64,000 nt of DNA, from assembly GCA_045803545.1 (NCBI GenBank), contig JBJMOW010000005.1:1088001-1152000 (forward strand), written 5' to 3'. Numbering within the stretch: the first letter of the stretch is position 1; each line of letters begins with the position of its first letter. Under the pieces are notes generated by a model. That model made no database searches. It was not told the origin of the DNA and saw nothing but the letters and a program-made list of their open reading frames with translations. Of the stretch, positions 1 to 64,000 are shown piece by piece. This DNA comes from Gemmatimonadaceae bacterium (lineage in GTDB: Bacteria; Gemmatimonadota; Gemmatimonadetes; Gemmatimonadales; Gemmatimonadaceae). Both the position numbers and the translations under genes were made by a program.

Positions 1-174
1 GTCGCCGACTCAGTTGGCAACGCGGACGCGGGACCGATAGCGGTGCGGCTGGGCGATTTGTGGAGCGAGTTTATTCGCGTCGCTGACGAGGCGCGCGATC
101 CCGCCGCACCCCGAAAGCGTGCGGCGGTTATCCCCCTCCTCGACCATATGAAGGGGATCCTGGAGTGGGATTAG
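1..174 (+). CDS. 3' end of a hypothetical protein (partial, runs off window)
   Basis: Frame 1 is open from base 1 (VADSVGNADAGPIAVRLGDLWSEF...KGILEWD) to TAG at 172-174 and converges on the AraC gene stop. Confidence 0.55.
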   Translation, partial: VADSVGNADAGPIAVRLGDLWSEFIRVADEARDPAAPRKRAAVIPLLDHMKGILEWD

Positions 175-1031
175 CTCGGCTCTCGTCTCCGGCGTCGCCG
201 GCGATGTGATCCATTGTGCCCCGGCGGGTGGCCAGGGTCGTCCTCCAGCGATCCGTCGTCACCCGCGCGGAGCCACTCCAGCACCGCAGCAATCCCGGCT
301 TCGTCAGTAAGCCTGGTGCGGACACGCGCCGGGGTTTCCCCAAAGACGCTGACCCAGTGCTGCGAAAAGATGCGCGCCGTTTTGTATCCGAGCTTGATTG
401 ACACGTCGAGAACCGAATAACCCGGATCGCGCAAATAGCCAAAGCCACGCAACACTTTCGCTGCGATTAGCAGGCGCTTCGGCGAGCCGAGCCGCGCCGA
501 ATCGAGATTCCGGTAGACGCTGACAATGGCGATCCCCGCTTCCATCGCCAGGTCGAAAGCGCTCGTGTAGCGGTGTGGCTGCTCGAAAAGATTCTCGATA
601 GTGACTGAAAGCTGCCTCGGGATCTGTGAGAGCCTTCCGCGAAGCGCCTCGATCACGTCGTGGGTCAGCGCATTTCCTTCCAGCCGTTCGACGCGCTCCT
701 TGAACCCCTCGGGCTCGTCGTCGAAACGATGCAGCACGACCTCCTTCAATCCCAGCCGCCCCAGCTGAGCTACCGCACTGAATTGAGGTGCATGAAGGGT
801 TACGTATGCGATCAGCGGTAGCGACGGATACCGCTTCAGCAGGCCAGCGACCGCGCCGACGTTCATGATCCCGTCAGCGGCCGGGTCGAGGATGACAACG
901 CTGACGGGTTTGCGGCGGATAAACGACTCGAGCTCTTGCCAGTTGTCGGCAATCAAAAGCTCGGGCTCCTCGGCGAAAACGTGCTTGACGTGGGCGAGGA
1001 GTCGAGTCGGCAGGAACGCCGCAACGCTCAA
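171..1031 (-). CDS. AraC/XylS-family transcriptional regulator with N-terminal receiver-like domain
   Basis: C-terminal double HTH (DLAMEAGIAIVSVYRNL; SVLDVSIKLGYKTARIFSQHWVSVFGETP); N-terminal VVILDP...PLIAYVT receiver-like pattern. Confidence 0.85.
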   Translation of the reverse strand: MSVAAFLPTRLLAHVKHVFAEEPELLIADNWQELESFIRRKPVSVVILDPAADGIMNVGAVAGLLKRYPSLPLIAYVTLHAPQFSAVAQLGRLGLKEVVLHRFDDEPEGFKERVERLEGNALTHDVIEALRGRLSQIPRQLSVTIENLFEQPHRYTSAFDLAMEAGIAIVSVYRNLDSARLGSPKRLLIAAKVLRGFGYLRDPGYSVLDVSIKLGYKTARIFSQHWVSVFGETPARVRTRLTDEAGIAAVLEWLRAGDDGSLEDDPGHPPGHNGSHRRRRRRREPS

Positions 1032-1093
1032 TAGCGGATGGAGCGCATGATCCTAGGAAACTGGCGGCTAAACCTCTACAGCGGGAGGGGAGG

Positions 1094-1156
1094 TGATAAG
1101 AAAAGTGCTGTTTCTGATAGGAAACAAGCATTTTCTGATAAGAAAATGCCATTTCG
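1094..1156 (+). promoter_or_regulatory. Three 21-bp direct repeats, probable AraC-family operator upstream of the small lipopeptide gene
   Basis: TGATAAGAAAAGTGCTGTTTC / TGATAGGAAACAAGCATTTTC / TGATAAGAAAATGCCATTTCG starting at 1094, 1115 and 1136; -10-like TACGTT at 1174-1179. Confidence 0.75.
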
Positions 1157-1227
1157 GCATCCGCCGTGGGTCATACGTTGAGCGTGGTCAGTACGCCAAC
1201 GAACCCATTCTTTTTCAGGAGCTTCAA

Positions 1228-1359
1228 ATGATCCGCCGTCGCCTTCTCATCGTCGCCACCGTCGTCGCTTCCGTCGTCCTCGCCGCTTGCTCAGACATGA
1301 CGGCTCCGACGAATGATGCATCCTGCCCGGTCAGCACCGGGTCGTCTACCTGTAAGTAA
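1228..1359 (+). CDS. 43-aa secreted lipopeptide precursor (lipobox LAAC, C-terminal C-x8-C loop)
   Basis: AGGAG RBS at 1217-1221, ATG 1228; MIRRRLLIVATVVASVVLAA-CSDMTAPTNDASCPVSTGSSTCK. Confidence 0.8.
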   Translation: MIRRRLLIVATVVASVVLAACSDMTAPTNDASCPVSTGSSTCK

Positions 1360-1374
1360 GCCCGGCGGCTAGAC

Positions 1375-2601
1375 TCAGCCGGTAGCGACAGCGGCCTTGC
1401 GCAGCTCCGAAATGTCGTGAGCTGCCGCAAGGACGTCGTGCGTCAGTGGTGCAAACGTGGGCTGCGTTCCCGCTTTGCGAGCCTTGGAGCGCAATGCGGA
1501 GAGGGCTTCGTCCGCCTTAAAAGAAACTGAGAAGATCTGATTATGATCCGCGCAACTCTTGGCCTCCGACAAAGCCTGCGCCGCAGTTTCGTATCGGTCG
1601 AATCGTTCGAGGCCCTCTCCAAGCATCAGCAGAAAATGCGATTTAAGCAAAGGCGGGAGAGGCTCACGTCTCAGTTCGCTCGTGTAGTCGTCGAACGCCG
1701 TCTCCTGACCATCAAACGAAGCCAATTCCATAAGGTTGATAATCGCCTGCCAGCGAACCCATTTAGTCTGCGCTGTCGCGGCCATCAAAAGGTAGGAATC
1801 ACGCGCGGCATCTCTCATACCTAGCTCGCCAAAAAACGCACCGAGGTCGCCCAGAATGCCTTCGCGATCTGCGTGTGCGCTCGAGAGGCGAAGCGCGTCG
1901 TGCGCCAGTTTTACGGCTTCAGCCGGATCACCGCGGCGATGCGCCAGCGCCGCGCGACTGTGCAATGCAATCGATTGCACTTCCCGAATTTCGAGGTCGG
2001 CGGCCTGCGTGAGCACGTCGTCGAGAATGCTCTGTGCCTGCGGCAGGTTTCCCTTCGCCATATAGGTGTTCGCGATACCGACCTGCACCGTCAGCACACC
2101 TTGGCGATCGCCCATGGTGTCAGCGATGTACGCGGCCTGCGAATACGCGCGCGCCGAGGTTTCCCAATCGCCATTGCGACGGGCAGCACCCCCTACAGCG
2201 ACATTCGCTTCAACGGCGAGCTTGGCGTTCTTCTCCGGACGCGAAATCTTCGCGACGGTCTGGTACACATCGGCTGCGAGCGACCAGTTCGCGTCGTAGT
2301 CGAGCGCCCGACCGTACCCGAGCAGTGATCGGCACACGATCTCGTCAATCGTGCCCCGCGCGATCGTCTCCTCGAGTACGGTGGTAAGGACGCCGCGAAT
2401 CGGATCCCCGGCGCTCACCTCTTCCACTGAACTGCGCACACTGTGCAGCTGTGCCCAGTTCGCCGGGTCGACCGACGCCGAATTGTCGGTATAGGAATCG
2501 ACCAGTCGCAGGACCGAGAGTCCGGCAAACACAGAACGCCAGGAGGCTGAATCCTCCCTTAGCGTACCAAGCGTATCGAAGAAGACTTGATGCCGGATCA
2601 T
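1375..2601 (-). CDS. Cytoplasmic tetratricopeptide-repeat protein
   Basis: Repeated helical TPR-like units (GGAARRNGDWETSARAYSQA; IANTYMAKGNLPQAQSILDDV; AALAHRRGDPAEAVKLAHDAL); no signal peptide and no HTH evident. Confidence 0.8.
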   Translation of the reverse strand: MIRHQVFFDTLGTLREDSASWRSVFAGLSVLRLVDSYTDNSASVDPANWAQLHSVRSSVEEVSAGDPIRGVLTTVLEETIARGTIDEIVCRSLLGYGRALDYDANWSLAADVYQTVAKISRPEKNAKLAVEANVAVGGAARRNGDWETSARAYSQAAYIADTMGDRQGVLTVQVGIANTYMAKGNLPQAQSILDDVLTQAADLEIREVQSIALHSRAALAHRRGDPAEAVKLAHDALRLSSAHADREGILGDLGAFFGELGMRDAARDSYLLMAATAQTKWVRWQAIINLMELASFDGQETAFDDYTSELRREPLPPLLKSHFLLMLGEGLERFDRYETAAQALSEAKSCADHNQIFSVSFKADEALSALRSKARKAGTQPTFAPLTHDVLAAAHDISELRKAAVATG

Positions 2602-2620
2602 TGGGTAGGCTGGTTTTTTG

Positions 2621-2696
2621 GTGACTCAAAAATGCCACTGTGCACCCGTTTCCGAAATGCCTGTTTCGTATCACTGGAGGGGCGATTTCGTGTCAC
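2621..2696 (-). promoter_or_regulatory. Copies of the same operator motif upstream of the TPR gene
   Basis: Minus strand TGATACGAAACAGGCATTTCGG (2673-2652) and TGACACGAAATCGCC (from 2695); an inverted copy TGACTCAAAAATGCCACT on + at 2622. Confidence 0.65.
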
Positions 2697-2716
2697 TTAA
2701 GCCTCGCTACAGGCCC

Positions 2717-4372
2717 CTAAGTGCCCTTATTTGGGGGGCGGGATCCGGTCCCGTAAACGCGCTCCTCCATGGGGATATACCAGTCGGCCAGCGAAAACCA
2801 CCATGCATCCGGTCGCATCACATTCGTGTGGATGCGACGGTGAATCGCGATAATCTTGCGCGCTTCGTACAGCCAGATTGCGGGCGCGTCATCGTTGATG
2901 ATTGAGTACGCCCTGGAAAACAAGTCGCGCGCGTGTGTGGCATCTGCTTTGAGCGCGGTGTCGAGAGCGCTGTCGAAAGCAGCGTTCCTGTAATGACCGT
3001 AATTCACTCCATTGGAGCTGGCGCCTTCGCTGCTCCATGCGTCCCAGGTCCCGTCCGGACTAGCACTCATGGTCCAAACGTCCAGCGCTGCATCAAAGAC
3101 GCCCTTTCGCTCGCGCTCAGTCTCCGTGCTCGGATCGAGCTGTTCCAGATTCACGCGTATGCCCGCGCGTTTCAGCTGGTCCTGAAGAATTACTCCAGCG
3201 CGCATCCTGTTCAGGCTGCTGGTGGGAATGGCGATGTTGAATGCGAGCTGGCTGCCGTTCTTCGCTCGAATGCCAGCACTCCCGCGCAACCAGCCGAGCG
3301 AATCAAGCAGTGCGCTTGCGCGCGCCGAGTCGTAAGGAAGCTGAGAAAGTTTCGGATCAGTCGTGGGATAAACGCGCACCGTCGGACCCGCGGGCACAAT
3401 TGCGAAAGTATCGAGGATGTTTCTGGCCAACGTCTGGCGATTGAGCGCGAGCGCAATCGCGCGACGCATCTCTCGGTCGGCGAACAGGCGATGCGGCTTC
3501 GTCGTATCGTTCGGGTCCCGGAGATTGAAGCGCATGAACACGTAGTCCATCCCCGGCACTATCACCGCGCGCAGCGCAGGCTGATGCTCAAGTTCGGCGA
3601 GATCCTGAGGGCGTAGTCCGTCGAACACGTCCGCATCGCCGCGCAACAGTCGGGTGAGCGCGGCCGGGAAGTCGGGCACAATGCTCCAGATGACTCGGTC
3701 GACCCGTGCACGACCGCGGTAGTTGCCGGTGTCGGCAACCAATTCGATGCTTTCCCCCTTGTTCAGTTTGCGAAGACGAAACCGTCCGCTGCCGACCGAA
3801 GGTGGTGGCGATTCACGCAGTGACGATACGCGAATGTGCTCGAGTTGATGCGACGGCAGTATCAGCAACTGCGCAGCGGCGTCGAGGAACTGCGTCGGCA
3901 ATCGACGACGAAACCAGAATTTTGCAGTCAGCGAATCGACGATTGTGACAGAATCGATGTTGCCGAGCGACGACTCATACCGCGACGCGAGCTGGGGGTT
4001 TTTATTGAGAGCGAAGGTGAACGCGACGTCGCGCGCGGTGACGCGCTCCCCGTCATGCCAGCGCGCGCGCGGATTGATTTCAAAGGAGATCTGCATCGAG
4101 TCAGTCGACCAGCTCCACTTGTTTGCTAGCTGTGGTCGAAAGCCGCGATCGCTGAGGGTGTTGAGATCGGGCCCGACGTCCGCCAGATAATCGTAGATCT
4201 GCTCGGACACCTGCTTCGCCTGGGTGGTAAGCACCAGTGGAGGGAATAGCGTACCGGGATCCTGAACGGCGATGATGACAATGGTACCACCGGTCTCCGG
4301 TCGCTGTCGCGCCCCGTTCTCCGAGCATCCGGCGAGCGCAGCAATCATCGTGAACAGCGCGCGTTTCTTCAT
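2717..4372 (-). CDS. ABC transporter peptide-binding lipoprotein (SBP family 5, OppA/DppA-like)
   Basis: Lipobox LAGC; family-5 motifs PQLANKWSWS, RWHDGERVTARDVAFTF, VGSGRFRL, RRAIALALNR. Confidence 0.9.
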   Translation of the reverse strand: MKKRALFTMIAALAGCSENGARQRPETGGTIVIIAVQDPGTLFPPLVLTTQAKQVSEQIYDYLADVGPDLNTLSDRGFRPQLANKWSWSTDSMQISFEINPRARWHDGERVTARDVAFTFALNKNPQLASRYESSLGNIDSVTIVDSLTAKFWFRRRLPTQFLDAAAQLLILPSHQLEHIRVSSLRESPPPSVGSGRFRLRKLNKGESIELVADTGNYRGRARVDRVIWSIVPDFPAALTRLLRGDADVFDGLRPQDLAELEHQPALRAVIVPGMDYVFMRFNLRDPNDTTKPHRLFADREMRRAIALALNRQTLARNILDTFAIVPAGPTVRVYPTTDPKLSQLPYDSARASALLDSLGWLRGSAGIRAKNGSQLAFNIAIPTSSLNRMRAGVILQDQLKRAGIRVNLEQLDPSTETERERKGVFDAALDVWTMSASPDGTWDAWSSEGASSNGVNYGHYRNAAFDSALDTALKADATHARDLFSRAYSIINDDAPAIWLYEARKIIAIHRRIHTNVMRPDAWWFSLADWYIPMEERVYGTGSRPPNKGT

Positions 4373-4529
4373 GCGGGTGAAGGTACAAGCTCGGCGGGAC
4401 AGTGAAAGCACAGAATTGGCTTGATAGAAAACCGACATTTTGGGATATAGAAGTGACATTGACCTCCTTGCGTACGAGTGAAAACGTCCATGATACATGG
4501 GAGAAGCTGCCGCAAAGCGAGTCGACGCG

Positions 4530-4823
4530 ATGCCTACCTTTCAGGTGGCGCACCTGCGACACGGGGATCAGGACATGGTCATCGTGCCGGTAGACCGCGC
4601 TTTTGGCAAGCGATCTACCACCGAGCAGGCGCGCATTCAAGAAGCGTTTCAGCGCAGCGCCAGTGCGGCAAACCTTCCGGGAGTGGTTGTCCTGGTGTGG
4701 GAGGATTCCGCCGGGAAGATGGCCCATCGCGCGCCGCCGACACTCAACGACTTCCTCAAGAGCATAGACATGGTCTATGTCGCAACGGCGCTCAATCGCA
4801 CACTGAGTTTGGAAACGCGCTGA
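4530..4823 (+). CDS. Small hypothetical protein
   Basis: MPTFQVAHLRHGDQDMVIVPVD..., globular composition, fills the gap between SBP and methyltransferase; start 4497 also possible. Confidence 0.65.
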   Translation: MPTFQVAHLRHGDQDMVIVPVDRAFGKRSTTEQARIQEAFQRSASAANLPGVVVLVWEDSAGKMAHRAPPTLNDFLKSIDMVYVATALNRTLSLETR

Positions 4824-4851
4824 TACTCGCGCGTCCGGACCGCGGACGCGC

Positions 4852-5604
4852 GTGAAGTTCAAGGACCACTTCTCAAATCGCGCTGCGCAGTACGCGACCT
4901 TTCGGCCGCACTATCCGAAATCGCTCTTCAGCTACCTGGTTACGCTATGCCGGCACCACGATTTTGCTCTCGATTGCGGGACGGGTAACGGTCAGGCGGC
5001 GGTCGAGATCGCGGAGCACTTTTCGCGCGTCATCGCCACGGACCCAAGCTCGGCGCAAATCGAGAAAGCGACCCGCCGCCGAAATATCGAGTACCGAGTC
5101 GCTCGCGCCGAGGACAGCGGTCTGGCGGCGCGGTCGGTAGATCTGGTTACAGCAGCCCAGGCGCTGCATTGGTTCGACGCTCCCGCATTCTTCGCCGAGG
5201 CAACACGTGTTTTAAAACGCGATGGTGCGATCGCTGTCTTTGGGTATGGCGATCCGATGCTCGACACTCGTCCGTTGCAGGACATACTGCACGAGTTCAA
5301 CCGCGGAAAGCTCGAGCCGTATTGGGCCGGCGAGCGACAGACACTGCTCGACGGTTATCGCACCGTCGAATTTCCATTCGTCGAGCTCACGTCACCCGAG
5401 TTTGAGCTGCGCGTTACGTGGACGTTCGATCAGCTTCTCGGATACCTGCGCACGTGGTCATCGACCGCGAGATACATCGAGCAGCACGGTGTCGATCCCG
5501 TAGCAACCGTCCAGCCCACTCTCGCGGCAGAATGGGGTGATGCCGATCGAGCCCGCATCATCCGTTGGCCGATATATCTCCGCGCCGGGAAAGTGCGTGA
5601 TTGA
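4852..5604 (+). CDS. Class I SAM-dependent methyltransferase
   Basis: ALDCGTGNGQ motif I; DLVTAAQALHWFD. Confidence 0.9.
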   Translation: MKFKDHFSNRAAQYATFRPHYPKSLFSYLVTLCRHHDFALDCGTGNGQAAVEIAEHFSRVIATDPSSAQIEKATRRRNIEYRVARAEDSGLAARSVDLVTAAQALHWFDAPAFFAEATRVLKRDGAIAVFGYGDPMLDTRPLQDILHEFNRGKLEPYWAGERQTLLDGYRTVEFPFVELTSPEFELRVTWTFDQLLGYLRTWSSTARYIEQHGVDPVATVQPTLAAEWGDADRARIIRWPIYLRAGKVRD

Positions 5605-5644
5605 AGCGGTTGAAACCCGTCGTAGGCCCTGTGATACTGCGAGC

Positions 5645-6952
5645 ATGACCAAAAACAAGCTCGTCGCCCCGCGCGCAGCGATGCACGTTGCCGTCGTCGC
5701 GATCGTAACATTTCCAGGCGCCCCTCGAGCGCTCGCGCAGCACGAGCACCACGCCATGCAGATGGGTGCATCGGACACATCGGTGAGTGCACCAGTCAAG
5801 CCGACGCGTCCCGTTGCCGACTCCGCCGTCGTCGCCGATTCCCTCCTCTCGCTGTGCAAGCCGCGCCGAGCTGAGTCGACGGACAGCTACGCCACATGCA
5901 TCGGCGATGGAATCGGCGCATTATCGTCCGCCGGCAACATTGCGCTGGCGATGGGAGCGCTCGACAAGGTCGTGCACGATGACCCATCGCTGATTCTGGT
6001 CAGCCATCCACTCGCGCATGCGCTCGGCTACGCGGTGCGGTCGACTCCGGCAACTGCGACGCGACTGTTGTCGCAGTGTGACGACCGGTATCAGTCAGGA
6101 TGCTATCACGGCATCCTGCAGCGCTACTTCGACGCGCGAATGGGAATGCCGATCTCTCAGAGCTTTCTCACCGCGCCGTGTGATGGGCTGCGCGGCACCG
6201 CCGACCAATTCCGGCTATTCGATTGCCTGCACGGGACGGGTCACGGCCTGATGATGTACCACGGCTACGATGTGAATGCATCGCTGCACGACTGCGATCG
6301 CCTGTCGTCAACGTGGGATCAACGGAGTTGCTGGAGTGGCGTGTTCATGGAGCACAACATGGGCGCGCGGATGATGGTGTTTGGTGACGGTAAGTTCGGC
6401 ATGCACCGCCACTCGATGCCCTCCGGATCGGTCGTGCTGTTTCGACCGAAGGATCTTCATTTTCCATGCGACTCCACAGCGGCGAAGTATCGCTACGCCT
6501 GTTACGAGCTCCAGTCGGATCTGATTCTGCCTGCGGTGCAGCAGGACTACAGGAAAGCAGGAGCGGTCTGCGACGACGCCGGCTCGCCTCAGCTCGTCGC
6601 GTTCTGCTATGTGGGATTGGGAAGAAACGCGTCGGGCGCATCCGCATTTCAGTACAACGGAATCAAGAAACGTTGTACGCTGGCTTCATCCTTCGGTGAG
6701 CCATTCTGCTATCAGGGTGCGGTTCGCCACCTGGCATATGCTCCCAGCGAGCTGCCGCGCGGCGTCGGCTTTTGCAAATCGTTTCCGGCTGGCGACAATC
6801 GGGTGCATTGCTGGAATGGCATTGGACAACAAATCGCCGGGTTCTTCGCGGACCTGCCCGCAAGAAGACGCGCCTGCCAAACTGAATCAACCGACGATGT
6901 CGCTGCGTGTCTCGTCGGCGCAGGCGCCAATACTGTAGCGCACGAAGAGTAG
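5645..6952 (+). CDS. Secreted Cys/His-rich helical-repeat protein of unknown function
   Basis: Signal peptide ending ALA-Q; 18 Cys in paired spacing; HPLAHALG, CYHG, CLHGTGHG, GVFMEH motifs. Confidence 0.75.
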   Translation: MTKNKLVAPRAAMHVAVVAIVTFPGAPRALAQHEHHAMQMGASDTSVSAPVKPTRPVADSAVVADSLLSLCKPRRAESTDSYATCIGDGIGALSSAGNIALAMGALDKVVHDDPSLILVSHPLAHALGYAVRSTPATATRLLSQCDDRYQSGCYHGILQRYFDARMGMPISQSFLTAPCDGLRGTADQFRLFDCLHGTGHGLMMYHGYDVNASLHDCDRLSSTWDQRSCWSGVFMEHNMGARMMVFGDGKFGMHRHSMPSGSVVLFRPKDLHFPCDSTAAKYRYACYELQSDLILPAVQQDYRKAGAVCDDAGSPQLVAFCYVGLGRNASGASAFQYNGIKKRCTLASSFGEPFCYQGAVRHLAYAPSELPRGVGFCKSFPAGDNRVHCWNGIGQQIAGFFADLPARRRACQTESTDDVAACLVGAGANTVAHEE

Positions 6953-7087
6953 AGTTATGGGCTTTGGCGCGCCTGCAACGGGCTACCATTGCTCGAATCC
7001 GGTGCGCGAATTGCCTGATCAGTTAACGGTCGCGCTCCAATTCAGTGGCGTGGTGCGTAATTGAAGAGTGCAATTGTCGAGGCTGCA

Positions 7088-7755
7088 ATGACAGAAAAAC
7101 GCTGTTCCGTCCGGCTGCTGGTGTTCGGCGCATCGCTGCGCGAGGGATCGATGAACGACAAACTCGCGTCGCTCGCGGCTCAGGTGGCCGAGGAAAAGGG
7201 CGCGACCGTCGATCGCGCAACGATGAGTGATTTCGAATGCCCCGCGTACGATCTGGATGTCGAGGTCGGGACTGGTCTGCCTAGCGGCGCCCAGGCACTA
7301 CACGACAAACTCATTGCGAGCGACGGATTCATCATCGCCTCGCCTGAATACAACGCGTCGATGCCGGGCGTGCTCAAAAACACCATCGACTGGGTCTCAC
7401 GCTTTCATCCGCAGCCCTTGAACGGCAAGCAGGGACTGCTGGTCGCGGCGTCACCGTCGATGACGGCGGCAAGATTGGCCTGTGGGCGCTCCGGCAGCCG
7501 CTCGAACACCTTGGCGCCCGCATCTATCCCGACATGTTTGCGCTGGCGCAGGCGCATCATGCGTTCGACGACGCCGGCCGAATCGCCGATGGCAAGCTGC
7601 AAACCTGGTTCGAGTCGACAATCGATTGCTTCATCGATCTGGTGGAAGCGTCGAAGCACTACCCGAATCTCAAGAAACAGTGGGTCGAGTTTCTCGGCGA
7701 AAAACCAGACGAGGAGACGACTCGCGTCGAGCTTGGAGAAACTGCCGCAGTCTAA
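7088..7755 (+). pseudogene. NADPH-dependent FMN reductase with a 1-nt frameshift (pseudogene or sequencing error)
   Basis: GASLREGSMN and SPEYNASMPGVLKNTIDW in one frame; adding one G at 7465-7466 gives SPSMTGGKIGLWALRQPLEHLGARIYPDMF... to TAA 7755. Confidence 0.75.
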
Positions 7756-7769
7756 CGCGGGAGAACCGT

Positions 7770-8726
7770 TTGCAAAAGCGACAGATTGGATCGCTCGAAG
7801 TATCGATCGTCGGTATCGGCTGCAATAATTTTGGTGGCCGTATCGACGAGGCGCGCACTCGCGAAGTCATCGACGCAGCGCTCGATGAGGGCGTCAACTT
7901 TTTCGACACCGCCGACATGTACGCCGAGGGTCGCAGCGAGGAGCTGATCGGCAAGTTCCTCGGGCCACGTCGTGGTGACGTGATCATCGCTACGAAATTC
8001 GGCAACGAAATGCCTGGTCAAGGCAGCGGCGCCCGACCGAAATACGTGAGGAAGGCGATCGAAGCGAGTCTGCGCCGCATGCGCACCGTCTACATCGATT
8101 TGTACCAGCAACACGTGCCGGATCCTGATGTTCCGATCGCCGAAACGCTCGGGGCGCTCGACGATCTGGTAAAGGCTGGAAAAGTGCGCGAGATCGGCTG
8201 CTCCAATTTTTCCGCGGAACACATTCGACAGGCTCAGGCGGCGTCGCGTCGCAAGCGAGGATCAGCGCGTTTCGTGAGCGTGCAGAACGAGTACAGTCTT
8301 TTGCATCGCGTGCCGGAAGAAGGCGTGCTCGACGAGTGCGAGCGCGAAGGACTCGCGTTCCTGCCCTTCTTCCCGCTCAAGAGTGGGCTTCTGACTGGGA
8401 AATATCGCCGGGGTCAGCCGATACCTGAGGGCACCCGCGTCGCCAAATACGAACGCTATCGGAAAATGTTGACCGCCGAAAACATCGAGAAAGTCGAGGC
8501 CCTAATCAATTACGCGCAGTCCAAGGGGCACACTATTCTCGATTTGGCGATCTCCTGGTTGCTGGCGCATCGACCGGTAGCGTCGGTGATCGCAGGCGTT
8601 AGCTCCGCCGAGCAAGTGCGCGCCAACGTGCGTGCCGCGGGCTGGGAGCTCACCTCGCAGAATCTCGAAGAAATTGACGCAGCTCTCGGTTTAGTAGGGA
8701 AAGGAGTAGCGCGAGTGTCTGCATAA
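7770..8726 (+). CDS. Aldo/keto reductase
   Basis: GIGCNNFG, FDTADMY, IATKFG, IDLYQQH, IGCSNF, QNEYSLL; TTG start with GGGAG RBS. Confidence 0.92.
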   Translation: MQKRQIGSLEVSIVGIGCNNFGGRIDEARTREVIDAALDEGVNFFDTADMYAEGRSEELIGKFLGPRRGDVIIATKFGNEMPGQGSGARPKYVRKAIEASLRRMRTVYIDLYQQHVPDPDVPIAETLGALDDLVKAGKVREIGCSNFSAEHIRQAQAASRRKRGSARFVSVQNEYSLLHRVPEEGVLDECEREGLAFLPFFPLKSGLLTGKYRRGQPIPEGTRVAKYERYRKMLTAENIEKVEALINYAQSKGHTILDLAISWLLAHRPVASVIAGVSSAEQVRANVRAAGWELTSQNLEEIDAALGLVGKGVARVSA

Positions 8727-8800
8727 CGTTCTCACCGCCCGGAGAGCGAGTACTAATCAAGACGGGCGGATTTCACGAAGCACGCACAAACGGAGAAACC

Positions 8801-9355
8801 ATGAAGAACAGATTCTTTGCTTTACTTGGAGCTGGAGCGCTGATTGCCGTCTCCTCCAGCGCACAGGCGCAGTACGGCAGCTACAACCCGTTCGAGATCG
8901 GCGCGTCGGGCGGTATCGCGTTCCCGACCGGCGATCTGGGAACCGGCACCAACACCGGCTACAACATCGCGCTGGTGGTCGGATATCGGCCGCACCTCAC
9001 GCCGTTCGCGATCCGTGGTGAGGCCGCCTACAACGCGTTTGGCTGTCAGAACACAGTCGGTTGCGACAACATCAACATCCCCGCGTTCACGGGCAACATC
9101 GAAGTCGGTCTGCCACTGGGAATGTCTTTCTCTCCCTACGTGATCGGTGGCGCGGGCCTCTATCGCCCGAGTGCGGATTTTGGCAACGCCGGATCGACCA
9201 GCGCCGAGAACAAGTTCGGCTGGAACATCGGCGGTGGCGTCAACATTCCGTTCAGTAGCAGCTTCAAGACGTTCATCGAAGCGCGATACCACAGCGTCAA
9301 CATGAATCCCGGAACGTTCAGCTTTGTACCGCTGACGTTTGGTGTCCTGTTCTAA
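8801..9355 (+). CDS. Small outer-membrane beta-barrel protein (OmpA/OmpW-like transmembrane domain)
   Basis: Signal peptide AQA-Q, alternating aromatic beta strands (PYVIGGAG, FGWNIGGG, FIEARYH), C-terminal Phe. Confidence 0.85.
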   Translation: MKNRFFALLGAGALIAVSSSAQAQYGSYNPFEIGASGGIAFPTGDLGTGTNTGYNIALVVGYRPHLTPFAIRGEAAYNAFGCQNTVGCDNINIPAFTGNIEVGLPLGMSFSPYVIGGAGLYRPSADFGNAGSTSAENKFGWNIGGGVNIPFSSSFKTFIEARYHSVNMNPGTFSFVPLTFGVLF

Positions 9356-9368
9356 CGCTTGCGCAAAC

Positions 9369-9403
9369 AAAAAGGCCAGCCGGTAGTCGGCTGGCCTTTT
9401 TTT
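9369..9403. terminator. Bidirectional intrinsic terminator
   Basis: AAAAAGGCCAGCCG-GTAGT-CGGCTGGCCTTTTTTT between convergent genes. Confidence 0.9.
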
Positions 9404-9417
9404 GTTCTGTTACTGAT

Positions 9418-10611
9418 TTACTGGACCGCGTTGATCATGTCGAAGATCGGCAGATACATCGCCACCACCATGCCGCCGACCACCACGCCGAGGAAGACGA
9501 TCATGATCGGCTCGAGGAGGGACAGCAGGTTGCTGACGGCTGCGTCGACTTCTTCATCGTAGAAGTCGGCGATCTTGGAAAGCATTTCGTCCAGACCACC
9601 GGTTTGCTCACCGACTGCGATCATCGAGATAACCATCGGCGGGAACACTTTCGACTTTTGCAGAGGTTGCGCGATCGTATCACCGCCGGCAATCGACGCT
9701 CTTGAGTCCATAATCGCGTCCTGAATGACGCGGTTGCCGGCCGTCTTCGCTGTGATTTCGAGGCCCTCGAGAATGCTGACACCGGAGCTGATCAACGTAC
9801 CGAGCGTACGGGTAAAGCGTGACACCGCCGACTTGCGGAGCACGTCACCGAGGACCGGCATCTTCAGCATCAAACGGTCGATAGCCAGCTTACCGTTGGA
9901 GGTCGCGTAGTACTTCTTCAAGAAGTAGCCGGCGGCCGCGCCGATGGCGAGCACCATCCACCAGTAGCTCTTGAGAAAGCGCGAGGCGCCGATGACGATA
10001 CGTGTCGGCAGAGGCAGCGCGAGTCCCACTGAAGCAAACATGCCTTCGAATACCGGGATGACGAAAATCAGCAGCACCACGATTGCAATTGCCGCGACGC
10101 TCATGATGACTGTAGGATAGATCATCGCGCCCTTCACCTTTCTCACCAGGGCGTCGTTCTTTTCAAGGAACGTCGCCAGACGCATCAGAATGGTGTCGAG
10201 AATACCACCGGCTTCACCGGCGGCGACCATGTTCACGTACAAGTTGGTGAACGCGCGTGGGTGTTTTGAAAGGGCGTCGGCGACTGTATTACCGGACTCG
10301 ACGTCGAATACCACTTTCTTGGTGACTTCAGCCAGCGCTTTGTTGTCGGTTTGCTCGGCGAGAATCGTGAGGGCTTGCACCAGCGGCAAGCCCGAGTTGA
10401 TCATCGTCGAGAACTGACGGGTGAAGATGACGACGTCGCGGGTCTTGATCGAGCCGCGGCCGATCTTCGCGGATCCGCCCTGATCGATTTTGACTACGCT
10501 GAGGCGCTGCTTACGGAGTTGTGCAATAACGTCATCGCGAGAGGCAGCGTCGATCGTCGCAGTGCGAAGATCGCCATTGAATGCTCTCGCGGTATAAGTG
10601 AACGAAGCCAT
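9418..10611 (-). CDS. pilC: Type IV pilus inner-membrane platform protein (GspF family)
   Basis: FTRQFSTMINSGLPL, AGEAGGILD, GEQTGGLDEML, EPIMIV, MYLPIF. Confidence 0.95.
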   Translation of the reverse strand: MASFTYTARAFNGDLRTATIDAASRDDVIAQLRKQRLSVVKIDQGGSAKIGRGSIKTRDVVIFTRQFSTMINSGLPLVQALTILAEQTDNKALAEVTKKVVFDVESGNTVADALSKHPRAFTNLYVNMVAAGEAGGILDTILMRLATFLEKNDALVRKVKGAMIYPTVIMSVAAIAIVVLLIFVIPVFEGMFASVGLALPLPTRIVIGASRFLKSYWWMVLAIGAAAGYFLKKYYATSNGKLAIDRLMLKMPVLGDVLRKSAVSRFTRTLGTLISSGVSILEGLEITAKTAGNRVIQDAIMDSRASIAGGDTIAQPLQKSKVFPPMVISMIAVGEQTGGLDEMLSKIADFYDEEVDAAVSNLLSLLEPIMIVFLGVVVGGMVVAMYLPIFDMINAVQ

Positions 10612-10625
10612 TAACTAACCCTCTT

Positions 10626-11831
10626 TTAACGTCTGGCCGGCGAACCGGCTCCTGGCCGGGCAGTCGCCGGTTTGGCGCCTCCAGGCTTACCACTTCCATC
10701 ATCATCCGTCGGCAGCTGTCCGATCATGCGCTGGAACTCGGTCGGATCACCGCTCACGCGCAGGCACTCCTCAGCCGTAACTTCCCGCGCCATGTACAGT
10801 TGATAAAGCGCATCGTTGAGCGTCTGCATGCCAAATTTCTTACCCGCCTGCATCGACGAGTAGATCTGGTGAACTTTGTCGTCGCGAATGAGGGCGCGAA
10901 TGGCCGGGGTGACTACGAGAATCTCAGCTGCCATGACACGACCGCGGCCGCTCGCCTTAGGTAACAGTGTCTGAGTGACGATTCCCTCGAGCACGAAAGC
11001 CAGCTGGGCTCTGACCTGCGACTGCTGGTGGGACGGGAACACGTCGATGATACGGTTGATCGCTTCTGCCGCGGAGTTGGTGTGCAAGGTGGCGAATGCG
11101 AGGTGACCTGTTTCGGCGATAGTCAGCGTCGCTGCGATCGTCTCCAGGTCGCGCATTTCACCTACCAGAATAATGTCGGGGTCTTCACGCAGCGCGTATT
11201 TCAGAGCGTTGGCGAACGACTTGGTGTCGCTGCCGATTTCGCGCTGGTTGATGATGCAGCTCTGGTGCTTGTGAATGAATTCGATCGGGTCTTCGACGGT
11301 GATGATATGGCCTTTGCGCTCGCGGTTGATCTTGTCGATCATCGCGGCGAGTGTCGTCGACTTACCAGAACCCGTCGGGCCGGTGACTAGCACCAGGCCG
11401 CGCGGCTTCTCCGCCATTTTGGCGATCGAGCCGGGCAGGCCGAGCTGATCGAAGGTCTTGATCGCAAACGGAATCTGACGAACTACCATCGAGACGCAGC
11501 CGCGCTGCTTGAAGACGTTGCCACGGAATCGCGCGAGGTTCTGAATACCGAACGAGAAGTCCAGCTCGTCCTCGAGCTCAAAACGCTTCTTTTGCTGTTC
11601 GGTGAGAACTGAATAGGCGAGCTGGAGGGTGTCTTTCGGGTTGAGCTCGTACTCGGCAGTCGCATTGGTGATGTCACCATCGACGCGCAGCTTTGGCTTT
11701 TCGCCGGCGACGATGTGAAGATCAGATGCGTTGCGCGAGACCATCTCCTCGAGAAGCGCGCGAAGGTTGATTCCCGCCGCCGGCTTCGGCGGTCCGGACG
11801 GGGACGAGGTATCAATGAACGGTAAAGTCAT
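10626..11831 (-). CDS. pilT: Type IV pilus retraction ATPase
   Basis: GPTGSGKSTT, EDPIEF, LREDPD, AETGHL, TLHTN, AIRALIRD motif. Confidence 0.95.
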   Translation of the reverse strand: MTLPFIDTSSPSGPPKPAAGINLRALLEEMVSRNASDLHIVAGEKPKLRVDGDITNATAEYELNPKDTLQLAYSVLTEQQKKRFELEDELDFSFGIQNLARFRGNVFKQRGCVSMVVRQIPFAIKTFDQLGLPGSIAKMAEKPRGLVLVTGPTGSGKSTTLAAMIDKINRERKGHIITVEDPIEFIHKHQSCIINQREIGSDTKSFANALKYALREDPDIILVGEMRDLETIAATLTIAETGHLAFATLHTNSAAEAINRIIDVFPSHQQSQVRAQLAFVLEGIVTQTLLPKASGRGRVMAAEILVVTPAIRALIRDDKVHQIYSSMQAGKKFGMQTLNDALYQLYMAREVTAEECLRVSGDPTEFQRMIGQLPTDDDGSGKPGGAKPATARPGAGSPARR

Positions 11832-11834
11832 CGT

Positions 11835-13679
11835 TTAATGGTGATGCGTGGTGTGTGAATCAGCCGCTGTCTCGCGGACGACTTGCTCAAGAGTGGTAAT
11901 TCCTTTGAGGACCTTCAGCCAACCGTCCATGCGGAGCGTTAGCATCCCTTCCTCAATGGCTGCCTTCTGAATCTCAGCCGCGCCGGCGCTCTGCATGATC
12001 AGCTTTCTGACGCGCGGCGTCAGATTAAGGACTTCGTATAGTCCCTGACGGCCACGAAGTCCGCTTCCCTCGCACTGCTCGCAGCCTTTGCCGCGGAAGA
12101 TCGGAATGTCTTCCATCTTGGTGTCGAGGGTAAGGCGTTCCATGTACGGCTTGGCAGCGTCGCTGGCGCGTACCTTCGCGTCGTTGAGCGCCATGTCCGT
12201 GAACTTCATGTCGCGGAGTGTGACGCCGCCACCCACTTTCGCTGCTGAGGCTTCGGCCTCATCCATCTTGTAGGCTTCGCCGCAATTCTTACAAACGCGA
12301 CGCACCAGACGTTGAGCGAGCACCAGATTGAGTGCCGATGCAACGTTGAAGGGCTCGAGACCCATGTCGATCAAACGGGTCACCGTTTCCGGCGCCGAGT
12401 TGGTGTGCAACGTCGAGAGCACGAGGTGACCGGTGAGTGCGGCCTTGATGGCGATACCACCGGTTTCGAGGTCTCGAATTTCTCCCAACATGATGATGTT
12501 GGGGTCCTGACGAAGGAATGCTTTCAGCGCGGCCGCGAAGGTCATTCCGATCTCGGTTCTCACCAGCACCTGGTTGATGCCGAAGAGGTTGTATTCGACC
12601 GGGTCCTCGGCCGTCATGATGTTGACGTCGATGTTGTTGATCTTTGACAGCGCTGAGTAAAGCGTGGTCGTTTTACCAGAACCGGTCGGACCGGTGACGA
12701 GCACCATTCCATAAGGGTTCGAGATCGCTTCCATTAGCTCCCGCTCTGCGCGCGGCTCGATGCCGAAGGTGCTCAGATCAAGCGACAGGTTGCCCTTGTC
12801 GAGAATACGGAGCACGACTTTTTCGCCGAACAGCGTCGGCAGCGTCGAGACACGGAAGTCGATGACCTTGCTGCCGATCTTCAGCTTGATACGGCCGTCC
12901 TGCGGAACTCGACGCTCGGCGATGTTCAGGTTCGCCATGATCTTGAAGCGTGAGATTAGCGCGGGACGCATCTTGATCGGCGGCTTCATGATCTCCTGGA
13001 GCGCACCGTCGATGCGGTAGCGGACGCGGAGCTCCTTCTCGAAGCACTCGAAATGAATATCCGACGCGCCCTTTCTTAGCGCGTCGGTCATGATTGCGTT
13101 GATAAGCTTGACGACGGGCGCTTCGTCGATGAGGGCGCCACCGGCGTTGTCGGCTGCCGATTCGTTCTCACTCTCGAGAATCTCGATATCGTCGTCGTCA
13201 TCGATCTCGGCGAGGAGGTTCTCCATCTGGGCTTCGCCCGATGAGTAGAACTTCTCGATCGCGTTGCGGAGCGTGAACTCGCCGGCAATTACCGGGAAGA
13301 TGTCGAGACGGGTGATGAACTTGATGTCGTCGAGCACCGACATCGTCGCCGGATCCGACATGGCGACGGTGAGAGTGCGACCGTCGCGCTTGAGCGGGAG
13401 AACGTTGTGCTTGAGCGCCAGCTCACCGGGAATGAGCTTCGCAATGCGTCCATCGACCTGGAACTTGGTGAGGTCGACAGCGGGCATTTTGTGCTGACGA
13501 GCAAGCATTCTGGTGAGGTCGGTTTCCTTTACGAAACCGAGCTTGACCAGGTTATAGCCGACTCTAGTGCCGTTGTGTCTCTGTTCCTGGAGAGCCTTAT
13601 TGAGCTGATCCTGAGTGATCAGCCCTTCTCTCAGCAGCAGATCGCCGATCCTCGGCGTTTTCGCGGCAGGTGCTGTCAA
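11835..13679 (-). CDS. pilB: Type IV pilus extension ATPase with N-terminal MshEN domain
   Basis: RIGDLLLREGLITQDQLNKALQEQ; RRVPQDGR; GPTGSGKTTT; LRQDP; Zn-binding CKNC/CEQC. Confidence 0.93.
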   Translation of the reverse strand: MTAPAAKTPRIGDLLLREGLITQDQLNKALQEQRHNGTRVGYNLVKLGFVKETDLTRMLARQHKMPAVDLTKFQVDGRIAKLIPGELALKHNVLPLKRDGRTLTVAMSDPATMSVLDDIKFITRLDIFPVIAGEFTLRNAIEKFYSSGEAQMENLLAEIDDDDDIEILESENESAADNAGGALIDEAPVVKLINAIMTDALRKGASDIHFECFEKELRVRYRIDGALQEIMKPPIKMRPALISRFKIMANLNIAERRVPQDGRIKLKIGSKVIDFRVSTLPTLFGEKVVLRILDKGNLSLDLSTFGIEPRAERELMEAISNPYGMVLVTGPTGSGKTTTLYSALSKINNIDVNIMTAEDPVEYNLFGINQVLVRTEIGMTFAAALKAFLRQDPNIIMLGEIRDLETGGIAIKAALTGHLVLSTLHTNSAPETVTRLIDMGLEPFNVASALNLVLAQRLVRRVCKNCGEAYKMDEAEASAAKVGGGVTLRDMKFTDMALNDAKVRASDAAKPYMERLTLDTKMEDIPIFRGKGCEQCEGSGLRGRQGLYEVLNLTPRVRKLIMQSAGAAEIQKAAIEEGMLTLRMDGWLKVLKGITTLEQVVRETAADSHTTHHH

Positions 13680-14182
13680 GGACGCGGGTCCCTCCGGTGC
13701 GGCTTCCTGCGTGCTTTCAGCACTTCGGATGGCCTGGGTATGACTGTGTTGGTAGGACGCGGGACCAATGAGAAGGTTACGGCAGAGTCCAGTTTTTCTA
13801 CCATAGAGGGTCCGACACCTTTCACCCTCCGCAAACCTTCGAGAGATCCGAACGGGCCGAACGAATCTCGGTCCGCTACAATGCGCTTGGCGAGCGCTGG
13901 ACCGACGTTCCGGAGCGCGACAATCTCCTCGACCGTTGCGATGTCGAGATCGACCCGCCCTTTTGGCGCAGGTGGGCGCTTCTTCGCTTTATCTCGCTTC
14001 GACTTACGCAGGCCGGATTTGCGCGCCGAATCGGCAGCTTTGATCTGGGATTCGAGCGCTGATCGCGCCTTTGCATCGACTGGACTAGAGCCGTGAAGCG
14101 CACGAATCGCCCTGCCTGAAGCGCCTAAAACAAGGACGATCGAGAAGAAAAGAAGTGCCTTTCGCTCGGCGGGTGTCGGCAT
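13676..14182 (-). CDS. comEA: ComEA-family helix-hairpin-helix DNA-binding protein
   Basis: N-terminal TM segment; DLDIATVEEIVALRNVGPALAKRIV...GPFGSLEGLRRVKGVG. Confidence 0.85.
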   Translation of the reverse strand: MPTPAERKALLFFSIVLVLGASGRAIRALHGSSPVDAKARSALESQIKAADSARKSGLRKSKRDKAKKRPPAPKGRVDLDIATVEEIVALRNVGPALAKRIVADRDSFGPFGSLEGLRRVKGVGPSMVEKLDSAVTFSLVPRPTNTVIPRPSEVLKARRKPHRRDPRP

Positions 14183-14210
14183 GATCCGACCCTAGCCGTG
14201 CAAGCACTTT

Positions 14211-15404
14211 TTACGTCACCGGAGCAGCGCGGCTGGGTGCGTATTGTTCCATCGAAGTCGTGAGGAGGAGCGTCGAAAGAACCAGCACTCCGGCGACCAC
14301 AAATGGGAAGCCAAGCCCGAGGTGGTCCATCGCGATTCCGGCGGCGAGCGGGAACACCACGCGCGACACTCCGCCGAAGGTGTGCTGGACACCCATATAG
14401 AGGCCGCGGTGCTTTTTGGGAACGACTCGCGACAACATCGCCGTCACGCATGGGAATATGAACGCAGTGCCGAGTGGCATTAGCGTCAACGCGATGGCCA
14501 GAGTGAGATAAGAATGTACCGCAGCCACCATTGCGAGCCCGCCCGATAGTAGTACGAGCCCGAGGCGTGTGAGCCGCACCTCGCCAAGCCATTCGATCAT
14601 GCGGCCAAGAATTCCGGCACGAACGATCACGCCCATGCCGCCCAGGTACATAACGAAGAAGCCGACGTTCGCCTCAGTGATCGGTAGACGGTCGGCGAGA
14701 ATCAGCGGAAGGGTCGGAGCGGTGCCATAGAACGCGCCAATACCGACCGTGTAAATCCAAATCAGACGTTGCGCCGGCTCTTTTGGTCGCGCGATTACGC
14801 TCCAGACAGCGCTGGAGCTTGTCTGGTGTGGGACTTGGAGCTCGCCGGTCGTCAATGCGTCTTCGTTCGATTCGCGGAGGTAGATACCGGCGAAAACGCT
14901 TATCAGCACGCAGAAAATCGCCGACGCGATTCCTGGAGCATGCCTTCCCCAGTGAATCAGCACCGACCCTATTGCGGGTCCGACGACAGCGCCAAGACTG
15001 GTTGCCGCCGACAACCAGCCGAGACTCTTCGCGCGGTCGTTTGGATCGCTGGCATCGGCGACATAAGCCTGAACGACTCCGATCGTCCCGCCTCCGAACC
15101 CTTGTACGACGCGGGAGATCAAGAGCAGCCAGAGTGTGCTCGAGTACGCGAATATGACGTAAGCGATCGCGGAGATGAGCAGGCCCGCGAGCAGCGCGGG
15201 CCGACGGCCGTAGCGATCTGAAAATCGTCCCCAAACCGGAGCACTGGCGAGCTGCGCGATCGAGAACGCGGCGATCAGAACGCCGACGATCGTCGCCGAT
15301 GCGCCCATTTTCGTGGCGTAGAAGGGAAGCAGCGGGATGATCATCGCCAGGCCCAGCATGTCAACGAAGGCGGTGATCATGAGGACCGTCAGCTTCCCTT
15401 TCAT
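14211..15404 (-). CDS. MFS transporter (TetA/DHA1-like)
   Basis: Motif A GRFSDRYGRRP, about 12 TM segments, DMLGLAMIIPLLP. Confidence 0.9.
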   Translation of the reverse strand: MKGKLTVLMITAFVDMLGLAMIIPLLPFYATKMGASATIVGVLIAAFSIAQLASAPVWGRFSDRYGRRPALLAGLLISAIAYVIFAYSSTLWLLLISRVVQGFGGGTIGVVQAYVADASDPNDRAKSLGWLSAATSLGAVVGPAIGSVLIHWGRHAPGIASAIFCVLISVFAGIYLRESNEDALTTGELQVPHQTSSSAVWSVIARPKEPAQRLIWIYTVGIGAFYGTAPTLPLILADRLPITEANVGFFVMYLGGMGVIVRAGILGRMIEWLGEVRLTRLGLVLLSGGLAMVAAVHSYLTLAIALTLMPLGTAFIFPCVTAMLSRVVPKKHRGLYMGVQHTFGGVSRVVFPLAAGIAMDHLGLGFPFVVAGVLVLSTLLLTTSMEQYAPSRAAPVT

Positions 15405-15405
15405 T

Positions 15406-16362
15406 TTATTTCCGCGTCACCAGCGCCGTCGCAACATCTCCAACAATCGCAAGCGACCGGGCTGAGATCTTGTCCATCGTGTCCTGCGGCGTGTGGTGCG
15501 GGGGATAAGTGAGATCGATGACGTCGATCACACGCAATCCGGCGTTGAGCAACGGGATGTGATCGTCGGTCACCAGTTGCCCGCCCTCCTGCACGAAGAT
15601 GTTGCCGTACCCAAGATCGGCGGCAGTTTGCCAAACGCGCGAAACGACTTCGGGCACCTGCTGGAAGGAGTTCATCTCGTAAGGAATTCGGAGATCCTTG
15701 TCGCCGATCATGTCCCAGAGCACCCCATATAACGGTTTGTATCCGGGGGAAGGCAAATGGTTGGCGAAGTAGTTTGATCCGATGAGAACATCCACTTCTG
15801 GCGGCCCGAAGTCGCCATAATCCTCGCCGTCAGTAAACAGCAGATCGACTCCGACGTTGGGCTTTGTCTTTTTGAGAACGTCGCCGATGGCGACAAACAT
15901 CCCGACACCGGAAGCGCCATCATTGGCCCCTGGCACGGGCATCTTCCGCTCTGCTTCCGTCGCCGCCGACTCTGAAATCGGCCGCGAATCCCAGTGGGTG
16001 AGATACAGTACCCGCTCAGTGAGCTCGGGCCGGAACCGCGCAAGGATGTTTCGGAGCGGCAGAATCTTCCCGTCTTTGGTTTTGTAGTTGAACGCCTGCA
16101 CAACTACGGTGTCGGCGCGCGTGCGCATCTGGCTGATGATCCAGTCACCAGCCTTCTTCGCGGCCGGACTGCCCGGCACGCGTGGCCCGAAATTGACCTG
16201 CGCCTTTGCGTAGTTGTACGCGGCGCTGCCACTGAATCCAGTCGTCGTCGAGCCACCTGACGTTGAATCTCCGCTCGACGCAGTCGCTGCGCTTCCCTCC
16301 TTCACATCGCGCTTGCAGCTGATGATGAAACAGAACGACAAAATAAACAGCATCAATCTCAC
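15406..16362 (-). CDS. M28-family zinc lipoprotein, probable glutaminyl cyclase
   Basis: Lipobox IISC; HWDSRP, GANDGASG, DGEDYG, DMIGD, DDHIP, HHTPQD; GTGA overlap with sprA stop. Confidence 0.8.
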   Translation of the reverse strand: MRLMLFILSFCFIISCKRDVKEGSAATASSGDSTSGGSTTTGFSGSAAYNYAKAQVNFGPRVPGSPAAKKAGDWIISQMRTRADTVVVQAFNYKTKDGKILPLRNILARFRPELTERVLYLTHWDSRPISESAATEAERKMPVPGANDGASGVGMFVAIGDVLKKTKPNVGVDLLFTDGEDYGDFGPPEVDVLIGSNYFANHLPSPGYKPLYGVLWDMIGDKDLRIPYEMNSFQQVPEVVSRVWQTAADLGYGNIFVQEGGQLVTDDHIPLLNAGLRVIDVIDLTYPPHHTPQDTMDKISARSLAIVGDVATALVTRK

Positions 16363-19300
16363 TTGAATTCCCCAGCGTAGAACTGCAGGTGCATAACCGC
16401 ACTGAGCACGGTCTGCGTGAATTGCCGGTTAAGGTTATGGTCGAAGCTCTGAACGCGCGAGATGACAAAGCTCGAAGACAGGTTCTCGGCGACATCCGTA
16501 TCGGCGCTCATGCTGAAGGCGCGCCGGCCGTTATCAGTCAGCCTGCTCTCGCCAGTCAGCGCGAGTGGATTGAAGACAAAGTTCTGTCCCTGACTCCTCT
16601 GATAGCTGACTCGGGTGCGCAGATCGCTGCGGGGTTTCCAGCTGGCCGGCAGACCCCACGGTTTGGAAACGTCAATACTGAAATCCGAGTTGTCACCGTT
16701 GCTCGTCAGACCCGGTCGATCGTCGAGACGCTTCGAGAGCGAATACCCTACGGTCGCAGATAAGGGCCGTTGCCCGACGAACACGATCGAGCCGCTCAGT
16801 GGATAGCTCCGCACCTTCATCTCCCCGCGATCGTCCACTTCCTCTCCGAACAACGGTTGAGTCCCGTTTAACTGCCGCGTCTCGAGCATGCGCGCGTTGG
16901 CGCCGAGGCTGGAGATCAACCATTGCAACCCTTTTGGCTGGCCTGCCCAGCGCAGGGAGATATCCGGGAACATCGTCTGAGTTCCATCCACGATCTCCTG
17001 GGTCTCCTGCAGCCGCCGCGTCCAGTTACGGGTGTTGATGCGCTGATAGCGCGCGGCGATCGTCGCACCGAGCGGAAGATTCACTGTCTGATTTACGGAG
17101 AACTGATTGACGAGCCCAACGCTAGTCGCGAGCTCGTCACCAATCCGCCGGAATCCGTTCACGCCGCCGAGTCCGAACTGATACAGGAGCGAGGCACCCG
17201 CAGCGCTCCCGTCGTAAACGGAAAGAATGCTGCGGTTGAAATTCAGGTCGAGCGGCTGCAGGCCGCCGAGCAAGCCGCGCATAAAACTGTTGCTGTCCGT
17301 ATGGAGTTTGATTGCACGCGGCAAATCGAGCGTCAGTCCCGCCGTCGTCGTCTGAGAATTACCCAGCCGGCGCGGAATCCGTAGCGCTCCGGTGCTATCG
17401 CCTTCGCGCGCAAAGTCGAGCGTGTTTGGATCACGCAGCATGTTGTACGACGTGCCGAAGTCGAGTCGCGGCCGGAACCACGCGGTGATCGGTGGCGAGA
17501 TGTTGATGCCCGCCTGCATCGCCCGCTCCCGCTCCAGTCCTGCATCGCCGCCGAGGATGCGATCACGATCGCTCGTTGCAACGAGCCCCAGGGGCGAATC
17601 GGTGCCATAACCACGGAGGTCGCGAACTGATGTGATGTCCCACCGTACCGACGCGGCCTTGAACGGCTGGAAGACGAGACTGCTACCATTGCGCCAACTT
17701 CGCGTACGGCCTTTCACCAGCCGCGCTGAGTCATCGGCTGCCAATGCTGGCTTGAGGAACGACGAGCGGTCGTCATGACCGTTGGTGTAGGCCGACGTGA
17801 TGTGAATCTCCGTCGGCGACCAGCGCCCGAGATCCGGCAGCAAGGCGCGCGACAAGTTGAAGTCGAGACCGACGACGAAGTTCTTGGCCTTGCCGTCCTG
17901 ATATTCGCTGCGGGAGACGCCGGTGGTGTACGAGGAGCTCAGAGCCAGATTGTTCAGGATGGGCGACCAGAAGGATCCCGTCGACTGTTTCGTGCGTCGC
18001 AGTCCAAACGTGACCGATGCAGCCGCCGATCGAGGCGTTCGCAGTCCTTCGATCGCATCACCCTGGATGTCCGACTGCGAGACGAAGAGCGGTTGCTCGG
18101 ACGCCGAGGTGTAGTTGACGGTGAATGGCATCGAGATGCCGAGCGAAGCGGGCAGCAATTTTTCCAGCCGGAACGCAGAGCTCAGATCCCAGTTATTGTC
18201 GGTCAGATAGGTTGGAGCTTCCGCGAGTTGCCGGAAATTCGGGTCGCGCCTGCTGACATTGACGCGAATGTCGGCGAAGTCACTCGCCGTGATTGTCAGG
18301 CCCGCCTCGCCGGCAAAGCCGGTCGCGTTCACGACGCCAGCGAGTCGAATGTCATCGACCCACAGCTCGAGGGTGTCGCTTGGAATGACTGGACTGGCGC
18401 CGGGAGGAACCGGCAGCCGCATCATGCCCACCGCCAACTCCTGCACCGCTGCCAGATTGGGAGGACTGGTTCCCGGATCGGTGGTGTACACGACGTAGCC
18501 GCTGTCGCACGCGGCATAACGCGAAGCAGCGGTCGCCCCTGCGGGTAACGGCGTGTTTGCGATCATTACCGAGTCGATTCCGTTGCAGCTGTTACGCTGT
18601 CCGCCCTGCAGATATGCGTTTTGGATCCTGGCGCGCAATGCGAACAATCGGGAGAAGTCGACCGTGATCTCCGGCAACCACGCTGCCTTCGAGGTGCCCG
18701 AGTTGATCGGCGTGCGATACATGTAAAAGTTGTTGGCGTCGCGCGCGATCTTGATGTAGAACTGCAGCTCGCCGTCCATTCCCCAGCCGCTGCTCACGCC
18801 ACGCGCCCACACACGCAGCTGCTTGTAGGTCATGAAGTTCTTTTCGCCTTCGGGGAATCGGTAATAGGATTCCGCCCGATCCAGCGGCGCGAGATCAGTG
18901 ACCAGCAATCGCAGCGAACGCTCGTTGATTTGCACGCGACCGGGTTGGAACGCGACGGTCTTGCTGGTCGGCGCGTCAGTCACTCCCGGCGGAGACTCGT
19001 AGTCGATCCCGGCGCGCACGCGCTTGTCCTGAGTGCCGACGACGCCGGACTGGACGAAGCCGGTCGACGTTTGATCGTCCGCGATTCCGTGAAGGGTGTG
19101 ATCGCTGACCTTGAGCCATGGCGCGCCGGTGAGGCGCAAGCGCGCTAAAGGGACGGTGCTGAAATCGTTGTCGCCTTCGGCATCCCCGGAAATCATGGTG
19201 ACGCGCAGGGCCCGCGCCCGTCGCAGCAGGGGATGGCCGAGCGAGTCGTCAGGCGTGCCGAACGGAACGCGGAAGAACACCCAGCAGACGTTGTTGCGTG

Positions 19301-22300
19301 GGCCAGTTGGCTGACCCGTTAGCTGCGGTGGTGGCCCGCACTGACCCAACCGAGTGCGCTTCGTCGGATCGGCGAGATTGACTACGTAGCGGTACCACTG
19401 CTCCTGGTCACGCTCGGCTGTAGTCAGGTTGAGAACGTTGTCGGCGTCGATGTCCTCCTCGTCCAACCGATTGTTGTTGATTGTGCAATCCACTTTGGCA
19501 TCGCCGAGTATCTGACGGATGCCGTATCCTCCCCGGCATGTGCGCGCGAATCGCACCGTCGTAAAAGTGGGAGCACGCCCCGGCACCGTATCGATTTCGA
19601 TCACCAGGGAATCCATCACGTCGCCGGGCAAGCCGTTGTCGTTGGACGAAACGTTGAAGGCGCGGGAGAATGGATCACGCTCGCTATTCAGAGTGTCGAG
19701 GCCCTGAATTCCTTTGCTGTGCCACGACGAATCGATCTGCCCCGGCAGTGTGCCGAGTCGAATGATCAGTGTGTCGGGACCGAAAGACACCGAGTTCTCG
19801 GAGATTTCACCAAAGTCGAAGACGAGGATCGGATTCTTCGCCTGATCGGCGCCCGTGGGGATCTGCGCCCAGAACTCCAGGTTCTCGGCGTGCGAGATGT
19901 CGACGCCGCTCGGATTCAACACTGTTCTGATCGAGCGCCACCGGCGCCCAGCCGGTGCATTCGGAAGTGTCCACAGGAATCGACCGCTGGAAGGATCGAG
20001 CTGACCGCCGATGCTGAGCGGATAAAGAGTCAGCCACAGCAAAGACTCGGGGCCTGAAGGGCCGACGCCGCTCTGTGTAATTGCGGTGTCGATCTTGTCG
20101 ATGCTGTAGGTGACCGGCGTACCGTTCGCGTCAGCGCCATTACTCTGCCACGCCATCGTGGTCGCACGATTGAGATCGAACACGCCGGCGCCGAATCTCG
20201 CCGGTATTCTCGTTCCCAGCGCGGGCTGACTACTGAAATACCACTGCGGATCGTTGAGCGAGATCGGTAATCCGCCTTCCCCCTCGAAGGATTCGAGGTA
20301 CGCCTGCTGGGATTTATTGGTTTGGGGACGACTGGCAGCCAGCTCCGCCGAGAAAGCGATGCGCGACGGAACCGACGTCGGCCCATAAGGAAGTTTGGAA
20401 ACGAGACTGGTAAGAGCATCGGGCTCGAAGTTGAACAGCGCACTGACGCCGGCAACCAGTGAAGCAGACGGCTCGAAGCCGAGTGGAGGTCTCGTGAAGT
20501 TGGTGTGCTGGCTCTGCGAGATCGCCGTGAAATTCAGCTGGCCGTTGGTGAAGGGCAGCTCGGCGGTGGCGCCCAGAATCGATGTTGGGGTTTCCTCGAA
20601 CACCGGATTCTCTTCGTACTGCACCATCACTTGTCGCGGTCTGGGGAACAGCGTGTCGGGGCGATTGAACGAGACTCGGCCGAGATCGTAATCGACCGAG
20701 TAATCGGTGCCTCGAGTGAGAGAGATTCCGTCCACGAGCAGCCGCTCCGAATTCGGGCGGATCTGCACTGTGCCTAGCATTAACGCTCCACCGTCACCGC
20801 TCCCTTCAGACTGGGCGCGAAGCCGGATGTGATAGACCGCTTCGGGCCGCTGCGCAGACCGGACGTACTCGGGCGGCGTGGTGTAGATCGTATCGTTGGT
20901 TGGATTTCCCGCGACCGCGAGCCCAGTCGATGCGAATGGTTTCGCTGAAGGGAAAATCAGGAATTGATCCTGAATGGTGTGCGCGCCCGGGGAGCCGAGA
21001 CTCAATTCGAAGTTTGGATCGGTGGGCCGCGGCCAGATTCGATTCTCGAGATCGAAGCTCGAGCTATTGGTCGCCTGGGCGAGTCCGAACAGCTTGAGAT
21101 AGGTGTCGGCATTTCCAGCGACCGGCTTCTCCTGATCCTCGCTGCTGCCGGTGACGATTTTGAGAATCACGCTCTGACGGCGCAGATCCGATCCGCCGAG
21201 GCGATAGACACTGCGAATCTCCCGATCGAAAGCCGGGTCGCCGGGTTGCACGTCAGGACCCCAGATCAGATTCGCGAACTGGTCGCGATTCGGAGTGAAC
21301 TGCAGATCTGGCGTGCCGCCCGTGCTCACGAAGGTGGTGTCGCGACCATTGATCCGCACCCGATACGCCACGACGAGCCGTTCGTTGTTGAGAGCGAGCG
21401 GGCGCACCAGCGCGATCCACAGCAGCGATGGATCGGCGTAGTAGTCGACGCCTTCGCGCAAATATTCGTAGACCTGTCCCCGACGTGATCTGGGATTGCC
21501 GATCAGCCGGAACTGTGGTCCATTCGGGTTGGGCGGCTGGCCGCCGATCAATAACCGATAAAGAAAGATTTTCGTCGGACGCAACGTGTCGGGCAGCGAC
21601 GCGGCGAGCGCAGACATCCGTCGGGTGTCGAGGATGTCGATGTTCGGATAAGCGCCGGCGAACAGCCGCGGATTAACAGTGAAGAAAAATCGGCGGGGCT
21701 CGAATTGGTAATCTTCGATCTTCCGATCGATTGCCTGGAGTGTGCGATCACCGACAGTGAAGATCCGATCACGAACGACGTTGCCCTTCTGCTGGGCGAG
21801 GATGGTCTTGACGCGCAGCGATCCGATTTTGGTGAGCGCCTGAACGCCGTAATTCCCGCTTGGAATGCCCGCAGTTATGTAGCGCGAAGCCGGCGGCTGG
21901 AAAGCGACGTTGCCGACTTCGAGGCGCTGCATGAACTGGCTCGGCTTCCCCTCGTAGTAAATCGAGATGTTGTTCGATGCGTCGAACTCGCGCTGCGTAT
22001 CGTAGTCGACGTTGACGTGGACGCGGTCGGCGACGATGCCTCCCGACTTGGCGGCGAATTGAAAGTCCACCTGTGGCAGCGGCTCGAAGGTGCTCCGACA
22101 GTTGGTGGATGGATCGAACAGGAACGTCGACGAGCAAACCGCGGTCTGAGTCTTCTCGTTACGGAACTCGAGCCGGCCATCCAGCTGTAAGCCCAGATCG
22201 GCGTATTCGCCGATGATCGGCAGCGGCTTTGTCGGAACAGTCGGCTTCGGCTTTGGCGGCAGCTCACCGGGAAACGAAGGCGATGGTGTCGCAGTGGCAA

Positions 22301-22670
22301 AGTTGCTGGTGGCGATTTCACCCCACACAGCCTGCATGATCGTGCGCATATTCTGCTGAAAGGCCGTTGCGCGCGCGGCATCGATCTGCGCCTGTGCCTG
22401 ACGGAAAGCTTCGCGATCGCTTCGCGAAACTACTGACGGCAGAATGAGCGGCAGTGTGTCACGACCCAGGCGCAGGCGTGGAATGCCCGGGGCACCAGGG
22501 GTACCTGTGGGGGGCGATGCCGGCGGTGCGGGGGTGACCTTGCGTGTGGTATCGCGCGGATCCTGCGCGTGCGCCGGCCGCGTCGTCAACAGCAGCGAAA
22601 CGCTGACGAGCAGGATTAGATGCTGAAGCGTGGAACTCGTTGTCTGCGTGCCGCTTACCCACGAGCGCAC
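16359..22670 (-). CDS. sprA: SprA/Sov-family giant outer-membrane protein (T9SS translocon homolog); start uncertain (22670, 22682 or 22721)
   Basis: About 2100 aa; VNVDYDTQREFD..NNI.IYYEG...LEVGNV, GTDYSVDYDLGRV, AYLESFEG, NERSLRL, LWVDDIRL motifs; signal peptide AHA-Q; beta-rich C-terminus. Confidence 0.85.
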   Translation of the reverse strand: MRSWVSGTQTTSSTLQHLILLVSVSLLLTTRPAHAQDPRDTTRKVTPAPPASPPTGTPGAPGIPRLRLGRDTLPLILPSVVSRSDREAFRQAQAQIDAARATAFQQNMRTIMQAVWGEIATSNFATATPSPSFPGELPPKPKPTVPTKPLPIIGEYADLGLQLDGRLEFRNEKTQTAVCSSTFLFDPSTNCRSTFEPLPQVDFQFAAKSGGIVADRVHVNVDYDTQREFDASNNISIYYEGKPSQFMQRLEVGNVAFQPPASRYITAGIPSGNYGVQALTKIGSLRVKTILAQQKGNVVRDRIFTVGDRTLQAIDRKIEDYQFEPRRFFFTVNPRLFAGAYPNIDILDTRRMSALAASLPDTLRPTKIFLYRLLIGGQPPNPNGPQFRLIGNPRSRRGQVYEYLREGVDYYADPSLLWIALVRPLALNNERLVVAYRVRINGRDTTFVSTGGTPDLQFTPNRDQFANLIWGPDVQPGDPAFDREIRSVYRLGGSDLRRQSVILKIVTGSSEDQEKPVAGNADTYLKLFGLAQATNSSSFDLENRIWPRPTDPNFELSLGSPGAHTIQDQFLIFPSAKPFASTGLAVAGNPTNDTIYTTPPEYVRSAQRPEAVYHIRLRAQSEGSGDGGALMLGTVQIRPNSERLLVDGISLTRGTDYSVDYDLGRVSFNRPDTLFPRPRQVMVQYEENPVFEETPTSILGATAELPFTNGQLNFTAISQSQHTNFTRPPLGFEPSASLVAGVSALFNFEPDALTSLVSKLPYGPTSVPSRIAFSAELAASRPQTNKSQQAYLESFEGEGGLPISLNDPQWYFSSQPALGTRIPARFGAGVFDLNRATTMAWQSNGADANGTPVTYSIDKIDTAITQSGVGPSGPESLLWLTLYPLSIGGQLDPSSGRFLWTLPNAPAGRRWRSIRTVLNPSGVDISHAENLEFWAQIPTGADQAKNPILVFDFGEISENSVSFGPDTLIIRLGTLPGQIDSSWHSKGIQGLDTLNSERDPFSRAFNVSSNDNGLPGDVMDSLVIEIDTVPGRAPTFTTVRFARTCRGGYGIRQILGDAKVDCTINNNRLDEEDIDADNVLNLTTAERDQEQWYRYVVNLADPTKRTRLGQCGPPPQLTGQPTGPRNNVCWVFFRVPFGTPDDSLGHPLLRRARALRVTMISGDAEGDNDFSTVPLARLRLTGAPWLKVSDHTLHGIADDQTSTGFVQSGVVGTQDKRVRAGIDYESPPGVTDAPTSKTVAFQPGRVQINERSLRLLVTDLAPLDRAESYYRFPEGEKNFMTYKQLRVWARGVSSGWGMDGELQFYIKIARDANNFYMYRTPINSGTSKAAWLPEITVDFSRLFALRARIQNAYLQGGQRNSCNGIDSVMIANTPLPAGATAASRYAACDSGYVVYTTDPGTSPPNLAAVQELAVGMMRLPVPPGASPVIPSDTLELWVDDIRLAGVVNATGFAGEAGLTITASDFADIRVNVSRRDPNFRQLAEAPTYLTDNNWDLSSAFRLEKLLPASLGISMPFTVNYTSASEQPLFVSQSDIQGDAIEGLRTPRSAAASVTFGLRRTKQSTGSFWSPILNNLALSSSYTTGVSRSEYQDGKAKNFVVGLDFNLSRALLPDLGRWSPTEIHITSAYTNGHDDRSSFLKPALAADDSARLVKGRTRSWRNGSSLVFQPFKAASVRWDITSVRDLRGYGTDSPLGLVATSDRDRILGGDAGLERERAMQAGINISPPITAWFRPRLDFGTSYNMLRDPNTLDFAREGDSTGALRIPRRLGNSQTTTAGLTLDLPRAIKLHTDSNSFMRGLLGGLQPLDLNFNRSILSVYDGSAAGASLLYQFGLGGVNGFRRIGDELATSVGLVNQFSVNQTVNLPLGATIAARYQRINTRNWTRRLQETQEIVDGTQTMFPDISLRWAGQPKGLQWLISSLGANARMLETRQLNGTQPLFGEEVDDRGEMKVRSYPLSGSIVFVGQRPLSATVGYSLSKRLDDRPGLTSNGDNSDFSIDVSKPWGLPASWKPRSDLRTRVSYQRSQGQNFVFNPLALTGESRLTDNGRRAFSMSADTDVAENLSSSFVISRVQSFDHNLNRQFTQTVLSAVMHLQFYAGEFK

Positions 22671-22726
22671 GGTATATTTCACCCTGTGAAGCTTCGCCCG
22701 GCAGTCTGCCTTTTCCCACATCTATA

Positions 22727-24337
22727 GTGAAGATACTGCACCGGTACGTGCTGAAGGAACATGTGGGTCCGCTGACATTTGCCCTTACGGCGCTGACCTC
22801 CATCCTCCTTTTGCAATACATCGGTAAGCATTTCGGCGAGCTGGTGGGAAAAGGATTGCCCACCTTCGTGATCGCCGAGTTTTTTGCGCTGTCGATTCCA
22901 CTGACGGTGGCGCTGACCCTTCCAATGGCCGTGTTGGTCGCGACGCTCTACGCGTTCAGCCGGCTGGCCGCCGAAAATGAAATCACCGCGCTCAAGGCAA
23001 GCGGTGTCAGTCTGGTCAGTGTGCTCAAGCCCGTATTGTGGGCGGCGGTCGGCGTGACATTCGTGATGATCGCGTTCAACGATCAGCTCCTGGCCCGATC
23101 GAATCACAAGCTGGCAGTGCTCCAGCGCGACATCGCCCAGAAAAAGCCGACGTTCGGCTTGCGCGAGCAGGTGATCAATGAAGTCAGCCCCGGCAAGTTT
23201 TACCTCCGCGCCGGACATATCGACGAATCGTCGAATCTGATGCGCGAGGTGACGATCTACGACATGGCTGACCCGGCCGTGAAGCGGACCATTTACGCCG
23301 ACAGCGGCAACATGCGGATGGTCCACAACATGTCGGACCTGGAGCTGTTGCTTTACCACGGCAACACAGAAGACGTCCCGACCACCAATGCGGGGGAGCT
23401 TCGTCGGCTCTACTTCGACGTCGACCTGGTAAGAGTGAAAGGCGTCGGCAATCAATTCCAGAAGACCACCGCGGATTCGTACAAGAGCGATCGCGAGATG
23501 ACCGTTTGCGAGATGCAGCAGGCCCAGGACCGCGCCCGTCGCGATCACGAGCTCGCGCGCCGGGAGTTCATGCAGCGCATCCCCGAAATAAAGGGAATGA
23601 AGACAATTCTCGCCGAGGATCTGCTCAAGGCCAAACTGGATGTACCCTGGGACGTGGGGCTGGGCAGGGCTTACTGCAAGCTGTTCTCGTTTCTAACGCC
23701 GAAAACCGCGCAGGCGCAGGGCGTGTCGGATACGCCGCGTGCTGTAGTCGCCAAGCAGAATGCATCCAGCACTTCGATTCGAGCTCCAATAACGACGGCG
23801 CAGATTCCGGTGCCGGCGAGGAGACCGCCAAATCCGGTACCGACGACCGGTCAGGCAACACCGCCACCAGCCGTGGACGCCGTCGCCCTCTCACAGCTCG
23901 AGGGCTTGCGCCTGCGGCTGATCGACAGCTCACAACTCATGAACTCCTATGGCGTGGAGATTCACAAAAAGTTTGCGCTCGCCGTCGCCTGCTTCGTGTT
24001 CGTGCTGCTCGGCGCGCCGATCGCGCTGCGCTTCCCGCGGGGGGGCGTTGGGCTGACGATCGGCGTGAGCCTGTTCGTGTTCGCGCTGTACTACGTCTGC
24101 CTGATCGCAGGTGAGTCGATCGCGAAGCGCGGGATGATGCCCGCCGTCATCTCGATGTGGATGGCGAATGTGATCTTCGCGCTGATCGCGCTGTGGCTGT
24201 TGTCAAGGATGGGCAAGGAAGGCAGCACCTCACGCGGCGGCGACATGCGGGAGATGATCGGCACCATCAGAGGCGCCGTTCGCTCGAAGCTGGGTTGGAA
24301 GGATCGCCGAGTACAGCGGGAGCGAATGGCCGCTTGA
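22727..24337 (+). CDS. lptF: LPS export ABC permease LptF-like with long periplasmic insertion
   Basis: ILHRYVLKE, ENEITALKASGVS, VEIHKKFALAVACFVFVLLGAP, AVISMWMAN. Confidence 0.85.
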   Translation: MKILHRYVLKEHVGPLTFALTALTSILLLQYIGKHFGELVGKGLPTFVIAEFFALSIPLTVALTLPMAVLVATLYAFSRLAAENEITALKASGVSLVSVLKPVLWAAVGVTFVMIAFNDQLLARSNHKLAVLQRDIAQKKPTFGLREQVINEVSPGKFYLRAGHIDESSNLMREVTIYDMADPAVKRTIYADSGNMRMVHNMSDLELLLYHGNTEDVPTTNAGELRRLYFDVDLVRVKGVGNQFQKTTADSYKSDREMTVCEMQQAQDRARRDHELARREFMQRIPEIKGMKTILAEDLLKAKLDVPWDVGLGRAYCKLFSFLTPKTAQAQGVSDTPRAVVAKQNASSTSIRAPITTAQIPVPARRPPNPVPTTGQATPPPAVDAVALSQLEGLRLRLIDSSQLMNSYGVEIHKKFALAVACFVFVLLGAPIALRFPRGGVGLTIGVSLFVFALYYVCLIAGESIAKRGMMPAVISMWMANVIFALIALWLLSRMGKEGSTSRGGDMREMIGTIRGAVRSKLGWKDRRVQRERMAA

Positions 24338-24342
24338 AGAAA

Positions 24343-25419
24343 ATGGTGCGGGCCCTGGACCGCTACGTATTTACCGAATTCTGGAAGATCTTCGTCACGA
24401 CGGCGCTCGGATTTCCGATCCTCGTCAACATCATCGATCTCACAGACAATCTCGACAAATACCTCGGGCAGAAACTGAGCCCCGGTCGGATCGCGCTCAG
24501 CTACATCTACTGGCTGCCGGATTCGATGTTCATGGTGTTGCCGGCGGCGGTGTTGTTCGCCACGGTATTCGCAATTGGGGCACTCACTCGCCACTCCGAG
24601 ATCACCGCGGCGAAGGCGTCCGGAATTAGCTTTTATCGTTTCATCGCGCCGATTTTTGCCGGTGCAGTGATTGCGACAATGCTCGGACTCGTACTAGGAG
24701 AGCTGGCACCTGTTACAAACAAAAAGCGAATGGAGATTCTGCAGGGTAATCAGGTCAACCTGGGCAACGATCGATACAATTTCGCCTATGCCGCGGACAA
24801 TGGTCGCGTCTACAAGATCGGCGCGCTGCATCTGACCGACGCCTCGATCGAGGGAATGGTGATCGAACGCAAAGGCAAGGGACCTGACTATCCCTCATAC
24901 CTTATCTCGGCGAATGGGGCGAAATATCGGTCGGGCAAGGGATGGCTGATCAAGGGCGGTGCGATGCATGTTATTCCGGACACACTTCACAACATGACCA
25001 TCACCTTCGATTCGCTCATCGACAAGCACTTCACCGATCAGCCGAAGCAGCTGACGCTGGCGCAGAAAGCGCCGGCTGATATGGGCTTCAAGGAGCTCGG
25101 GAGATTCATAGCATCGATGGAGCGCTCGGGCGCCGACGTGAACGAGCTGCGTGTCGAGCGGATGCTCAAAATCGCGATTCCGGTCACCTGCGTTGTGATC
25201 CTGCTATTCGGCGCGCCACTGGCGACGAGCACCCAGCGCGGCGGCGCCGCCTACGGAGTCGGGCTTAGTCTGGCGACAACGGTGATTTTCCTGATGCTGA
25301 TTCAGCTGACCAAGGGCATCGGCGGCAAAGGGATGATACCGGCCGATCTCGCGGCCTGGCTACCGAGTATGATCTTCGGAGTTATTGGCGCATTTCTCTT
25401 CGCGCGCGTCAGAACTTGA
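24343..25419 (+). CDS. lptG: LPS export ABC permease LptG-like
   Basis: LDRYV, HSEITAAKASGIS, KIAIPVTCVVILLFGAP, AAWLP. Confidence 0.85.
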   Translation: MVRALDRYVFTEFWKIFVTTALGFPILVNIIDLTDNLDKYLGQKLSPGRIALSYIYWLPDSMFMVLPAAVLFATVFAIGALTRHSEITAAKASGISFYRFIAPIFAGAVIATMLGLVLGELAPVTNKKRMEILQGNQVNLGNDRYNFAYAADNGRVYKIGALHLTDASIEGMVIERKGKGPDYPSYLISANGAKYRSGKGWLIKGGAMHVIPDTLHNMTITFDSLIDKHFTDQPKQLTLAQKAPADMGFKELGRFIASMERSGADVNELRVERMLKIAIPVTCVVILLFGAPLATSTQRGGAAYGVGLSLATTVIFLMLIQLTKGIGGKGMIPADLAAWLPSMIFGVIGAFLFARVRT

Positions 25420-26180
25420 TTCGCGATCCACTCGAGCCGTTCCGAAATGTTGGGAAGCGCGCGTATTTCGCGCGAGACATCGGGCGCGCGATACCCGACT
25501 TTCGAACCTACGGCGCGGAAACGATCCGCCAGATGCGGAACATTGGAGTCGACTCGCTTCCACTGGCGGCAATCGTTGCCGCGTTTATCGGCGCAGTGAC
25601 CGCAATCCAGACGCGATATCAACTCTTTGGCGGAGTGCAGCTTTCGGTTGTGGGGCTGATCTCACGTCAGTCGGTGATTCTGGAACTGGGTCCATTGCTG
25701 ACAGGTCTGGTGCTCACAGGTCGAGTCGGCGCGCGAATCACCGCCGAGATCGGGACGATGCGTGTAACAGAGCAGATCGATGCACTGGAAACGCTGGCGT
25801 ACGATCCCGTTGCGTATCTGGTAGTGCCGCGACTGATCGCGGCACTCGTCATGCTTCCAGTCCTGACTGTCCTCGCCGACGCGATTGGTGTCGTTACGGC
25901 AATGGTAACCGCGGTCTCGGCGACGGACGTCACAAGCGCGGACTTCACGGCGGGCCTTCGGCTCTCGTTCACTCCGTTTCAAATAGTGTACAGCCTGATC
26001 AAGGCGACTATATTCGGAGGCGCGATAGCCTTCTTCTGCTCCTACGAGGGTTACACCGCGAATGTCGGCGCCGAAGGCGTCGGACGCAGCACCGCGCAAG
26101 CGGTTGTCATTACCTCGGTCGCCATTCTGGTGCTTGATGCGCTGATCGCCGTCCTCCTCGCTCCTTACCTGCAGGCATGA
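25416..26180 (+). CDS. mlaE: MlaE-family ABC permease
   Basis: ELGPLLTGLVLTGRVGARITAEIGTMRVTEQIDAL, LVVPR, GAEGVGRST. Confidence 0.93.
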   Translation: MIRDPLEPFRNVGKRAYFARDIGRAIPDFRTYGAETIRQMRNIGVDSLPLAAIVAAFIGAVTAIQTRYQLFGGVQLSVVGLISRQSVILELGPLLTGLVLTGRVGARITAEIGTMRVTEQIDALETLAYDPVAYLVVPRLIAALVMLPVLTVLADAIGVVTAMVTAVSATDVTSADFTAGLRLSFTPFQIVYSLIKATIFGGAIAFFCSYEGYTANVGAEGVGRSTAQAVVITSVAILVLDALIAVLLAPYLQA

Positions 26181-27058
26181 AGACAAGAGACGAAGTTCTC
26201 GTTGGACTCGTTGTGACCGCGGCGATAGTCGTGACCGTGCTCGGCTCGCTGTGGCTGGCGCGCGGCGGATTGTCGAAGGGATATCCGTTGTACGCGAAGT
26301 TCCCGTGGGGCGCAGGACTCAAACAGGGACAGCCGGTGCTGCTGGTCGGCGTGAGCGTGGGTTACCTCGACCAGGTCGATCTTCACCAGGACGGCACACT
26401 GGTGACGACACTGCGCATTCAGAATCACTATCAGGTGCCGATCACGAGCAAAGCAACGGTAATTCCAAACGGAATCTTCGGCGACATGGCGGTGGCATTG
26501 ACGCCGTCGAAACCGAATCCAGTCTCGTTCAAGTCGGGCGACACCGTTCCGATTGGACCATCGACGCCGGGGATCGCAGAGCTGACCGCGAAGGCGGATT
26601 CAGTAATGAACTCCGTCAACGCAATCACGACCGCTTTGCAACGAGAGATGGTGGGTACAGGTGGGATCCGGGATTTGCGGAGCACCATCGCGTCGACGAA
26701 TCGGCTAGTCAATGATTTTTCGTCGATCGCCAACGAGCAGTCGCGTCAATTGACGGCGACGATGCAATCGGTTCGACGCGCAACTACGGCAATCGATCCG
26801 GCAAAGGTCGATTCGACGCTCGCAAATTTCCGGACGACGAGCGCTAACCTCGCGCAGCTGAGTGGGCAGGTAAAGGAGACGACGACCAAGCTCGACGCGA
26901 TTCTGGCGAAAGTCGATACGGGGCCCGGATCTGCTGCGCGCTTGTTGAACGATCCGGGTGCGTACAACGACGTGCGTGGGTTGCTGGCGCGAATGGATTC
27001 GTTGCTCGCGGACATCAAGAAGAATCCGAAACGGTACATCAACGTCAAGATCTTCTAG
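26177..27058 (+). CDS. mlaD: MCE/MlaD-family protein
   Basis: N-terminal TM, GLKQGQPVLLVGVSVG MCE motif, helical C-terminal region ending DIKKNPKRYI. Confidence 0.9.
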   Translation: MKTRDEVLVGLVVTAAIVVTVLGSLWLARGGLSKGYPLYAKFPWGAGLKQGQPVLLVGVSVGYLDQVDLHQDGTLVTTLRIQNHYQVPITSKATVIPNGIFGDMAVALTPSKPNPVSFKSGDTVPIGPSTPGIAELTAKADSVMNSVNAITTALQREMVGTGGIRDLRSTIASTNRLVNDFSSIANEQSRQLTATMQSVRRATTAIDPAKVDSTLANFRTTSANLAQLSGQVKETTTKLDAILAKVDTGPGSAARLLNDPGAYNDVRGLLARMDSLLADIKKNPKRYINVKIF

Positions 27059-27061
27059 CTG

Positions 27062-27200
27062 ATTCGGTTCGAATCCTGAGTCCGACTTTCGAGCTGAATC
27101 CGAAGTCCGAGCCGATTGCGAAGTGCGAGCAAAGCTCGGAGGTAGCTCTCAACTCGGACCAGGTGCGTAACTCGGACTTAGCTCGCAACTCGGACTAGCT
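27062..27200. repeat. Imperfect inverted array of 18-bp units between convergent genes
   Basis: CTCGGA recurs at 27135, 27153, 27171 and 27189 (period 18); complementary TCCGA/TGCGAG units lie to the left; central GAGC-AAA-GCTC. Confidence 0.7.
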
Positions 27201-27817
27201 CAGCCCCGCGCTTTTATTTCGTCCAGCCTTTGCGCCCGCCGCGTCTTGGGACGATGCACACGCGCCGGCGGCTGACGGAGCTGCCAGCGGATACGCCAGG
27301 CCACGGCGAATAGCACCAGCAGCATACACAGCTCCACGTAGACCTTCTCGCCGTCCAGGAAGTCGATTGGATTGTCCTTGAGGTTTGGGTCGGTCAAGAT
27401 GCCGTGGATGTAGAATAGCAACGCCGTCGCGTAAGCCGTAAAGTGCAGCGACTTCCATGTCTTGCGACCAAGCTCATGGCGGAAATACGAGGTCAGGACC
27501 ACGAACGCCAGTGAGTACAGCGCGAGCGCGCCGAGGACGTTGATCCACGGCTGTTTCGGCGCGTTGACCGGGTAGATGATGTCGATCAACCCAAACTTCG
27601 CGGTCGACGAAAAAAGAATTATCACCGGGTGGATCGCGGCGATGGTCAGCGCGATGTAGGCGGTCCAGTTGTGGATCTTGAAGGTGTTGATCCGCCGGTG
27701 GGGCCATTCGCGGACCGGATTGTACTTCACCGACATCACCAGCCCAAGCAGGATGTTGAGCGTCAGCAGCGTCATCGCCGCGAGGCCGAAGTAGCTGGAG
27801 ATCTCGATCGCGCTCAT
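27200..27817 (-). CDS. Ferric reductase-like transmembrane (b-type heme) protein
   Basis: About 5 TM segments with four spaced His (KIHNW, AIHP, SLHF, YIHG); WKSLHFTAY. Confidence 0.8.
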   Translation of the reverse strand: MSAIEISSYFGLAAMTLLTLNILLGLVMSVKYNPVREWPHRRINTFKIHNWTAYIALTIAAIHPVIILFSSTAKFGLIDIIYPVNAPKQPWINVLGALALYSLAFVVLTSYFRHELGRKTWKSLHFTAYATALLFYIHGILTDPNLKDNPIDFLDGEKVYVELCMLLVLFAVAWRIRWQLRQPPARVHRPKTRRAQRLDEIKARG

Positions 27818-27855
27818 GTCAGAAAGTCACGTGGCTTGTAAAAGCTTAGAGTAAC

Positions 27856-27891
27856 GAAAATGCCGGCGGGGTTTTCTCCGCCGGCATTTTC
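27856..27891 (-). terminator. Intrinsic terminator after the TonB-dependent receptor
   Basis: GAAAATGCCGGCGG-N8-CCGCCGGCATTTTC; a second hairpin CGCCGAGC-N7-GCTCGGCG at 27907-27929. Confidence 0.85.
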
Positions 27892-27935
27892 TCTACGGTC
27901 CAGAGACGCCGAGCGCTGAAGGCTCGGCGCATCCG

Positions 27936-30900
27936 TCAGAAGCTGTACCGCAGCGAAAGCTGCATGCGATAGTTGGAAGACGCGTTATCCGCGTTCCACG
28001 GCTTCATTGCCTTGTTGAAGGTGTAAATGCCCTGGATCGTCTGCTGCGTACGGCCGGCAGTGACGTTTCCGCTCTGAGTCAACAGAGTGGTCGCGCTGCA
28101 GATCGGGCCGCAGGTGTTGTTCTGATCAGAGAAGTTCTGCCATCCCCATCTCTTGTTGAGCAGGTTGAGGAAGTTGATGACGTCGAGGCGCAGCTGCAGG
28201 TTCTGCTGGCCGAACGCCCGCAGATTCTGGCCGACACTGACGTCGACGTCGTTCTGCCACGGATTGCGGCAGGTATTGCGACCAAGGAGCTTCCCGCGGT
28301 TCTTGCTGAGGCATGGGACACGATCGATGAAGCGATCGAATGCATCGGCTTGCGCCTGTGCATCAAGAACCGCCTGTGCCGCTGTTAGGCCTGGTGACAC
28401 ACCGTTGTAACCAGTGAAGAGAATCTCGTTCGGATCGTGCGCATCCTTCGGCACGTAGACGAGATCGTTCTGTGACTGACCATCGGCGTTGGCATCGCCT
28501 GATCCCGATCCGCTACCAGCTGCGTAGACGTAATCGAAAGGCGCGCCGGAGTTGCCGACATAGATGAACGAGAAGTCGGTCAACGTCTTCAGGGTCCACG
28601 TGCCCGTCGCGATGATGCGGTGCGGCATGTCTTCCTTGCCGCGGGTGAGGCTGCGATCCGCGAGGTTGCCTGCCCAGTCACGTTGATAGCGATAGTTTGA
28701 GCCCTGTGTGCTGCTCGTCGTCGCCGCTACGTCACGCACCTGTGAATAGGTGTACGCGACCGAGCCCTGGAAGCTGTCGAAGAAAGTTTTCTGCAGCTGG
28801 CCGGTCAGGCTGTAGGTATGATCGCCGTGAACGTTGGTCACGTCGATCACCTGCTGACGGCCGCCTGGTGCCAGGGTCGCAGTGCCGCCCGTTGCGGTGA
28901 GAGTTCCGTACAGGACCCGGCCGTTGCGGTCGACGCCTTGAGGACCGGCGAGTGCAAGGTTTTGATAGAACGCGTTCGAGATGGCCTTGGTGTACAACCC
29001 TTCGACCGTGCTGACCAGACCGTTCCCAAAACGGTGATCGTAGCCGAGGGTGATCTTCTGATACTGCGGGAAGCGGAAGTTCGGATCGATCGTAGCGATG
29101 TTGGAGCTTGCAGCCGTCGTCGCACCCGGACGCGCGGCGCCACCACCAGCGGGCGTGAACGGCGCGCACGCCGTCGGAGGGTTGGCGATGTTCGCTGCGT
29201 TAAACGGTGGCGGAATCGTCGATGTCGCGTTGGTGCCCTGATTGCCGGCGTTTCCACCGCAGGTAAGCGACGCGTATCCGCTCAAGCCCGAATTGCCGAA
29301 CGCGTTCGAGAGATAAACGAACGGCGGAGTCCCGGTGAATAATCCGAGTCCACCGCGAAGCTGGTTGCGCTGATCGCCAGTCGCGTCCCAGTTGAAAGAG
29401 AAGCGTGGGGAGATCGTGCGCTTGCTTGGTACGGCGGCGGTGCTGCGTCCGTAAGCAGTGAGGACTTGTGGATTCTCGGGCGGCGTATCAAGGAATTTTG
29501 GCTTCTCGAGACGAACGCCAGCTGTGATAGTCAAGCGATCGGACTTCTGCCATGCGTCCTGAACGTAGAACGAGTACATGTTAGCGCGGAACGTTGCGAG
29601 TCCGTTCGCCGGATCGGTCGCCGACGGAGCGCTAACGGAGTAGCTAACTGGATTCCCCAGCCTGAACTGGGTCGTGTCAGCAAACGTCCAGCTGCCCATC
29701 GAGTTCTGGCCAAACAGGTTGATCGGCTTGTAGAACAAGTTCTTTGTACCGAATGTGACGTGATGCGACGCAACAGGAACTGTAAAGTTTTCAGTAAGCT
29801 CAAACGTCCGTTGATCGAGCGAGTTGCCCTGAGATGACGCCTCGGTTCCTGCTACCATGGCGAGTGTGTTCGCGCCCTGAGTGGTAGTGAATCCGCGAAC
29901 CGTAATCTGCGGGTAATTCACCGGCACGGTTCTGAAGTCGTGCGTGGTGGTCAGGTTAAGAAGCAGCTCGTTGAAGATCCCGTTCGGAAGATTGGTCAAC
30001 AGCTCAGCGACCGACGAGTGCGTCTTCGAGCTGAAGAGGTACGAGTTCGACGTGAGGTTGAACAGCGGACTGGACGAAGTCGAAGAGCTGCGGCTGAAGG
30101 TCGTGTTATCGGCCGCTGCATAGTTGTGGCGCAATACCAGTCGGGTGTATCCCGGCAGGTAAGCGTCGACTCGCCCGAATACGTTGGTCAAAGGATTCTG
30201 CTTGAGGACGCGAGCGCCGCTACCTGGGTTGGTCAGGCCCTGCGCTTTCGCGTAGTCCTGGAACGTTGTTACGTCCGCCGATCTCGCGACACTATCCGGA
30301 GATCCGAGAAATGAGCCCGTCGCCGGAGTATTCTGCTTCTGCCACTCCGGATTCACGAAAAAGAAGAGACGGTTCTTGATGATCGGACCGCCGAGCGAGA
30401 ATCCGTACTGTTGCTGCTTGAACTCGGCGAGGTACGGCTGGCTGCGAGTCAGACTCTCGTTTCGAGTGTAGCCGTAAGTCGAGCCGTGAAATTCATTGGT
30501 GCCGGTCTTCGTCACCGCGTTGATCAACATGCCGCCGAAGTTTCCCTGACGGACATCGAACGGCGAAAGCAGAACCTGATACTCCTTCACCGCGTCTAGT
30601 GGAATCGACTTCGCGTTCGCCTGGGCGCCGGGCTGGCCAGTGGTGCCGAGGCCGAAGAGATCGCCTGATGCCGCGCCGTCGATCTGAATCGCGTTCTGTC
30701 GAAGGTTGACGCCGCCGCCGGAAAGACCGCCGGTGCTCGTCGAAACCTGCGGCACGAGCTGAACGAAATCCGCAAAGTTTCTATTGAGCGTCGGCAGACG
30801 ACGCAGCAGGGAGTCGCCAACCGTCGTGCCCGTTCCAGTCTTGCTCGGGTTGATGACAGGAGTCGCCTCGGCAGAAACGGTGACCGTCTCGAGGACAGTG

Positions 30901-31253
30901 CTTTGCTGCTTGAGCTGGAAATCGGTCCGGGTCGTTTGGCCCAGGCTGACGAGGACGTTGTTCTGGGTCTGCGGCTCGAAACCGATCCGGCGAACCGTCA
31001 GCGAGTAACCCGGGTCGGGTTCTACTCCCTGGATATAGTATTGACCGTTCGCGCGTGTAAGGCCGCCGGCGCTGGCGCCGGTTCGTGGATTGCGAACCTG
31101 GACCTGCGCACCTTCGACCGCCGCGCCATTGGCGTCGGTCACGGTACCACTAATTGCGCCCGTCGTAATGCCCTGCGCGAGGAGACGAGCGGAAGCTCCA
31201 GTCACCAGTGCCAAAGCGGTAGCGACAGTCAAGAATAGACGTGTCTTGAGCAT
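27936..31253 (-). CDS. TonB-dependent receptor with carboxypeptidase-regulatory-like N-terminal domain (Oar-like)
   Basis: Signal LLA-Q; GAISGTVTD; LPTLNRNF; IPLDAVKEYQV..SPFDVRQG; INAVTKTGTNEFHGS; ends LRYSF. Confidence 0.92.
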   Translation of the reverse strand: MLKTRLFLTVATALALVTGASARLLAQGITTGAISGTVTDANGAAVEGAQVQVRNPRTGASAGGLTRANGQYYIQGVEPDPGYSLTVRRIGFEPQTQNNVLVSLGQTTRTDFQLKQQSTVLETVTVSAEATPVINPSKTGTGTTVGDSLLRRLPTLNRNFADFVQLVPQVSTSTGGLSGGGVNLRQNAIQIDGAASGDLFGLGTTGQPGAQANAKSIPLDAVKEYQVLLSPFDVRQGNFGGMLINAVTKTGTNEFHGSTYGYTRNESLTRSQPYLAEFKQQQYGFSLGGPIIKNRLFFFVNPEWQKQNTPATGSFLGSPDSVARSADVTTFQDYAKAQGLTNPGSGARVLKQNPLTNVFGRVDAYLPGYTRLVLRHNYAAADNTTFSRSSSTSSSPLFNLTSNSYLFSSKTHSSVAELLTNLPNGIFNELLLNLTTTHDFRTVPVNYPQITVRGFTTTQGANTLAMVAGTEASSQGNSLDQRTFELTENFTVPVASHHVTFGTKNLFYKPINLFGQNSMGSWTFADTTQFRLGNPVSYSVSAPSATDPANGLATFRANMYSFYVQDAWQKSDRLTITAGVRLEKPKFLDTPPENPQVLTAYGRSTAAVPSKRTISPRFSFNWDATGDQRNQLRGGLGLFTGTPPFVYLSNAFGNSGLSGYASLTCGGNAGNQGTNATSTIPPPFNAANIANPPTACAPFTPAGGGAARPGATTAASSNIATIDPNFRFPQYQKITLGYDHRFGNGLVSTVEGLYTKAISNAFYQNLALAGPQGVDRNGRVLYGTLTATGGTATLAPGGRQQVIDVTNVHGDHTYSLTGQLQKTFFDSFQGSVAYTYSQVRDVAATTSSTQGSNYRYQRDWAGNLADRSLTRGKEDMPHRIIATGTWTLKTLTDFSFIYVGNSGAPFDYVYAAGSGSGSGDANADGQSQNDLVYVPKDAHDPNEILFTGYNGVSPGLTAAQAVLDAQAQADAFDRFIDRVPCLSKNRGKLLGRNTCRNPWQNDVDVSVGQNLRAFGQQNLQLRLDVINFLNLLNKRWGWQNFSDQNNTCGPICSATTLLTQSGNVTAGRTQQTIQGIYTFNKAMKPWNADNASSNYRMQLSLRYSF

Positions 31254-31363
31254 GTTGTCTCGGAAAAAATTGGTGGAGGGAAGCCAAAACTTAGTGACGA
31301 GATCTCATGCCCGGCAAGAGAGTTTTGTCACCGCTCGGCAACGGTCGCGACACTCGCCGTTTT

Positions 31364-32770
31364 CTAGATGTTGTTCGCCGTGCGCCGCGTTTTTGTGATG
31401 AAGAAAACCGGAATTCCGAGGAGGATCACGCCGAGCACGGCGAGGGTGCCGAGGCGGCTGGAAGGATCGAGCAGGGCGTTGCTAAGCAGTAAGATGGTGG
31501 CAACGATGAAGATGGCGGGCACCACGGGGTATCCCGGGACCCGAAACGTCGGATTGTAATCCGCTCGCTTACGAAGTACGAAGATGGCGGCGACAGCCAG
31601 TGCGTAGAACGGAACGATCGCCGTCACGAAGGTATCGGCCAGCTGCTCAAACGTCCCAGCGAGCACGAAAACGACGCCCAATGAGGCGCTCAACCAGATT
31701 GCGACCGACGGAGTCTGAAAGCGTCGATCGACGTGCGCTATCGGACGGAATAGCAATCCATCAGCTGCCGTCGCGAACAGGACGCGCGAGCCCGTCATCA
31801 CCGAACCGTTCAAAGTACCGAACGTCGAGATCATCACCGCAACGGAAACGAATGCAACTCCAGGTGCGCCCATCAGGGTTTCCGCTACATCGGCCGCCAC
31901 GAGCTTCGATTGCCTGATCTGCTCGATCGGCAGCACGGCGAGGTACGCTGCGTTGGCTAGAAGATAGAGGGCGATGATGATCAGCGTTCCGAAGATCAGG
32001 ACCTTTGGAAGATTCCGCGCGCCGTCCTTCACTTCTCCGCCGACGAAGCTCACATCGGCCCAACCGTCATAGACCCACAACACCGATACGAGCGCCAGAC
32101 CAAACTTTCCAAAGGAAAAGCTGCCCGCCGGAAATGCGGGCGTGAAGTGACCGCCTGTCCTGGGTAGGCCGATTGCGAGCGCCAGCACGATGATGAGCAC
32201 GAGAGCGCCAGTCTTGGCCAGCGTTGTAACGTTCTGAACGAGCGATCCCCAACGCAGCCCGACGTAGTTGAAGACCGCGGTGAAGATGATTGCGGCCGCA
32301 GCGATGAAGTGGACGTAGCCGCTATAAGGACTGAGGCCTGGGTCGTGGCCGAGGACGCGCAGCAAGTACTCAGCAAAGGTCGTCGAGATGGCGCCGAGGG
32401 CGGCGGCGCGGATGATCACCAGCTCCGACCAGCCAAAGAGAAATGCGGGTAGTCTGCCCCAGGACTCGCGAATGAAGACGTAGACGCCGCCCGTCCTTGG
32501 AAAGGCGCCGGCAACTTCAGCCAGCGTCAGCGCGCCACAGAGCGCGAACAGACCACCGGTGAGCCAGATAGCGAGGAGCGGCAGCGGGCCGGGAAGCTTG
32601 TTCGCGAGGCTCGCTGGCGAGCGAAAAATTCCGGAGCCGATTGTCGAGCCGACGAGAACCGCGATCGCGCTCCACATCCCGAGCTGTCGTGGCAACGCCG
32701 AGGCGCGCTCGAATTGTTCGTCGCTATTCGGCGGCGACGAGAATCTCTCGACCGGCATCGGGTCAGCCAT
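31364..32770 (-). CDS. APC-family amino acid permease
   Basis: VGSTIGSGIF, AEVAGAFPRTGGVY, LWVYDGW, GEVKD. Confidence 0.92.
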   Translation of the reverse strand: MADPMPVERFSSPPNSDEQFERASALPRQLGMWSAIAVLVGSTIGSGIFRSPASLANKLPGPLPLLAIWLTGGLFALCGALTLAEVAGAFPRTGGVYVFIRESWGRLPAFLFGWSELVIIRAAALGAISTTFAEYLLRVLGHDPGLSPYSGYVHFIAAAAIIFTAVFNYVGLRWGSLVQNVTTLAKTGALVLIIVLALAIGLPRTGGHFTPAFPAGSFSFGKFGLALVSVLWVYDGWADVSFVGGEVKDGARNLPKVLIFGTLIIIALYLLANAAYLAVLPIEQIRQSKLVAADVAETLMGAPGVAFVSVAVMISTFGTLNGSVMTGSRVLFATAADGLLFRPIAHVDRRFQTPSVAIWLSASLGVVFVLAGTFEQLADTFVTAIVPFYALAVAAIFVLRKRADYNPTFRVPGYPVVPAIFIVATILLLSNALLDPSSRLGTLAVLGVILLGIPVFFITKTRRTANNI

Positions 32771-32900
32771 TGCGGGAAGCGGGAAGGGGTAAGCGGGACG
32801 CGGCTGCTGACTCTTACGGTAGTGCAAAGGCACATTATCCGCGAGTAGCTTTAACGGCGCTGCGAAATGTTCGCGCCGCCGCACACTTCACTTCCATTCA

Positions 32901-33188
32901 ATGAATCAGCCGCTGGCTGAGACAATCTTCTGGGTTGCCGCGCTCGCTTGCGCGGTGGCCGAGATCGCGATCCTCCGATCGCTCATTGCGCACCGGCGCG
33001 CGCAACATTCGAATCTGGTTCCCGCAGGTTCGCCGATCACTGAGCTGATTTGGGGAGTCGTGCCCGCAATCGGACTGGCGTTAGTGCTATTCTTCACCTG
33101 GCGGAGAATTCAGCTGCGCGATCATCACATGCAGATGGATCACAGCGCGCACCAGATGACTGCGTTGAGCGCCGACAGGCCGGATTGA
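32901..33188 (+). CDS. Two-TM microprotein resembling the cytochrome c oxidase subunit II membrane domain, with His/Met-rich tail
   Basis: Two hydrophobic helices, second with ELIWGVVPAI (CoxII-like E-x-x-W-x-x-x-P); tail DHHMQMDHSAHQM; 1 bp upstream of ctaA. Confidence 0.65.
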   Translation: MNQPLAETIFWVAALACAVAEIAILRSLIAHRRAQHSNLVPAGSPITELIWGVVPAIGLALVLFFTWRRIQLRDHHMQMDHSAHQMTALSADRPD

Positions 33189-33189
33189 G

Positions 33190-34158
33190 ATGTTGACCGT
33201 CAGGCGAGTGGCTTATGTCGCGCTGATAATTGGCTTCGCCCAGGTCGTCTTCGGAGCCATTGTGCGCATCACCGGATCGGGCCTGGGCTGCGGGGATCAC
33301 TGGCCGGATTGCTATGGCGCGTACACGCCGACGAGCAATGCGACGCCCCATCTGGTCGAGATCTCACATCGCTACGGCGCAGCGGCGCTCTCGATAGCGA
33401 TCATAGTTTTGGCGCTAATCGCGCAGCGCCAGCGCGATGCGGAAGGAGTCGCGGGTCGCGGCGGTGCGCTGCGTCCGGCGTTGCTCGCAATGTTGCTTGT
33501 CATCGTCGCGGCGCTGTTTGGCGCAGTGACGGTCAAGATGGATCTCAAGCCGATTGTTGTGGTTACGCACCTCGCGATTGCGATGTCGCTGTTGGCCGTG
33601 CTGGTCGTGGCGGCGGTTAGAGCGGGGGGGTTTGGCGCCGCGCGTGTTCCGGCGCGCTACGAGAGAACGTTCCGTTCTGGGCGGGCTGCGATAGGCCTGA
33701 CTTTTCTGGCGCTGGTGTTTGGTGCGCTGACGGCGAACACCCCCGGCGCTCCGCAAGCGTGCCTCGGATTCCCATGGTGTCGCGTGGCCGCTGGAAGCGG
33801 GACACCATTCTGGATTCAGGTCACCCATCGCATCATCGCCTTACTGCTGCTCGGTCATCTCACCGGAATGTTCTTCGCGTCGAGGAAGCGGGGTGAATCA
33901 CCGGTGATCCGCCGGGCAACCGCCACGGCGCTCGGCGTCGTCGTGCTTCAGATCGTGGTCGCGGCGGCGATGGTCGAGATGAACCTGCCGGCGAGTTTCA
34001 GATCACTGCATCAGGCAGTCGGTACGGTGCTCTGGATTTCTGTGGTAGCGCTTACTGCCTTGGCGGCAGGCAGTCACGGAGTGACTGACATCGAGCGAAT
34101 CGCGTACGAGTCGCCATCGCGCGGCGAATTCGCCACACCGGAAGGAGTCAGCACGTGA
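33190..34158 (+). CDS. ctaA: Heme A synthase (COX15/CtaA)
   Basis: GSGLGCGDHWPDC, EISHR, VTHL, ACLGFPWC, VTHR, SLHQ. Confidence 0.9.
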   Translation: MLTVRRVAYVALIIGFAQVVFGAIVRITGSGLGCGDHWPDCYGAYTPTSNATPHLVEISHRYGAAALSIAIIVLALIAQRQRDAEGVAGRGGALRPALLAMLLVIVAALFGAVTVKMDLKPIVVVTHLAIAMSLLAVLVVAAVRAGGFGAARVPARYERTFRSGRAAIGLTFLALVFGALTANTPGAPQACLGFPWCRVAAGSGTPFWIQVTHRIIALLLLGHLTGMFFASRKRGESPVIRRATATALGVVVLQIVVAAAMVEMNLPASFRSLHQAVGTVLWISVVALTALAAGSHGVTDIERIAYESPSRGEFATPEGVST

Positions 34159-35051
34159 CCGAAGTCCGCGCTCACGAGCAGGCGCATTCGTCACTCCTGC
34201 GTGACATGGTGACTCTGACCAAGCCGCGCATCATCTCGCTGCTGCTGGTCACGACGGTGGCGCCGATGTTCGTGGCCGGCAATCCAACCTGGTTGTCGGT
34301 GGTGATAGTGCTCATCGGTGGCTATCTGATGGCCGGCGGAGCGAACGCGGTCAACATGTATCTGGATCGCGACATCGACACCCAGATGTCCCGCACAAGA
34401 CTGCGGCCGATTCCGAGCGGACGCATGGGACCGAAAGCAGTACTCGCATTCGGTATCGCACTCGCAACGGCTGCCACCTACATCCTGGCCCGTTTCACCA
34501 ACGTTCTGACGGCCGTACTCGCGCTCGCGGGCTTCTATTTCTACGTCTTCGTGTACACACGCTGGCTCAAGCGGACGACGCCGCAGAACATCGTGATCGG
34601 CGGCGCCGCCGGTGCTTTTCCTCCGCTCGTCGGATGGGCCGCGATGACGGGCACTCTCGATCTCACCGCCGTCTATCTCTTCCTGATCGTGTTTTACTGG
34701 ACGCCTCCTCATTTCTGGGCGCTGGCGCTGTTGAAGCAGAAAGACTACGGTCGCGCCGGAGTACCGATGGCGCCGCTCGTCTGGGGCGAACGCGAGACCA
34801 TGCGCCAGATGCTCTGGTACAACGTCATTTTGATCGTCCTGACGCTCCTCCCCTTCGCCTTCGGGGCATTTGGCATCATCTACTTTGCCTCTGCACTGGT
34901 GCTCGGTGTTCTTCTACTCCTCGGCGTCATCAGAATCATGACGACGCCTGAATGGACGAAGCCGGCGTGGCAGGTCTACAAATTCTCGCTGCTCTACCTC
35001 GCACTGCTCTTTCTGGCGATGGTGATCGACCGCAAGGTTTTTCTGGCGTGA
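34155..35051 (+). CDS. ctaB: Protoheme IX farnesyltransferase (heme O synthase)
   Basis: LTKPRII, NMYLDRDID, RTRLRPIPSG, KRTTPQNIVIGG, WTPPHFWAL. Confidence 0.95.
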   Translation: MTEVRAHEQAHSSLLRDMVTLTKPRIISLLLVTTVAPMFVAGNPTWLSVVIVLIGGYLMAGGANAVNMYLDRDIDTQMSRTRLRPIPSGRMGPKAVLAFGIALATAATYILARFTNVLTAVLALAGFYFYVFVYTRWLKRTTPQNIVIGGAAGAFPPLVGWAAMTGTLDLTAVYLFLIVFYWTPPHFWALALLKQKDYGRAGVPMAPLVWGERETMRQMLWYNVILIVLTLLPFAFGAFGIIYFASALVLGVLLLLGVIRIMTTPEWTKPAWQVYKFSLLYLALLFLAMVIDRKVFLA

Positions 35052-36883
35052 CATCGCCGCCGCCATTCGCCGTCTCCGCGCAGCGACCGACGCCGCGCGC
35101 CACCGAGCCAGTGTCGTCTCCCCGTCCGCTGGGCAGACTGCTGCCGAGGATTCGGCCGTACATATGGCGGCTCGTACTCGCATTCGTCTGCCTTGTCCTC
35201 AGTGCGAGCATCGCACTCGCTTTCCCGCAAATCGTCCGGCATCTGCTGGACGCCGCCTTCATTTCGGCGAATCAATCACTGCTCAATCGCATCGCGATGA
35301 GTTTGCTCCTGCTGTTTGCCTTGCAGGCGCTGCTCAACTTCGTCCAGGTCTATCTCCTCACTTCAACCTCGGAGCTGGTGATTGCGAAGCTGCGAGAAGA
35401 GCTGTTCGCGCATCTGGTCAGGCTCTCGCCAGGTTTCTTCACCGAGCGGCGGACCGGTGAGCTGACCAGCCGGCTCTCGTCCGACACCACGGTGTTGCAG
35501 ACGGTGCTCAGCTACAATCTGTCGGAGTTCGCGCGGCAGTCATTGTTCCTCGTTGGCGGAATCATCCTGCTGATTCTTACCAACACCAGTCTCACCGCGA
35601 CGACGCTCGCCGTGGTGCCGATCGTCGTCGGTGCGGCGCTGGTGTTCGGACGCGCGCTTCGCCGCGCCAGCACCGGAGTACAGGATCGCATTGCGGAGGC
35701 GACCGGAACGGCCGATGAAGCCTTTTCGCAAATCAAAACGGTTCAGAGCTATACCGCAGAGGCAGAAGAGGTCCGCCGTTACGGATCGCATCTGACCGAA
35801 GTGGTCTCAGCTGCCCTTCGACGAGCCAGAATTCGCGGAACGTTTTTCGGGATTCTTACTTTCTGCGGTTTCGGCGGAGTCGTCGCCGTCCTGTGGCAGG
35901 GCGGTCGGCAGGTACTGCAGGGAAGTCTGACCGCAGGCGCACTCGTTTCCTTCCTGCTCTACGCACTCTACGTGGCTGGTGCGGTCGGCTCCCTCGCGTC
36001 GTTGTTCGGCGCGTATCAGGAAGCGGTCGGCGCGGCTCGCCGAGTATTCGACATGCTGGGAGCGGAGTCGGATGTAAAGGATCCGGTGCGCCCGCTCAAG
36101 CTGCCACATCCTCTACGTGGAGAAGTGGTCTTCAACAATGTCACTTTCCGCTACAACGACGGACTTCCTGATGTTCTGCAGGATGTCTCGCTGAGGATCG
36201 GCGCCGGCGAAGTCGTCGCGCTGGTCGGTCCGAGCGGCGCGGGTAAAACCACCATCGCGTCGCTGCTTCCACGTTTCTGGGATGTCACATCAGGGCGAAT
36301 CACCTTCGATGGCTTCGACATCAAAGATCTTTCACTGTCTGATCTACGAGGAGCGATCGGTATCGTGCCGCAGGAGCCGACACTTTTCAGCGGCACCATC
36401 CGAGAGAACATCGCATACGCGGGTATAGATGCCGACGGCAATCGGCCGGACGAGGAATCGATCCGCACAGCCGCGAAAGCTGCGCACGCGATGGAGTTCA
36501 TCGAGCGACTGCCGGACGGCTTCGATACGAGAGTCGGCGAGCGCGGCGTCAAGCTTTCCGGTGGCCAACGCCAGCGCATCGCCATTGCCCGTGTCTTTCT
36601 CAAGGATCCCGCGCTCGTGATCCTCGATGAGGCAACCTCGAGCCTCGACAGTGAGAGCGAGCGACTGGTCGAGCAGGCGATGGAAGATCTGTTGCGCGCG
36701 CGATCGACTTTGATCATCGCACACCGGCTGAGCACGGTGCTGCGCGCGGATCGGCTAGTGGTTATCGACCGCGGAGTAATCGTCGAGGAGGGTAAGCATT
36801 CCGAGCTTCTCGCTTCGGAGGGAGTGTACTCGAGGCTGTATCGCGGGCAGTTCCGGCCCGGCGACATCCTCGTCGCAGACTAG
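35048..36883 (+). CDS. ABC exporter, fused TMD-NBD (MsbA-like)
   Basis: GELTSRL, GPSGAGKT, LSGGQRQR, ILDEATSSLD, IAHRLST; GTGA overlap with ctaB. Confidence 0.92.
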   Translation: MTSPPPFAVSAQRPTPRATEPVSSPRPLGRLLPRIRPYIWRLVLAFVCLVLSASIALAFPQIVRHLLDAAFISANQSLLNRIAMSLLLLFALQALLNFVQVYLLTSTSELVIAKLREELFAHLVRLSPGFFTERRTGELTSRLSSDTTVLQTVLSYNLSEFARQSLFLVGGIILLILTNTSLTATTLAVVPIVVGAALVFGRALRRASTGVQDRIAEATGTADEAFSQIKTVQSYTAEAEEVRRYGSHLTEVVSAALRRARIRGTFFGILTFCGFGGVVAVLWQGGRQVLQGSLTAGALVSFLLYALYVAGAVGSLASLFGAYQEAVGAARRVFDMLGAESDVKDPVRPLKLPHPLRGEVVFNNVTFRYNDGLPDVLQDVSLRIGAGEVVALVGPSGAGKTTIASLLPRFWDVTSGRITFDGFDIKDLSLSDLRGAIGIVPQEPTLFSGTIRENIAYAGIDADGNRPDEESIRTAAKAAHAMEFIERLPDGFDTRVGERGVKLSGGQRQRIAIARVFLKDPALVILDEATSSLDSESERLVEQAMEDLLRARSTLIIAHRLSTVLRADRLVVIDRGVIVEEGKHSELLASEGVYSRLYRGQFRPGDILVAD

Positions 36884-36884
36884 T

Positions 36885-37805
36885 CTATTTCCGAAGCGTG
36901 TCCGGCGTACTCGAAGCCGCCGGAGTACTCGACGCTGCTGGCGGCGTACTCGAAGCCGCAGGGGGTACGACAGCCGGCACCGGCGCAGCTGCTCCCGCGG
37001 CCGGCCGAATGTGGAATGCGACGGTGGTCTGCTGGCCCGCATTTACCGTCACGCTGTCATCGACGAAGCCGAGGCTCGGGTGCCACGAGCGGACGCGATA
37101 CTTGCCCGCCGGAATGCCGTCGATCGTAAACGTACCGGCCTTCGAGGTCTGCGCATAATACGGGTGGTCGAGCACCGCAATCCAGGCGTGCGTCCACGGG
37201 TGTTGCTCGCAAACAACCTCGACCTCCATCGGCTCTTTAAGCCGATCGATCGGAACCACTTCCCCATCGTCGTTGAACGGCGCGACCGCGGCGATCTCGC
37301 CGGTGCCGACGTTGATCAACTTGTTGGTGTGTAGCGCGCGATCGTCGTTGCTGACGTTGAGGGTGCTCGTTGTCGAGATCACCTGTACAAATGGATCGAG
37401 CACACATCCGTCGTTAGTCAGGTCGAACCTTCTCTCCAGCGGGAAGCCTTTACCGCTGCGGATATCCGTGAGCCAGACGATCGCGCCGACGACTTTCGTG
37501 CCCAACATCGTCAGGTTGTTGGCGGTAATGCTATTGCCGCACACATTGGCATCGCTGGTCGGCCGAATCACCTGCGGCGCCGGCGGAGCTCCGTCGAAGT
37601 CGACTGTTCCGGTGATCGCTCCTCCGGCAGAGACAGAAACGACCTTGTATGGCTGTGACACGGACGCGACAACCGACGGCCGTGGCGCAACACCGTCGCC
37701 GCCACCCGACGCGTTTTTGCGAGGATGAGCCGACGCTGTGTCGTCGCGCGAACAGGAAACCGTCGCGGCGAGAATTATCGAGAAGCCGAAAAATCGGCGG
37801 AGCAT
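36885..37805 (-). CDS. Lipoprotein with carboxypeptidase-regulatory-like and cupredoxin-like segments
   Basis: Lipobox TVSC; GCVLDP, NDDRALHT, VCEQHPW, DHPYYA..GTFTIDGIPAGKY..WHP; C-terminal PAASSTP repeats. Confidence 0.75.
   Translation of the reverse strand: MLRRFFGFSIILAATVSCSRDDTASAHPRKNASGGGDGVAPRPSVVASVSQPYKVVSVSAGGAITGTVDFDGAPPAPQVIRPTSDANVCGNSITANNLTMLGTKVVGAIVWLTDIRSGKGFPLERRFDLTNDGCVLDPFVQVISTTSTLNVSNDDRALHTNKLINVGTGEIAAVAPFNDDGEVVPIDRLKEPMEVEVVCEQHPWTHAWIAVLDHPYYAQTSKAGTFTIDGIPAGKYRVRSWHPSLGFVDDSVTVNAGQQTTVAFHIRPAAGAAAPVPAVVPPAASSTPPAASSTPAASSTPDTLRK
36900..36965 (-). repeat. Intragenic tandem repeat encoding (P)PAASST x3
   Basis: GTACTCGA units recur at 18-21 bp spacing. Confidence 0.7.
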
Positions 37806-37859
37806 TTTTATCGTACCGAGGTTATTTCGCGACATCAAAGGGCAAGCGATGTGCCGAGG

Positions 37860-39536
37860 TTATTTCGCCTGATAAACCGGCTTCCCTCCTATCCAGGTGG
37901 AAATTACTCGGGCACCGAGGATTTCCGTGTCCGGCACCTTCATGATGTCGCGATCCAGCACCACGAAGTCGGCGTACTTCCCGGGCGTGAGGGAGCCGAG
38001 GATTTTCTCCTGAAAACCGGCGTAGGCCGGCCAAATCGTCATGGACTGAAGAGCTTCTTCGCGAGTCATCTTCTGGTCCGGATACCAACCGCCCGCCGGC
38101 CAGTTCGTCGGATCCTGTCGTGTGATAGCCGCATGAAAGGTGAGCAACGGGTTGACCTCTTCGACCGGGAAATCTGTCCCGTTCGGAATTATCACGCCGG
38201 TGTTCAACAACGATCTCCACGCGTAGGCGCCGCGAATTCTCTGGGGCCCTACTCTCGCCTCGGCCCAGCGCATGTCGCTCGTTTGATGGGTCGCCTGCAT
38301 TGACGGGATGACGCCGAGCTGAGCGAAGCGCGGAATGTCCTGAGGGCTCACCACCTGCGCGTGTTCGATGCGGAACCGATGATCGGCCTTGGGATATTTG
38401 TGAAGCGCAGTCTCGAATGCATCGAGCACGATGCGATTGCCGCGATCGCCGATGGCGTGGACGTTTACCTGAAATCCACGCTGCAAGGCGACCTCCGCCC
38501 ACGCTTCGATGTGCTCAGGACGTGAGACGAGCAATCCGGAATTCGTCGGCTCGTCGCTGTACGGAGCGAGTAGCGCTGCGCCACGGGAGCCCAGCGCGCC
38601 GTCGGCGTAGAGTTTAAGAGCGCGGACCCAGAGATGAGCATCGTACAACGCCGTTTGCGGTCCGCGCTCGATATACGGATTCCGGAGTGCGGCGGCAGAG
38701 TTCGGCTCGCCGGGATCGCTGATCATCACGTAGTTGCGCAGCGAGTAATTGCCTGCCTTAGCCAGCTCCTCGTAAATCGAGATCGTTTGCGCGTTTTCGC
38801 CGGGATCGTGAATTCCAGTCAGACCCCAGCGATTTGCTTCAGCGATCGCCGCGAGAATCGCAGATCTGGTCTGGGCGCGCGTCGCGGCCGGAATTGCACG
38901 GTCGATCAGGTCCTGCGCGTTGTCCACGAAGACACCCGAAGGCTGCCCCGAAGCATCGCGAATTATGCGGCCACCCGCCGGATCGTGAGTCGCCGACGTA
39001 ACTCCCGCCAGCTGCATCGCTTTCGCATTGGCGAGCAACGCATGGCCATCGATGCGACCGAGCACAACGGGATTGTCGGGAAAAGCGCGCGAGAGCGCAT
39101 CCTGTGTTGGAAACTCCTTGGCTGCCCAGCGATTCTGATCCCAGCCACGTCCCTGAATCCACTGGCCAGGCTTGACGTCTTTCACGAAGGATTTCACGCG
39201 CGAAATCACTTCGTCGTATGATGTCGATCCGGCGAGATTGACGCGCTGCAGCATTGTCCCAAGGCCGAGCAGGTGTGCGTGCGCATCCGTAAAGCCGGGA
39301 TAGACCGCAGACCCGTGCAGATCGACGACTCGTGTCGACGGCCTGACGAGCGCTCGCGCCTCGGCGTCCGACCCGACAAACGTCACCTTGCCGTCGCGGA
39401 CCGCCATCGCCGTTACGACAGGTCGTGCATTATCGACGGTATAGATACGACCATTTGTGAGAACGAGATCTGCCTGCGCATGAAGCGCAACTGGTGCGAT
39501 TGCGCAGAGTGCGAGGTAGGTTGAGAGACGTTTCAT
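37860..39536 (-). CDS. Secreted amidohydrolase (amidohydrolase 3 / YtcJ-like)
   Basis: PGFTDAHAH, KLYADGALGSRGA, HAIGDRG, RIEHAQ, GTDFPVE; signal LHA-Q. Confidence 0.92.
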   Translation of the reverse strand: MKRLSTYLALCAIAPVALHAQADLVLTNGRIYTVDNARPVVTAMAVRDGKVTFVGSDAEARALVRPSTRVVDLHGSAVYPGFTDAHAHLLGLGTMLQRVNLAGSTSYDEVISRVKSFVKDVKPGQWIQGRGWDQNRWAAKEFPTQDALSRAFPDNPVVLGRIDGHALLANAKAMQLAGVTSATHDPAGGRIIRDASGQPSGVFVDNAQDLIDRAIPAATRAQTRSAILAAIAEANRWGLTGIHDPGENAQTISIYEELAKAGNYSLRNYVMISDPGEPNSAAALRNPYIERGPQTALYDAHLWVRALKLYADGALGSRGAALLAPYSDEPTNSGLLVSRPEHIEAWAEVALQRGFQVNVHAIGDRGNRIVLDAFETALHKYPKADHRFRIEHAQVVSPQDIPRFAQLGVIPSMQATHQTSDMRWAEARVGPQRIRGAYAWRSLLNTGVIIPNGTDFPVEEVNPLLTFHAAITRQDPTNWPAGGWYPDQKMTREEALQSMTIWPAYAGFQEKILGSLTPGKYADFVVLDRDIMKVPDTEILGARVISTWIGGKPVYQAK

Positions 39537-39573
39537 GAACGCGGAGTTTAAGAGCCTGCGCACACCTGTCCAG

Positions 39574-40581
39574 ATGCTCGCGATCACCGGAAAGCAATTC
39601 AGACTGCTCTCGATCATTCTAATCGGAGCGTGCGCGCAGTTGCCGCCGCAGCCGCGCATCCAGCCTGACTATTGGGGATTCACCGGACCATGGGATCCGC
39701 GCAGCGATCAGTCAGTAGACGCGCATGGCTCATCGCTGGCGAGGGTGATAACAGGCTGGATCGCGCTCGATACCACAAGCTTCCGGCCGGTCATGCTGTA
39801 CCCGGACACCGTCGGGATGACCGGGGCGATCGGCGCACGCAAGACAGCGCTAATCACGACGTACTTCGGAAGCCGCTTCCACCCGGAAATCGTTCGCGGG
39901 CTCGGCGACAATCCACAGGTTGCGGCGCTCACCGCCGGGAATATCGCGACGCTCGTTGACTCCGGTGATTATCGCGGGGTGGTGATCGATTTCGAAGGCA
40001 TGACGCCGCGCGATCTACATCAGTTGGTAACCGTAACCAAAGCGATCGCTGACTCCGTTCGAGCGCGTGGCGTGTTGACGGTGATAGCCGTGCCGAGCGG
40101 TGACACCGCCGCCTATCCGGCAGCGCTGTTGCTGCAGTCGGCGGATTACCTGATGCCGATTCTCTATGATCAGCATTGGAGCGCATCACCCCCCGGGCCA
40201 ATCGCGGCGCCTGATTGGGTCGCGCGCAATCTTGGAGTGCGAGTCGCCGAAGTTGGCGCGGCGAGAATCGTGGCCGCGCTCCCGGTTTACGGCTATCGCT
40301 GGCGCAAAGCGGCGGAGACCGAAGTCATCAGCTACGCCGACGCCAGACGATTGACGACGATGACAAATATTCCTCTCACCCGTGACCACGCCTCGGGTAC
40401 GCTGCACGCACTCTCGCCGGAAGGCTGGGAGATCTGGGTAACCGATCGAGCGCTGCTCGCGACGCTGGTGCGCGAAGCGCGACAGCTTGGCGTAACAACT
40501 TTTGCTTTGTGGCGACTTGGTCTCGAAGATCCCGCAGTTTGGGACCTGATCGGAGGTCAGACTACTATCAGCTCTTTCTGA
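39574..40581 (+). CDS. Glycoside hydrolase family 18-like lipoprotein
   Basis: GVVIDFEG, YDQHW..PGPIA, LPVYGYRW, ALWRLGLEDP; IGAC lipobox. Confidence 0.8.
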   Translation: MLAITGKQFRLLSIILIGACAQLPPQPRIQPDYWGFTGPWDPRSDQSVDAHGSSLARVITGWIALDTTSFRPVMLYPDTVGMTGAIGARKTALITTYFGSRFHPEIVRGLGDNPQVAALTAGNIATLVDSGDYRGVVIDFEGMTPRDLHQLVTVTKAIADSVRARGVLTVIAVPSGDTAAYPAALLLQSADYLMPILYDQHWSASPPGPIAAPDWVARNLGVRVAEVGAARIVAALPVYGYRWRKAAETEVISYADARRLTTMTNIPLTRDHASGTLHALSPEGWEIWVTDRALLATLVREARQLGVTTFALWRLGLEDPAVWDLIGGQTTISSF

Positions 40582-41735
40582 TAGTCGGCGGGAGTGATCA
40601 GCACACCTTCGGTGCCGATGTAGGCGTTCACCTCGCTGCGCATTCCGACATCGTCCTGAAGGTAGACTCCCGGCTCGATCGAAAAACCGATGCCGGGAAT
40701 CAGGGTCCGGTCTTCTCGCGTCTCGAGGTTGTCGATGTGTGGGCCGGAGCCGTGAAGATCGCGCGGATCGATGGAGTGCCCGGTGCGATGAACGAAGAAC
40801 TCACCAAACCCCCGCTTGACGATAACGGCCCGCGCGGTGTCGTCGACTTCGCCGCCACTTACAGGCTTGTGCGTGGAGATTCTTTTTTCGAGGAGTGAGA
40901 TCGCTGCATCGCGCGCGTCACGTACTGCGAGCCAAACCGCCATGTCGCGGTCCGTCGGCTCGCCGAGTGATCCCATCCAGGTCTGATCGGCGAAGACACC
41001 GTCTTTCTCCTTCGCCCAGAGGTCAATCAGAAGCACGTCACCACGCTTGATCGTCGCCGACTGCTCGGCGGTCGGCTCATAGTGCGGATTCGCCGCGTTC
41101 GGCCCAATCGCGACGATCGGCCCGTGATCGGTTTCGAGTCCGCCGGCGGCGAATTTCTCTCTGATCCACGATGCCAACGCATATTCGGAAAGCGGCGATG
41201 CACTATCGGCGCGACTACCCGCGAGTCTGATCGCCTCCTGCCCAATCGTCGACACCGCGCGAGCTGCGCGCTCGTGCGACGAGCGCTGTTCGTCGCTCCA
41301 CACCGCGTAGAATCGGGAAACCAGATCGGCGGAGGTCATGACTGTCGCGCCTGCGTTCCGCACGAGCTCGATCACACCCGCTGGCACACGATCGAGATAA
41401 GGCACCGCGTCGCCGGGCGAATACTCCATCGCGACTTTCTTTCCCTGCACCAGCTCGCGAACCTTCGCCTCTAGCTCGCGCCAGCTACTGTAGCGCTCTT
41501 TCCCCCACGTCGATGGCCACGTTTTCCAGGGGCCCTGCTCGATATTGTGGGTGATTGCGGTCGGAGCGCCCTTGGCGGGCACATAGACGAAGAAGCGGCG
41601 GGTGGTCATCCCCTGCAGCTGCAGCATTCCGACCGCAATTGGATTGAGGCCATGGAAATCGTAAATCAGCCAGCCGTCTGCGCCGGCGTCACGAATGGCG
41701 GATTGAATCGCTGCGAGCGAAGTGCTGTCCAGCAA
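40557..41735 (-). CDS. M24-family (Xaa-Pro) aminopeptidase
   Basis: PHYEP, LIDLW, ADQT, HRTGHSI, FSIEPGVY, RSEVN. Confidence 0.92.
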   Translation of the reverse strand: MLDSTSLAAIQSAIRDAGADGWLIYDFHGLNPIAVGMLQLQGMTTRRFFVYVPAKGAPTAITHNIEQGPWKTWPSTWGKERYSSWRELEAKVRELVQGKKVAMEYSPGDAVPYLDRVPAGVIELVRNAGATVMTSADLVSRFYAVWSDEQRSSHERAARAVSTIGQEAIRLAGSRADSASPLSEYALASWIREKFAAGGLETDHGPIVAIGPNAANPHYEPTAEQSATIKRGDVLLIDLWAKEKDGVFADQTWMGSLGEPTDRDMAVWLAVRDARDAAISLLEKRISTHKPVSGGEVDDTARAVIVKRGFGEFFVHRTGHSIDPRDLHGSGPHIDNLETREDRTLIPGIGFSIEPGVYLQDDVGMRSEVNAYIGTEGVLITPADYQKELIVV

Positions 41736-41745
41736 ACTGTCTCCT

Positions 41746-42378
41746 TTACTGCGATGCCTTCACCGCGCGCCATTCCGCGCGCCACTCACAGATGTCTTCA
41801 CCGCGCTCGCGGCAATGCACGTGATCGATCATGCCGCCGGCATTTACGAGGCGCTTTAGCAGCTGGCGCAGCGCGGATTCATAGTAGAGACAGCCGATCC
41901 CTTTGGGCGCAGTGCCGAAGGTGACGGACTCGGAGAGGCTCAGCACGATCGAAGCGCCAACTCGCCTCACCTTGGCGCCCAGATATCGCTCGCCCGCCCG
42001 CCGCACCTGGCGAAAGGCCAGCGGGCGCGCCAGAAATCCCGGCAGCAGATGGATGATTTGTCGTGTCGACGCAGAAATCATCTCGTACATGCGGTCGGCG
42101 ACGATGTTGCCGGCTCGCGTAAAGATGCTCTCCGCATCCGGCCGGCGGCCGATGAGGCGCGAGATGCCAGCGGCCTCGTGAATGGGGATCTGCTGATTGC
42201 GTTTCAGCGCATCCTTGTAACGACGGATTTGCGCGATAACCGTGTCACTAAGACCCAGCCGCTTGTTGCGATGCTCCTGCACGTACTCCACCTCGTCGTC
42301 TCCTCCTTCCGGAATATCGACCGAGCGGACTGACTCGAGGAGACTGAGCGGGACTATGGCGTTTACGGTGCCGGGCAT
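41746..42378 (-). CDS. Hypothetical protein with V4R-like C-terminus
   Basis: GCLYYESAL...DHVHCRERGEDICEWRAEW. Confidence 0.65.
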   Translation of the reverse strand: MPGTVNAIVPLSLLESVRSVDIPEGGDDEVEYVQEHRNKRLGLSDTVIAQIRRYKDALKRNQQIPIHEAAGISRLIGRRPDAESIFTRAGNIVADRMYEMISASTRQIIHLLPGFLARPLAFRQVRRAGERYLGAKVRRVGASIVLSLSESVTFGTAPKGIGCLYYESALRQLLKRLVNAGGMIDHVHCRERGEDICEWRAEWRAVKASQ

Positions 42379-42488
42379 TTAGTTGGTAAGCGGAGAGCGC
42401 AAGCTAACCGTCGCTCGAATCCCCTTCAAGCAGCAGGCACCTATACCACAGCGTCAAAGCGAAGGAGGGATTGCACCTGTCTGACTTG

Positions 42489-43256
42489 ATGATTCGCGCG
42501 GTCGTCGGCGTGGTCGTATCGCTTCTTGTGTGTCTCGGGGGGCGTCGTGCGCACGCCCTCACCACCAGTGGCTCAGTCGCCGGCGTGGTCCTCGGCACTG
42601 TCGCCATTACCGCCGGATGGAGCTGGGGATTTCTGCTCCTGTCATTGTTCGCGTCAGTCACTCTGCTGTCCCGTGTCCGCGCGGCGGAAAAGGCAAAACG
42701 AGTCGGTGTGATCCTTGAGAAAGGCGCTGAGCGAGATGCCGCACAGATCATTGCCAATGGCGCCGTCTTTACCGCCGCGGCGCTCGCCAGCCTGATCGCT
42801 CCGGCAACCGGGTGGTACGCGATCGGCGCCGGTGCCCTCGCTTTCTCGGCCGCAGACACCTGGGCGACAGAGATCGGTATCCTTTCACCGGGCGATCCTT
42901 ATTCCATCATTGGCGGCCGGGTACCGGTTGGAACTTCCGGGGGAATCTCCCTGATTGGGACACTGGGCGCGATCGGCGGCGCCCTGTTCGTCGCGATGGA
43001 AGCAATGTTCGCCGCCTGGCCGGTTTCTTTCGCCGGGGTCGTACTGGGCGGAGTAATTGCCGCGTTGGCAGACTCCTTCATTGGCGCAACGCTTCAGGAA
43101 CGGCGCTGGTGCGATCGTTGTATGACTTCTACTGAACGCACCATTCACGATTGTGGAACTAAGACGAGAATCAATGGCGGTATTCGCGGGCTCGACAACG
43201 ACACGGTTAACGCCGCCTGCTCGGCGATCGGCGCTCTGATAGCTTTAGTCGTATAG
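42489..43256 (+). CDS. DUF92 (TMEM19-like) membrane protein
   Basis: RDAAQIIANG, ADTWATEIG, GTSGGISLIG, DSFIGATLQ, NDTVN. Confidence 0.9.
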   Translation: MIRAVVGVVVSLLVCLGGRRAHALTTSGSVAGVVLGTVAITAGWSWGFLLLSLFASVTLLSRVRAAEKAKRVGVILEKGAERDAAQIIANGAVFTAAALASLIAPATGWYAIGAGALAFSAADTWATEIGILSPGDPYSIIGGRVPVGTSGGISLIGTLGAIGGALFVAMEAMFAAWPVSFAGVVLGGVIAALADSFIGATLQERRWCDRCMTSTERTIHDCGTKTRINGGIRGLDNDTVNAACSAIGALIALVV

Positions 43257-43263
43257 TGAGGAC

Positions 43264-44730
43264 ATGCAGACGATGATGGCCGCCGCTTCGATTTCGGCGA
43301 GGAACGGCGCGCGGGTGTTGCTGGTCAGCACCAATCGCGAGCGGCAACCTTATCCAGTGGTGCCGAACGGTCTCGCTTGCGTCGCGTCCGCCCTCGACGC
43401 GGCAGGACACGATGTCTCGTTTCTGGATCTTTGCTTCGCCAAAGATCCGCTATCCGTCGCGCGCGAGACGGCACGCAGGTTCAAGCCCAATGTCATCGGC
43501 GTCTCGGTCCGCAACATCGACAACAGCGATGCCATCGCGCTTCGACACTACACGCCTGAGGCACGCGACATTCTGCGCGAGCTGCGAACAGCGTCGCCGA
43601 GCGCAAAGATCATCGCCGGTGGCGCGGCTTTTGGCGTTGCTCCGGAAGCACTCTTCCGTGAGCTGGGCGTCGACTACGCGGTCGCCGGAGACGGTGAGCG
43701 GGCTAGCGTAGCAATCATCGATGCGCTCGCCACGGGGACCACGCCGGAATCAATCGCCGGGCTCGTTCGCTCCCGAGACGGCAGAGTCGTGTTCACCCCG
43801 CCCGGCGAAGATGCCGATCTGGATTCATTGCCGAGTCCACAGCTTCATCGCTGGATCGACCTTGCGCGGTACCAGCGTCACGGCGCGACGATTCCAATTC
43901 AGACTAAGCGCGGCTGTGTTTACAAATGCATCTATTGCACGTACCGCAACGTCGAAGGCTGGGGTTACCGGACGCGCGATCCCGAGCTGGTGGCCGACGA
44001 GATCGCCGAGCTGAAGCTCATAGCGAAAGTGAATCACTTCGATTTCGTCGATTCGACCTTCAACTCACCACCCGGGCACGCGATTCAGGTGTGTGAAGCG
44101 ATCATCCGGCGGAAAATCGGAGCACACCTCGACACTACCAACTTCACTCCTGCCACGGCTTCGACCGAGCTGTTGAGCGCGATGAAGGCCGCGGGTTTCC
44201 GCACATTGGGGATCACTGCAGAAAGCGCCAGCGACCCGGTGCTTGAGCGCCTCGAGAAGGGGTTTACGGCTGCCAAAGCGCGGGAGGTCGCCGTGCGGGT
44301 GGAGAAGCACGGGATCCGGGCCTTATGGATATTCCTCGTCGGCGGGCCAGGCGAGACAAAGCAAACACTCGAAGAAACCCTCGAATTTGCTGCCTGGCGG
44401 CTTCGTCGCGGCGACGCAGTTTATCTCACCGTCGGGTTACGGATCTATCCCGGAACTACGCTCCACCGCATCGCGATAACGGAAGGCGTCGTACCGGCAG
44501 ACAGTACCCTGCTCGATCCAGCTTTTTATTTTTCCAGTCAGCTTGACTTCGACCGAACGGTGGCACGACTCAAACTTTTCGCGGCAGACCATCCGCGCTT
44601 TATGTTTTCCGCCGACTCCAGATCGGTTGTTCTACCCTACCTCACTCGCGCGGCGTCCGTGTTGCATTTACCCCGGCCTCACTGGCAATACATGGGTCTC
44701 TTTCAGCGGGTAGCCCGCGCGATCGGATAG
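43264..44730 (+). CDS. Cobalamin-dependent radical SAM enzyme
   Basis: N-terminal B12-binding-like domain (PYPVVPNGL, IGVSVRNIDN); QTKRGCVYKCIYC; FVDSTFN; GGPGET. Confidence 0.9.
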   Translation: MQTMMAAASISARNGARVLLVSTNRERQPYPVVPNGLACVASALDAAGHDVSFLDLCFAKDPLSVARETARRFKPNVIGVSVRNIDNSDAIALRHYTPEARDILRELRTASPSAKIIAGGAAFGVAPEALFRELGVDYAVAGDGERASVAIIDALATGTTPESIAGLVRSRDGRVVFTPPGEDADLDSLPSPQLHRWIDLARYQRHGATIPIQTKRGCVYKCIYCTYRNVEGWGYRTRDPELVADEIAELKLIAKVNHFDFVDSTFNSPPGHAIQVCEAIIRRKIGAHLDTTNFTPATASTELLSAMKAAGFRTLGITAESASDPVLERLEKGFTAAKAREVAVRVEKHGIRALWIFLVGGPGETKQTLEETLEFAAWRLRRGDAVYLTVGLRIYPGTTLHRIAITEGVVPADSTLLDPAFYFSSQLDFDRTVARLKLFAADHPRFMFSADSRSVVLPYLTRAASVLHLPRPHWQYMGLFQRVARAIG

Positions 44731-44731
44731 A

Positions 44732-45979
44732 GTGGCCGAAAATCTGGACGCTGAAGTGATCGTCGTTGGTGGCGGGCCAGCGGGCGCCGCCACAGCGTGG
44801 GCGCTGGCACGAGACGGCATCGACGTGCTCGTTCTCGATCGCGCACGTTTTCCGCGCGACAAGATCTGCGCGGAGTATCTGAGTCCCGAAGCATCCCGGA
44901 TTCTGGCGGACATGGGCGTGCTCGACGAGATCGAGCGGGCGAATCCCGCCCACCTCGCTGGAATGCGGGTGCGCGCACCCAACGGGCTCATCGCCGATGG
45001 CGAGTTCGCCTCCAATCACGGCTTCCGGGGCTTCCGCGATCGCGGGCTTGCCATGCGTCGCACCATACTTGACGAGATCGTGCTGCGCGGCGCGCGTGGC
45101 GTCGGCGCGCGGGTGCTCGAAGAGACTCACGTCACCGACGTCCATCGCAACGAATCGCGGCGTGTCGACGGGGTGATGGTTCGCGACGCCGATGGCAGGC
45201 AGCGAGCCCTCCGCTCGCGATACGTCGTGGGCGCCGACGGTTTGCGGTCAGTGATCGGGCGCAGACTGGGCCTGACGAAAACGAGTCGGATCTGGCCGCG
45301 ACGCATTGCACTGGTTGCCCATTATCACAACGTGCAAGGCGTTGGAGAGATGGGCGAGATGCACGTCGACTACGACGGCTACTTTGGCGTCGTAGATGTC
45401 GGTGGCCTGATGAACGTTGCTGTCGTCGTCCCGCTGTCGCGCGCCAGTAAGATTGCGGATAAAACGGAATTCTTCGAGCAGTGGATCGCCGCGCGTCCAC
45501 ACCTCGCCGAGCGATTCCGGAACGCGGAGCGAATCACGCCGGTGCGCGCGACAGGGCCGTTCGCATCTTCGACAAGACGAGCCTGGGCCCCAGGCGCTGC
45601 GCTTGTCGGCGATGCTGCCGATTTTTTCGACCCATTTACCGGTGAAGGAATTTTCGCCGCCTTGCGTGGAGGCGAGATAGTCGCTCCTTACATTGCCGAA
45701 GCTCTTTTTTATCAATCAGATTCCGACGAATCGCGCATCCTCGCCGGGTACGATCGCGCTCGCAAGCGGCAGTTCGGCGGGAAATGGAAGCTCGAGCGCA
45801 TCGTTGGAACGGCGATCAAGTATCCCTGGCTACTCAACAATGCGGCGAAGGTTTTGTCGCGGCGCAAAGATCTGGCGGACCTGCTGGTCGGAGTCGCCGG
45901 TGACTTCATCCCGCCGCGGCTGGTTCTGAGTCCGCGCTTCCTGTTCACGCTGTTCATCTCGCCGGCGTTCAGAAATTGA
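44732..45979 (+). CDS. FAD-dependent oxidoreductase (geranylgeranyl-reductase-like)
   Basis: VGGGPAG, FPRDKIC, VGADG, GDAADFFDPFTGEGI. Confidence 0.88.
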   Translation: MAENLDAEVIVVGGGPAGAATAWALARDGIDVLVLDRARFPRDKICAEYLSPEASRILADMGVLDEIERANPAHLAGMRVRAPNGLIADGEFASNHGFRGFRDRGLAMRRTILDEIVLRGARGVGARVLEETHVTDVHRNESRRVDGVMVRDADGRQRALRSRYVVGADGLRSVIGRRLGLTKTSRIWPRRIALVAHYHNVQGVGEMGEMHVDYDGYFGVVDVGGLMNVAVVVPLSRASKIADKTEFFEQWIAARPHLAERFRNAERITPVRATGPFASSTRRAWAPGAALVGDAADFFDPFTGEGIFAALRGGEIVAPYIAEALFYQSDSDESRILAGYDRARKRQFGGKWKLERIVGTAIKYPWLLNNAAKVLSRRKDLADLLVGVAGDFIPPRLVLSPRFLFTLFISPAFRN

Positions 45980-46452
45980 GCGTCAGCGAAGACGAATTCC
46001 GAGCTGTACTGGGACGCTTTCCCTCAGGCGTGACGGTAGTGACGACAACCGACTCCGCGGGCGACGATCAGGGGATGACCGTGAGTGCCTTCTGTTCCGT
46101 AAGCCTTCAGCCCGCGCTCATTCTCATTTCGATCGAGAAAACGGCGTCGGCCCACGATGCGCTCACGAAATCGCCTGGATTCGTCGTCAACATCCTGTCG
46201 GCTCGCCAGGAGCAGGTTGGGCGACGCTTTTCCATCGTCGACATCGACCGATTCGAAGGCGTTGGGTTCACACGCTCCGCTCGGGGCTACGCTGTCCTAG
46301 ACGACGTGCTCGGGGTGATCGAGTGCAGCCGGCACAAGCTCTTTGACGGTGGCGATCACACCATTATTCTCGGTGAAGTCGAAGCGATGCGCGCGGAGAG
46401 CGGCACGCCGCTGCTTTACTACAGAGGCGGCTACGCGCAGCTCGAGCACTGA
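45976..46452 (+). CDS. Flavin reductase-like protein
   Basis: FRAVLGRFPSGVTVVT, SVSLQP, GGDHTIILG, PLLYYRG. Confidence 0.93.
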   Translation: MSVSEDEFRAVLGRFPSGVTVVTTTDSAGDDQGMTVSAFCSVSLQPALILISIEKTASAHDALTKSPGFVVNILSARQEQVGRRFSIVDIDRFEGVGFTRSARGYAVLDDVLGVIECSRHKLFDGGDHTIILGEVEAMRAESGTPLLYYRGGYAQLEH

Positions 46453-46455
46453 CGG

Positions 46456-47154
46456 ATGTCGAGCCTGCTGACGCCCCCGCGGCGCCGCGGATCCGAGATT
46501 CTCGATTCCCCGGAGGTCGCCCCGGAAATCGTGACGCGGTCACTCGCTGACGTTTCGAAGGCAAACTCGCTCTTCGGAGGCACGAGCTCGGCGGTCGACG
46601 AGCTTCGGCAGTTTATGAAGGATCTGCCTCGCAACGCGACCTTGCTGGACGTCGGCACCGGACTGGGCGACATCCCCGCGCGCGTGCGCGCCGAGGCGGC
46701 GAAACAGCAAATAGTGCTGACAACGATCGGACTTGATTCCGCGCCCGTGCTGGCCAAAGCATGCAGAAAAGCGCTCGAGTGGTCGGTTTGCGGCAATGCT
46801 TTGAAGCTGCCATTCGCCGATAGCAGCATCGACGTCGTGATGTGCTCGCAGGTGCTGCATCACTTTGCCGAAGACGATGCGCTGACCCTTTTGCGCGAAA
46901 TGAATCGTGTCGCGCGACATCGCGTCATCGTGACTGATCTCAAGCGTAGCTGGATTTCCGCCGCTGGCATCTGGCTGGTCTCTTTTCCCCTCGGATTTCA
47001 TGCTGTTAGCCGTCACGATGGAGTCGTTTCGGTGATGCGGGGTTTTACTACGAGTGAGCTGGCCGATACTGTGCAGGCAGCGGTGCTGCGACGGCCGGTG
47101 GTTCACCGGCGCCGTGGCTTCCGCGTCACGACCAGCTGGGCACCGGTTCATTAG
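46456..47154 (+). CDS. SAM-dependent methyltransferase
   Basis: EILD..NSLFGG, LDVGTGLGD, LHHF, DLKRS, HDGVVSVMRGF. Confidence 0.88.
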   Translation: MSSLLTPPRRRGSEILDSPEVAPEIVTRSLADVSKANSLFGGTSSAVDELRQFMKDLPRNATLLDVGTGLGDIPARVRAEAAKQQIVLTTIGLDSAPVLAKACRKALEWSVCGNALKLPFADSSIDVVMCSQVLHHFAEDDALTLLREMNRVARHRVIVTDLKRSWISAAGIWLVSFPLGFHAVSRHDGVVSVMRGFTTSELADTVQAAVLRRPVVHRRRGFRVTTSWAPVH

Positions 47155-47705
47155 TGGCAAAGGAAGTGGCGAGTCCGTTCGAGCTCGGTGCGATGCCGGT
47201 CGGTCGCCGGCGGATGGAAACGGTTGACGAGCAGCTAGTGCGAGCGCCCCTCAACACAATGTTCGATCTCGCAAAAAGAGTTGAGGCATGGCCAGAGCAT
47301 CTTTCACACTATCGCTTCGTTCGCTTTCGGGAGGACCGCTCCGACGGCGGGGGAATCGTAGAAATGTCAGCCAATCGCCCTTTTGCGATTCCCTTTACGC
47401 GTTTGAGGCTGAACTGGCCCACCTGGTGGCTCTCGGAGATGGCTGTGAACGAGCGCGCGCCGTCGATTCGGTTTCGCCACATCGCTGGTATAACGAAAGG
47501 CATGGATGTCGAATGGAGCTTCACCCCGACGCCGGGGGGAACTCACGTACGAATCGTGCACTTATGGAATGGACCAGCCGTTCCTGTGGTTGGTATATGG
47601 GCAGCAGTGTTCGTGATCGGGCCAATCTTCATTCATGGCATCGCGTCGCGAACGCTGGCGGGATTGGCGAGAGTCGCCGAAAGCCGCCAGAATCAACAGT
47701 GGTGA
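47154..47705 (+). CDS. SRPBCC / polyketide cyclase-dehydratase family protein
   Basis: APLNTMFDLAKRVEAWPEHLSHYR, GMDVEWSF, HVRIVH. Confidence 0.82.
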   Translation: MAKEVASPFELGAMPVGRRRMETVDEQLVRAPLNTMFDLAKRVEAWPEHLSHYRFVRFREDRSDGGGIVEMSANRPFAIPFTRLRLNWPTWWLSEMAVNERAPSIRFRHIAGITKGMDVEWSFTPTPGGTHVRIVHLWNGPAVPVVGIWAAVFVIGPIFIHGIASRTLAGLARVAESRQNQQW

Positions 47706-47717
47706 TCTGAGGTACAC

Positions 47718-48959
47718 GTGGAAAAGCGCAGAGTTGTGATAACGGGAGTCGGTCCGATCACCCCGATCGGCACCACTCGTGATTGTTTCTGGGAAGGACT
47801 GCAGCGCCAACGGTCCGCGGTTCGATCGATCAGTCGCTTCGATCCCTCTCCGTTCCGCAGTCACAACGCGGCCGAAATCAACGACTTCGTGCCGACCGAT
47901 CATCTCGAAGCCAAGCGGGCAAAGCGGCTCGACCGCTTTGCGCAGTTCTCGGTCGTCGGGGCCCAAATGGCGTTGGCAGACGCGGACCTCGATCTGACGA
48001 AGGAAGATCGCGAGCGCGTAGGCGCCAACATGGGAACTGCGCTCGGCGGCGTCAGCTACGCCGAGGGACAGCTGGCGAACTACATGACGCAGGGATTGCG
48101 CGGAGTCGATGCCACGCTTGCACTGGCTGTCTTCGGCGGCGCCGCCAGCTGTAACATCGCGATCGAGCTCGGGGCGATGGGACCGAATTCGACGAATGCA
48201 ATGAGCTGTGCGTCGGGCACGATTGCGATCGGGGATGCATTCAGACAAATCCGTGACGATTACGCGGACATCATGATCGCCGGCGGATCAGAAGCACCGC
48301 TGGCACCGCTCACATTCGGCGCGTTTGCGCTGATTCGCGCGATGTCGACGCGCAACGAGGATCCCGAGAAGGCATCGCGTCCGTTCGACAAGGACCGCGA
48401 TGGCTTCGTGATGGGAGAAGGCGCGGCTGTGATGATCCTCGAGGAGTATGAGCGCGCAAAGGCCCGTGGCGCTCCGATATACGCCGAGGTGTTGGGCTAC
48501 GGGACGTCAAACGACGCTTATCACATGACAGCTCCGCGTCCGGATGGCTCACAGGCAGCGCGCTCAATGCGTCTCGCGCTCAAGGACGCGGAACTGTCTC
48601 CCGGCGAGATTGACTACGTGAATACTCACGGCAGCTCGACACCGCTCAATGACTCCACGGAAACGTCGGCGATCAAACAAGTACTGGGCGATCGGGCGTA
48701 TCAAATTCCGCTCAGCGGGACCAAAGGTTACTACGGCCACGCACTCGGCGCTTCCGGCGCGATCGAGACGGCAATTTGCGCGCTCGCGATCGAGCGTGAA
48801 TGGCTGCCGCCCACGGTGAACCTCCAGGTTGCGGACGAAGCCTGCGATCTTAATTTTCTGCCGGGAACAGGGCGGAAGCAGAGAGTTGAGCACGTGCTCA
48901 CCAACTCTTTCGGCTTCGGGGGAATCAACGCCGCGCTGGTTTTGCGTCGAGTGATTTGA
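47718..48959 (+). CDS. Beta-ketoacyl synthase (FabF/KS-alpha-like)
   Basis: RVVITGVG; catalytic Cys (SCASG), His (HGSST) and His (GHALGA); FDKDRDGFVMGEGA; NSFGFGG. Confidence 0.92.
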   Translation: MEKRRVVITGVGPITPIGTTRDCFWEGLQRQRSAVRSISRFDPSPFRSHNAAEINDFVPTDHLEAKRAKRLDRFAQFSVVGAQMALADADLDLTKEDRERVGANMGTALGGVSYAEGQLANYMTQGLRGVDATLALAVFGGAASCNIAIELGAMGPNSTNAMSCASGTIAIGDAFRQIRDDYADIMIAGGSEAPLAPLTFGAFALIRAMSTRNEDPEKASRPFDKDRDGFVMGEGAAVMILEEYERAKARGAPIYAEVLGYGTSNDAYHMTAPRPDGSQAARSMRLALKDAELSPGEIDYVNTHGSSTPLNDSTETSAIKQVLGDRAYQIPLSGTKGYYGHALGASGAIETAICALAIEREWLPPTVNLQVADEACDLNFLPGTGRKQRVEHVLTNSFGFGGINAALVLRRVI

Positions 48960-49004
48960 GTTGAGCGCGCCCGATTCCCGTTCACTTTTTTCAGAGGACG
49001 GGTA

Positions 49005-49709
49005 ATGCGCGACTCCTGGCGCCACTTTCTAGCAGAGTTCATCGGCACCTTTGCTCTCGTTTTTGTCGGGAGCGGCGCGATCATGGCGACGCGCATCAGC
49101 CAGAGCAGTGCCGCGCTCGTCGAGGTGGCCCTGGCACACGGATTGGTGCTCGGGGTGTTCGTCAGTGCGCTGATGCGCATCTCCGGCCACTTCAATCCAG
49201 CGGTGACGCTTGGCATGTTGGCCGCCCGCCGCATCGAGGTGATGATGGCGGCACTCTATATCGTGGCGCAGGTGCTGGGCGCAGTGATAGCCGGCTACGC
49301 GCTCAAGGCGAGCTTTCCTGACGCTGTCTTCGTCGCCACTCGGGGCGGCGGGCAGACCGTCGCGCTCGACATCACGGGCGGTCAGGCATTTCTGCTGGAA
49401 GCAATCGCGACGTTCTTTCTGGTCTTCGTAGTTTTCGGAACCGCGGTTGATTTGCGCGGGCCGAAGATAGGCGGCCTGGCCATCGGATTCACGGTCGCGG
49501 CCGATATTCTTGCGATCGGGCCGCTGACCGGCGCGTCGATGAATCCGGCGCGGTCATTTGGACCAGCGGTGGCGAGCGGAGTCTACGAAGCGCAGCTCCT
49601 ATACTGGGTAGCACCGATCCTGGGCGGAGTCATCGCCGCGCTTCTCTACGAGTATTTGTTTATGAGGAGAGGGCGCGAGCCGGTGGATCATGGGGAGCTC
49701 AAGCCCTAG
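49005..49709 (+). CDS. MIP/aquaporin family channel
   Basis: AEFIGT, SGHFNPAVT, GASMNPARSFGP. Confidence 0.95.
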   Translation: MRDSWRHFLAEFIGTFALVFVGSGAIMATRISQSSAALVEVALAHGLVLGVFVSALMRISGHFNPAVTLGMLAARRIEVMMAALYIVAQVLGAVIAGYALKASFPDAVFVATRGGGQTVALDITGGQAFLLEAIATFFLVFVVFGTAVDLRGPKIGGLAIGFTVAADILAIGPLTGASMNPARSFGPAVASGVYEAQLLYWVAPILGGVIAALLYEYLFMRRGREPVDHGELKP

Positions 49710-49712
49710 TAG

Positions 49713-49840
49713 GGCTGCGGGAGGAGAGCTAACTGATCGATGCGAGCTGCGGGCTAGTTGCGAGATGAGAGCTAGCTGCGAGATGAGAGCTAGCTGCGAG
49801 ATGAGAACTAGCTGCGAGATGAAAGCTAACTGCGAGGTGG
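49713..49840 (+). repeat. Left arm: tandem 18-bp units (TGCGAGATGAGAGCTAGC consensus)
   Basis: Units start at 49741, 49759, 49777, 49795, 49813 and 49831; first 62 bp match the reverse complement of 50348-50409 with one mismatch. Confidence 0.9.
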
Positions 49841-49872
49841 GAGGAAACGTGTCCACCAAGCTTGCAAAGTAC

Positions 49873-49900
49873 TTGACGTTATAAAGTCAGCTTATAGCTT
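49873..49900 (+). promoter_or_regulatory. Putative sigma70 promoter with overlapping palindromic operator
   Basis: TTGACG-N16-TAGCTT; dyad TGAC-G-TTATAA-A-GTCA at 49874-49889. Confidence 0.55.
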
Positions 49901-49927
49901 TCAGACGCTGACCTAAACGGAGCCGGT

Positions 49928-50314
49928 ATGCTGAAAGCACTTTTGAACGTTGCGTCGTTCGCGAACTGCGCAGGCGGGTTGGTTTTGATTGTTACCTGGG
50001 CGGCCATGTGGCAGCGCGTCCCAGTCATAGTGCTTTTCATCGGTGCGTCGCTGCTGATTCAGGGAGCGTACACCATTCTTTACCTGCAAGGTGGCCTCAG
50101 TCGCTGGGGCGACCTCGCTACTGGAGCCTTCTTCGCCGGTGAGGGCCTTGCAGGTTTTGTCGGTCTCGGCGGATTGATCGCAGGGATCATCCACAACATC
50201 GAACACGCCGACATGGAAATGGCGCCGGTCCTCGCCGGATTGCTGATGGCGACGCATGCGCTTCTGGCGCTGTTCTACCTCATCGCCAACCAAAAGCTGC
50301 TGGCACGCACCTAG
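49928..50314 (+). CDS. Small four-TM membrane protein of unknown function
   Basis: GGAG RBS; 128 aa, four hydrophobic segments. Confidence 0.75.
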   Translation: MLKALLNVASFANCAGGLVLIVTWAAMWQRVPVIVLFIGASLLIQGAYTILYLQGGLSRWGDLATGAFFAGEGLAGFVGLGGLIAGIIHNIEHADMEMAPVLAGLLMATHALLALFYLIANQKLLART

Positions 50315-50409
50315 CTCGCACCTCGCAGTTAGCTCGCACCTCGCAGTTAGCTCTCATCTCGCAACTAGCCCGCAGCTCGCACCGATCAGTTAGCTCTCCT
50401 CCCGCAGCC
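50310..50409 (-). repeat. Right arm: inverted copy of the 18-bp unit array
   Basis: CTCGCA units end at 50327, 50345, 50363 and 50381; reverse complement of the left arm. Confidence 0.9.
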
Positions 50410-50772
50410 TTACTCGGTGGGCAGTCCTTTCCCTGTCCACTCGCGCCAACCCCCGGCCATCGAAGCGACGTTGGAGTAGCCCATTTTCTGAAGGTTGTCG
50501 GCGGACAGGGTTGATCTGAATCCGCCGCCACAATACAGAATCAGCTGGGCGTTCTTATCGGGAATCTTCTGTTCGATGTCGCGCTCGAGGACACCGCGGC
50601 CCATGTACTCCGCTCCCTTGATGTGACCGGCTGCCCACTCGCTCTCCTCCCGCACGTCAATGACATGTGCGCGGCCTTTCTCGAGCTCTCGACGAGCTTC
50701 CTCGACACCAATCTCGCGCACGCGAGACTTCGCTTCGTCTACCAGCTTGAGAAACGCTGGAGAATGCTTCAC
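50410..50772 (-). CDS. Rhodanese-like sulfurtransferase
   Basis: IDVREESEWAAGHIKGA, LYCGGGFRS, SMAGGWREW; GTG start overlapping the upstream stop. Confidence 0.92.
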   Translation of the reverse strand: MKHSPAFLKLVDEAKSRVREIGVEEARRELEKGRAHVIDVREESEWAAGHIKGAEYMGRGVLERDIEQKIPDKNAQLILYCGGGFRSTLSADNLQKMGYSNVASMAGGWREWTGKGLPTE

Positions 50773-51086
50773 AATCCGGCTGGTACCCGCTTGCCGGTCA
50801 ATTGCCGGAGGCCGAGATGTGCGCTGCGGCGCGCCACCAGCTCGGCCGTTGCGACAGCAGCCGCAGAGAGTGCGGTCCAGGCGAGCGCGGTTGGCCAGCT
50901 CTCGTCGGTGCGCCACGGTTTCTCGGGTGGGTCCTCGCCTTTCCACGCGCGCCAGCCGCTGTCGAGTCCACGCTCCACCAGTCTGCCGGCGACCATCGCC
51001 GCACCAGCGCCGACCAGCAACCAGGTCGCGCGGCGCGGATTGATTTTCTTTTGATTGATTGTCTTTTTCACGTCAGCTGCCCTCAT
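50769..51086 (-). CDS. DUF4235-like small protein
   Basis: WRAWKGEDPP, WPTALAWTALS pattern. Confidence 0.65.
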   Translation of the reverse strand: MRAADVKKTINQKKINPRRATWLLVGAGAAMVAGRLVERGLDSGWRAWKGEDPPEKPWRTDESWPTALAWTALSAAAVATAELVARRSAHLGLRQLTGKRVPAGL

Positions 51087-51135
51087 GTTTGAGCTAACGA
51101 GAGAGGCAAGCTTGAGGCCGAGCCAGCGGTGCGAC

Positions 51136-51681
51136 TTACCAGCCTTCGCGTTTCCTCAGGGCAGTGATGTGCGCGACGTGATGACGTCCGTGCCAGGCAT
51201 AGAGACCGAGCATCTGCTCGAGGGTCAAAACGCGACCCTGCTCCGGATGACGCAAGCCACGTCGAAAATCAGAGGACTCCATCGAACGAAGCAGCGCGAC
51301 CCAGCGAAGGTGCAGCGCATCGAGCAAATCGAGCGAGACTTCGATCGGAACTCGTCGGCTGTCAGCGAGCTCCGCCCATGCGGCTTCGTTGTAGGTCTTT
51401 ATCGTCGGCTCGTCTTCGGTGAGCGCGAGCTTGAATCGACAGTACGCATTCATGTGGCTGTCGGGGACGTGATGCGCCACTTGCTTCACGGTCCAGCCAC
51501 CTTGTCGATATGGAGTCTCCAGCTGGTCCCTCGACAATCCGGCAACCGCGTTCCGAAGATTGCCTGGCGTTTCAGCGATGATTGCAATCAGCTGAGGCCG
51601 CTCGGACTCGGAAATCGGTGTATCGAAACTGAACTTGCCGACGGGAAAACGAAGATCCGTCTCTTGTGCGGTGGTTGCCAT
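51136..51681 (-). CDS. YfiT/DinB-family metal-dependent (thiol transferase-like) protein
   Basis: DLRFPVG, TPYRQGGWTVKQVAHHVPDSH, YAWHGRHHVAHI. Confidence 0.9.
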   Translation of the reverse strand: MATTAQETDLRFPVGKFSFDTPISESERPQLIAIIAETPGNLRNAVAGLSRDQLETPYRQGGWTVKQVAHHVPDSHMNAYCRFKLALTEDEPTIKTYNEAAWAELADSRRVPIEVSLDLLDALHLRWVALLRSMESSDFRRGLRHPEQGRVLTLEQMLGLYAWHGRHHVAHITALRKREGW

Positions 51682-51698
51682 TGGAGTGCGCGAAAGAG

Positions 51699-52418
51699 TT
51701 AAGCGATGCGCTGCGGCAGATGCACTGCCACAGCGGAACCTTCGGCAACGAACGCCGAAGCAGGCGCTCCAGAGAGTATACTCGAAAACGGCCCTTGGAA
51801 GAAATCCCCGAGCGGACCGTCGAGCTCCCAACGCGCATCTCGCCACACGTTCCATCGCGGATGGTCGACCGCGTACTCGATGGTGCCGCCGTCGCGCTGC
51901 CTGGTGAAGCCCCACGCGCGCTCCGCTATGAACTCCTCGTGGGATCCGGCCGGTAGCGCCACCGGCCGCCCGTCAGGGTGAAGACTGAGGCGGCACACGC
52001 GATCCGAAGGGCCAAACAAATACTCGACGCTCTGCAGCGCGTCGGCGCTGCGCACGAGGGTGTGTTGGGTTGGCGTAGTCGTGTACGGCTCGTTGTAAGT
52101 CAGCTTCGCCGTCTCGGCGACCAGCGGTCGTGACACGATTTCGCGAATGAATACGACGCCCCGTCTCGACTCCTCCGCCAGCTCTCGGCGAACGTAGAAG
52201 CGCAGATTCACTTCCTCGAAACTGTCGTGGAAGAACGCCGGAAAACCGAAGATGTGGGTATCGAGAAAGAGGAATCCGACGAGACTGATGTAGTGTCGGC
52301 CACCTTCGTCATCGAGCAGTGTCCCCTTGGGCACTAGCGGCGCCAGAACAGCCGGATCGACTTCGAAGTTGAGCATCGCCAGGTAACGCCACTGAGCCTT
52401 TAGAAATGGTCTGCTCAT
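51699..52418 (-). CDS. DUF2071 (YqjF-like) protein
   Basis: FLKAQWRYLAMLNF, FEEVNLRFYV, GVVFIRE, YAVDHPRW. Confidence 0.85.
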   Translation of the reverse strand: MSRPFLKAQWRYLAMLNFEVDPAVLAPLVPKGTLLDDEGGRHYISLVGFLFLDTHIFGFPAFFHDSFEEVNLRFYVRRELAEESRRGVVFIREIVSRPLVAETAKLTYNEPYTTTPTQHTLVRSADALQSVEYLFGPSDRVCRLSLHPDGRPVALPAGSHEEFIAERAWGFTRQRDGGTIEYAVDHPRWNVWRDARWELDGPLGDFFQGPFSSILSGAPASAFVAEGSAVAVHLPQRIA

Positions 52419-52456
52419 ATCGCTGCTGAATTCCTACTCGAAAAAAAGGTGCGGAC

Positions 52457-53038
52457 CTATCCGCACCCTTCCACCCATTGAACCTCTGGCAGCTCTCCCG
52501 CTCGATACCGCGTCACCTTCCTGCCGTCAGACTCAAAGACTATCGCCTTTCCTGCGCTAGCGCTGTCACCGAGTACAGTCATGTAGTGCCAGCCTTGATT
52601 GTACTTGTGCGGCGTGATCTTTACATCGTCGCCGTAGATGTTCTTGATCCGGTCCTCGGTGTCACCGATCTTCGCGCCATCGTCAGTAGTTACCGCACCG
52701 GTGTCGACGTCGATGCGCACGACTTTGCCTTTCACGACCATGATGCCAACGTTCTCAGGCACACCCGCCCCGACCGCCGGATACACGTAATCACATTGGC
52801 TGTTCATGTTCGGATTGCGGTTGAGCAATCCCATGTTGACGGCGTCGTCGAGGGTCATGCCGATCTGAATCTGGCCGAACCCGTCCTCGTTGACGGTGAC
52901 GTCGCTGAGAGTGTCGTGTGCCGCGGCGGGGCCGTTCTTGCCCGATGTCTGATCGTTGCCTTTGCACCCGTACGCCAACGCAGCGACTCCAATCATCGCC
53001 GCAAATCCGAGCAGTTTCGACCCAGCTCGATTCAACAT
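52457..53038 (-). CDS. Hypothetical lipoprotein
   Basis: Lipobox AYGC; GFGQIQIGMT, GAKIGDT, PHKY, VEGCG; start uncertain. Confidence 0.75.
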   Translation of the reverse strand: MLNRAGSKLLGFAAMIGVAALAYGCKGNDQTSGKNGPAAAHDTLSDVTVNEDGFGQIQIGMTLDDAVNMGLLNRNPNMNSQCDYVYPAVGAGVPENVGIMVVKGKVVRIDVDTGAVTTDDGAKIGDTEDRIKNIYGDDVKITPHKYNQGWHYMTVLGDSASAGKAIVFESDGRKVTRYRAGELPEVQWVEGCG

Positions 53039-53066
53039 CCGTGTCCGTCCGGTCCCTTTCGAGGCA

Positions 53067-53609
53067 TCACGTTCCGACCTGATGGTATCGCTCCTGATAG
53101 CGTTCGATCGATTCATGGATCACCCGCGCCGCGACTTCGCTCTTTTCCCAGCCGAGTATCTCGACGCGCCTGCCTTCCAGATCCTTGTAGATATGAAAGA
53201 AATGCTCCACCTCCCTCAAATAATGCTGAGAAAGGTCGGCGATGTCGAAGAATTCGTGGTAATACGGGTCGTGACACGGCACCGCCAGAATCTTGTCGTC
53301 GGGCTGGCCGCGATCGAGCATTTTCAGCACGCCGAGCGGACGGCAGTCGATCTGGCAGCCGGGAAACGTCGGCTCGTTGACGTGAACGAGAATGTCGAGC
53401 GGGTCGCCATCCTCATGCAACGTGCGCGGAATAAATCCGTAATCTCCCGGATAGTGCACCGCTGAATAAAGCACTCGATCCAGCCGGATCATGCCACTCG
53501 TCTTATCGAGCTCATATTTGTTTCTGCTGCCGGCGGGAATCTCGATCACAGCAGTGACGTTGTCCGGCGGATGTATGCCCGCGGGCAGCTCGTGCCACAG
53601 ATTGATCAC
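53067..53609 (-). CDS. ppa: Family I inorganic pyrophosphatase
   Basis: IEIPAGSRNKYE, YPGDYGFIP, DGDPLD, DDKIL. Confidence 0.96.
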   Translation of the reverse strand: MINLWHELPAGIHPPDNVTAVIEIPAGSRNKYELDKTSGMIRLDRVLYSAVHYPGDYGFIPRTLHEDGDPLDILVHVNEPTFPGCQIDCRPLGVLKMLDRGQPDDKILAVPCHDPYYHEFFDIADLSQHYLREVEHFFHIYKDLEGRRVEILGWEKSEVAARVIHESIERYQERYHQVGT

Positions 53610-54640
53610 GCTGTGATACGCTCCATCGTTCCCTTGTAGGTCATCGGCTCTTCATCTACGCCAAAATTGCGCCCGGCGAGGTCCCCCACTCGCTCCAATT
53701 GCGGGGCCGACAGGTCCGGTTTGTCCGACGCCTCTGCGAATTCCTTCAACTGATCGAGATCGTAGATATTGGGGAGCGTCGTCACCACTCTCGGTTCGGC
53801 GAGCAGCCATTTGAGGGCAGCCTGGCCGAGTGTCATGTCGGTGGTGAGGAAATCGAGCGTGCGGATTTTCTTCAACCCGTTGGTCAGCCACGACCGCGGC
53901 CGATGCCGACGGTGATCGTTGCTCGGGAACACCGTGTTTTCGGTGTACTTGCCTTCGAGCATCCCTGACGCATGGGTAACGCGAATGTTAAAGGCGCAGG
54001 CGGGAGCGTAGCTCTTCGCCGCGTCGATCATCGCTGTGCCCGGGTGCTGCTCGAGGATGTTCCAGATCATCTGGATGGTACCAATGTCTGGCTCGCGCTC
54101 GCACAGCTCGACTGCTTCGTACAGCCAACCAATTGCGGGTCCGAACGCCGCGCCCCAGACGCCGATGATTGCTTCGTCCTTCATCTCGCGCAGTGCTTGC
54201 CATATCGACGCGTCGCGGACGTGCTCCATCTTGATATTGTGCAGCTGAAGGACGTCGATTCGATCCGTCTCCAGACGCTCGAGACATTTTTCGACGGCGA
54301 AGCGCATGTAGTCGCGATCGAACTTCTGCGGCAGCTCGTTTTGACCGCGTCGAGCATTTTCAGCTGCGGGATCATAGATGTCGTAGCCGATCTTGGTCGA
54401 ATAAACGACGTCGTCGCGCCGGCCGCGAAACGCCGTCGCCAGCTGGCGTTCGCTCCGACCGTTCCCATAGGTGTCGGCGGCGTCGAAGAAGTTGATGCCG
54501 TAGTCATCGAGCGCCGCGCGCAGCATCTCAACGGCTTCTTCGTCAGACTTTTCGCCCCACCACCCGGTGGAAATTGTCCAGGTGCCGAATCCCACTTCGC
54601 TGACGCCGATTTCGGTGCCGGGGAACTCTCTATAGCGCAT
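53606..54640 (-). CDS. Aldo/keto reductase
   Basis: SEVGFGTW, FDAADTYG, STKIG, IDVLQLHN. Confidence 0.9.
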   Translation of the reverse strand: MRYREFPGTEIGVSEVGFGTWTISTGWWGEKSDEEAVEMLRAALDDYGINFFDAADTYGNGRSERQLATAFRGRRDDVVYSTKIGYDIYDPAAENARRGQNELPQKFDRDYMRFAVEKCLERLETDRIDVLQLHNIKMEHVRDASIWQALREMKDEAIIGVWGAAFGPAIGWLYEAVELCEREPDIGTIQMIWNILEQHPGTAMIDAAKSYAPACAFNIRVTHASGMLEGKYTENTVFPSNDHRRHRPRSWLTNGLKKIRTLDFLTTDMTLGQAALKWLLAEPRVVTTLPNIYDLDQLKEFAEASDKPDLSAPQLERVGDLAGRNFGVDEEPMTYKGTMERITA

Positions 54641-54767
54641 GGCCTGAAGTTAATCTCAAGGAAAGATTTCGGCCCGATCAGGTGCCCCCTGCTTCCAACC
54701 TTAGCTCGGCGCTAAATGGCTCCCAAAGCTGGTAGCTCCCGGCTTTAGTTCTGTGGACGGCGGCTAC

Positions 54768-55745
54768 TTACACAGATCCCAGCACTGCAGCCTCAGTAGC
54801 GAAGTACGTCACAATGAAATCCGCCCCCGCTCGCCGAATCCCGAGTAATGATTCCATCATTACACGCTCCTTTTCGATCCAGCCACGCTCGGCGGCCGCG
54901 CAGATCATCGCGTATTCGCCGCTCACCTGATACGCGGCGACCGGATAGCCCGTTTCGGCTTTGACTCGCGACACGATGTCGAGGTACGGCCCAGCGGGCT
55001 TTACCATCACAGCATCGGCACCTTCTTCGATGTCCGCGCGCACTTCGCGCATCGCTTCCTCGACATTGCCAGGATCCATCTGATAGCCACGTCGATCGCC
55101 AGACTTCGGCGCTGATTCGGCGGCTTCGCGGAACGGGCCGTAATACCCCGACGCGTATTTCGCCGCATAGGTGAGAATGGCGACGTTGGTGAAATCCTGC
55201 TCGTCGAGGGCCGTTCTGATTGCACCCACTCTGCCATCCATCATGTCACTCGGCGCGACGATGTCCGCACCAGCGCAGGCGTGGGAGAGCGCAGCCCGCG
55301 AGAGCAGCTCGAGAGTCGCGTCGTTATCCACTTCTCCGTTGCGCAGCACTCCGCAGTGCCCGTGATCAGTGTACTCGCACATGCAGACATCGGTGATCGT
55401 GACAAGCTGAGGGAATTCCTTCTTCAGCGCTCGAACACCCAATTGCACCGCGCCTTTGTCGTCCCACGCCGATGTCCCGGTCGCGTCCTTGGTGTCTGGT
55501 ACGCCGAACAGAATTATCCCGCCGACTCCGGCTTTCGCCGCCGCCTCCGCGTCGCGCAGCATCTCGTCGACTGAGGTCTGGCTGACGCCGGGCATCGCAT
55601 CGACCGCTCGACGGACCTTGTTCCCATTGCGAACGAAAACGGGCAGCACCAGCTGCGACGGTGCGAGGTGGGTCTCGCGCACCAGATTGCGTAATGCAGG
55701 GGTGCGGCGCAAACGGCGGGGACGGTACTGCGGAAAGCGAGACAA
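54768..55745 (-). CDS. hemB: Porphobilinogen synthase (Zn-type)
   Basis: RPRRLRR, DVCMCEYTDHGHCG, APSDMMDG, YGPFREAA, MVKPA, AYQVSGEY. Confidence 0.96.
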   Translation of the reverse strand: MSRFPQYRPRRLRRTPALRNLVRETHLAPSQLVLPVFVRNGNKVRRAVDAMPGVSQTSVDEMLRDAEAAAKAGVGGIILFGVPDTKDATGTSAWDDKGAVQLGVRALKKEFPQLVTITDVCMCEYTDHGHCGVLRNGEVDNDATLELLSRAALSHACAGADIVAPSDMMDGRVGAIRTALDEQDFTNVAILTYAAKYASGYYGPFREAAESAPKSGDRRGYQMDPGNVEEAMREVRADIEEGADAVMVKPAGPYLDIVSRVKAETGYPVAAYQVSGEYAMICAAAERGWIEKERVMMESLLGIRRAGADFIVTYFATEAAVLGSV

Positions 55746-55747
55746 GA

Positions 55748-56725
55748 CTACTCCGGCTGTGGCGATGGGATATTTGAATGCTGACGAAGCTTGACGAGCA
55801 GGCTGCTGCCGCCGCGCGAACGGATTTCCGCTGCCAATGCTTCGCCCGTCGCCTCTGGATCTGTGGCGTCGAGTGCACGCGACCCACGGACGATGTGTTT
55901 GCCCGAGAGATCGGCGAGCATACCATATAATGTAGGCGTGCCGGTCACCGCGCTGACCAATGCGCCGATCGGCACCTGACACCCTCCGTCGAGCGCGGCC
56001 AGAAATGCGCGTTCGGCGCGAGTCGCCAGCGATGTTGGCGCATGATCGAGCTGCCGGAGCAGCGCCTGGGTCGGGGGGTCGTCCTTCCGCGCCTCGATTG
56101 CAATCGCGCCCTGACCGGGAGCCGGCAGCCACTCCGGCGGATCCAGGAACACTGCGATTCGCTGTTGCACACCGAGACGGATCAATCCGGCAGCGGCAAG
56201 AACAGCGGCGTGGACGCTCCCCTTCTCGACTTTGCCAAGTCGTGTCGGAACATTGCCGCGGAGCTCGACGACCTCGAGATCAGGCCGGCGAGCCAACAGC
56301 TGTGCGCGCCGCCGGAGACTCGATGTGCCGACGCGCGATCCCGCCGGCAAATCGTCCAATCCCTCGGCGCCGATCTGCCGATTCACCACGAGAACGTCGC
56401 GCGGATCTTCGCGCTCCAGCAGCGCCACGATTTCCAGCTCCTCCGGCAGATCGGTGGGCAGATCCTTGAGCGAGTGAACGGCGCAATCGACTTTGCCTTT
56501 GCTGAGAGCAACTTCGATCTCGTGAGTGAACAAACCTTTTGCGCCAATCACGGAAAGCGGCTCGTCGATTTTCTTGTCGCCGGTGGTTTTGAACGTGACA
56601 AGTTCAGCGTCGATCCCCCGCGCGTTGAGCGCACTCTCTACCAGTCGGGCCTGACGCAGGGCGAGCTCGGATGAACGCGTGCCGATGCGAATGATTTCGC
56701 GATCCGCCACCTTCTTAGACGGCAC
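55748..56725 (-). CDS. hemC: Hydroxymethylbilane synthase
   Basis: IGTRSSELAL, AVHSLKD, GTSSLRR, RGNVPTR, GGCQVPIG. Confidence 0.96.
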   Translation of the reverse strand: MPSKKVADREIIRIGTRSSELALRQARLVESALNARGIDAELVTFKTTGDKKIDEPLSVIGAKGLFTHEIEVALSKGKVDCAVHSLKDLPTDLPEELEIVALLEREDPRDVLVVNRQIGAEGLDDLPAGSRVGTSSLRRRAQLLARRPDLEVVELRGNVPTRLGKVEKGSVHAAVLAAAGLIRLGVQQRIAVFLDPPEWLPAPGQGAIAIEARKDDPPTQALLRQLDHAPTSLATRAERAFLAALDGGCQVPIGALVSAVTGTPTLYGMLADLSGKHIVRGSRALDATDPEATGEALAAEIRSRGGSSLLVKLRQHSNIPSPQPE

Positions 56726-58229
56726 TCAGCACAGCGGCAACGAGGCCATCCAGCGTCGACGGATCCGCTTCCGCCTTGACTTCGATTCCCGCCTCCTGGA
56801 GAGCAGCCGTTGTCTGCTCACCCATCGACGCTGCGCCAACCTTCTGCGCCAGATCGCTGCCCACGGCGGCGACGAAACCGCGCACGGCTGAACCGGACGT
56901 GAAGGTGACGAGGTCGATCTTGTCGCTCTCTAGCTGTTTGACGAGTCTGTCCGCGCCGTCGCCATCCGGAATCGACCGGTATGCCTCGATGACAGTGACC
57001 TCCGCGTTCAGCTCGCGCAGTCCGCGCGGCAGAACGTCACGTGCTCCTTCTGCAGTGACGTACAGCACCTTGGACTGAGCGACGTCGTCTCGCGCACCCA
57101 GAACGTCCAGCAACCCTTCCGCAACGAATCGCTCGGGAATGACATCGATCCTGATCCCATGCTCCAGCAGTGCGCCCGCGGTTGCCGGGCCGACCGCGCC
57201 GATCTTCACACCGGCAAGCGCGCGTGCGTCCCGACCCTCCCCCAGCAGCTGCTCCCAGAAAATCGAGACAGCGTTCTGGCTCGAGAAAATCAGCCAGTCG
57301 AAAGTGGGCAGGCGATGAATCGCTTCGCGCAGCGGCTGGAGATCGAGTCTGGCGATCTGGGTCGCCGGCATCTCGACGACCTGGGCGCCGAGCTCGCGAA
57401 GCTGGTCGCTGAGCGCTGGGGCCTGTTGTGTCGCGCGGGTGACCACGATCCGCTTTCCGAACAGTGGTCGGGTCTCGAACCAGTTCAACTCGTCGCGCAA
57501 GACGACCGCCCAGCCGATCACGATGATGACCGGTGCGGCGAGCTTCTCCTTCTCGGCTCGGTCTGCAATCGACTCGAGCGTCGCCACGACGGTACGTTGC
57601 TTCGGGTGCGTACCCCATTGGATCGCCGCGACGGGAACCTCACTCGGCATTCCATTCTTGATCAGCGTCGAAGCGATGGTCTTCAGCGTTTTGGTGCCCA
57701 TGTAGAGCACGATGGTGCCGCCTGACTTGGCGAGGGCACTCCAGTTGGTCTGCGAATGCGGCTTCGACGGATCCTCGTGACCCGTGACGAAGGTGACCGA
57801 AGTGGAGAGGCCACGATGAGTGACCGGAATTCCCGCGTATGCCGGAGCGGCGATTCCCGAGGTAATGCCAGGGACCACTTCGAATGGAACCGAGGCGTCA
57901 TTGAGCGCCTGCGCTTCTTCGCTGCCGCGGCCGAATACGAACGGATCGCCGCCCTTCAGTCGCACGACTCGCTTGCCCTCGCGCGCCAGCCTCACCATCA
58001 GCTCGTTGATTTCTTGTTGAGTGACGGAGTTTTTGTCCCCGCCGCGCTTCCCGACGTAAAAGAGCTCGGGCCTGCCAGTCTCCCGTGCGCGCGCTGGCAA
58101 CAGCGCCATGTTCGCGAGTGCGTCGTATACCACCGCGTCCGCAGAGTCGATCAACTGCTTTCCGCGCACAGTCAACAGGCCCGGATCACCGGGACCGGCA
58201 CCGACGAGAAAGATCTTTCCCTCGCTCAC
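56715..58229 (-). CDS. cobA/hemD: Fused uroporphyrinogen-III C-methyltransferase / uroporphyrinogen-III synthase
   Basis: GAGPGDPGLLT, RLKGGDPFVFGRG; then GKRIVVTR, FSSQNAV, FTSGSAV. Confidence 0.93.
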   Translation of the reverse strand: MSEGKIFLVGAGPGDPGLLTVRGKQLIDSADAVVYDALANMALLPARARETGRPELFYVGKRGGDKNSVTQQEINELMVRLAREGKRVVRLKGGDPFVFGRGSEEAQALNDASVPFEVVPGITSGIAAPAYAGIPVTHRGLSTSVTFVTGHEDPSKPHSQTNWSALAKSGGTIVLYMGTKTLKTIASTLIKNGMPSEVPVAAIQWGTHPKQRTVVATLESIADRAEKEKLAAPVIIVIGWAVVLRDELNWFETRPLFGKRIVVTRATQQAPALSDQLRELGAQVVEMPATQIARLDLQPLREAIHRLPTFDWLIFSSQNAVSIFWEQLLGEGRDARALAGVKIGAVGPATAGALLEHGIRIDVIPERFVAEGLLDVLGARDDVAQSKVLYVTAEGARDVLPRGLRELNAEVTVIEAYRSIPDGDGADRLVKQLESDKIDLVTFTSGSAVRGFVAAVGSDLAQKVGAASMGEQTTAALQEAGIEVKAEADPSTLDGLVAAVLSAV

Positions 58230-58235
58230 GATTGA

Positions 58236-59375
58236 TTATGCAGCGTCGGTTGAGAGTCCGACTTTGACCGCCCACTCGGCGTAGACCACGGGCGAAATCT
58301 CAGATGGCTTGATCTCGCTACGCCCGCCCCAGAAGACGTTGGTGTAGGAAACCGGGATGCCAGCTTCTTCGAGGTGACGATCGATCGCTGCCTTGTGTTC
58401 GAGGACGAGGGATTTGTCGGTGCCGTGCGCCACAGCCATCAGATTTACGTTGCTGAACTCGGGCCCACCCTCGCGCCAATAGGCGTGGGTGAGAATGTGA
58501 TGGCGGCCAACCTCGCGTCCCGCTTCGATCTCGCGGCCCGCCGGCACTCGCCAGTGGAACAGCGCGTTGTAACGCGTGACCCGTTCGCCCGTCGCCGATG
58601 GCTTCACGTGCTCGAGAAAAGTCGAGAACCGTCCGATGACTTTCCGATCGTGCAGCGACCGAGCGACGCGCAGGAACTCGTCGTACGAAACCCCCACTTC
58701 CGCCGCCCGCCGTCGCCACGGGTGCGACTGAATCTCATCGATCCCGAACTCTCGCTTTAGCGCGGTCAGGACCTGCCATTCGCGCGCGCTCAGCTCAACG
58801 ACATTGGTGTCGATCACGCGACCCAACTCCTCACTCCGTGAGCCCGGCTCGATTCCGCGACGGCGCACGTGTCCGACTCCCAGTGCGAATAACCGCTTGG
58901 CTGGCATCACACGAAAGGTGTTGGCACCGACTTTACCAGCGAGGAACACGCAGTGCCGTTCCATGGAGAAACCAACTGGCACTTTGAGAGTCGTCCACAG
59001 CCGATAAACCGATCCCGGTGTTGCCGCATCAGTCGATCTGATCACGACGTGACCAGAGAATGGATCTTCCCGGAACATGAATTCGAACGCTGAATCGAGC
59101 TGCTCGTTGGGAAGCCGCCAGGCCACCAGGGCACCCGGCGCCAGATTCGTCGCCATCAGTGTCTGACGAATGCGACGCACGACGCCAGCTTCGAGCATAG
59201 CCTGAAGTCGCTCGACGACTGTCTCCTCGGAGAGATCAGTTGCAGCAGCTATATCTGCAAACGGCTCCTCAATGAACCCCGGCAGCCGGTCCTCAGACAC
59301 GGTCAGGATACGCGCGTTGATCGGATCCGACACTGTGGTCGGGATCGCAGCCGATGGAGCGTGAACCGACGTCAC
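58236..59375 (-). CDS. ahbAB: Fused siroheme decarboxylase alpha/beta (AhbAB / NirDL-like, two Lrp/AsnC-like halves)
   Basis: Two HTH+ferredoxin-like halves (PFADIA..GVVRRI, GHVVIR; PWRRRA..VIGRF, THAYWR, NLMAVAHG); located in a heme operon. Confidence 0.8.
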   Translation of the reverse strand: MTSVHAPSAAIPTTVSDPINARILTVSEDRLPGFIEEPFADIAAATDLSEETVVERLQAMLEAGVVRRIRQTLMATNLAPGALVAWRLPNEQLDSAFEFMFREDPFSGHVVIRSTDAATPGSVYRLWTTLKVPVGFSMERHCVFLAGKVGANTFRVMPAKRLFALGVGHVRRRGIEPGSRSEELGRVIDTNVVELSAREWQVLTALKREFGIDEIQSHPWRRRAAEVGVSYDEFLRVARSLHDRKVIGRFSTFLEHVKPSATGERVTRYNALFHWRVPAGREIEAGREVGRHHILTHAYWREGGPEFSNVNLMAVAHGTDKSLVLEHKAAIDRHLEEAGIPVSYTNVFWGGRSEIKPSEISPVVYAEWAVKVGLSTDAA

Positions 59376-59482
59376 CGTGCCCTCACTCTCTTTCTGCGCA
59401 GCCAGAGGCTTACGGCGTACAGCGTGTAGATAGACAGCGCGATCGTATATGCTATGTGATAGTACGCCGACGTCTCAGGCAT
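59372..59482 (-). CDS. ccmD: Heme exporter protein D (36 aa, absent from ORF track)
   Basis: MPETSAYYHIAYTIALSIYTLYAVSLWLRRKRVRAR; single TM plus basic tail; overlaps the ccmC stop and the ahbAB start. Confidence 0.8.
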   Translation of the reverse strand: MPETSAYYHIAYTIALSIYTLYAVSLWLRRKRVRAR

Positions 59483-60143
59483 GCTCGAACCTCGCGCTCC
59501 ACGCATCTCGCTCGACCGCGTACGCATACCGACTGCGCAAGAATGCGAAGTACAACAGGGTGAACGAGAACAGTGAGAGCATCAACGTCATCAGCATCTC
59601 GCCCGGCAACGAAGGCTTGCTGGGCTTACCGACGATTGGCATCGGATGCATCGTCGAGAACAGATAGACGCTGAGATGAATGAACGGGATTAACAGTGCT
59701 CCGAGAATGCCGAGTACCGCGGAATAGCGCGCACGCAAGTCGGGCGAGTCGATTGCACCGCGGAGCACCAGATACGCGAGATAGATGAACCACAGAAAGA
59801 GCGTCGAGACCAGTCGCACGTCCCACCACGCCCAGAAGGTTCCCCAGATCGGCTTCGCCCACAATGGCCCGGTGATCAAAACCACCGTGGTGAAAACCAC
59901 TCCGACTTCCGCCGAGCTCTCGGCGAATCGGTCGAGGCGCTGATCGCGGAGCCACAAGTAGACTCCGCTGGCGACCGCAACGAGAAAGAACGCCAGGAAG
60001 GCCACCCACGCGGCGGGAACATGCAAATAGAAAATTTTTTGCGCCGCTCCCTGCTTTGCCTCGAGCGGTGTGTAGAACGCGGCCCTGATGATGGTGCCGA
60101 CCACCGCCACTCCTGCCGCAAGCGGGAGCCAGGAAATTCTCAT
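59475..60143 (-). CDS. ccmC: Heme exporter protein C
   Basis: IFYLHVP, WWD motif (WAKPIWGTFWAWWDVRL), TMHP. Confidence 0.93.
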   Translation of the reverse strand: MRISWLPLAAGVAVVGTIIRAAFYTPLEAKQGAAQKIFYLHVPAAWVAFLAFFLVAVASGVYLWLRDQRLDRFAESSAEVGVVFTTVVLITGPLWAKPIWGTFWAWWDVRLVSTLFLWFIYLAYLVLRGAIDSPDLRARYSAVLGILGALLIPFIHLSVYLFSTMHPMPIVGKPSKPSLPGEMLMTLMLSLFSFTLLYFAFLRSRYAYAVERDAWSARFEHA

Positions 60144-60219
60144 GACTACAAATCTACTTCGTGGGGCAATCGGGCTGCCCACGGGTTCCTCAGCATCTCC
60201 AAAACTGAAGTCGGCGTCC

Positions 60220-60900
60220 TCAATCCTCGACCGTGAACGGATACGCCACCGCGCACGCTGCAATGAACACAATGTCGAACGCCACCAGTAGTTTGATCCA
60301 GGCAGCGACCTCGACCACCGGACGACCGCCAATCAATTTCGCGGTCGCCTGCGCAGCGCCGATCACGATCGGGACGAAAAACGGTAGCGCCAGCATCGGG
60401 AGCAGCAGCTCGGCGAGTCGGGTGTTGACGGCCATTGCGCTGAATAGCGTCCCCACCGCAGTCAAACCGATCGCCGCAAGAATCGCGATCGCCAGCAGCG
60501 GCCCGGCGACAGTGCCGAGCGGCAGGTTGTAGAACACCACCAGCGCCGGAATCGCGATCAGCTGCACCGCAATAACGAACACGAGATTCGCGATACACTT
60601 GCCGAGGAAGATTGCCTCGCGAGTGACTGGAGAGGCGAGGATGCCATCGATCGCGTGATCGGCCATCTCGACGCCGAATGATCGATGGAGCCCCAGCAAG
60701 CCGGAGAAAGTGAAGATGACCCACATGACACCGGGCGCGAGATCAGTCGTCGTAACCGCCGTCGGATCCCAGGCGAAGTAGAAGATTACCAGGCCGAGCA
60801 GCGCGAATACGACGGCGGACAGGAACGCGGTGCGGGTACGAAACTCGATCGTGAGATCCTTGCGGGCGATCAACCACGCGGACGAGAGGATGTCAGCCAC
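60220..60900 (-). CDS. ccmB: Heme exporter protein B
   Basis: KDLTIEFR, APGVMW, LLPMLALPFFVP. Confidence 0.92.
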   Translation of the reverse strand: MADILSSAWLIARKDLTIEFRTRTAFLSAVVFALLGLVIFYFAWDPTAVTTTDLAPGVMWVIFTFSGLLGLHRSFGVEMADHAIDGILASPVTREAIFLGKCIANLVFVIAVQLIAIPALVVFYNLPLGTVAGPLLAIAILAAIGLTAVGTLFSAMAVNTRLAELLLPMLALPFFVPIVIGAAQATAKLIGGRPVVEVAAWIKLLVAFDIVFIAACAVAYPFTVED

Positions 60901-61627
60901 CCTTTGCCAGCGCCTCGCGATAGAGCGTCCCGTAAGCAGACGGTTCGATGCGATCGGTCCCGTCGTAGCGGACGAACTTGCCACGATTCATGACCGCAGC
61001 GTATGTCGCCAGCGACAATCCCTCCGCCAGATTATGGGTGACGATGATGATGGACGTCCCCGCGGCCCGCAGCTCCCGCAACAGCGATGTAAGCGCGCGC
61101 GCGCCGCCGTCATCGAGGCCACTGTACGGCTCGTCGGCGAGGACGATTTGCGGCGAATGAACCATGGCTCGCGCTATCGACACCCGCTGCTGCATCCCTC
61201 GACTCAGGAAACGCACCGGAGTATCGGCTCGCTCGATCATCGACATGCGCCTCAGCGCATCGTCGACGCGGGCGCGCGGATCACGGATGCCATAAAGGCG
61301 CGCCGCAAAAGACACGTTTTCGCGTGGCGACAGAGAATCGTACAGCATGGTGTGGTGCGAGATGAGGCCAATACGCGAGCGTGCGAGCGGCCCACCGGGG
61401 AGTGGAATCCCTGAGATCCGCGCGGTGCCCGAAGTCGGCTTGAGGAGACCTGCGAGCACTCGCAAAAGTGTAGTTTTCCCTGCTCCGTTCGGGCCAAACA
61501 GCGCCAGGCACTCTCCTGCGGCGAGCGAGAACGAGACCCCGGCGACAGCCGATCGCGAAGCGAAGGCGCGCGTGAGCGCGGCCACCTCGACGACCGGTGG
61601 TTCGGATTGAGAGATTGTGGAGGACAT
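60893..61627 (-). CDS. ccmA: Heme ABC exporter ATP-binding protein
   Basis: GPNGAGKTT, LSRGMQQR, LADEPYSGLD; upstream of ccmB. Confidence 0.92.
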   Translation of the reverse strand: MSSTISQSEPPVVEVAALTRAFASRSAVAGVSFSLAAGECLALFGPNGAGKTTLLRVLAGLLKPTSGTARISGIPLPGGPLARSRIGLISHHTMLYDSLSPRENVSFAARLYGIRDPRARVDDALRRMSMIERADTPVRFLSRGMQQRVSIARAMVHSPQIVLADEPYSGLDDGGARALTSLLRELRAAGTSIIIVTHNLAEGLSLATYAAVMNRGKFVRYDGTDRIEPSAYGTLYREALAKGG

Positions 61628-61699
61628 TCGTCTAGAACTTGCCACGCTGGAAAGAGCGGCGCAAAATCCAGCCTCGACCGTTTACGCGTGCCATAGCCA

Positions 61700-63709
<2,010 letters not shown>

Positions 63710-63832
63710 TTTCTATCACCCAATCGCGCGAAGTAGTCTCGACGCAATCCTCTTGCTCAACAAAAGGTTAAGCTGATAAACCGAACAAAGGCCGACGCAT
63801 TTTGGCACCGGCACGAAGTGCAAAAATATTTC

Positions 63833-63860
63833 TTGACTCCTCAGGGCAAACCCGTAGGTT
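63833..63860 (+). promoter_or_regulatory. Putative sigma70 promoter for a gene beyond the window
   Basis: TTGACT-N16-TAGGTT preceded by an AT-rich UP-like tract (AAAAATATTT). Confidence 0.5.
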
Positions 63861-64000
63861 AGCTCCGCGCGGCAACCCCCGAAAACCCGCCGAAAACAGA
63901 ACCGCTTTCGCGGAGTGACTTCGCGAAAAAGTCAACGGACTTCTCTCCGAATACTGGGTGAAAACCCCGTTGCAGGCAGGGTCCGTTTTCGTCTTATAGG

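Follow-up and report, generated by a model that had tools for sequence, protein, structure and literature searches.

Peptide signalling through cytoplasmic receptors has been described for Gram-positive Bacillota (PMC10075063, PMC11343458). In the cited parts of this literature, the Rap-Phr systems (RapF-PhrF-ComA; RappLS20-Phr-RcopLS20) combine a small exported propeptide gene with the gene of a ~400-aa TPR protein that has no DNA-binding domain of its own (PMC7430634, PMC11343458, PMC3246441), and RRNPPA propeptides with tandem duplications are reported (PMC11343458). The survey of RRNPP/RRNPPA systems by Bernard et al. covered Firmicutes only and, as far as its cited text goes, accepts Sec/SPI signal peptides at the strict level and Sec/SPII signal peptides only at the relaxed level (PMC10075063). 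Rap-Phr systems occur in Bacillus and on its plasmids and phages. The rap and phr genes are usually co-oriented. For the sex pheromones of Enterococcus (cCF10, cAD1; PrgX/TraA), peptide uptake supplies a cytoplasmic receptor of the RRNPP type, and the signal is a signal-peptide fragment of an unlinked, full-size lipoprotein. The autoinducing peptides of the agr type contain a small ring with variable residues defining specificity groups. Entericidin A and B and other minimal lipoproteins, at ~40-50 aa, combine a lipobox with a mature part of very few residues. One class of AraC/XylS activators has tandem direct-repeat sites that overlap the -35 region and keep a set distance to the -10 box.

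The locus analysed here lies in a 64,000-nt stretch of a Gemmatimonadaceae genome (the window) and holds the genes of a predicted lipopeptide precursor, a TPR protein and an AraC-type regulator. It resembles Rap-Phr in the small gene of a putatively exported propeptide beside a TPR protein of ~400 aa without its own DNA-binding domain, in the C-terminal position of the candidate signal, in the tandem copies in some precursors, in a separate transcription factor as the presumed target, and in a similar receptor fold. It differs from Rap-Phr in its diderm host, the lipoprotein (SPII) precursor, the predicted disulfide loop that is often present and the dedicated pseudo-receiver/AraC protein of the cassette. 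The peptide and TPR genes are convergent, unlike rap and phr, and relatives of the TPR protein were not found in viral contigs or plasmids with a single-protein query. No match of the TPR protein to Rap was found at the sequence level: the 83 TPR proteins searched against Pfam gave no Rap-specific family, and the best 60 of 96 PDB sequence matches include no Rap chain.

Set against the RRNPP/RRNPPA signature, the propeptide (43 aa) falls within the range of 10-100 aa and the receptor (408 aa, with TPRs) within that of 250-500 aa, and the two genes are adjacent in 92 of 103 loci. The lipobox pattern suggests SPII, which would place the secretion signal at the relaxed level at most, and the host group is not Bacillota, all 15 named records among the close TPR relatives being Gemmatimonadota. 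By analogy, the cassette would work like Rap-Phr, with membership in the Rap family unsupported by sequence. A search of titles and abstract beginnings, outside of which most subscription papers fell, found no paper on such a cassette in Gemmatimonadota or diderms.

The precursor is a predicted lipoprotein, as in Enterococcus. In the cassette, however, it is encoded by a dedicated 43-aa ORF with conserved features in the mature tail, and the TPR protein has no HTH. The small ring of the peptide, with its variable residues, could define specificity groups as in agr, but this ring is a predicted and optional disulfide, and the three-gene unit contains neither an AgrB-like enzyme nor a histidine kinase. 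Unlike the entericidins, the peptide has no family match, a polar non-helical tail and a fixed TPR/AraC context. The regulator shares with the AraC/XylS family the AraC HTH and 21-bp-spaced sites at a fixed distance from a -10 box; unlike typical members, its N-terminus is an atypical receiver fold, and the cassette contains no kinase gene.

The peptide gene and the three-gene cassette

The regulator gene is divergent from the peptide gene and the TPR gene is convergent to it (Table 1), with the stop codons of the latter two 15 nt apart. On translation, the peptide gene shows what the initial annotation had described: a basic n-region (R3-R5), a hydrophobic h-region, the lipobox L18-A19-A20-C21 and a mature part of 23 residues. 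In the mature part, the linker S-D-M-T-A-P-T-N-D-A-S after Cys21 leads to the C-terminus C33-P-V-S-T-G-S-S-T-C42-K, where C33 and C42 enclose eight residues in a 10-residue ring. A mechanical ORF list begins this frame at GTG 1093 (88 aa), from where it runs through the repeats at 1094-1156. The initial annotation had considered this start too far upstream, across an operator; relatives keep the ATG and a ribosome-binding site at the position of 1228, and the correction is therefore right and GTG 1093 is rejected. The AGGAG ribosome-binding site lies 6 nt 5' of the ATG.

Table 1. Positions of the features discussed in the text (coordinates of the window)
Feature	Position	Strand	Basis or remark
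Regulator, 286 aa: atypical receiver domain and AraC-type HTH	171..1031	-	structure model, family and alignment data
Three direct repeats TGATA(A/G)GAAA..., 21-bp spacing, predicted AraC operator	1094..1156	+	repeat and motif scans
TACGTT, predicted -10 box of the peptide promoter	1174..1179	+	last repeat starts 38 bp upstream
Ribosome-binding site AGGAG	1217..1221	+	conserved in relatives
Lipopeptide precursor gene, 43 aa	1228..1359	+	conservation, codon bias, profile matches
Predicted Sec/SPII signal peptide, residues 1-20, LAA/C	1228..1287	+	pattern; A20 and C21 invariant (83/83); Lgt, LspA present
Predicted lipidated Cys21 and conserved linker C-S-D-M-T-A-P	1288..1308	+	linker pattern in 80/83; P27 invariant
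C33-x8-C42 loop, predicted disulfide	1324..1353	+	Cys parity
Heptamer V35-T41, candidate signal, inside the C33-C42 loop	1330-1350	+	heptamer profile; tandem variant in L054
TPR protein of 408 aa, all helical, without HTH or evident signal peptide; candidate receptor for a peptide in the cytoplasm	1375..2601	-	
Predicted operator pair (2680-2695, 2658-2673) and -10-like CATTTT before the TPR gene	2629..2695	-	motif scan
Solute-binding lipoprotein of family 5 (Opp/Dpp type), orphan; may be a subunit of a peptide importer	2717..4372	-	5' of the TPR gene
Predicted operator pair before the ORF 4497-4823	4422..4463	+	motif scan; genus relatives
108-aa protein, conserved in the genus	4497..4823	+	9/12 genus loci

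Differences between the peptide gene and nine orthologues of the same genus fall mostly in third codon positions (139, against 84 and 71 in the other two). Of the 21 closest AraC matches, 19 have a full lipobox ORF on their 5' side and the remaining two are cut by contig ends. A peptide profile search returned 524 proteins at E<=0.001. The start, ribosome-binding site and lipobox are conserved across at least four families. At the level of sequence, the 43-aa ORF is thereby confirmed as genuine, beyond chance. No Pfam or NCBIfam family reached its cut-off for the peptide. Weak profile matches extend to many long lipoproteins of this genome, and the T-[AG]-P linker is common to Gemmatimonadota lipoproteins.

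All features of a bacterial lipoprotein (basic n-region, hydrophobic h-region, lipobox with invariant Cys) are present. The product is predicted to be a lipoprotein precursor with a Sec/SPII signal peptide, on the basis of the lipobox pattern and of its Ala-Cys, which is invariant in 83 of 83 aligned cassette peptides, as is the Pro of the linker. Lgt, LspA and DsbA-like proteins are encoded in the genome. The residue at +2 after the lipidated Cys is never Asp in the 83 peptides; the Ser found here would direct a lipoprotein towards the outer membrane under E. coli rules.

In eight soil metatranscriptomes only 0.05-0.10 of the sequence words were present. In four of these eight whose contigs were compared with the window, contigs touch the peptide region in all four, variant loop alleles included, and one of them matches 168 nt exactly over 1281-1448; in the same four, no contig lies over 2754-3869 or 4986-5700. 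The contigs over the peptide region give a weak hint of expression, contigs from RNA libraries being no proof of transcription.

The TPR profile has matches in 139 of 301 Gemmatimonadota genomes at E<=1e-20, a tally that takes in weak matches, maybe other TPR proteins, and one unpublished genome (G266) that enters no other result given here. At 103 distinct TPR loci, which are mostly stronger matches and paralogues and not a random draw, we found a convergent lipobox ORF in 92, a downstream AraC gene in 90 and both in 87. As controls, the opposite strand and shuffled sequences were searched for the peptide in the same way, and neither gave a match at any of the 103 loci. For the 83 complete cassettes, a set without L130, L140, L057, loci with a partial TPR gene and loci lacking the peptide or the AraC gene, the TPR and AraC trees agree: 43 of 80 splits are shared, and 3 of 41 well-supported TPR splits are in conflict. 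Judged by these alignments and trees, a conserved three-gene unit exists in Gemmatimonadota.

Some genomes contain several cassettes with differing tails. In this genome, the paralogue search found no second TPR protein of the family and no second short peptide, and one orphan AraC paralogue, 37% identical, on C5. The arrangement also varies. In the f4 family (L048, L125, L127) the AraC gene lies on the opposite side of the TPR gene; L121 and L122 have longer TPR frames and two AraC matches, with no peptide found; and the cassette copy L130 (G111:C3), with a split TPR gene and a peptide that overruns the usual end, looks broken. Further along the window lie an ORF at 7061-7828, presumably NADPH-dependent FMN reductase-like, whose frame seems to change near the middle, and, at 9418-13679, what we take to be PilC-, PilT- and PilB-like type IV pilus genes.

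The peptide tail and the TPR protein

Apart from the lipobox Cys, two Cys are present in 63, none in 29 and an odd number in 0 of 92 cassette peptides, a count that leaves out the apparently broken L130. Among 117 distinct database homologues, 94 have two extra Cys, 21 have none and two have an odd number, both of these carrying long extended tails. Because the extra Cys come strictly in pairs, a disulfide likely forms after export. A ring surrounds the tail in 52 of 83 cassette peptides and a loop lies upstream of the tail in 4, while 27 are linear; loop sizes range from 6 to 11. The disulfide ring of the initial annotation is thus backed by the Cys pairing, yet a general rule by which the ring is the signal can be rejected, as 31 of 83 peptides have no loop around the tail. 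According to the alignment, the ring is optional and the shared element of the peptides is the C-terminal heptamer.

The heptamer follows the motif x-x-x-[GN]-S-[NG]-[TN] and stands at the terminus of most peptide forms. At its positions 4 to 7, G/N occurs in 60, S in 49, N/G in 54 and T/N in 53 of the 83 peptides, with 9 of the 83 tails positioned by hand. In L054, from a family of another order, the mature part consists of the linker and three identical tandem heptamers, and further forms with two or three copies occur among the database homologues. In L117, L118 and L123, two perfect or imperfect heptamer-like units are seen (IGPH followed by a second Gly-rich unit; HSPDPG twice), and these doubled units look like further signs of internal duplication. 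The peptides of L048 and L125 have a long acidic linker with N-N-N at its end.

In the close clade, 67 distinct peptides display 45 distinct loops on a fixed C-P-x-x-x-G-S-x-T-C frame, in which P and G are fixed, S and T nearly fixed and positions 3, 4 and 7 variable. These 67 peptides hardly vary in the last seven signal residues and in the linker, although the agreement is inflated by collecting the matches through shared words and filtering them on the linker. The paired Cys, the heptamer with its tandem copies and the loop variants on a fixed frame point to selection on the peptide tail.

The structure model of the TPR protein (pLDDT 95.5) comprises an N-terminal helical part and a TPR superhelix, with about seven helical hairpins, a linker and a final helix. 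TPR_12 was detected with 36.4 bits (cut-off 30.1) and in 72 of 83 orthologues. In a structural search with the model, eukaryotic LGN is the top match (Z 23.3, rmsd 5.7, 292 residues aligned), followed by Pins and APPBP2. The Rap protein of phage phi105 (8rte; Z 20.7, rmsd 5.9, 298 aligned), RappLS20 (6t3h; Z 20.2, rmsd 8.6, 324 aligned), RapH (Z 19.3) and NprR (Z 18.9) are also among the matches. Because LGN tops the list and APC/C, OGT and MalT reach Z 19.6-20.6, the modelled fold is generic: it is compatible with peptide binding and provides no placement in the Rap family. A structural resemblance of RappLS20 to LGN is noted in the cited text on that protein (PMC7430634).

Residues of the predicted groove, assigned by TPR periodicity and not from coordinates, include R141 in 83 of 83, D252 in 78 of 83 and Arg at position 248 in 75 of 83 orthologues (Gly in this copy). 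Groove positions diverge less than outer ones (0.35 versus 0.49). Covariation of tail and groove was not significant in a column test (p=0.12) or across 41 independent pairs (rho 0.26, p=0.095), and the other seven regions were not significant either. All-pairs partial correlations, which are not phylogenetically independent, were 0.24 for tail and AraC and 0.05 for tail and TPR. A complex prediction with TPR residues 1-395 and peptide residues 14-43 scored 0.02 and 0.01 against a mark of 0.32; with controls not folded, it is neutral on binding.

The AraC-type regulator and its predicted operator

The regulator model (pLDDT 92.1) shows a five-strand receiver-like domain followed by an AraC HTH, and Foldseek matches it to receiver domains (2qr3, TMt 0.78) and the DNA-binding domain of AdpA (3w6v, TMt 0.81, rmsd 1.9). 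HTH_18 was found in 83 of 83 regulators and Response_reg in 4 of 83 (E<=0.01). D49 is kept in 81 and Thr/Ser in 68 of 83 orthologues, whereas the acid pair and the conserved Lys of the canonical response regulator signature are missing. The N-terminal domain is accordingly read as a pseudo-receiver.

In the gap between the AraC and peptide genes, the best direct-repeat spacing is 20-21 bp in 65 of 83 cassettes, as opposed to 12 of 83 shuffled sequences. A paired site followed by a [TC]A-n3-T box occurs in 43 of 83 cassettes and always at 38-39 bp (37-40 allowed), while a sigma-70 promoter scan found no full site at 900-1500. This layout fits an activator bound over the -35 region, and the peptide gene is therefore likely switched on by the neighbouring AraC regulator. 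The operator sequence differs between clades in step with the first recognition helix of the AraC protein at the locus: TGATA goes with helix IVSVYR in this genus, and TG[TC]CGC with RRTCER or RGTCAR in family f2. This match of operator and helix may partly stem from shared descent.

The operator motif TGATANRAAANNGRCA has 16 exact copies in this genome, compared with 0 for a reversed-pattern control, and it was found in 22 of 27 other genomes of the genus and in 1 of 12 outside it. Thirteen of the 16 copies fall outside long ORFs, a position shared by 11 of 100 random sites. Six of nine genus genomes in which no close AraC gene was found, all six being 69-84% complete, nevertheless carry the motif; the two near-complete ones lack the motif and a close AraC gene alike, and the motif is missing in two genus genomes that carry a more distant AraC. 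All 12 genus loci examined, which were chosen partly for the site, carry the operator pair in front of the TPR gene. Outside the genus it is not general, with 7 of 59 loci versus 8 of 59 on the opposite strand.

A segment of the window at 4422-5604 holds an operator pair, the 108-aa ORF and a methyltransferase gene, the first two being conserved in 9 of these 12 genus loci. The 108-aa protein, for which no family reached its cut-off and whose look-alikes in the Atlas are unnamed clusters, is likely a regulon member. Tandem operator-like sites lie at G000 C2:84791, C2:789337, C2:852232, C4:593602, C4:1007676, C4:1020447, C4:1452944, C4:1459714 and C6:359912. The genes behind the scattered sites, read without family searches, encode a 56-aa Cys/His protein, an ABC ATPase, exported proteins, a charged 86-aa protein and island-like genes.

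At G000:C5:74569-78958 (L190:2569-6959), an orphan AraC paralogue gene without TPR or peptide gene is divergent from the gene of a large S8 subtilase. An operator-like pair with TAGCGT at +38 faces the subtilase gene, and another site faces the orphan AraC gene. The subtilase could be a regulon member and a candidate for the tail-releasing enzyme; it is not found beside the similar AraC paralogues in L191 or L192. The sequence upstream of a more distant and widespread AraC paralogue (~22-25% identical; L026, L027) appears to resemble an RNase P RNA gene.

A possible signalling circuit and its alternatives

From sequence and gene order, we consider it somewhat probable that the cassette is a Rap-Phr-like circuit in a diderm, in which an exported, clipped and re-imported tail controls the AraC protein through the TPR protein. 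The signal is likely the heptamer VSTGSST inside the probable disulfide loop. After Sec export, the precursor would receive its lipid from Lgt and lose its signal peptide to LspA, and Dsb would oxidise the loop and thereby protect the tail. After release of the tail by a protease, an Opp/Dpp system would carry it back to the cytoplasm; there the ring would open by reduction, and the tail could bind the concave groove of the TPR protein. This protein would control the kinase-less pseudo-receiver/AraC activator, and freed AraC would bind the 21-bp repeats over the -35 region and turn on the peptide gene in a positive feedback. In this genus, AraC may also activate the TPR gene, as a brake, and the scattered promoters. 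We infer each of these steps: export, lipidation, oxidation, release, uptake, TPR binding, control of AraC and feedback on the peptide gene. The RapF-ComA logic, in the cited part of its description, serves as the model for an anti-activator (PMC3246441), and we moderately favour a RapF-like TPR protein that is switched off by the peptide over a co-activator. Compared with Phr peptides, the peptide faces extra barriers in the lipid anchor and the two membranes.

Neither release nor uptake is assigned to a gene of the unit. No protease gene belongs to it at the 103 TPR loci. Present at just 8 of 98 loci, the solute-binding protein gene 5' of the TPR gene is not counted among the core genes of the cassette. 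A complete Opp/Dpp operon is located on C5, and its binding protein is 43% identical to that of the window. A second orphan family-5 binding protein gene, at G000:C4:808600-818700 (L188:5618-15707), stands beside genes of two TPR-HD proteins, in a region that also holds further TPR proteins and two lipoprotein-like ORFs. The position of both orphan binding proteins beside TPR genes is suggestive.

Alternatively, the lipopeptide may stay with the cell and serve as a cell-autonomous monitor of envelope or export, its tail meeting the cytoplasmic TPR protein only upon a change in export, lipidation, oxidation or turnover; in that case the cassette would sense the envelope of the producing cell and not its neighbours. 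Such a monitor requires neither release nor import and would account for the lipid anchor, for a lipobox that does not vary and for the conservation of the T-[AG]-P linker, and the putative regulon, in an unannotated reading, includes small and stress-like proteins. We regard it as rather unlikely, since three identical tandem heptamers and 45 loops in 67 relatives better fit a released, diversifying signal, and strict Cys pairing would have no purpose if the tail were read before export. The same tail features, paired Cys, heptamer motif and tandem repeats, are left unexplained if the signal is instead cut from the signal peptide, as the 7-8 residues ahead of Cys21, and the mature lipopeptide is a by-product. 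The initial annotation had offered this by reference to Enterococcus, whose pheromones are described in the cited text as 7-8-mers from lipoprotein signal peptides (PMC4173765). The last seven signal residues are indeed nearly invariant in the 67 close homologues, if inflated by the shared-word collection, and the all-pairs partial correlation of signal and TPR is 0.23. Across independent pairs, however, signal end and groove gave rho -0.15 (p=0.34), and phylum-wide the stretch is an ordinary Ala/Leu-rich h/c-region, which makes a signal-peptide fragment distinctly improbable.

The peptide may also be no more than a target of the AraC regulator, a small lipoprotein of the envelope (entericidin-like or other) with a membrane function of its own, while the TPR protein senses something else; the predicted AraC-dependent promoter, which is strong, and the ordinary lipoprotein signal would suit this. 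The entericidin-like alternative of the initial annotation finds no support in the searches, in which 0 of 83 peptides match entericidin families (Pfam, NCBIfam, E<=0.01) and no other small-lipoprotein family reached its cut-off. The mature part is polar and Gly/Ser/Pro-rich, with no evident amphipathic helix, and its gene stays tail-to-tail with the TPR gene at 92 of 103 loci, unlike the other genes with operators, which are scattered; a role as mere output is thus quite unlikely. That the ORF is spurious or a non-coding element, a doubt that its very short length might raise, is hardly credible in view of the conserved start, ribosome-binding site and lipobox, the third-position bias and hundreds of homologues. 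The re-imported tail remains the preferred reading. The suggestion that the gene encodes a signalling lipopeptide gains from the TPR partner, the divergent AraC gene with its operator repeats and the tandem tails, and needs to be amended in that the ring does not define the signal.

In its widest form, this reading is phylum-wide peptide quorum sensing in a two-membraned bacterium that evolved independently of Rap-Phr, with a disulfide-protected and re-imported heptapeptide, a TPR receptor gating a pseudo-receiver AraC protein, loop variants acting as separate languages and a genome-wide regulon. We put this forward tentatively, as a serious possibility that falls short of being probable. The ligand, receptor, activator, operator and candidate target promoters can all be named, and the circuit is therefore testable. 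If it is true, an abundant soil phylum would have its own peptide language, with a new precursor design that combines a lipid anchor with an optional disulfide loop.
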